IMG/VR virus record: IMGVR_UViG_2681813321_000016
DNA: 8,261 bases
Reading direction: 5' to 3' (one strand)
Source of the DNA: a virus
Taxonomy: Duplodnaviria; Heunggongvirae; Uroviricota; Caudoviricetes
In this document: positions 1-8,261 of the stretch, piece by piece
Layout of the letters: each line of letters begins with the position of its first letter
Position numbering within the stretch: position 1 is the first letter of the stretch
The notes under the pieces: model-generated
Database searches by the model: none
Told to the model about the DNA's origin: nothing
Seen by the model: the letters and a program-made list of their open reading frames with translations, nothing else
Made by a program: the position numbers and the translations under genes

Positions 1-26
1 AATGTTAAAACCAAGGTTCAAGGTAC
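1..26. other. Candidate degenerate hix-like site at the left window edge
   Basis: AATGTTAAAACC-AA-GGTTCAAGGTAC: the central AAAACCAAGGTT is identical to the centre of Salmonella hixL as I remember it, but the outer arms are poorly conserved. At the window edge, so context is missing. Confidence 0.3.
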
Positions 27-114
27 TGTAGTAATGTTTTCCGCTTCAGGGAAAAAATAGCATCCAACCGCAGCACGTTCTTGCTTAAGACGTGCTGCGG
101 CATAATCCCAATGA

Positions 115-465
115 TTACTCCCTGACAGGGTTCGTAGGCCACTCAATATCAGGTGCAGTTGATGTATCAACACGGTTCAGCAACACCCGATACTTTTTCC
201 AGGCTTCCACCACCAGCACGACAAGATGCCGCATACAGTGAACCAGTCAGTCCAGTTTTCAGACAACCAGTGCGTCACCTTTTTGAAGGCGCTTTAAAGC
301 ACGTTTTAATCCAGGTCGGCCTGTCCTTGTTCCGCTTAATTTATCTTCAAATATTTGTTCATATCCTGCACAAACAAGAGCGTTTCGTTGCAGATCTGTA
401 TTCTGGTCATTTGTTGATACCCTTACATAGCCAATCAGCACGCTGAATCTCCCGTCCAAAAGCAC
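115..465 (-). pseudogene. pin: Serine DNA invertase (Gin/Pin/Cin/Hin family) pseudogene; intact N-terminal 68 codons (259..465) then in-frame stops and decayed remnant
   Basis: Minus-strand ORF 259..465 reads LIGYVRVSTNDQNTDLQRNALVCAGYEQIFEDKLSGTRTGRPGLKRALKRLQKGDALVV, nearly identical to the N-terminus of Gin/Pin-type invertases as I recall them, including the catalytic-serine VRVST motif. The expected W after VV is TGA; the continuing frame reads [39 protein letters not shown], still weakly alignable to the invertase core but with a second stop. Likely GTG start at 439-441 with GGGAGA 6-7 nt upstream. Symbol is family-level only. Confidence 0.75.
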
Positions 466-495
466 AAATCATGCCATACAGGCCAGAAACCGCCA

Positions 496-521
496 TTATC
501 TAAAACCTCGGTTTACGAGAA
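496..521. other. Crossover site 1 (gix/hix/pix-like 26-bp site) adjacent to the invertase pseudogene
   Basis: TTATCTAAAACC-TC-GGTTTACGAGAA: two imperfect 12-bp inverted half-sites around a 2-bp core, matching the architecture and much of the sequence of the Gin/Hin crossover sites as I recall them. It sits about 30 bp from the invertase start and is the inverted partner of site 3. Confidence 0.75.
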
Positions 522-668
522 CTCGGCACAAGCGGGGAGAAAATACCGTTACTCAGTACAGCGAATACCTGGACTAATCGACAAACATTCAGCGGTGGCC
601 TTTCTGGTGAACTATCCGGCAATGCTTCTACAGCTGCAAAATTAAAAACTGCCAGGAAAATAAGCAAT

Positions 669-1454
669 GTGGCTTTTGATGGTTCCTCCGATATCACATT
701 AAAAGCAAGTCATGTTGGTGCGTTTGCCTTAGGGAAAACAGGAAGCACCGTTGCGAATGATAAAGCAGTTGGATGGAACTGGAGTAGCGGAGCCTATAAC
801 GCAACTATTAGTGGTGCATCAACGTTAATTATTCATTTTTATATGGGAGAAGGAAGTTGTCCTGCAGCTCAGTTTCGGATTAATTATAAAAATGGCGGTG
901 TTTTTTATCGTTCAGCCCGTGATGGTTATGGTTTTGAAGCCGACTGGTCCGAATTTTACACCACCACCAGAAAACCTTCAGCAGGAGATGTTGGTGCACT
1001 GCCGTTATCTGGTGGTCAACTGAATGGTACACTGGGTATCGGAACATCCAGTGCTCTTGGCGGTAATTCGATTGTATTGGGTGATAATGACACGGGCTTT
1101 AAACAAAATGGCGATGGTAATCTGGATGTTTATGCTAATAACGTCCATGTTATGCGCTTTGTCTCCGGAAGCATTCAAAGTAATAAAACCATAAATATTA
1201 CAGGGCGTGTTAACCCCTCGGATTACGGTAACTTTGATTCCCGTTATGTGAAAGATGTTCGACTTGGTTCACAGCAATATTATGGAGTGAACAACTGGCA
1301 AACATGGTATTTCCGGTGCCCTTCAGGTCATGTATTGTCTGGTATTAATGTTCAGGATACAGGGTCTAACTCTGCCGATAATATAGCGGGCGTTTATTAC
1401 AGACCCGTTCAAAAGTATATAAATGGCACCTGGTATAATGTAGCGAGCGTTTAA
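669..1454 (+). CDS. Tail fiber variable C-terminal tip cassette SvA, silent mirror copy (frame open from 504, no own start or promoter)
   Basis: Translation is identical to the C-terminal 261 aa of the long minus-strand fiber ORF. The frame is open from just after a TAA at 501-503 inside site 1; the ORF track start at 669 is a GTG. Contains the fiber motif [22 protein letters not shown] and C-terminal [14 protein letters not shown]. Confidence 0.7.
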
Positions 1455-1455
1455 T

Positions 1456-1989
1456 ATGATGCACTTAAAGAACATAAAAGCGGGTAATGCTAAAACACTG
1501 GAACAGTATGAGTTAACAAAGAAACACGGAGTTATCTGGCTTTACTCTGAGGACGAAAAAAACTGGTATGAGGAAGTGAAAAACTTTCAGCCAGACACCA
1601 TAAAGATTGTTTACGATGAAAATAATATTATTGTTGCCATAACCAAAGATGCCTCCACACTTAACCCTGAAGGTTATAGCGTCGTTGAGATTCCTGATAT
1701 TACCGCCAACCGGCGTGCTGACGACTCAGGTAAATGGATGTTTAAAGATGGCGCAGTCATTAAACGTGTATATACCGAAGAAGAGTTGCGCCTACAGACG
1801 GAAAACCAGAAAAAAATATTATTACAGCAGGCCAGAGAAAAAACGCAGTTCTGGCAAACACAGCTTACTTTGGGGATTATCACTGATTCAGACAGACAGC
1901 AACTGATGAACTGGATGCGATACGTGCAACAGGTTGAGACAACTGATACCTCGGTTCTTCCTGTAACATTCCCGGAACCACCAGAATAA
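1456..1989 (+). CDS. tfa: Tail fiber assembly protein TfaA (mirror copy)
   Basis: 177-aa ORF starting 2 nt after the SvA stop (translational coupling); [30 protein letters not shown]... is typical of Tfa/U-type tail fiber assembly chaperones; identical to 5035..5568 on the minus strand. Symbol is family-level only. Confidence 0.8.
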
Positions 1990-1992
1990 GAA

Positions 1993-2010
1993 AAGGCCCG
2001 TACGGGCCTT
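1993..2010. terminator. Bidirectional intrinsic terminator between convergent tfa genes
   Basis: Perfect palindrome AAGGCCCGTACGGGCCTT (GC-rich stem GGCCC, loop GTAC) with an A-run upstream and T-rich tract downstream on both strands, placed between the stop codons of the convergent tfaA and tfaB. Confidence 0.6.
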
Positions 2011-2019
2011 AATTTGTTG

Positions 2020-2547
2020 TTATTCTGGTTTCTGTGGCCATTCAGGCTTTGCAGTATCCACACGGCTGACCATAACGCTGTAGCGTTCCCATGATTCCAG
2101 TCGTGTGCGTTCCTCATCAGTTGCCATATTCAGTCTGACAGCACGTTCCAGCGGTTGAATCACAGACTCCGCTTCGGAAAGCAAAGCGGCTTTTTGTAAC
2201 TCTGCCTGCTGTTGCAGTTCCTGTTTTGTATATTCCCGCTTTACTACTTTACCATCCAGAAACTTCCAGTTTCCCGAGATATCGGCGCGACGGTTGGCTG
2301 TTATATTCGGTAACTCAACAACACTTAACCCGTCAGGGTTAAGTGTTGATACGTCTTTCTCAATACAACGAATAATCCCCTTCTGGTCATAAGCTATTTT
2401 TAAAGTATCATCCTGAAAGTTTTTTAATTCGTCATACCAGTTTTTACCGTCTTCTGTATATAGCCAGATAACGCCAGCTTTTTTCGTAAGCTGATACTGC
2501 TCAATGGTTTTGGGGTTTCCGGCGGTAATATTTTTCAGATGTTGCAT
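2020..2547 (-). CDS. tfa: Tail fiber assembly protein TfaB (mirror copy)
   Basis: 175-aa [33 protein letters not shown]..., a paralogue of TfaA along its length; identical to 4477..5004 on the plus strand. Symbol is family-level only. Confidence 0.8.
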
Positions 2548-2562
2548 ATATTCTCCTGATGG

Positions 2563-3438
2563 CTATGCCTGTTCAACGTTATACCAGTTACCAGAAATGT
2601 ATTTTTGTAGTGGTCGTGACACCATCCAGTCATCTCCATCAACCTCACCAATAATTTGCAATCCTGTTGTCACATGACCATTACCTGGTTCGCAAAGTCC
2701 TCCGCGATATAATGTGTCAGAACGTCTGCCTCCCAGACGCACATTTCTGATAAAAGAACTATTCAGGTAATCATTTAAGTTTGAACCCCAGCACCCACCA
2801 AATATATTTCCATCGGTGTTATAACGGACGCCACCCGCAATAAGAGCACCCGGTGAAATAAAGGATTTATCGTTCGGGTTAAACTGCCATAAAGCATCAT
2901 TACCGCCATCGCCACGCATATGAATACATGGAACCGGAAATCCATACTGTTCTGTCAGTAAATACCCAAAGCTGACCGCGCCGGGATAGCCCTGTCCATT
3001 GCGAATGGACAAGCCCTTAACTATCGGCACGTAATGACCACCAGGAGTGGGATTCCAGGCAAACTGCGTCTGAACAAAAGGCGCGGTGGCATTATTCAAC
3101 TGGTCTGCAAATGCGCCACTTCCATCAGGAATTATTCCCTGATGAATATATGCAACCCGCTTATAAAAATCAGCAGATGCGGGTTGAAGCCCAAATGCCA
3201 GTTGTCCATTTGAATAGAATAAAAGGACACCGTCGCCGCCCTGTTTAATACCAGTGTCGTTATCTCCGAGAGTAATGGAATTACCGCCCAGTGCGTTATC
3301 TGTACCAAGCGCCAGCCCACCATCAATTTTGGCCCCGTGGCTGACAGATATAGCACCTGTTCTCAGATTTATAGCGAATGGCCTTAATGGGCCTATATCA
3401 CCGTTTTCGCCTTGTCCTTCAGCCGTCGGAACCTCGGT
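2563..3438 (-). CDS. Tail fiber variable tip cassette SvB, 5'-truncated silent mirror copy
   Basis: The ORF track gives 2563..3099 (TTG start), but the frame is open up to a TAA at 3439-3441. The encoded sequence is identical to the C-terminal part of the plus-strand ORF 3412..4461 yet lacks the first ~54 codons of that cassette, which lie in the unique 161-bp spacer. Confidence 0.6.
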   Translation of the reverse strand, partial: TEVPTAEGQGENGDIGPLRPFAINLRTGAISVSHGAKIDGGLALGTDNALGGNSITLGDNDTGIKQGGDGVLLFYSNGQLAFGLQPASADFYKRVAYIHQGIIPDGSGAFADQLNNATAPFVQTQFAWNPTPGGHYVPIVKGLSIRNGQGYPGAVSFGYLLTEQYGFPVPCIHMRGDGGNDALWQFNPNDKSFISPGALIAGGVRYNTDGNIFGGCWGSNLNDYLNSSFIRNVRLGGRRSDTLYRGGLCEPGNGHVTTGLQIIGEVDGDDWMVSRPLQKYISGNWYNVEQA

Positions 3439-4461
3439 TTACAGGAAACGGTAAACAAGGCTGGTAACGCCGTTCAGCGTTCCGGCGATAAAATGACCGG
3501 AGAACTGAAAATTGGCACGGTGAATGCGCTGCGAATTTTCAATGATGCCTTCGGTCTTATTTTCCGTCGTTCAGAAGATTTTCTTCATTTCATTCCGACG
3601 GCTGAAGGACAAGGCGAAAACGGTGATATAGGCCCATTAAGGCCATTCGCTATAAATCTGAGAACAGGTGCTATATCTGTCAGCCACGGGGCCAAAATTG
3701 ATGGTGGGCTGGCGCTTGGTACAGATAACGCACTGGGCGGTAATTCCATTACTCTCGGAGATAACGACACTGGTATTAAACAGGGCGGCGACGGTGTCCT
3801 TTTATTCTATTCAAATGGACAACTGGCATTTGGGCTTCAACCCGCATCTGCTGATTTTTATAAGCGGGTTGCATATATTCATCAGGGAATAATTCCTGAT
3901 GGAAGTGGCGCATTTGCAGACCAGTTGAATAATGCCACCGCGCCTTTTGTTCAGACGCAGTTTGCCTGGAATCCCACTCCTGGTGGTCATTACGTGCCGA
4001 TAGTTAAGGGCTTGTCCATTCGCAATGGACAGGGCTATCCCGGCGCGGTCAGCTTTGGGTATTTACTGACAGAACAGTATGGATTTCCGGTTCCATGTAT
4101 TCATATGCGTGGCGATGGCGGTAATGATGCTTTATGGCAGTTTAACCCGAACGATAAATCCTTTATTTCACCGGGTGCTCTTATTGCGGGTGGCGTCCGT
4201 TATAACACCGATGGAAATATATTTGGTGGGTGCTGGGGTTCAAACTTAAATGATTACCTGAATAGTTCTTTTATCAGAAATGTGCGTCTGGGAGGCAGAC
4301 GTTCTGACACATTATATCGCGGAGGACTTTGCGAACCAGGTAATGGTCATGTGACAACAGGATTGCAAATTATTGGTGAGGTTGATGGAGATGACTGGAT
4401 GGTGTCACGACCACTACAAAAATACATTTCTGGTAACTGGTATAACGTTGAACAGGCATAG
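3412..4461 (+). CDS. Tail fiber variable tip cassette SvB (complete cassette, currently in the OFF orientation)
   Basis: 349-aa ORF; the TTG at 3412 is probably not a real start, as the cassette proper begins at the site 2 core. Sequence after the site (QETVNKAGNAVQRSGD...) resembles the start of invertible fiber tips in e14/Mu/P1-type systems as I recall them. Contains ALGGNSITLGDNDTGIKQGGDG and C-terminal RPLQKYISGNWYNV. Confidence 0.75.
   Translation: MSFSRRNLGLQETVNKAGNAVQRSGDKMTGELKIGTVNALRIFNDAFGLIFRRSEDFLHFIPTAEGQGENGDIGPLRPFAINLRTGAISVSHGAKIDGGLALGTDNALGGNSITLGDNDTGIKQGGDGVLLFYSNGQLAFGLQPASADFYKRVAYIHQGIIPDGSGAFADQLNNATAPFVQTQFAWNPTPGGHYVPIVKGLSIRNGQGYPGAVSFGYLLTEQYGFPVPCIHMRGDGGNDALWQFNPNDKSFISPGALIAGGVRYNTDGNIFGGCWGSNLNDYLNSSFIRNVRLGGRRSDTLYRGGLCEPGNGHVTTGLQIIGEVDGDDWMVSRPLQKYISGNWYNVEQA
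3422..3447. other. Crossover site 2: hybrid site with conserved core and right half but degenerate left half
   Basis: GCCGTCGGAACC-TC-GGTTTACAGGAA. The right half and core match sites 1 and 3; the left half is instead the mirror image of SvB coding sequence (reverse complement of 3591-3602). Same orientation as site 1, inverted relative to site 3. In the SvB frame it encodes NLGLQE, paralleling YLGLRE at site 3. Confidence 0.65.
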
Positions 4462-4476
4462 CCATCAGGAGAATAT

Positions 4477-5004
4477 ATGCAACATCTGAAAAATATTACC
4501 GCCGGAAACCCCAAAACCATTGAGCAGTATCAGCTTACGAAAAAAGCTGGCGTTATCTGGCTATATACAGAAGACGGTAAAAACTGGTATGACGAATTAA
4601 AAAACTTTCAGGATGATACTTTAAAAATAGCTTATGACCAGAAGGGGATTATTCGTTGTATTGAGAAAGACGTATCAACACTTAACCCTGACGGGTTAAG
4701 TGTTGTTGAGTTACCGAATATAACAGCCAACCGTCGCGCCGATATCTCGGGAAACTGGAAGTTTCTGGATGGTAAAGTAGTAAAGCGGGAATATACAAAA
4801 CAGGAACTGCAACAGCAGGCAGAGTTACAAAAAGCCGCTTTGCTTTCCGAAGCGGAGTCTGTGATTCAACCGCTGGAACGTGCTGTCAGACTGAATATGG
4901 CAACTGATGAGGAACGCACACGACTGGAATCATGGGAACGCTACAGCGTTATGGTCAGCCGTGTGGATACTGCAAAGCCTGAATGGCCACAGAAACCAGA
5001 ATAA
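4477..5004 (+). CDS. tfa: Tail fiber assembly protein TfaB, cognate chaperone of SvB
   Basis: 175-aa ORF with AGGAGA Shine-Dalgarno 4 nt upstream of the ATG; identical to 2020..2547 on the minus strand. Symbol is family-level only. Confidence 0.85.
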
Positions 5005-5013
5005 CAACAAATT

Positions 5014-5031
5014 AAGGCCCGTACGGGCCTT
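5014..5031. terminator. Bidirectional intrinsic terminator (mirror copy of 1993-2010)
   Basis: Same palindrome AAGGCCCGTACGGGCCTT followed by TTTTCTTATTC on the plus strand; lies between convergent tfaB and tfaA. Confidence 0.6.
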
Positions 5032-5034
5032 TTC

Positions 5035-5568
5035 TTATTCTGGTGGTTCCGGGAATGTTACAGGAAGAACCGAGGTATCAGTTGTCTCAACCTGTTGCAC
5101 GTATCGCATCCAGTTCATCAGTTGCTGTCTGTCTGAATCAGTGATAATCCCCAAAGTAAGCTGTGTTTGCCAGAACTGCGTTTTTTCTCTGGCCTGCTGT
5201 AATAATATTTTTTTCTGGTTTTCCGTCTGTAGGCGCAACTCTTCTTCGGTATATACACGTTTAATGACTGCGCCATCTTTAAACATCCATTTACCTGAGT
5301 CGTCAGCACGCCGGTTGGCGGTAATATCAGGAATCTCAACGACGCTATAACCTTCAGGGTTAAGTGTGGAGGCATCTTTGGTTATGGCAACAATAATATT
5401 ATTTTCATCGTAAACAATCTTTATGGTGTCTGGCTGAAAGTTTTTCACTTCCTCATACCAGTTTTTTTCGTCCTCAGAGTAAAGCCAGATAACTCCGTGT
5501 TTCTTTGTTAACTCATACTGTTCCAGTGTTTTAGCATTACCCGCTTTTATGTTCTTTAAGTGCATCAT
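5035..5568 (-). CDS. tfa: Tail fiber assembly protein TfaA, expressed copy downstream of the fiber gene
   Basis: 177-aa ORF whose start lies 2 nt past the stop of the fiber gene on the minus strand (coupled); identical to 1456..1989. Symbol is family-level only. Confidence 0.85.
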
Positions 5569-5569
5569 A

Positions 5570-8261
5570 TTAAACGCTCGCTACATTATACCAGGTGCCA
5601 TTTATATACTTTTGAACGGGTCTGTAATAAACGCCCGCTATATTATCGGCAGAGTTAGACCCTGTATCCTGAACATTAATACCAGACAATACATGACCTG
5701 AAGGGCACCGGAAATACCATGTTTGCCAGTTGTTCACTCCATAATATTGCTGTGAACCAAGTCGAACATCTTTCACATAACGGGAATCAAAGTTACCGTA
5801 ATCCGAGGGGTTAACACGCCCTGTAATATTTATGGTTTTATTACTTTGAATGCTTCCGGAGACAAAGCGCATAACATGGACGTTATTAGCATAAACATCC
5901 AGATTACCATCGCCATTTTGTTTAAAGCCCGTGTCATTATCACCCAATACAATCGAATTACCGCCAAGAGCACTGGATGTTCCGATACCCAGTGTACCAT
6001 TCAGTTGACCACCAGATAACGGCAGTGCACCAACATCTCCTGCTGAAGGTTTTCTGGTGGTGGTGTAAAATTCGGACCAGTCGGCTTCAAAACCATAACC
6101 ATCACGGGCTGAACGATAAAAAACACCGCCATTTTTATAATTAATCCGAAACTGAGCTGCAGGACAACTTCCTTCTCCCATATAAAAATGAATAATTAAC
6201 GTTGATGCACCACTAATAGTTGCGTTATAGGCTCCGCTACTCCAGTTCCATCCAACTGCTTTATCATTCGCAACGGTGCTTCCTGTTTTCCCTAAGGCAA
6301 ACGCACCAACATGACTTGCTTTTAATGTGATATCGGAGGAACCATCAAAAGCCACATTGCTTATTTTCCTGGCAGTTTTTAATTTTGCAGCTGTAGAAGC
6401 ATTGCCGGATAGTTCACCAGAAAGGCCACCGCTGAATGTTTGTCGATTAGTCCAGGTATTCGCTGTACTGAGTAACGGTATTTTCTCCCCGCTTGTGCCG
6501 AGTTCTCGTAAACCGAGGTATTCGATAACGGCGGCAACGGTCGATTTCGCAAGAATATCCCGCCCAACTTTTGTCAGGGTTGCCAGACTGGCAACATCAT
6601 TCCCCGTAAAATACGGAAACCTGTCTGCCGCAGTAGCAAGCCCGGCCAGCGCCGTCAGGGTGGCATCTTTCGGTTGCTTACCCGCAAGCGCGTTAGTCAT
6701 GGTGGTCGCAAAATTCGGGTCGTTGCCCAACGCCGCAGCCAGCTCGTTCAGCGTATTCAGTGCGTCAGGCGACGAGTCCACGAGGGCAGCGATCGCAGCC
6801 ATAACATAAGCCGTGCTTGCGATTTGGGTATTATTCGTTCCCTGTCGCGCAGTTGGTGTTGTTGGCGTTCCGGTCAGTGCAGGACTATTTAAGGGCGCTT
6901 TCTTGTTCGTTTCACCCATTACCGCCTTAACCGCTTTTGGCGTTGCCGCCAGTGACTCGGAAGTGCTGTTGGTCGCACTGCTGAGCTGTACTATCCCCTT
7001 TTTCGTCGTGCTCGCATCCTCCAGCGCCACGGCGGATGCAATATCCTCTGCCCGTTTTGCTGCTGTCTCGGCGCGCGTTGCCGCGGATTCCGCCGTACTT
7101 TTGCTCTGAGCTGCCGCCGTCACACTACCAGCTGCCTCTGATGCTTTCATTGTTGCTGTCGTGGCACTACCTTTCGCTGCTGACGCTTGTCTGGTCGCCT
7201 CATCTTTTGAAGCAGACGCAGATGATGCCGATGACGCCGCTGAACTGGCTGACGATGCGGCTGCCGCCTTAGAGGAAGCAGCATTGTCTGCTGAAGTCTT
7301 TGCATTTGTTTCAGAGGTTTTTGCTGCAGAAGCAGACCTCGCTGCTGCAGTGGCTTGCTCAGTGGCTTTGCCAGCCTTCGTTGTGGCTGTTGAAGCGGAT
7401 GATGCGGCGCTTTCTGCCGATTTTCCGGCGGCGGTGGCACTGGCTGAGGCCTGCCCGGCACTTGTTGACGCGGCACTGGCAGACGACGCAGCCGCTGTTT
7501 TTGAGCCTGCCGCAGCCGAGGCGCTCTGTCCCGCTGCCGTTTCAGAAGACCTGGCGTTTGTCTCAGACGTCTTTGCCGCCTTCGCGGAATTGCCTGCCGC
7601 CGTTGCCGAGGAAGCGGCACTACTGGCGCTTGATGATGCGTTCGTTTCTGATGATTTCGCTGCCTCTTTTGAGGCCGCCGCATCCCGGGCTGAGGTGGCT
7701 GCTTCTGACGCCTTCGTGGTCGCGGCGGATGCAGAAGTGGCTGCTGATTGTTGTGACGCTGCCGCATTCGTTTCTGACGTTTTCGCCGCAGCGGCACTGG
7801 TAGCTGCCGCGCTTTTTGAGGACTCTGCAGCAGCAGCACTTTTCGATGCTTCACTGGCCTTTGTTGATGCCGTTCCTGCGCTGGAAGACGCTGACTGAGC
7901 CGACGACGCGGCCTGTCCGGCTGACGTGCTGGCGGCACGTGCTGAGGCTGCAGCATCGGTTGCATGAGTTACCGCCTCGCTGGCTGATGCACTGGCATCG
8001 CTGGCTGATTTTTTCGCGGCTGCCGTATTCTGTGCAACCGCGGAGGCGTTACGTGACACTTCTTCCACCATCTGCTCAAAGCGGCGCAGTGCCTCCGGTC
8101 GGACATCATCCTCCGTCATGGCACCGAGAAAATCATTCAGCGTACCTGGTCTGGAACCTTCATAGACGGTAATGGTCCCGGCATGTGAAGGCGGAAAACC
8201 TTCAACCAGCAGGGTGACGCTGTACTGACCATGCTCAACATCCATGCTGTAACGTCCGGCT
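5570..8261 (-). CDS. stf: Side tail fiber protein (constant shaft fused to tip SvA), 5'-partial; gene start lies beyond the right edge
   Basis: Minus-strand frame open from the window edge to a stop at 5570 (at least 891 aa). The N-terminal part ([47 protein letters not shown]...) and the Ala/Ser/Thr-rich repeats resemble lambda Stf/StfR-type fibers as I recall them; the [26 protein letters not shown] motif is typical. The constant part ends ...AAVIEYLGL at site 3 and continues into SvA. Symbol is family-level only. Confidence 0.9.
6503..6528. other. Crossover site 3 inside the fiber gene at the constant/variable junction
   Basis: TTCTCGTAAACC-GA-GGTATTCGATAA on the plus strand; its reverse complement TTATCGAATACC-TC-GGTTTACGAGAA differs from site 1 at two positions. 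Encodes IEYLGLRE in the fiber frame, the position where crossover sites sit in Mu G-segment/e14 P-segment-type systems. Confidence 0.8.
7050..8020. repeat. Low-complexity Ala/Ser/Thr-rich repeat region of the fiber shaft
   Basis: The fiber translation here is dominated by A/S/T with recurring KTSETNA, SASAA and ASEAA units. The compositional bias creates long spurious ORFs in other frames (7161..7898 +, 7147..7965 -, 7300..7803 +). Boundaries are approximate. Confidence 0.6.

Follow-up and report, generated by a model that had tools for sequence, protein, structure and literature searches.

The window analysed here is the whole 8,261-nucleotide stretch of the IMG/VR virus record IMGVR_UViG_2681813321_000016 (Caudoviricetes). 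It carries an invertible tail-fibre segment, and the invertase gene beside it begins like those of the Gin/Pin family and then changes abruptly in character. The locus raises two questions: what produced so sharp a change within one apparent gene, and can a switch with such a gene at its side still be flipped? A sequence-only reading had treated the region as a single invertase pseudogene with sharply non-uniform decay, and proposed that invertases from other prophages act on the switch in trans. We compared the window with phage, prophage and complete E. coli sequences. The window is an ST131-type E. coli lambdoid prophage inserted in ompW, beside the trp operon, and its positions 1-700 match EC958 at 99.6% and strain WS3294A at 100% identity. 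The best explanation, and in our judgement a very probable one, is a truncated gin/pinE-mosaic stub fused to the end of a tfa gene, together with an orphan switch that is flipped in trans by a co-resident invertase.

The invertase remnant extends over 207-441 and not over 115-465 as had been suggested. The minus-strand open reading frame opens at GTG 465, which is merely the first start codon after the upstream stop, and it ends at the stop at 259-261. The gene's actual start codon, shared with Mu gin, is the GTG at 441, and the alignment of Mu with the window is free of gaps from gixR through gin. From the crossover site through the leader and codons 1-63 (521-251) the window shares 94-95% identity with Mu gin and its relatives, and this homology ends at 251. 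Over codons 1-61 (441-259) the match to Mu gin is 176/183 nt (96%), and the seven differences comprise three synonymous changes, three non-synonymous changes and one TGG>TGA. The first ~60 codons are thus near-identical to Gin, as the sequence-only reading had it, differing at three amino acids and one stop.

The stub contains only part of a serine recombinase. Pfam Resolvase (PF00239) matched the first 68 residues (E=4.6e-15) over profile positions 2-69 of 145 only. The YVRVST N-terminal motif with the catalytic serine is present, and VLIGYVRVSTNDQ is identical to Gin. The complete Resolvase catalytic domain, including the E-helix, is absent, and the coding sequence stops at codon 78, at the tfa junction. 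The C-terminal helix-turn-helix DNA-binding domain is likewise absent; downstream of 207 lie the 3' end of tfa and then a methyltransferase gene. There is also no uninterrupted invertase reading frame, given two TGA stops. The stub is unable to encode a recombinase. A GATAAT hexamer, earlier proposed as the -10 element of an autoregulated promoter, is present at 495-500, but a promoter scan of 1-700 found no -35/-10 pair there and called no promoter, nor anything sigma-70-like in the leader (442-495).

Comparison of the remaining part of the apparent gene with other invertases and with tail-fibre assembly genes accounts for most of the change in character. The 17 codons 62-78 (258-207) are true invertase sequence of the pinE-like allele class. 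Gene nucleotides 210-235 match K-12 pinE at 25/26 positions, versus 13/26 for gin, and nucleotides 184-209 have their best match (20/26) in a pinE-like remnant of strain S1-KEN-03-A, the closest available sequence to 207-258 (45/52 nt). The string M-HL--LV-E, earlier taken for decayed residues, corresponds to MRHLVVLV of PinE and matches it exactly. At the junction, which bears a TGG microhomology, the stub continues in frame into the last 30 codons of a 194-aa Tfa protein, and the full-length Tfa domain is absent. Caudo_TAP matched this fragment with E=8e-13 at profile positions 104-130 of 131. From ~212 down to 60, 152/153 nt are identical to the intact tfa end and downstream DNA of E. coli O55:H7 RM12579, where the gene order is stf-tfa-methyltransferase without an invertase. 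Other E. coli also carry this intact, invertase-free arrangement, and the methyltransferase gene is the usual neighbour of the matching tfa gene in other prophages.

PGAP treats this region as two fragments, with the tfa fragment distinct from the invertase. The region 115-258, previously described as decayed but still alignable invertase, is a composite of pinE-like sequence (258-207) and the tfa 3' end (~212-115). As judged from these alignments, the sharp change in divergence is a gene-fusion junction at ~207-212 plus an older gin/pinE mosaic boundary, and not differential decay. The decay appeared to run at two speeds because three different pieces of DNA were compared with a single reference, and the junction could be read straight through because the fusion of stub and tfa is in frame. 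PGAP additionally places a 45-aa hypothetical protein (WP_001309429.1) at 5-142 on the minus strand, overlapping the methyltransferase 3' end and the tfa fragment; this is probably not a real gene.

Table 1 Coordinates of the features of the stub, the fusion and the tail-fibre switch within the window.
Feature	Position	Strand	Basis or remark
Class I SAM-dependent methyltransferase gene, 3' end	1..60	+	Annotation of EC958 and O55:H7; sequence matches
Lambdoid tail-fibre assembly gene (tfa) 3' fragment, last 30 codons and stop (115-117)	115..212	-	Pfam Caudo_TAP; nucleotide identity; PGAP
Fusion junction, invertase stub to tfa 3' end	207..212		pinE identity stops at 207; tfa identity begins at 212
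Invertase stub, codons 1-78	207..441	-	Pfam Resolvase; alignments to gin/pinE; 441-259 gin-like, 258-207 pinE-like
Second nonsense codon, TGA for Arg	247..249	-	Fixed in all family members
First nonsense codon, TGA for Trp TGG	259..261	-	Polymorphic in the family: 14 TGA, 19 TGG
Segment homologous to the 72-bp recombinational enhancer of P1 cin (nt 19-90 of the coding sequence)	352..423		P1 record annotation
Distal Fis-like 15-mer GTGCAGGATATGAAC (minus)	357..371		Fits pattern GNNYRNNWNNYRNNC; homologous position in gin, cin, pinE
Proximal Fis-like 15-mer GTATCAACAAATGAC (minus)	406..420		G-N13-C; conserved in gin, Phi1, pinE
Leader, crossover site to invertase start	442..495	-	Homologous to region upstream of Mu gin
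Invertase-proximal 26-bp gix-like crossover site, TTATCTAAAACC TC GGTTTACGAGAA	496..521		Sequence; central dinucleotide 508-509
Invertible DNA, cassettes Sv + chaperone gene U and S'v + U'	510..6515		Present twice in the window
Hybrid site at duplication centre	3422..3447		Inner half and core (AACC TC GGTTTACAGGAA) intact; outer half is S'v-internal sequence
Tail-fibre ORF, constant part Sc fused to variable Sv	5570..8245	-	891 aa from ATG inside the window
Second crossover site, TTCTCGTAAACC GA GGTATTCGATAA	6504..6529		Inside tail-fibre gene, at constant/variable boundary

The parent invertase would itself have been a mosaic, with gin-like sequence through roughly codon 60 and pinE-like sequence beyond the conserved GD(T/A)LVVWKLD block. 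No intact gin/pinE-mosaic parent was found: a degenerate 58-nt pattern across the stop-containing patch matched 33 IMG/VR contigs, all with the fusion junction, and E. coli genomes, among the matches listed, held only gin-type sequences (ending at 251) or pinE-type sequences (72-75% identity). For this reason we only infer the order of events, with the mosaic forming before the truncation. The two nonsense codons reported earlier were confirmed, with corrected coordinates (Table 1), and a single C>T change separates that at 247-249 from the CGA of the closest pinE-like copy, in S1-KEN-03-A.

A 26-nt patch at 233-258, with both stops, stands apart in having at least six differences from every available invertase reference, and its flanks are 96% identical to gin and 96% identical to pinE, respectively. 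It could derive from a third parental allele at the boundary of the mosaic, or mutations could have clustered locally. This clustering of divergence counts against the explanation of a fused mosaic stub, and is not fully explained by fusion plus mosaic.

The stub-tfa junction is widespread. It occurs in 449 of 5426 complete E. coli genomes (~8%) and, in identical form, in 33 IMG/VR contigs; strain TW10598 has it elsewhere in the chromosome, near trkG. The same boundaries and the second stop are common to all 33 IMG/VR family members and TW10598, so that the stub structure is old and has been inherited as a unit. One contig, IMGVR_UViG_651053022_000007, keeps the junction and has unrelated sequence upstream of about window position 395, in place of the region homologous to 395-521; the proximal Fis-like site and the crossover site are lost, and this contig is a further-decayed version of the module.

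We examined the stub for the cis-acting enhancer that the sequence-only reading had sought. The P1 GenBank record annotates an 'enhancer of Cin-mediated C-segment inversion' at 31678-31749 and has the cin coding sequence start at 31660. The homologous segment of the stub is 70/72 identical to Mu gin, and likewise to the invertase gene of EC958 prophage Phi1. Two Fis-like 15-mers, both of the form G-N13-C, lie within it, 49 bp apart from centre to centre, in keeping with the predicted pair about 48 bp apart. Between the centre of the proximal one and the crossover point there are ~95 bp, a spacing consistent with the ~100 bp reported for Hin (PMC3798978). The distal one has a single ST131-type G>A change at its centre, position 362. 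However, a loose Fis consensus matched the window 19 times versus 15.2 expected, with no enrichment over chance, and hence only the homology to the annotated enhancer carries weight. The cis element is present by homology, and the two Fis sites within it are putative. Fis would bind at these 15-mers, and inversion would require the stub's enhancer.

The sequence-only reading proposed that 115-465 is one pseudogene whose 5' part has been kept by purifying selection on a Fis-dependent enhancer while the rest decayed. In its favour, the enhancer-homologous segment falls within the well-conserved part and is so close to Mu gin, and the switch is still used. However, the supposedly decayed part below ~212 is the tfa end, identical to an intact copy at all but one position and matched by Caudo_TAP, and conservation reaches far past the enhancer, across the whole of 259-521. 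The ST131-specific changes in the stub's first 90 nt number two, and both fall inside the enhancer segment. Diversity among 33 family members (one recombinant and one truncated contig excluded) was also uniform: π per site was 0.0146 at 424-507, 0.0161 in the enhancer segment (352-423), 0.0196 at 262-351 and 0.0166 at 207-261. Segregating sites occupied 4/72 positions in the enhancer versus 21/229 elsewhere (Fisher p=0.46, an underpowered comparison with 33 family members). There was no sign in these 33 members, a weak test, of enhancer-specific conservation or of faster 3' decay. The decay pattern needs no selection to explain it, and we give selection on the enhancer very little chance of having produced the contrast.

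Refreshing of the 5' part of an old pseudogene by recent gene conversion from an intact invertase in the same genome is about equally improbable. A related intact gene does exist in ST131 genomes, and the parent allele is visibly mosaic. However, the 5' part matches the co-resident Phi1 gene at 173/183 positions versus 176/183 for Mu gin, and it is therefore not a recent copy of the Phi1 gene. The boundaries and the fixed stop shared by all 33 IMG/VR members and TW10598 also argue against a recent patch. A divergent 5' part joined to the same 3' part and junction was found at one locus only, IMGVR_UViG_651053022_000007, where the 5' part is replaced by unrelated sequence. A different role for selection would be that the stub is kept as a 'cis-only' module, which has shed its own recombinase and retained the crossover site and enhancer in order to use the invertases of co-resident P2/Mu-like prophages. 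We regard this as unlikely, although less so than either of the two preceding proposals; if true, the first ~90 nt of the gene would have been kept for their adaptive value and not by accident.

The two 26-bp crossover sites of the switch are in inverted orientation with the same central dinucleotide (TC/GA). The invertase-proximal site is identical to 'Phi4_3prime' in Table 3 of Forde 2014 (PMC4134206), the second corresponds to the Phi4_5prime outer half-site of the same study, and the two Phi4 sites were described there as lying within a 36-bp imperfect repeat. Flipping would alternate two in-frame tail-fibre C-termini: in the flipped state, Sc is fused in frame to S'v (918 aa), and both orientations are open. 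Two Caudo_TAP chaperone genes are present, so each tail-fibre C-terminus has its own. A functional invertase adjoining the segment is absent, the only candidate being the 78-codon stub. The crossover site, the enhancer-homologous segment in the stub and the second site would together constitute an orphan switch.

Two further features of the tail-fibre region were observed. An 18-nt perfect palindrome, AAGGCCCGTACGGGCCTT, occurs at 1993-2010 and 5014-5031, between two convergent tail-fibre assembly genes, and resembles a terminator hairpin acting in both directions. The constant part of the minus-strand tail-fibre ORF contains, at 6900-8000, a long, internally repetitive stretch rich in Ala, Ser and Thr (repeat families D2 and D3), which also gives long spurious ORFs in its other frames and on the other strand.

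That an orphan switch at this exact locus is flipped in trans was already published in 2014. Forde 2014 (PMC4134206) reported that prophage Phi4 of EC958 has an invertible segment of 3106 bp, bearing these two sites, and an invertase that is 'severely truncated'; in PacBio data from one EC958 culture the Phi4 contigs assembled in both orientations. The invertase of Phi1, with near-identical sites, was proposed as the trans-acting enzyme, and at the Phi1 locus about half of the reads from one EC958 culture were inverted (Forde 2014, PMC4134206). Among complete genomes, we found the stub next to Sv (state A) in 375 and next to S'v (state B) in 151, where a call required the junction probe to be covered over at least 80%; the identity is 99% or higher for many records of either set. 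EC958 is in state A; JJ1886 and JJ1887 are in state B.

The search for an intact Gin/Pin-family invertase elsewhere, suggested by the sequence-only reading, found one: EC958 contains an intact 199-aa gin-like invertase (EC958_RS04620) in the P2-like prophage Phi1, and ST131 genomes in either state carry this gene at 100% identity. With both orientations observed and an intact Phi1-type gene at hand, the proposal of flipping in trans held up. The Phi1 enzyme would be the one acting, and we assume from near-identical ST131 genomes that the window's own genome has an intact invertase.

Inversion without any invertase, by RecA-dependent homologous recombination between the inverted repeats, has next to no probability in our assessment. 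Such repeats are present and there is no local invertase, which would suit this route. However, the two sites have only a 12-bp core, ACCTCGGTTTAC, in common within the 36-bp imperfect repeat. An identity of 12 bp is too short for efficient RecA exchange. The exchange point also coincides with a canonical 26-bp invertase site, and both the inversion of about half of the reads at Phi1 and the alternative-orientation contigs of Phi4 (Forde 2014, PMC4134206) speak against RecA. A co-resident invertase, with Phi1 as the source in ST131, would remain the agent that flips the Phi4 switch in trans.

The window differs from the known locus in a 2.9-kb inverted duplication of the invertible cassette. 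Its near-perfect to identical arms lie at ~510-3431 and 3593-6514 around a centre of 161 nt (3432-3592). Read from the left, the structure is that of state A as far as 3431, followed by the state B sequence that runs onward from the crossover site. The two breakpoints fall in the crossover site and within S'v, and the join (...GTCGGAA followed by CCTCGG...) is 2-4 nt from the central dinucleotide. When the whole window was used as query, no complete E. coli genome in RefSeq had this structure. Scans for the junction string in IMG/VR and in the species-representative genomes of GTDB gave no hit, and the ORF at the centre had no exact match at the protein level. Forde 2014 (PMC4134206) warned that merging of alternative-orientation contigs creates artefactual duplications of this kind. 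The duplication is probably such an assembly artefact. A canonical invertase product at a quasi-site was considered for the palindrome junction and ruled out, the breakpoint being 2-4 nt off the central dinucleotide.

The duplication would alternatively be a real chromosomal rearrangement, for example from an unequal exchange between sister chromatids that involved the crossover site, which would make the switch three-sited. The position of the breakpoint inside the crossover site, so near the central dinucleotide, and the identity of the arms are what such an exchange would have going for it. The breakpoint, however, does not fall where a serine invertase makes its staggered cut, and the absence of the structure from complete RefSeq E. 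coli, and of the junction string from IMG/VR and the GTDB representatives, also argues against it, as does the published warning of exactly this artefact (Forde 2014, PMC4134206). A further point is that the RefSeq record of WS3294A, 100% identical to the window, has untrimmed duplicated ends with both orientations. Together these leave a real rearrangement only a slim chance, and a merge of alternative-orientation contigs is preferred.

In the WS3294A record (NZ_CP035819.1, a RefSeq 'complete' chromosome) the locus lies at both record ends, 11057-16389 and 4995393-4996164. There is one copy per orientation, and each is 100% identical to the window. The ends of this circular assembly seem to have been left untrimmed because the inversion concealed their overlap.

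We propose the following history for the locus. An invertible cassette, consisting of Sv-U and U'-S'v with two crossover sites and an adjoining invertase gene, would have been joined to a lambdoid stf-tfa-methyltransferase module. This joining would have cut the invertase gene at codon 78, with illegitimate, microhomology-level recombination attaching the stub, its frame preserved, to the final 30 codons of the resident tfa. Two nonsense mutations and a few substitutions would have accumulated after the truncation. The general implication, that a phase-variable host-range switch can persist after losing its own recombinase by using that of another prophage, was already drawn for this locus in 2014. 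Our contribution is descriptive, comprising the three-part chimera, the enhancer-homologous segment inside the stub and the finding of no enhancer-specific constraint in current data. Borrowed-recombinase switches also affect the annotation and assembly of invertible regions in long-read E. coli genomes, and we flag here a probable palindromic assembly artefact in the source sequence and the untrimmed duplicated ends of one RefSeq record.

We compared the locus with known systems. EC958 Phi4 (Forde 2014, PMC4134206) is the same locus at 99.6% identity, with the same sites, a truncated invertase and inversion attributed to a trans-acting enzyme, but it lacks the palindromic duplicated segment of the window. 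New relative to that study are the gin/pinE mosaic, the in-frame tfa fusion and the retained enhancer-homologous segment. The Mu G segment with gin and the P1 C segment with cin share the architecture of constant tail-fibre part, site, Sv-U and U'-S'v, site, and invertase, with the enhancer in the first 90 nt of the invertase gene, where the window has the enhancer-homologous segment. From the site through codon 61 the window is 94-96% identical to Mu. Unlike in Mu and P1, the invertase gene is cut at codon 78 and has two stops, the host element is a lambdoid prophage, and the downstream neighbours are the tfa fragment and the methyltransferase gene instead of com/mom.

Strain S1-KEN-03-A (locus positions 2431-2894) presents a reciprocal remnant. 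As in the window, a lambdoid stf-tfa module stands beside an invertase fragment, but there tfa is intact and is followed by a 5'-truncated, frameshifted pinE-like invertase that lacks codons 1 to ~26 and hence the enhancer segment. No crossover site or second tail-fibre cassette adjoins this remnant in the PGAP annotation and alignment, and the arrangement, judged on those two sources, is probably fixed and non-invertible. Similar reciprocal remnants, with intact stf-tfa followed by a frameshifted pinE-like invertase lacking its first ~26 codons, are common in other E. coli.

Action of the invertase of one prophage on a segment in another element has precedents. PinQ of Qin inverts the e14 P segment (PMC12529663), and the Fin invertase of Fels-2 acts on the Salmonella H segment, according to Kutsukake 2006 as cited in PMC4272514. 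Those targets keep their own invertases, pinE and hin, whereas the local gene is dead here, and the Phi4-type switch therefore depends entirely on supply in trans.

Follow-up and report, generated by a model that had tools for sequence, protein, structure and literature searches.

The window analysed here, a stretch of 8,261 nucleotides of viral DNA, carries a tail-fibre switch, by which an E. coli prophage can change the tip of its fibre, and the invertible segment of this switch appears twice, as mirror images. Is this arrangement a property of a genome, or does it stem from a population that held the segment in both orientations? An earlier note had correctly recognised the mirror duplication of a Gin/Pin-type tail-fibre switch, which is the invertible segment of an ST131 “Phi4”-type lambdoid prophage and is already described (EC958 prophage Phi4, PMC4134206). 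Judged by its sequence, the mirror duplication is probably an artefact that arose in assembly or in the reads, from a population of mixed orientation, and not a genomic feature. Misassembly from both flip states was one of the two options offered by the earlier note, and it is the one that the evidence favours.

The two halves of the mirror repeat

A repeat search of the window recovered one inverted repeat, with arms at 490-3431 and 3593-6534 and 161 nt between them. In an exact comparison, 505-3431 had no mismatches to the reverse complement of 3593-6519 (2927 of 2927 nt identical), reproducing exactly the coordinates first proposed for the duplication. A perfect inverted repeat of 2.9 kb cannot arise by chance, and the identity of the arms counts for an artefact. 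The outer 15 extra bases of the arms had three mismatches (495, 501 and 504), because they belong to the outer half-sites of two different crossover sites. The features of the window are as follows.

259-441, minus strand: remnant of a Gin/Pin-family serine invertase, 60 codons followed by TGA (Pfam, translation)
496-521, plus strand: crossover site A, a full site by the two-half-site score
505-3431: left arm, invertible segment in flip state 2 (identity to the right arm; ORFs)
522-1454, plus strand: left-arm Sv (ORF)
1456-1989, plus strand: left-arm Tfa (ORF)
1993-2010: left-arm GC-rich palindrome
2020-2547, minus strand: left-arm Tfa' (ORF)
2563-3431, minus strand: left-arm Sv', lacking its first ~157 nt and a crossover site (ORF)
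3422-3447, plus strand: partial crossover site B, which fails the two-half-site score
3430-3433: junction J between the halves; arm identity ends at 3431/3593
3431-6519: complete invertible segment in flip state 1, which is the block common to both flip states
3432-3592, plus strand: the “spacer”, a normal Sv' 5' end (coding from 3436) with 4 nt of the site, present once in the window
3436-4461, plus strand: right-hand Sv'
4477-5004, plus strand: right-hand Tfa'
5014-5031: right-hand palindrome
5035-5568, minus strand: right-hand Tfa
5570-6514, minus strand: right-hand Sv
5570-8261, minus strand: side tail-fibre gene, Sc and Sv fused in a single open frame
6503-6528, plus strand: crossover site D, a full site by the two-half-site score

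The view of a whole segment duplicated around a neutral spacer did not hold. One segment is complete (3431-6519) and the other is a 95% copy, short by 161-163 nt. The centre, taken earlier for a unique spacer of 161 bp, is the 5' end of Sv', the second tip allele, with part of a crossover site, as found in every single-copy relative. It is not palindromic, falls within the ORF 3412-4461, and is identical at 161 of 161 positions to two single-copy loci (L001 and L002), where it lies directly after the invertase-side half-site. The suggestion that both tips and both chaperones are doubled stood for Sv, Tfa and Tfa', which have full copies, but not for the left Sv', which is truncated at its 5' end and lacks its own crossover site. 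Both Tfa proteins matched Caudo_TAP (Pfam, run on the right-arm copies, which are identical to the left).

The left arm joins the invertase remnant correctly, as in state 2, and positions 1-3431 were identical (3431/3431) to the state-2 copy of the locus in strain WS3294A. The state-1 segment joins the constant part of the tail-fibre gene correctly, and 3430-8261 aligned over its full length with the state-1 copy of WS3294A, where the only differences were two 1-nt gaps. Comparison of the junction sequences with relatives placed the first state-specific bases at 3430 and 6520. On sequence grounds, each half is thus a normal single-copy locus in one flip state, which counts for an artefact.

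The invertase remnant matched the Pfam Resolvase N-terminal domain (E=1.7e-14) and was identical at 57 of 60 residues to the intact 205-aa invertase of the Mu-like phage vB_YpM_3, against which its stops are codons 61 and 65. Homology continues past the second in-frame TGA to ~154. Relatives annotate the remnant as a 60-aa “recombinase family protein”, and it corresponds to the truncated EC958_1582 of Forde 2014 (PMC4134206). In the side tail-fibre gene (Pfam phage_tail_N, E=5e-42), the constant part Sc extends from 8261, where it runs off the window, down to ~6517 and is fused to Sv (6514-5570). The only stop in this frame is the terminal one. The product in relatives has 941 aa in state 1 and 968 aa in state 2.

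Crossover sites, the inner junction and single-copy relatives

Site A (TTATCTAAAACC TC GGTTTACGAGAA) combines the invertase-side and Sv half-sites, forming the state-2 junction. Table 3 of PMC4134206 lists the identical sequence as “Phi4_3prime”, and the site was found in 377 complete E. coli genomes. Site D (TTCTCGTAAACC GA GGTATTCGATAA) combines the Sv and constant-part half-sites, forming the state-1 junction, and its outer half matches “Phi4_5prime” of the same paper. In site B (gccgtcggAACC TC GGTTTACAGGAA) the Sv' half-site and the centre are intact, and the outer half-site is replaced by coding sequence of the left-arm Sv'. Its canonical counterparts in relatives are TTATCTAAAACCTCGGTTTACAGGAA (state 1) and TTATCGAATACCTCGGTTTACAGGAA (state 2); the canonical junction 26-mers are TTATCTAAAACCTCGGTTTACAGGAA and TTCCTGTAAACCGAGGTATTCGATAA. 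The sites share a 12-nt core, GTAAACCGAGGT. Sites A and B are directly repeated and D is inverted relative to both (repeat search, D20 and I15).

The breakpoint of J lies between 3429 and 3432, the two ambiguous nucleotides (AA) amounting to a 2-nt microhomology; the exchange dinucleotide TC (3434-3435) is 2-4 nt to its right. The right-hand breakpoint (3430-3432) falls together with 3431, where the sequence shared by both flip states starts, and the chance of a breakpoint on that boundary is about 3 in 3089 positions. This boundary is a computational landmark and not a biochemical one, being where a mixed-population consensus or a graph node would begin. The two breakpoints are on opposite strands, 161 nt apart. 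No match to a 27-mer over J was found in any fetched locus or in the contig collections (genome, metagenome and viral). None of the 5426 complete E. coli genomes spans J, nor does any plasmid record searched, and none of these genomes covered at least 80% of the window. There were no Ns, adapter remnant or quality drop at J.

The earlier note had proposed a comparison with related genomes. The locus was single-copy in ~530 of the 5426 complete E. coli genomes, none with J; the state-1 junction was present in 153 and the state-2 junction in 377. All 26 fetched loci that span the switch had exactly one consistent flip state each. The window has the invertase-Sv junction of state 2 and the Sc-Sv junction of state 1, and neither of their partner junctions was found in it. 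WS3294A (NZ_CP035819.1) matched the window at 100% except for the two single-base gaps in one copy. In its record, a terminal overlap left untrimmed gives a second copy of the locus, with flanks 100% identical and the segment inverted. Similarly, the 33-kb “plasmid” pBone4_2 (CP054249.1) is really trpDCBA with the tail-fibre switch locus. The prophage is inserted beside ompW/yciE, and relatives occupy a site by the trp operon and an ompW remnant (e.g. ST131 strain 4/1-1).

Origin of the duplication

If the duplication is an artefact, the sequenced culture would have been a mixture of cells with opposite orientations of the 3.1-kb segment, presumably flipped in trans by the invertase of another prophage, since the segment's own invertase is dead. 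One assembled stretch, in state 2, would have run into the segment from the side of the invertase and ended 161 nt before the segment's far end. A second, in state 1, would have covered the segment completely, together with its junction to the tail-fibre gene. Because their common part was on opposite strands, the overlap would not have been recognised, and the stretches would have been joined at their ends. The join could come from the abutting of contigs, from finishing, or from a chimeric fold-back long read that bridged both read populations. We infer this joining step. The window's anatomy, the flip-state identity of each half and the uniqueness of J are established, as is assembler trouble at this locus. 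Forde 2014 (PMC4134206) reported ~50% of reads in the alternative orientation at a sister locus and, for Phi2 and Phi4, spurious alternative-allele contigs of 8.7 and 12.7 kb, and cautioned against “artefactual duplications in phage regions”. Fold-back artefacts of long reads, defined as within 200 bp on the opposite strand, made up 0.55-0.6% of ONT gDNA reads (PMC12870357), and the breakpoints of the window fall within this operational definition.

Several points count against an artefact. The whole window is error-free against WS3294A and J is clean. Standard de Bruijn assemblers need reads over J before a node can share a contig with its reverse complement, and the left breakpoint has no computational rationale except a contig or read end. 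Interrupted palindromes have been introduced into the E. coli chromosome for study, so a real structure is conceivable. A real inverted duplication, acquired very recently by the chromosome of the sequenced isolate, is unlikely. It could have formed by a single illegitimate unequal exchange between sister chromosomes in opposite flip states, or, in a chromosome in state 2, by two template switches during replication, of which one went to the opposite strand 161 nt ahead with 2-nt homology and the other returned at the 12-nt core of the crossover sites. A third route is a direct tandem duplication of 2.93 kb followed by invertase inversion of one copy via the hybrid half-site. The microhomology and the nearby opposite-strand positions at J resemble template-switch products, both outer junctions are perfect crossover sites, the tail-fibre frame is intact, and the sequence is clean and continuous, without gap or adapter. 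Palindromes also participate in the formation of inverted duplications in E. coli (PMC3315005 and PMC4245961). However, J was absent from the ~530 complete genomes bearing the locus and from every other collection searched, and its breakpoint is exactly on the common-sequence boundary and 3-5 nt off the recombinase cut. Such an origin also requires two rare events, or a single one if sister chromosomes in opposite flip states took part, and then fixation. In the E. coli Okazaki initiation zone of at least 1500 nt, a 52-bp spacer does not keep inverted repeats from stalling forks (PMC7999016); a perfect 2.9-kb repeat with a 161-nt centre falls within this zone, and would be recombinogenic and counter-selected. 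Were the duplication real, inversion between A and D would only swap one Sv copy for an identical one, and only use of the crippled site B could free the fibre from the Sv tip.

That the invertase recombined aberrantly, using a true crossover site and a quasi-site within Sv', is very improbable. J does lie within a 26-bp crossover site, and Gin/Cin-family enzymes use secondary sites at low frequency, as known from Cin quasi-sites. However, serine invertases exchange strands at the central dinucleotide and arm identity stops 2-4 nt beside it, and the parental sequence at the other breakpoint (GCCGTCGGAATG AA ATGAAG...) cannot give GCCGTCGGAACC TC GGTTTAC via any in-register shared dinucleotide. 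This parental sequence had no half-site resemblance, and no pseudo-site was found there with the two-half-site score. Since J is off the exchange dinucleotide and the other breakpoint lacks a pseudo-site, the invertase was not the maker of J, which is a butt joint with 2-nt microhomology where only a half-site is left. A natural multi-site inversion system with at least three sites, like Min of p15B or a shufflon, is scarcely credible. It is suggested by the three site-like sequences A, B and D, but it is contradicted by the single half-site of B, by the two “segments” being identical copies and not different cassettes, and by the relatives examined, none of which has more than one segment.

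Comparison with known systems

Phi4 of E. coli ST131 EC958 (PMC4134206) represents the prophage type and chromosomal site of the window's relatives. Its crossover sites (ccgccaTTATCTAAAACCTC GGTTTACGAGAA and ...TTATCGAATACCTC GGTTT...) are identical to those of the window, and both have the layout Sc / Sv-Tfa / Tfa'-Sv', a segment of ~3.1 kb and a truncated invertase that needs complementation in trans. The Phi4 segment is 3106 bp (Forde 2014, PMC4134206), in agreement with the length of 3431-6519. Unlike the window, where a complete segment and its 95% copy meet head to head at a non-site junction, Phi4 has a single copy that simply flips. The Mu G segment with Gin is represented by the Mu-like Yersinia phage vB_YpM_3 (MT374852.1), with 97% nucleotide identity over Sv'-Tfa'-Tfa (window 3430-5624) and gix-type 26-bp sites (TTCCTGTAAACCGAGGTTTTGGATAA) in both. 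In Mu the invertase is intact (205 aa) and the constant part of the tail fibre is that of a myovirus, whereas the window has a 60-codon stump and a cassette that is grafted onto a lambdoid side tail-fibre gene and appears twice.

Tandem inversion duplications (TIDs) of Salmonella have three copies, the middle one inverted. The window differs from these in having two copies and a J found in no other genome, and the crossover-site core would serve for the way back to its normal flank. Template-switch inverted duplications, palindrome-centred in E. coli (PMC3315005), share with the window inverted copies, short microhomology and nearby opposite-strand sites.

As for the favoured artefact, the EC958 contigs, WS3294A and pBone4_2 are cases in which two flip states of one culture gave a duplicated deposited sequence with identical copies and correct flanks. 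There the duplicate takes the form of separate contigs or of a 16-kb terminal repeat in direct orientation, whereas in the window the states are fused in mirror with a 161-nt offset. Fold-back reads (Heinz, Meyerson and Li 2026, PMC12870357) often have a joint without foreign sequence, comparable to the window with its offset. However, a single-molecule fold-back gives mirrored flanks, and those of the window are two different, correct ones. Reads of the other flip state must therefore have extended a fold-back, and the artefact would require a mixed population as well as a join, whether chimeric or by abutment.

The inverted repeat and the genes of the switch

A repeat search of the window returned a single very large inverted repeat, with arms at 490-3431 and 3593-6534 and 161 nt between them. 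Compared base by base, 505-3431 and 3593-6519 showed 0 mismatches over 2927 nt, confirming the arm coordinates of the earlier note as exact, and the 15 bases outward of these arms held three mismatches (positions 495, 501 and 504). A perfect repeat of 2927 nt cannot have arisen by chance. The 161-nt centre (3432-3592) was non-palindromic in the same comparison. It had been taken for a unique spacer, but no spacer is present: the stretch is made up of the 157 nt with which Sv', one of two alternative 3′ tip alleles of the tail fibre, normally begins, and of 4 nt of a crossover site, and it directly follows the invertase-side half-site in every single-copy relative compared.

The claim that the whole invertible segment occurs twice held for only one of the copies. 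Positions 3431-6519 are one complete classical invertible segment in state 1, in which the constant tail-fibre part (Sc) is joined to, and expressed with, the other tip allele (Sv), and Sv' lies against the invertase gene. The left arm holds another copy, turned the other way round (state 2, invertase joined to Sv) and properly attached to the invertase stump via site A. It mirrors the gene set of the right arm (both chaperones, the palindrome, Sv and Sv') and ends 161-163 nt short at the Sv' end.

Genes and sites of the switch in the window
259-441, minus strand: serine invertase stump, Resolvase N-terminal domain (E=1.7e-14)
496-521: site A, full 26-bp gix/hix-type crossover site, TTATCTAAAACC TC GGTTTACGAGAA
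3422-3447: site B, partial site with the Sv' half-site and centre intact, gccgtcggAACC TC GGTTTACAGGAA
3436-4461, plus strand: Sv', alternative 3′ part without a promoter (ORF analysis)
4477-5004, plus strand: Tfa', second, convergent Caudo_TAP chaperone gene (Pfam)
5014-5031: GC-rich palindrome of 18 nt between the chaperone genes
5035-5568, minus strand: Tfa, Caudo_TAP chaperone gene (Pfam)
Window edge (8261) to 5570, minus strand: side tail-fibre gene, a single open frame
6503-6528: site D, full 26-bp gix/hix-type site inverted relative to A, TTCTCGTAAACC GA GGTATTCGATAA

The N-terminal part of the frame running from 8261 to 5570 matched Pfam phage_tail_N (E=5e-42); this minus-strand frame is a lambdoid side tail-fibre gene in which Sc is fused to the variable part Sv. 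The constant 5′ part joins in frame to either 3′ allele, each with its own chaperone, and the tail-fibre product of relatives has 941 aa in state 1 and 968 aa in state 2. Half-site scoring gave sites A and D 9-11 of 11 on every half-site, with TC/GA at both centres, so that they form two inverted 26-bp sites sharing the same central dinucleotide. In site B the outer half-site is swapped for Sv' coding sequence of the left arm.

The invertase stump retains 60 codons, followed by TGA at codons 61 and 65, and its DNA-binding domain is gone; 57 of the 60 residues were identical to those of the Gin-like invertase that a Mu-like phage of Yersinia has in intact form. The locus lacks the adjacent intact serine invertase gene of the Gin, Pin, Hin and Cin systems, and inversion must be catalysed in trans, in line with the conclusion of Forde et al. 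2014. A canonical Fis-dependent enhancer acts in cis, normally from the 5′ part of the invertase gene and with a 48-bp spacing. Scanning with a degenerate Fis consensus, which is too weak to decide, gave two matches 107 bp apart (250-264 and 357-371).

Several other features were observed in and around the cassette. The perfect GC-rich palindrome, AAGGCCCGTACGGGCCTT, is found at both 1993-2010 and 5014-5031, each time between convergent chaperone genes, and is probably a bidirectional terminator common to both alleles. GC content was about 40-48% across the invertible segment and up to 56-63% in the constant tail-fibre part, changing at about 6400-6600. Within Sc (about 7200-7810, minus strand) there are short direct repeats (families D2, D3, D10 and D19 of the window repeat search) spaced in multiples of 42 nt (252, 84 and 126), pointing to a repeat of 14 residues in the shaft of the tail fibre. 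At the other end, window positions 1-26 form a hix/gix-like 26-mer, AATGTTAAAACC AA GGTTCAAGGTAC; 115-219 (minus strand) is the C-terminal fragment of another tail-fibre assembly gene, according to the annotation of relatives; and 66-209 has a second copy, 90% identical, about 1 kb further outward in relatives. All three resemble remains that older invertible cassettes, or invertase-mediated deletions, would have left downstream of the dead invertase.

The locus in other genomes

In a search of 5426 complete E. coli genomes, strain WS3294A matched best, at 100% identity with 65% of the window covered, which is the coverage that a single-copy locus yields. Its annotated gene order is gpJ, lom, tail fibre, two tfa genes, a 60-aa “recombinase family protein”, a methyltransferase and then yciE/yciF. 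The locus belongs to a lambdoid prophage beside an ompW remnant, and this prophage is Phi4, known from the ST131 strain EC958. For Phi4, Forde et al. 2014 (PMC4134206) described an invertible segment of 3106 bp, a truncated invertase (EC958_1582) and the site sequences ccgccaTTATCTAAAACCTC GGTTTACGAGAA and ccgccgTTATCGAATACCTC GGTTTACAGGAA, to which sites A and D are identical, and inferred that the invertase of prophage Phi1 flips the Phi4 segment in trans.

Both orientations occur in nature. Two canonical junction sequences of the single-copy locus are TTATCTAAAACCTCGGTTTACAGGAA and TTCCTGTAAACCGAGGTATTCGATAA. The state 2 junction (invertase-Sv) was found in 377 complete E. coli genomes and the state 1 junction (invertase-Sv') in 153. 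State 2, which expresses Sc-Sv', was thus deposited 2.5 times as often as state 1, despite the dead local invertase. Of two strains obtained from human samples, 4/0 was in state 1 and 4/1-1 in state 2. Among the fetched loci, 26 extended across the switch, and each of them had exactly one state junction.

The mirrored structure itself was found nowhere else. BLAST detected no match spanning the junction in any of the 5426 complete E. coli genomes, none of which reached 80% coverage of the window, and no plasmid record spanning it in the plasmid collection. An exact 27-mer across the joint was absent from genome, metagenome and viral contig collections and from all fetched loci, and protein look-up found no record of the hybrid ORF at 3412-4461 (349 aa, with L or M as first residue). 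The same Sv' (322 aa) or Tfa (177 aa) proteins were encoded in 20 places, all single-copy. Genome E19 had the highest coverage (76%, in 10 pieces), and it proved to be an error-rich single-copy assembly rather than a duplication. In many blocks with Sv' or Tfa genes (209 and 111 blocks) the longest contig was 2-5 kb, consistent with a 3.1-kb segment that often assembles alone and with assemblies that break at the sites.

Errors of assembly at this locus were found in other records. In the EC958 PacBio assembly, spurious alternative-allele contigs of 8.7 and 12.7 kb were reported for Phi2 and Phi4, with a warning that such contigs may give “artefactual duplications in phage regions” (PMC4134206). 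The “circular” chromosome of WS3294A (NZ_CP035819.1) has an untrimmed terminal overlap covering the prophage tail genes (three of the fetched loci): its last ~10 kb repeat prophage sequence near the start, within record positions ~6.8-16.5 kb. The flanks in this overlap are 100% identical (4229, 4754 and 588 nt) and the segment alone is inverted, which is why the overlap was missed. Two 1-nt gaps in the start copy were annotated by RefSeq as frameshifted pseudogenes. Both states therefore co-existed in the culture of WS3294A, a strain identical to the window. The PLSDB “plasmid” pBone4_2 (CP054249.1, 33 kb) joins chromosomal trpDCBA to the window locus and is most likely a spurious alternative-allele contig. 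Further records matching the locus were CP054240.1, CP054246.1 and CP054248.1 in PLSDB, and NZ_CP015087.1 (a 32.8 kb record).

Origin of the mirrored copy

The earlier note had left two explanations standing, a real structural variant or a misassembly. We consider it likely that the mirror duplication is an assembly artefact due to a population of mixed orientation, and it is most likely not a biological feature. Each half of the window is the single-copy locus in one state: positions 1-3431 were identical at 3431 of 3431 nt to the state 2 copy with which the WS3294A record ends, and 3430-8261 aligned end to end with the state 1 copy near its start, with only two 1-nt gaps.

One half gives way to the other at 3431/3432. 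Two bases (AA) could belong to either half, and the joint lies 2-4 nt leftward of TC (3434-3435), the dinucleotide of strand exchange. At the other breakpoint the parental sequence (...GCCGTCGGAATGAAATGAAG...) has no half-site and no in-register dinucleotide that would give the observed joint. The junction was therefore not made by a serine invertase. Nor can an invertase-cleaved DNA end have been the source of a fold-back, since cleavage ends would lie at 3434/3436 and not at 3430-3432. The outer half-sites of the two states (TTATCTAAAACC versus TTATCGAATACC) agree over the three bases nearest the centre and diverge at the fourth, so that the block common to both states is exactly 3431-6519. 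The limits of the right-hand copy, 3430-3432 and 6519, are those of this block; a breakpoint would land on its left limit by chance about 3 times in 3089. Such a boundary belongs to a consensus or graph made from mixed reads and has no counterpart in enzyme chemistry. The other breakpoint, at 3431 of the left copy, is an arbitrary position.

In an assembly of this kind, one contig end or read would enter the segment from the invertase side (state 2) and halt 161 nt before its end, while another contig or read would carry the complete state 1 segment. The overlap of the two pieces, sitting on opposite strands, would go undetected, and the pieces may have been butted together at finishing or bridged by a fold-back chimeric read. 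The joining step itself we infer. Fold-back reads, defined by breakpoints within 200 bp, make up 0.55-0.6% of ONT gDNA reads (Heinz, Meyerson and Li 2026, PMC12870357), and breakpoints 161 nt apart on opposite strands fall inside that definition. Misassembly would explain at once the perfect identity of the arms, their correct and different flanks, the coincidence with the block boundary and the absence of the structure elsewhere. Products of a missed adapter or of a hairpin are spacer-less, fully symmetric palindromes with mirrored flanks. A missed PacBio adapter or simple template-complement hairpin is thus rejected as the sole cause, given the non-palindromic 161-nt centre and the differing flanks.

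That the structure is instead a real and recent inverted duplication, a 6-kb quasi-palindrome at a Gin-type switch, seems to us unlikely, though plausible routes exist. It could have arisen from an illegitimate, unequal exchange of sister chromosomes that differed in state, from two template switches, the second via the 12-nt core GTAAACCGAGGT common to the sites, or from a direct tandem duplication of 2.93 kb with later inversion through half-site B. The joint is clean in sequence, and two E. coli studies describe palindromes as participating in the making of inverted duplications (PMC3315005, PMC4245961). The joint also has the form of an inverted duplication, a novel junction with microhomology (the 2-nt AA) between opposite-strand positions 161 nt apart, but this fits fold-back artefacts equally and does not discriminate. 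Against a real duplication, two rare events and fixation would be required, and one breakpoint falls on a purely computational boundary. The duplication is also missing from the ~530 complete genomes that have the locus, and its junction was neither inherited by nor recurrent in independent genomes across the 5426 genomes, the plasmids and the contig collections. Finally, instability is to be expected of a perfect 2.9-kb inverted repeat around a 161-nt centre: in E. coli a spacer of 52 bp does not keep inverted repeats from stalling forks, given an Okazaki initiation zone of at least 1500 nt (PMC7999016).

Significance and comparison with known switches

Were the duplication real, inversion between A and D would only swap identical copies of Sv, leaving the fibre tip unchanged and the switch locked on Sv, a lock due to duplication, with no site lost. 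If RecA mediated an exchange between the arms, only the 161-nt centre would flip. It would be a natural example of inverted site cores seeding two-copy inverted duplications, and a modest curiosity: a long quasi-palindrome that an E. coli chromosome tolerates, and a phase-variation switch that a duplication has silenced. Even so it would be no new kind of system, because the switch, the sites, the dead invertase and the trans-activation are already published; nothing in the switch is new. The main value of the case is as a warning that phage segments flipping in culture yield duplicated or mirrored sequence in deposited assemblies, with inflated gene counts, false “structural variants” and even false plasmids as consequences. 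Public records show three forms of assembly error at this one locus, and the duplication would be a documented example of invertible phage segments corrupting assemblies.

The locus shares with Gin/Pin-type switches its site structure, in-frame alternative 3′ alleles, cognate chaperones and two natural orientations, and it works like the Mu G/Gin and e14 P/Pin switches. A multi-inversion system of the Min (p15B) or shufflon kind was rejected, as B is only a half-site, the copies are identical and relatives have no extra cassettes. The lack of an intact adjacent invertase is already known from Phi4. The Mu G segment is a close relative of the cassette, and the Mu-like phage vB_YpM_3 is 97% identical to it over Sv'-Tfa'-Tfa; given this match of the low-GC cassette to the G segment that a Mu-like phage of Yersinia carries, a Mu-type cassette has been grafted onto a lambdoid side tail-fibre gene. 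Unlike the window, with its invertase stump, vB_YpM_3 has an intact invertase and canonical gix sites.

Follow-up and report, generated by a model that had tools for sequence, protein, structure and literature searches.

A probable mis-join of the two isomers of a known Phi4-type tail-fibre tip switch in an E. coli prophage sequence

The p15B Min system, a member of the Din family, has six full crossover sites that delimit distinct cassettes, and it is stable and inherited. The closest described system to the locus studied here is Phi4 of the E. coli ST131 strain EC958, whose 26-bp sites are the same, whose segment measures 3,106 bp and whose truncated invertase lacks a helix-turn-helix (HTH) domain, inversion being supplied in trans (Forde et al. 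2014, PLoS One; PMC4134206). In the same study alternative-orientation contigs were assembled from PacBio reads, and artefactual duplications were warned of (PMC4134206). For another tip-switching prophage, e14, an anti-phage role of StfE2 has been shown (PMC12529663). Here we found that the tail-fibre switch in the window, by which we mean the whole 8,261-nt stretch of DNA analysed, is the already described Phi4-type locus of an ST131-type prophage and not a new one, and that the unusual arrangement around it is best explained, with a probability of about 0.65, by this two-state switch together with a probable mis-join of its two isomers.

The locus is made up of the following features.

259-441, minus strand: serine DNA invertase remnant (Gin/Hin/Pin-type), about 60 codons kept, including the catalytic-serine motif YVRVSTNDQ
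496-521, plus strand: site 1, TTATCTAAAACC TC GGTTTACGAGAA, a complete 26-bp site adjoining the invertase remnant
510-1454, plus strand: SvA, left copy, silent (no promoter, unfused to the shaft) and identical to the right copy
1456-1989, plus strand: tfaA, left copy, the tail-fibre assembly chaperone of SvA (Pfam Caudo_TAP, E = 6e-32)
1993-2010, no strand: perfect 18-nt palindrome AAGGCCCGTACGGGCCTT separating the convergent tfa genes; second copy at 5014-5031
2020-2547, minus strand: tfaB, left copy, identical to the right copy (Pfam Caudo_TAP, E = 9e-35)
2563-3431, minus strand: SvB, left copy, 5'-truncated, without its first ~54 codons and the crossover half-site
3422-3447, plus strand: 'site 2', GCCGTCGGAACC TC GGTTTACAGGAA, authentic in its core and inner (SvB) half-site only
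3432-3592, plus strand: loop of 161 nt, unique, holding the crossover core, the inner half-site and the first ~52 SvB codons
3436-4461, plus strand: SvB, right copy, complete but silent; inversion between sites 2 and 3 would fuse this tip cassette
4477-5004, plus strand: tfaB, right copy (Pfam Caudo_TAP, E = 9e-35)
5035-5568, minus strand: tfaA, right copy, placed for co-expression with the shaft-SvA fusion (ORF list, Pfam Caudo_TAP)
5570-8261, minus strand: shaft-SvA fibre gene, the shaft Sc (6517-8261) in frame with SvA (5570-6514; ORF list)
6503-6528, plus strand: site 3, TTCTCGTAAACC GA GGTATTCGATAA, a complete 26-bp site at the shaft/tip joint

The fibre cassettes are arranged as mirror images, each has its own chaperone, and both can be read in frame with the constant shaft. 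The fibre reading frame at 5570-8245 (minus strand) runs through site 3 into SvA and is followed by tfaA, placing the A tip in the expressed position as had been proposed from the sequence alone. The start codon lies ~134 nt beyond the window (the corresponding CDS of WS3294A, the closest relative, encodes 941 aa), and the shaft matches Pfam phage_tail_N at profile positions 51-134 of 134. The assignment of SvA-tfaA and SvB-tfaB as alternative tip/chaperone cassettes was borne out, TfaB and TfaA being 56% identical. Similarity between SvA and SvB was found in one internal block of 50 aa (60% identity) and in the C-terminal ~100 aa (31%); of the conserved blocks claimed earlier for the two tips the C-terminal one stood, and no shared joining block was seen beyond ...GL. 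The left SvB copy has an in-frame stop just upstream, and its fusion to the shaft is impossible in the present state. The 18-nt palindrome between the tfa genes is probably a bidirectional terminator.

Analysis of the adjoining invertase gene revealed a decayed remnant. Its product is 60-68 aa long and is followed by stop codons; translation showed that W61 is changed to a stop and that the in-frame sequence beyond has decayed, with more stops down to ~60. Pfam searches matched profile positions 2-69 of 145 only of the Resolvase N-terminal domain in the remnant and detected no HTH domain there, and the WS3294A annotation is of a 60-aa 'recombinase family protein'. When the remnant was compared with the intact 205-aa Hin of Yersinia phage vB_YpM_3, identity was 72% over 98 aa, and at the DNA level the first ~190 nt were nearly identical to the intact gene, with decay beyond. 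A functional serine invertase with a Resolvase catalytic domain and an HTH was thus not found beside the segment, and since the adjoining gene is a dead remnant, the enzyme must come in trans; we infer that its source is another prophage. Within the remnant, the part that is conserved (its 5' part) would probably still supply a Fis-dependent enhancer in cis, for which the native distance from the invertase-proximal site is ~100 bp (PMC3798978).

A scan of the window for the 26-bp dyad consensus, in which as many as 3 mismatches were allowed, matched only 496-521 and 6503-6528. Site 1 has 0 mismatches (0.01 expected by chance) and is identical to Phi4_3prime, and site 3 has 1 mismatch, its outer half being the outer half of Phi4_5prime (both in Table 3 of PMC4134206). 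The two sites are in inverted orientation, their cores TC and GA being reverse complements. Site 2 failed the scan: its outer half is SvB coding sequence, which agrees with TTATCTAAAACC at 4/12 positions. The core element itself, the 12-mer ACCTCGGTTTAC, occurs three times, at 505 and 3431 on the plus strand and at 6508 on the minus strand (chance expectation 0), that is, two direct copies and one inverted.

Self-comparison of the window showed that 505-3431 and 3593-6519 are mirror-image arms of 2,927 nt without a mismatch, separated by the 161-nt loop, and that the inverted-repeat arms extend in total over 490-3431 and 3593-6534. The novel junction lies at 3431/3432 with a 2-nt AA ambiguity and 2-nt microhomology, and sits 2 nt outside the TC crossover dinucleotide; its position is the boundary at which exact identity between both segment orientations begins. 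On its left, 1-3431 reproduces the B-ON copy of WS3294A exactly (100% identity, 0 mismatches, 0 gaps), and on its right 3430-8261 equals the A-ON copy of WS3294A except for 2 single-base gaps. The window therefore consists of a B-ON half and an A-ON half of the same locus joined head to head, the duplicated part being an extra 2,926-nt inverted, truncated copy of the segment.

Several predictions of the sequence-only reading were examined in silico and hold. A site 2 x site 3 flip fuses SvB in frame, giving a 918-aa ...IEYLGLQETVNKAGN... product; strain 4/1-1 has an annotated B-state protein of 968 aa, from which this product differs at 16/918 residues. After this flip both copies are perfect tandem direct repeats with a period of 2,926 nt, and their collapse leaves a 5,335-nt sequence that is 100% identical to the WS3294A B-ON copy. 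A site 1 x site 3 flip is silent, as it follows from the symmetry that only the 161-nt loop is reversed. Sites 1 and 3 are the sole pair of full sites, and their inversion is silent, indicating that the effect of the duplication would be to mask the switch, not to extend it.

We wanted to see how the locus appears in other genomes. A match spanning the junction was found in none of 5,426 complete E. coli genomes, and a junction 32-mer had no match in the genome_contigs, viral_contigs or metagenome_contigs collections. The junction was also absent from the 24 compared loci (18 scanned directly, L001-L018, and six aligned to the window, L019-L024). No record was found of the 349-aa SvB ORF specific to the junction, and the 178-aa truncated SvB product matched only contigs in which SvB is broken by unrelated insertions; all ten long contigs carrying the exact TfaA allele (10/10) were single-copy at the locus. 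The single-copy locus occurs both ways, as the proposed switching implied, the invertase-side junction being of the B-ON type in 376 genomes and of the A-ON type in 152. Between the sister isolates 4/0 and 4/1-1 the only difference at the locus is a clean inversion of 3.1 kb, the flanks being 100% identical. Furthermore, the WS3294A record has a ~16-kb terminal overlap, left untrimmed, that contains both orientations, documenting mixed cultures and assembly trouble for the closest relative, and PLSDB holds 9-33-kb 'plasmid' records that bear this chromosomal locus.

Candidate routes to the junction were also considered. Being displaced 2 nt outward from the TC core, the junction is not the product of a serine-recombinase crossover, and an origin of site 2 by invertase crossover with an SvB pseudo-site was rejected on the same ground: native SvB reads GCCGTCGGAATG AA ATGAAG, core exchange predicts ...GGAATG xx GGTTTAC, and ...GGAACC TC GGTTTAC is observed. 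An invertase double-strand break followed by end joining would leave the SvB fragment with at most the TC 3' overhang and not the preceding CC. Snap-back priming at the core through CCGA/TCGG pairing predicts ...AAACCGA/CGGCTG, the observed sequence being ...AAACCGAGGTTCCGACGGCTG; both of these routes were rejected. Homologous recombination, break-induced replication and inversion across a fork between opposite-state sisters give palindromic G...G' or Sc'...Sc products, and a fold-back read (a missed SMRTbell adapter, or nanopore template plus complement) predicts a mirrored flank, no unique loop and no shaft end. On the assembly side, and counting against a mis-join, no assembler route to the exact join could be reconstructed. 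A two-isomer de Bruijn graph has no edge from the SvB segment end to itself, and a hairpin path through it was rejected, since that edge requires reads already containing the junction; an overlap-layout assembler would find no overlap there, and a chimeric read would break at the segment boundary only by coincidence.

In the switch itself a 3.1-kb segment, carrying the mirror-image SvA-tfaA and SvB-tfaB cassettes between two 26-bp sites, is inverted by a Gin/Pin-type serine invertase so that either tip is fused in frame to the constant shaft. Most likely, co-existing B-ON and A-ON isomers were mis-joined in sequencing or assembly and the extra copy is not heritable; the third site is the seam of a one-off 2.9-kb mirror-image duplication, and neither it nor the extra copy belongs to the switch system. 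As expected of a chimera, each side of the junction corresponds to one natural isomer and the junction was found nowhere else searched; the duplication is most likely of artefactual origin. Correct flanks and error-free arms are also expected of a genuine clonal duplication, and it is possible, if doubtful, that the sequenced isolate carries a real, recent, unstable and clonal inverted duplication, made when a rare illegitimate event placed a 5'-truncated copy beside the invertase-proximal site. Both outer junctions are authentic and the arms identical, one end of the inserted copy falls in the 12-nt homology common to all sites, both in-silico escape routes restore exactly the natural single-copy isomers, and no concrete assembler mechanism was pinned down. 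Two replication template switches, at the 12-13-nt crossover-site homology and at the 2-nt microhomology, are a possible route, and the 100% identity of the arms means that such an event, if real, was very recent. The locus would then form a near-palindrome of 6 kb in which two sites are full and one is a half-site; efficient 1 x 3 inversion would be silent, and the B state could be reached only through the weak half-site or once the duplicate is lost, whether by a 2 x 3 flip and RecA collapse or by deletion across the 13-nt direct repeat AACCTCGGTTTAC. However, the junction is unique when set against several hundred locus-bearing genomes and all scanned collections, it is off the crossover dinucleotide, and no biological reason was found for a breakpoint at the exact-identity boundary. 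Palindromes are unstable in E. coli (SbcCD, RecA), and 2.9-kb perfect inverted arms 161 nt apart should be unstable too. We regard as unlikely a genuine, very recent rearrangement in one isolate that left a 6-kb near-palindromic double switch with a third, half-competent site.

The three-site switch put forward in the sequence-only reading was not supported by the comparison, because site 2 is a half-site at a unique junction, there is no invertase in cis, and the junction is absent from all other assemblies that were examined. The same evidence bears on an evolved multi-site inversion system, similar to p15B Min or a shufflon, with three functional sites and several useful isomers. The threefold core element, two direct and one inverted, and the existence of multi-site Din-family systems (p15B Min, cited in PMC4134206) speak for such a system, but there are just two distinct cassettes and nothing new is encoded by the duplicate, one of the SvB copies is truncated and unfusable, site 2 has no outer half-site, the arrangement is conserved in no other genome searched and the invertase is not encoded in cis. 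At least three complete sites, extra distinct cassettes and inheritance in independent genomes, which would mark a multi-site cluster, were all lacking, the last of these in the collections and 24 loci searched, making this explanation, which the anatomy contradicts, very improbable.

A known two-state switch with a probable mis-join is therefore the reading that we prefer. The biology that it contains is known: the tail-fibre tip of a defective prophage keeps flipping by means of another prophage's invertase, as published for ST131. The finding carries a warning that active inversion segments yield duplicated or mirror-image assemblies, which may pass for multi-site systems of a new kind. A true duplication would amount to a modest curiosity: an unstable evolutionary intermediate, caught live, such as is thought to precede multi-site clusters like p15B Min, and an experiment of nature on whether one authentic half-site is enough for a Gin/Pin-type invertase.

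The tail-fibre tip switch belongs to the classic Mu/P1/e14 family. It is most like Phi4 (PMC4134206), with which it has in common the crossover sites (ccgccaTTATCTAAAACCTC GGTTTACGAGAA and its partner ccgccgTTATCGAATACCTC...), a segment of ~3.1 kb, a truncated invertase without an HTH, inversion in trans and a lambdoid J-lom-stf setting next to trp/ompW; unlike the window, to which a hybrid half-site is added, the published Phi4 and every database copy have the segment once, with two sites. The layout Sc - site - Sv-U / U'-Sv' - site - invertase is that of the phage Mu G segment and Gin. In the nearest sequenced relative here, the Mu-like vB_YpM_3, the sites TTATCTAAAACC TC GGTTTGCAGGAA and TTCCTGTAAACC GA GGTTTTGGATAA are near-identical, and its DNA matches that of the window at ~94.5% identity in parts of the cassettes and at the 5' end of the invertase gene; its invertase is intact (205 aa) and its shaft is that of a myovirus fibre, whereas the window has a lambdoid side tail fibre and a remnant. 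The e14 P segment with Pin and the trans-acting PinQ/PinR of cryptic prophages likewise shows tip inversion in a defective lambdoid prophage by another prophage's invertase, but with different cassettes and a 1,797-bp segment (PMC12529663). Like p15B Min, the window nominally has more than two crossover sites and cassette sequences repeated in inverted orientation; unlike p15B Min, its third site is a half-site and its duplicate is no new cassette.

The open reading frame (ORF) list and a repeat search of the window revealed that both alternative tip cassettes of the tail fibre, SvA and SvB, and the genes for their assembly chaperones, tfaA and tfaB, are accompanied by left-hand mirror copies.

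Features of the window
496-521, site 1, TTATCTAAAACC TC GGTTTACGAGAA (sequence reading)
510-1454, plus strand, SvA, left mirror copy (ORF list and repeat search)
1456-1989, plus strand, tfaA, left mirror copy (ORF list and repeat search)
2020-2547, minus strand, tfaB, left mirror copy (ORF list and repeat search)
2563 up to 3431, minus strand, SvB, left mirror copy (ORF list and repeat search)
3436-4461, plus strand, SvB cassette, right copy, silent (ORF list)
4477-5004, plus strand, tfaB, right copy, convergent with tfaA (ORF list)
5035-5568, minus strand, tfaA, right copy (ORF list)
5570 to beyond 8261, minus strand, side tail-fibre gene (ORF list)
6503-6528, site 3, TTCTCGTAAACC GA GGTATTCGATAA (sequence reading)

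The repeat tool delimited two inverted arms, 490-3431 and 3593-6534, with a unique 161-nt loop (3432-3592) between them. A base-by-base check found the 505-3431 arm free of mismatches against its partner, and the arm mismatches at 495, 501 and 504 all fall inside outer half-sites. The constant shaft carries the Pfam domain phage_tail_N, identifying the gene as a lambdoid side tail fibre. SvA and SvB have in common one 50-aa block at 60% identity and, with weak similarity, the last ~100 aa at the C terminus, and TfaA and TfaB are 56% identical. Long ORFs of 245-272 aa in other frames or on the opposite strand of the Ala/Ser-rich repetitive shaft (7150-7965) are spurious and not genes.

Sites 1 and 3 have the 12+2+12 dyad architecture of Gin/Hin-type sites, and they were the only two hits of a consensus search allowing up to three mismatches, where chance alone would give 0.01. 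The 12-mer ACCTCGGTTTAC, comprising the core and the first part of the inner half-site, has three copies in the window. The middle copy (site 2, 3422-3447) has as its outer half GCCGTCGGAACC, a left-arm piece of the SvB coding sequence that matches the authentic outer half in 4 of 12 positions, so site 2 amounts to a half-site. The normal invertase-side junction with the A tip on reads TTATCTAAAACC TC GGTTTACAGGAA. At 3431 the arm stops, 2 nt short of the TC core on its left side; because a serine recombinase crossover would put the junction at the core, recombination at a pseudo-site does not account for the join.

Among 5,426 complete E. coli genomes, nowhere was at least 80% of the window covered, and the best-matching loci had a single copy and measured 5,333-5,335 nt. 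Nearest of all was that of E. coli WS3294A, whose RefSeq 'complete' chromosome (NZ_CP035819.1) has an untrimmed terminal overlap of ~16 kb, with one prophage tail region at both ends of the record (1-16998 and 4983958-4996164) and its 3.1-kb segment in opposite orientations. Window positions 1-516 plus 3430-8261 equal the copy at the record start, in which the shaft is fused to SvA (A state), the sole differences being two single-base gaps, while positions 1-3431 equal the copy at the record end, fused to SvB (B state), with no mismatch and no gap. The window thus follows the B-state isomer nucleotide by nucleotide as far as 3431 and the A-state isomer from 3430-3432 onward. The two single-base indels in the WS3294A start copy frameshift SvB and tfaB. 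We found that no complete E. coli genome spans the junction, that the junction 32-mer has no exact match in one genome per species, IMG/VR or JGI metagenome contigs, and that the junction is absent from all 24 loci fetched, including ten long contigs with an identical TfaA allele. The single-copy invertase-side junction was B-type in 376 genomes and A-type in 152. The silent SvB cassette is disrupted in certain strains: a short-read contig (GCA_902502995.1, 1-117) breaks at window-equivalent 3389/3635 at what we take to be an IS1 end, and four Logan contigs (L020-L023, 1-30) break at 3231/3793 into unrelated sequence.

The sequence-only reading had proposed a three-site switch with the A tip on and the B tip off, and its observed features and isomer arithmetic held. 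In-silico inversion of the segment from the site 2 core to the site 3 core gave, as it had predicted, an in-frame shaft-SvB fusion, open for 918 aa within the window (968 aa once the missing start is added); strain 4/1-1 has an annotated B-state fibre from which it departs in 16 residues. The same flip turned the copies into direct repeats, a perfect tandem with a period of 2,926 nt, and the foreseen collapse to a single copy, modelled by removing one unit, left a 5,335-nt sequence with 100% identity to a natural B-state locus. Sites 1 and 2 contain 13-nt direct repeats, and an in-silico deletion between these yielded the natural A-state locus. Inversion between sites 1 and 3 merely reversed the loop and left the expressed protein unchanged, again as anticipated. 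What did not stand was the three-site switch as a system. The third site marks the seam where a one-off inverted duplication was joined.

This duplication is probably an artefact, or a non-heritable chimera, and we put the probability of that reading at about 0.65. Either half of the window is the same as one of the natural isomers, these occur together in cultures, and the locus demonstrably upsets assemblies, as in the WS3294A terminal overlap; furthermore, 9-33-kb 'plasmid' records in PLSDB carry this chromosomal locus and look like spurious alternative-orientation contigs. The junction is unique, is not a recombinase product and lies precisely where the two segment orientations begin to be exactly identical, a seam to be expected from joining by graph, alignment or consensus and predicted by no biological process that we found. 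In addition, perfect inverted arms of 2.9 kb spaced 161 nt apart should be unstable in wild-type E. coli. However, no concrete assembler route could be named: a de Bruijn graph of the isomer mixture lacks such an edge, the junction offers overlap assemblers nothing to overlap, and a plain fold-back read would give a mirrored flank and no unique loop. Correct flanks and identical arms would likewise be expected of a genuine clonal duplication. A real recent rearrangement is a possible, though rather unlikely, source of the window. That the sites evolved as a multi-site system is very improbable, site 2 being only a half-site. Several of the PLSDB 'plasmids' (CP054240-CP054252; H106-H111, H117) come from one E. 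coli isolate from a bone infection of the foot.

Each half-site is bound by one subunit of an invertase dimer, and cleavage involves all four subunits (PMC3798978), so that, if the duplication were real, the full sites 1 and 3 would be the efficient pair. Site 1 would retain its native position beside the presumed enhancer, the reaction between sites 1 and 3 would silently flip the loop only, and the B state would need either the crippled site 2 or earlier loss of the duplicate. A real duplication would therefore dampen rather than enrich the switch.

To the left of the arms lies the remnant of a serine invertase gene, in which Pfam detected Resolvase domain positions 2-69 of 145 only and no HTH domain, and whose frame contains stop codons from codon 61 onward. 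The remnant aligns with the intact 205-aa Hin of a Mu-like Yersinia phage over the first ~100 residues only; its DNA (259-465) is near-identical to the gene of phage vB_YpM_3 (L006, 2074-2691) for ~190 nt and then decays abruptly. The Fis-dependent enhancer sits within the 5' end of invertase genes of this kind, and this pattern would fit selection retaining it. Window 1-26 (AATGTTAAAACCAAGGTTCAAGGTAC) forms a partial hix-like palindrome without matching the 26-bp consensus, and 66-209 has a 90% identical copy ~1 kb farther left on the chromosome, amid tail-fibre-assembly gene remnants; taken together they suggest older, decayed cassettes past the invertase remnant. The GCA_902502995.1 contig (L019) terminates 31 nt, and the WS3294A record 72 nt, past the window's left edge, and these two independent ends hint at a repeat boundary or assembly break point.

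Forde et al. (2014) described the locus as prophage Phi4 of ST131 strain EC958, with the same pair of 26-bp sites (Table 3 of that paper), an invertible segment of 3,106 bp and a truncated invertase without the HTH domain; alternative-orientation contigs came from PacBio read assembly, and action in trans by the invertase of another prophage, Phi1, which has near-identical sites, was inferred (PMC4134206). Natural flipping was confirmed independently of that study by isolates 4/0 and 4/1-1, which differ by a clean 3.1-kb inversion between flanks that are 100% identical over 7,217 and 4,119 nt. The prophage of these ST131 isolates is reduced to a stump, with lom cut by ISEc12 and the remaining phage missing; the switch still flips in this series without a phage to benefit. 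The Mu-like Yersinia pestis myovirus vB_YpM_3 (MT374852.1) shares with the locus, at ~94.5% DNA identity, the sites, portions of the tip cassettes and chaperone genes, and the 5' end of the invertase gene, which is intact in the phage. From this likeness and the phage_tail_N domain, the module is a relative of the Mu G segment grafted onto a lambdoid side tail fibre, and it clearly exemplifies the exchange of modules across phage families. Collectively, the biology is that of the already published two-site switch of Phi4, of the Mu-G type, with a trans-acting invertase.

Follow-up and report, generated by a model that had tools for sequence, protein, structure and literature searches.

Organization of the locus

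The stretch of viral DNA analyzed here, called the window, is 8,261 nt long and carries an invertase gene remnant, two inverted copies of a tail-fibre cassette segment and part of a side tail-fibre gene. The gin-like serine invertase remnant lies on the minus strand at 262..441 and consists of the first 60 codons, followed by TGA stops and a decayed stretch reaching to about position 18. A Pfam search matched it to the Resolvase family (PF00239, E value 2.9e-15), and it is 96% identical to nt 1-191 of Mu gin, after which the frame reads *KLD*L. The same truncated gene is present in all relatives and has also been described for EC958 Phi4. Since only 60 codons of the Resolvase N-domain precede the in-frame stops, inversion must occur in trans, as has been proposed for EC958 Phi4. 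The remnant probably still carries a putative Fis-dependent enhancer at approximately 352-423: the enhancer annotated in the P1 record occupies nt 19-90 of cin, and the homologous stretch falls within the retained gin-like first 191 nt.

The first recombination site, s1 (496-521, plus strand), reads TTATCTAAAACC TC GGTTTACGAGAA with its central TC at 508-509. It combines the recombinase-side left half with the SvA right half, and this R|A junction, typical of the B-on state, is identical to that of 377 E. coli genomes and of EC958 Phi4_3prime. The left arm (505..3431), which is the extra inverted copy, is a perfect reverse complement of 3593-6519. It contains SvA (plus strand, to 1454), U_A (1456-1989, plus), an 18-bp palindrome between U_A and U_B (1993-2010), U_B (2020-2547, minus) and SvB (2563-3431, minus) without its first ~53 codons and without its site; Pfam matches in this arm were to Caudo_TAP and gp37_C. 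The hybrid site, s2* (3422-3447, plus), reads GCCGTCGGAACC TC GGTTTACAGGAA with its central TC at 3434-3435.

A single-copy spacer of 161 nt (3432..3592, plus) contains the site core and SvB codons 1 to ~53. Together with the right arm (3593..6519) it forms the native A-on segment: SvB (plus, open from 3412, to 4461), U_B (4477-5004, plus), the second copy of the palindrome (5014-5031), U_A (5035-5568, minus) and SvA on the minus strand, fused to Sc. The inverted site s3 (6503-6528, minus; TTCTCGTAAACC GA GGTATTCGATAA, with the central GA of the plus strand at 6515-6516) is a native site made of an SvA half and an Sc half. The side tail-fibre gene S (5570..8261, minus; ORF 5570-8245) consists of Sc plus SvA and matches PF08400 (phage_tail_N). 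Its constant, Ala/Ser-rich part Sc (6516-8261, minus) runs off the end of the window, and the counterpart of gene S in relatives encodes 941 aa.

Relationship to known inversion switches

Judged by its genes and sites, the locus belongs to a lambdoid prophage inserted at ompW and is its known tail-fibre inversion switch, which is Gin/Pin-type and of the EC958 'Phi4' kind. This switch is made up of the constant Sc, the cassettes SvA-U_A and SvB-U_B within a 3.1-kb invertible segment, two 26-bp sites and a dead local invertase. The Phi4 switch of E. coli EC958 has a truncated gin-like invertase and a 3106-bp segment that is inverted in trans (Forde et al. 2014, PLoS One 9:e104400; PMC4134206), and PacBio sequencing of a single culture placed ~50% of the reads in each orientation (PMC4134206). 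It is the same locus as that of the window, with the sites ccgccgTTATCGAATACCTC GGTTTACAGGAA and ccgccaTTATCTAAAACCTC GGTTTACGAGAA, and the window is 98.7% identical to the ST131 version of the Phi4 locus. A single segment with two sites is present in EC958 and ~780 other genomes; the window, in contrast, has an extra inverted and truncated copy of the segment and a third, half-degenerate site.

The alternative Sv plus U cassettes in opposite orientation and the common Sc, recognized from the ORFs and the phage_tail_N, gp37_C and Caudo_TAP matches, are those of the Din family, and both switch orientations occur in E. coli genomes, in the WS3294A record and in published PacBio reads. A family feature that the window lacks is a functional serine invertase gene beside the segment. 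For the R|B junction, ~400 near-identical hits are consistent with it, and all 40 among the matches listed have the base diagnostic of R|B as their first. Both switch states are present within the single assembly of WS3294A, where the copy at the end of the record is B-on and the copy at its start is A-on with frameshift errors. The switch is highly active in trans.

The 26-bp sites with an AAACC NN GGTTT core are shared with the G segment of Mu (Gin-gix), the C segment of P1 (Cin-cix) and the P segment of e14 (Pin-pix), and native site 2 of the locus differs from Mu gixL at one base. Mu, P1 and e14 also have the same layout, with Sc, alternative Sv plus U cassettes and an invertase gene adjoining one site. 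The window differs from Mu, P1 and e14 in its lambdoid side tail-fibre gene with Ala/Ser-rich repeats, its dead local invertase and its extra copy.

The inverted arms and the hybrid site

The two arms (505-3431 and 3593-6519) are 100% identical over 2,927 bp, with 0 mismatches, and are separated by the 161-nt spacer. A pattern search of the window found three Gin/Cin/Pin-type sites, where 0.01 were expected by chance. Candidate sites were scored with a half-site matrix built from the annotated gix sites of Mu and cix sites of P1 and the pix sites of e14, which were located by pattern search; the window's own sites were included in one version of the matrix and left out of another. With the matrix of Mu, P1 and e14 sites only, s1 and s3 scored 33.6 and 32.0 bits; both have the 26-bp AAACC-NN-GGTTT structure and lie inverted at the segment ends, and the next best position in the window scored 0.5 bits.

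An earlier note on this DNA had described site 2 as a hybrid that keeps a native core and right half, and both the site pattern and the relatives bear this out, its native parts being the CC, the central TC and the right half GGTTTACAGGAA. The left half, GCCGTCGGAA (3422-3431), is the reverse complement of SvB at 3593-3602. The note had extended this mirror to 3591-3602, 2 nt more than the sequence allows, as CA at 3591-3592 is not the mirror of CC at 3432-3433. In the matrix scan, s2* scored -12.0 bits for its left half and +12.4 for its right, for a total of 0.5; it does not have two half-sites that the invertase dimer would recognize, and its left half keeps only GGTT/AACC next to the centre.

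Alignment with single-copy relatives, some of them 100% identical, recovered TTATCTAAAACC as the ancestral left half. Since the relatives read CCGCCATTATCTAAAACC TC GGTTTACAGGAA at the place of s2*, the AA at 3430-3431 is common to both parents. None of the relatives has the hybrid left half GCCGTCGGAACC beside a single-copy segment; they carry TTATCTAAAACC or TTATCGAATACC. The novel joint falls between 3429/3430 and 3431/3432, so that the mirror end at 3431/3432 and the AA microhomology that had been reported stand, with the distance to the central TC becoming 2-4 bp to its left rather than 2-3 bp. This 2-bp microhomology is not significant by itself, as ~16% of random joints have at least 2 bp. 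All of R|A, R|B, Sc|A and Sc|B share a 12-bp core, ACCTCGGTTTAC, and the left edge of this core is at most 1 bp away from the joint. The left SvB copy is missing 161 nt; taking the Leu codon that spans the crossover as the first, this amounts to ~53 codons, where the note had ~54. By its sequence, the hybrid site is the scar of a non-conservative joint and not the product of invertase strand exchange.

When the window was compared with individual haplotypes, positions 1-3431 matched a B-on haplotype (L003, the B-on copy at the end of NZ_CP035819.1) with 0 mismatches, and positions 3430-8261 matched two A-on single-copy loci (L017 and L020) with 0 mismatches and 0 gaps. At the level of its bases, the window joins two states exactly: B-on for the part that runs from the recombinase flank up to SvB codon ~54, and A-on for the part between the site core and Sc. 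The duplicated part is the segment only, with single flanks, and both copies are error-free with respect to three independent assemblies. The extra inverted copy comprises 2,926 bp at the recombinase-proximal site and is short by 161 nt at its SvB end; one of its boundaries is an ordinary site (s1) and the other is the non-conservative AA joint.

Search for the joint in other genomes

The joint was absent from 5,426 complete E. coli genomes, ~780 of which have this switch, and it was not found in phages, plasmids, GTDB representatives, IMG/VR or JGI metagenomes. A 35-mer across the joint had no match in collections of genome, viral or metagenome contigs. Megablast searches of E. coli genomes, phages and plasmids with a 421-bp query (3300-3720) and with the whole window gave no place that was at least 80% covered. 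At the protein level, the two joint-spanning ORFs (3412-4461 and 3254-3454) had no exact-protein record, an exact-protein look-up of U_A returned single-copy loci only, and exact matches to the 178-aa ORF of the truncated copy were confined to short contigs that end elsewhere. The hyb|A junction GCCGTCGGAACCTCGGTTTACGAGAA, which would mark the isomer produced by s2* x s3 inversion, was absent from all fetched loci.

Four genomes were considered as possible further cases. E19 and E138 were rejected as naturally enlarged switches, the former being a noisy consensus and the latter an ordinary B-on locus. H31 and H40 each have four SvB matches and were rejected as local duplications, there being no second SvB within 14 kb of the switch. 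Known artefactual versions of the locus carry indels or doubled flanks; the window has neither.

Origin of the extra copy

The claim that an illegitimate joint adjoins a natural crossover site holds, in the form of the non-conservative joint at AA 3430-3431. With rather less than even confidence, we favor the reading that the structure is genuine and arose by a very recent replication error, a step that we infer; an artefact is about as likely. The nascent strand would have quit its template at the site core, paired with (or exchanged at) the inverted core of the other site, copied the segment backwards and returned to the vacated template 161 nt before the copy was complete. The same product would come from a single illegitimate switch joining two sister molecules that differ in inversion state, or from a B-on molecule that first underwent tandem duplication and then inverted between s2* and s3. 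When simulated, the two-switch model acting on one A-on molecule reproduced all 8261 bases, base for base. The window also shows the hallmarks of template switching, namely an adjacent inverted copy, an asymmetric loop, microhomology at the joint and another boundary at a pre-existing inverted repeat, and the joint at the core edge is where a leave-and-return switch would put it. The suggestion of template switching at a recombinase-bound site is thus compatible with the window as far as the switching is concerned; nothing points to a bound recombinase.

Tandem inversion duplications in Salmonella and DUP-TRP/INV-DUP rearrangements in humans belong to the class of replication-based inverted duplications. 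Those formed at short inverted repeats are well established (PMC4689423). ODIRA in yeast (PMC4689423) and U-turn-like inversions in organelles (PMC4417113) are of this class as well, and the window has in common with the class an inverted extra copy beside the original, one boundary at short inverted repeats that were already there, and at the other a microhomology joint with an asymmetric loop. These replication-based classes are usually triplications (direct-inverted-direct), whereas the window has only two copies; moreover, its inverted repeats are recombinase sites, so that the 'homology' boundary could equally be an ordinary site-specific inversion. Several points weigh against a replication error. 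The joint is private, the zero divergence of the arms is also expected of an artefact, and the locus is documented to break long-read assemblies. Inverted homology of 12 bp at a distance of 3 kb offers little for a template switch to act on, and the model was built post hoc. A perfect inverted repeat of 2.9 kb interrupted by 161 nt is expected to be unstable in wild-type E. coli (SbcCD, RecA). If the structure is real, it provides a fresh, zero-divergence example of an invertible tail-fibre switch gaining cassettes and sites, whose new joint was made where the site core ends, by erroneous replication and not by the invertase.

A sequencing or assembly artefact is a serious contender, to which we likewise give somewhat less than an even chance. 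A B-on copy from a culture of mixed orientation would have been fused to an A-on copy, and the hybrid site would not exist in the cell. The fusion could have been made by the assembler, by a chimeric or fold-back backbone read, or by forced circularisation of a contig with two ends that entered the segment from opposite flanks and in opposite states. The locus was ~50:50 mixed in culture, and the mixed orientation of EC958 Phi4 gave spurious contigs (Forde et al. 2014; PMC4134206). Balanced heterogeneity is known to cause misassembly, and terminal duplications persist in the output of some assemblers (Wick et al. 2023, PMC9980784; review PMC13577107). In the closest assembly, WS3294A (100% identical), ~16.5 kb of the prophage is present twice in what looks like an untrimmed overlap; in E19 the segment is garbled (84-88% identical, >70 gaps) between flanks that are 100% identical; and FDAARGOS_1264 has a private B/B composite. 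As in documented long-read misassemblies, this is a ~50:50 invertible locus with private aberrant structures in 'complete' genomes. The private joint and identical arms also fit an artefact, the window being an exact composite of coexisting haplotypes, and the right edge of the joint is the point of haplotype divergence (3430/3431), where contig boundaries in graphs and alignments fall.

Against an artefact, a new adjacency at a 2-bp microhomology inside a gene is not normal for assemblers, and we could name no pipeline that would give exactly such a structure. Documented long-read misassemblies show duplicated flanks, noisy consensus and broken graphs, whereas the window is a clean insertion with a single new joint. 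Its flanks are single-copy and it has 0 base errors in 8.2 kb, in contrast to three clearly or possibly artefactual assemblies. In the closest genome, WS3294A, no repeat begins or ends at the left partner of the joint (SvB codon ~54), and there is no third SvB locus (its four places are 2 loci x 2 strands). The probability that a random chimeric read would fall at the core edge is ~0.1%. Missed-adapter or duplex fold-back reads were rejected because they would give a spacer-less palindrome, which does not match the 161-nt asymmetry. If the window is an artefact, it indicates that "complete" E. coli assemblies are corrupted in several different ways at this published invertible locus with its ~50:50 mixture, and it warns against interpreting inverted duplications at such loci without reads.

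A further reading, which seems doubtful to us, is that of a real duplication for which the crossover site itself was the point of nucleation; here, a replication fork at an invertase-engaged, synapsed site would have switched templates between the inverted cores. Were this true, DNA-invertase sites would be hotspots of fold-back duplication, and the window would represent the first step from two-cassette to multi-cassette, multi-site systems such as Min of p15B, its half-degenerate new site perhaps still able to recombine. Models of a break or run-off at invertase cleavage were discarded on theoretical grounds, since a cut with the known 2-nt stagger would leave ends at 3433 or 3436 and not at 3430-3432.

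The earlier note had also proposed recombination by the invertase with a pseudo-site inside SvB. In this model a Pin/Gin-type invertase acting in trans would have joined the natural site to the pseudo-site, as Cin does with quasi-cix sites, and we regard it as very improbable. Cin recombination with quasi-cix sites has reportedly been described by Iida and Hiestand-Nauer (1986 Cell 45:71; 1987 MGG 208:464). Such documented events resemble the window in being rearrangements of one natural site with non-site sequence, the switch is very active in trans, and only 2-4 bp separate the joint from the central dinucleotide. However, strand exchange by serine invertases takes place at the central dinucleotide (the crossover annotated for cix in P1 falls within its central TT), and Cin quasi-site products join there too, whereas the joint in the window lies 2-4 bp outside it and its partner has no similarity to a site. 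The native CC at 3432-3433 is kept where the parental SvB has TG, so the exchange was not at the central dinucleotide; the product of such an exchange would read GCCGTCGGAATG+(AA or TC)+GGTTTAC, and the window has ...GGAACC. The parental 26-mer, GCCGTCGGAATG AA ATGAAGAAAATC, has no AAACC/GGTTT core and its centre is AA instead of TC. The matrix scan revealed no cryptic site at or near 3577-3602, which scored -45.5 bits compared to +32 to +34 for real sites and stood at the 35th percentile among the 8,236 positions; shifting the register by up to 12 bp to either side gave -13 bits at best (3585-3610), and that register would yield a different joint. Finally, three sites and four cassettes in one block recall a natural, inherited multi-cassette switch like Min of p15B, and s2* would then be an internal site that has evolved there, but this is scarcely credible given arms that are 100% identical over 2,927 bp, an arrangement found in no other genome, an s2* left half without half-site similarity and a fourth cassette that is truncated and not expressible.

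Predicted recombination products

Simulated inversion between s1 and s3 flipped only the spacer and left SvA on Sc, so that the switch would be locked on SvA unless the half-degenerate s2* works. Inversion between s2* and s3 gave Sc-SvB and a direct tandem duplication, and deletion between s1 and s2* gave the exact native single-copy locus of 5335 bp.

Organization of the locus

The window spans a Gin/Cin/Pin-type switch for tail-fibre inversion, carried by a prophage inserted at ompW beside the trp operon. The invertase remnant (18-465, minus strand) matches PF00239 over codons 1-60 (262-441), is 96% identical to Mu gin across its first 191 nt (nt 1-191) and then decays into TGA stops (W to TGA, R to TGA). 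Three 26-bp crossover sites were located: s1 (496-521), between the invertase remnant and SvA; a hybrid central site (3422-3447); and s3 (6503-6528), which joins SvA (-) to Sc, the Ala/Ser-rich constant part of the side tail-fibre gene that extends past the window end. The alternative fibre ends (SvA, SvB) and assembly genes (U_A, U_B) lie between s1 and the central site in the order SvA (+), U_A (+), U_B (-) and SvB (-), the last ending at 3431, and follow the central site as SvB (+), U_B (+), U_A (-) and SvA (-). The arms 505-3431 and 3593-6519 are perfect reverse complements with 0 mismatches in 2,927 nt, and the 161-nt spacer (3432-3592) occurs only once in the window.

This switch has already been described in E. 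coli EC958, where it is called "Phi4" and has the same two 26-bp sites, an invertible segment of 3106 bp and a severely truncated invertase; both orientations were found as separate PacBio contigs, and inversion was inferred to occur in trans, probably via the Phi1 invertase (Forde et al. 2014, PMC4134206). The junction of the recombinase flank (R) with SvA, marking the B-on state in which SvB is fused to Sc, is present in 377 of 5,426 complete E. coli genomes, and approximately 400 near-identical records match from the R|SvB (A-on) marker base, where 40 of 40 among the matches listed start. These counts indicate that the switch is active on short time scales. The system itself is already known, and the duplicated three-site form, if real, is a new variant produced by a known type of mutation.

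The closest relatives, 100% identical and single-copy, are WS3294A (both of its copies), GCA_002207565.1 and GCA_052765905.1. The window matches the B-on haplotype without differences over 1-3431 and the A-on haplotype, likewise without differences, over 3430-8261, so it consists of a B-on locus, from the R flank to SvB codon ~54, fused to an A-on locus, from the crossover core to Sc. The same sequence can be read as a native A-on locus to which 2,926 bp have been added at the recombinase-proximal site; when conservative deletion from the midpoint of s1 to that of the central site was simulated, the native 5,335-bp sequence was recovered exactly.

The hybrid central site

The central site reads GCCGTCGGAA-CC-TC-GGTTTACAGGAA, and single-copy relatives (JJ1886, WS3294A and ten further loci) read CCGCCATTATCTAAAACC-TC-GGTTTACAGGAA at this position, which recovers CCGCCATTATCTAAAACC as the ancestral left half. 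The earlier note had described a hybrid site whose left half mirrors SvB, and this is present as described, except that the mirrored range of 3591-3602 was 2 nt too long, since only 3593-3602 mirrors 3422-3431. The AA at 3430-3431 is present in both parent sequences, so the central TC (3434-3435) lies 2-4 bp to the right of the joint. The 12-bp core ACCTCGGTTTAC is the sole stretch common to R|A, R|B, Sc|A and Sc|B, the four versions of the junction, and its outer edge is where the joint ends on the right (3430-3432). A GCCGTCGGAACC half beside a single-copy segment, which the earlier note had named as a refutation of its reading, was not found in any relative compared. That reading is partly supported, in that the joint is illegitimate and adjoins a natural crossover site.

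Origin of the joint

We tentatively favor a real duplication, at somewhat short of an even chance. Three equivalent histories fit the joint: (a) a B-on tandem duplication with the same AA joint, which would be followed by inversion between the central site and s3; (b) a single illegitimate switch that would have joined sister molecules in opposite inversion states; or (c) two template switches on one A-on molecule, in which the nascent strand would copy through the site 2 core, anneal to the inverted site 3 core, copy the segment backwards as far as SvB codon ~54, and rejoin the template it had left at the first base still free. Simulating history (c) reproduced all 8,261 bases, and its leave-and-return step would explain a joint at the core edge, a position that (a) or (b) would reach by chance a few times per thousand. 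Inverted duplications that combine a boundary at short inverted repeats with a microhomology joint form a known class, and replication-based ones at short inverted repeats have been described (PMC4689423).

An assembly artefact is nearly as likely as a real event. The joint was absent from every collection searched and look-up found no record of the joint-specific ORFs, and the two arms are identical; however, the flanks of the segment are present once, without duplication. The two haplotypes begin to differ at the core edge, the kind of place at which alignments or graphs set contig ends, yet the left partner of the joint, at SvB codon ~54, coincides with no repeat boundary in WS3294A, and we could name no pipeline that would yield this adjacency. 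The locus demonstrably disrupts assemblies (WS3294A, E19 and FDAARGOS_1264), although the whole window, in contrast to these, is without base errors. Forde et al. warn explicitly of artefactual duplications at this locus (PMC4134206), and misassembly is known to result from balanced heterogeneity and from terminal overlaps (PMC9980784, PMC13577107).

Serine invertases of this family make a 2-nt staggered cut at the central dinucleotide. Crossover is annotated within the central TT of both cix sites in the P1 record. If the invertase had recombined a natural site with a pseudo-site in SvB, as the earlier note suggested, such cutting would be expected to leave GCCGTCGGAATG + (AA or TC) + GGTTTAC, a product with the whole SvB left half; where the SvB parent carries TG, CC stands in the window, which means that two or more native bases of the left half were kept. 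A half-site weight matrix based on the Mu gix and P1 cix annotations, together with e14 pix sites found by pattern, scored s1 at 33.6 bits, s3 at 32.0 bits and the central site at 0.5 bits (left half -12.0, right half +12.4). The implied pseudo-site at 3577-3602 scored -45.5 bits, the 35th percentile of all 26-mers, and the best register within a dozen bases (-13 bits) predicts a different product. We therefore reject this exchange as very improbable. A break or run-off at an invertase-cleaved site was also discarded; from the known chemistry it would leave ends at 3433 or 3436, mismatching the joint. An inherited three-site switch is the least credible reading, with next to no probability.

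Consequences for the switch

Simulated inversion between s1 and s3 changed the spacer alone and left SvA on Sc, and by simulation inversion between the central site and s3 would give Sc-SvB together with a direct tandem repeat. Thus, if the duplication is real, it would lock fibre expression on SvA unless the half-degenerate central site works.

Other assemblies of the locus

The ETEC WS3294A RefSeq chromosome, labeled 'complete, circular', has two copies of a ~16.5-kb stretch of the prophage, extending from tail genes as far as the methyltransferase, with a B-on copy at the record end (NZ_CP035819.1, 4976165-4996164) and an A-on copy with frameshifted genes at the record start (1-22000). This looks like a contig overlap that was left untrimmed, apparently because the inversion makes its two ends different. 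In E19 (NZ_CM143898.1, 2400-6000), where the flanks are perfect and the neighbouring Sc matches JJ1886 at 100% identity, the segment aligns to relatives at just 84-88% identity and with >70 gaps, a pattern that fits a consensus of reads in both orientations. FDAARGOS_1264 (NZ_CP069488.1, 13990-17230) has SvB halves at both sites (R|B, Sc|B) without SvA, and SvB+U_B as a 1.5-kb inverted duplication with a 192-bp spacer. Its join, at a 10-bp U_A/U_B identity (CATCAGTTGC), creates a hybrid 'frameshifted' tfa gene, the Sc-fused SvB copy has a TC insertion, and the junction is private to that one assembly; the locus represents a true A-on x B-on recombinant or else one more composite of a mixed culture. 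Two further private changes were a truncation of SvB at window-equivalent 3635, joined to 117 bp of unrelated DNA (GCA_902502995.1, CABWAA010000196.1), and a 113-bp internal SvB deletion (window 3798-3910) in an ENA metagenome scaffold.

Additional sequence features

The convergent U_A and U_B genes are separated by a perfect 18-bp palindrome, AAGGCCCGTACGGGCCTT (1993-2010 and 5014-5031), which reads unchanged in either inversion state and is probably a bidirectional terminator. Sc at 7150-7950 (minus strand) is built of Ala/Ser/Thr-rich repeats whose periods are multiples of 21 and 42 nt (direct-repeat families D2 and D3), and the S gene is 2826, 2907 or 2937 bp long in relatives, which suggests variation in repeat number. 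The gin-like part of the invertase remnant spans the counterpart of the annotated recombinational enhancer of P1 cin (~352-423 in the window), and by this analogy a putative enhancer may be the reason that this piece persists in hundreds of genomes inverting in trans. Beyond the dead invertase, window positions 1-26 (AATGTTAAAACCAAGGTTCAAGGTAC) resemble a decayed crossover site with an AAACC AA GGTT core and have one of the ten best matrix scores in the window. Relatives show pseudogene fragments of further tail-fibre assembly genes nearby, and these positions may be the relic of an older switch.
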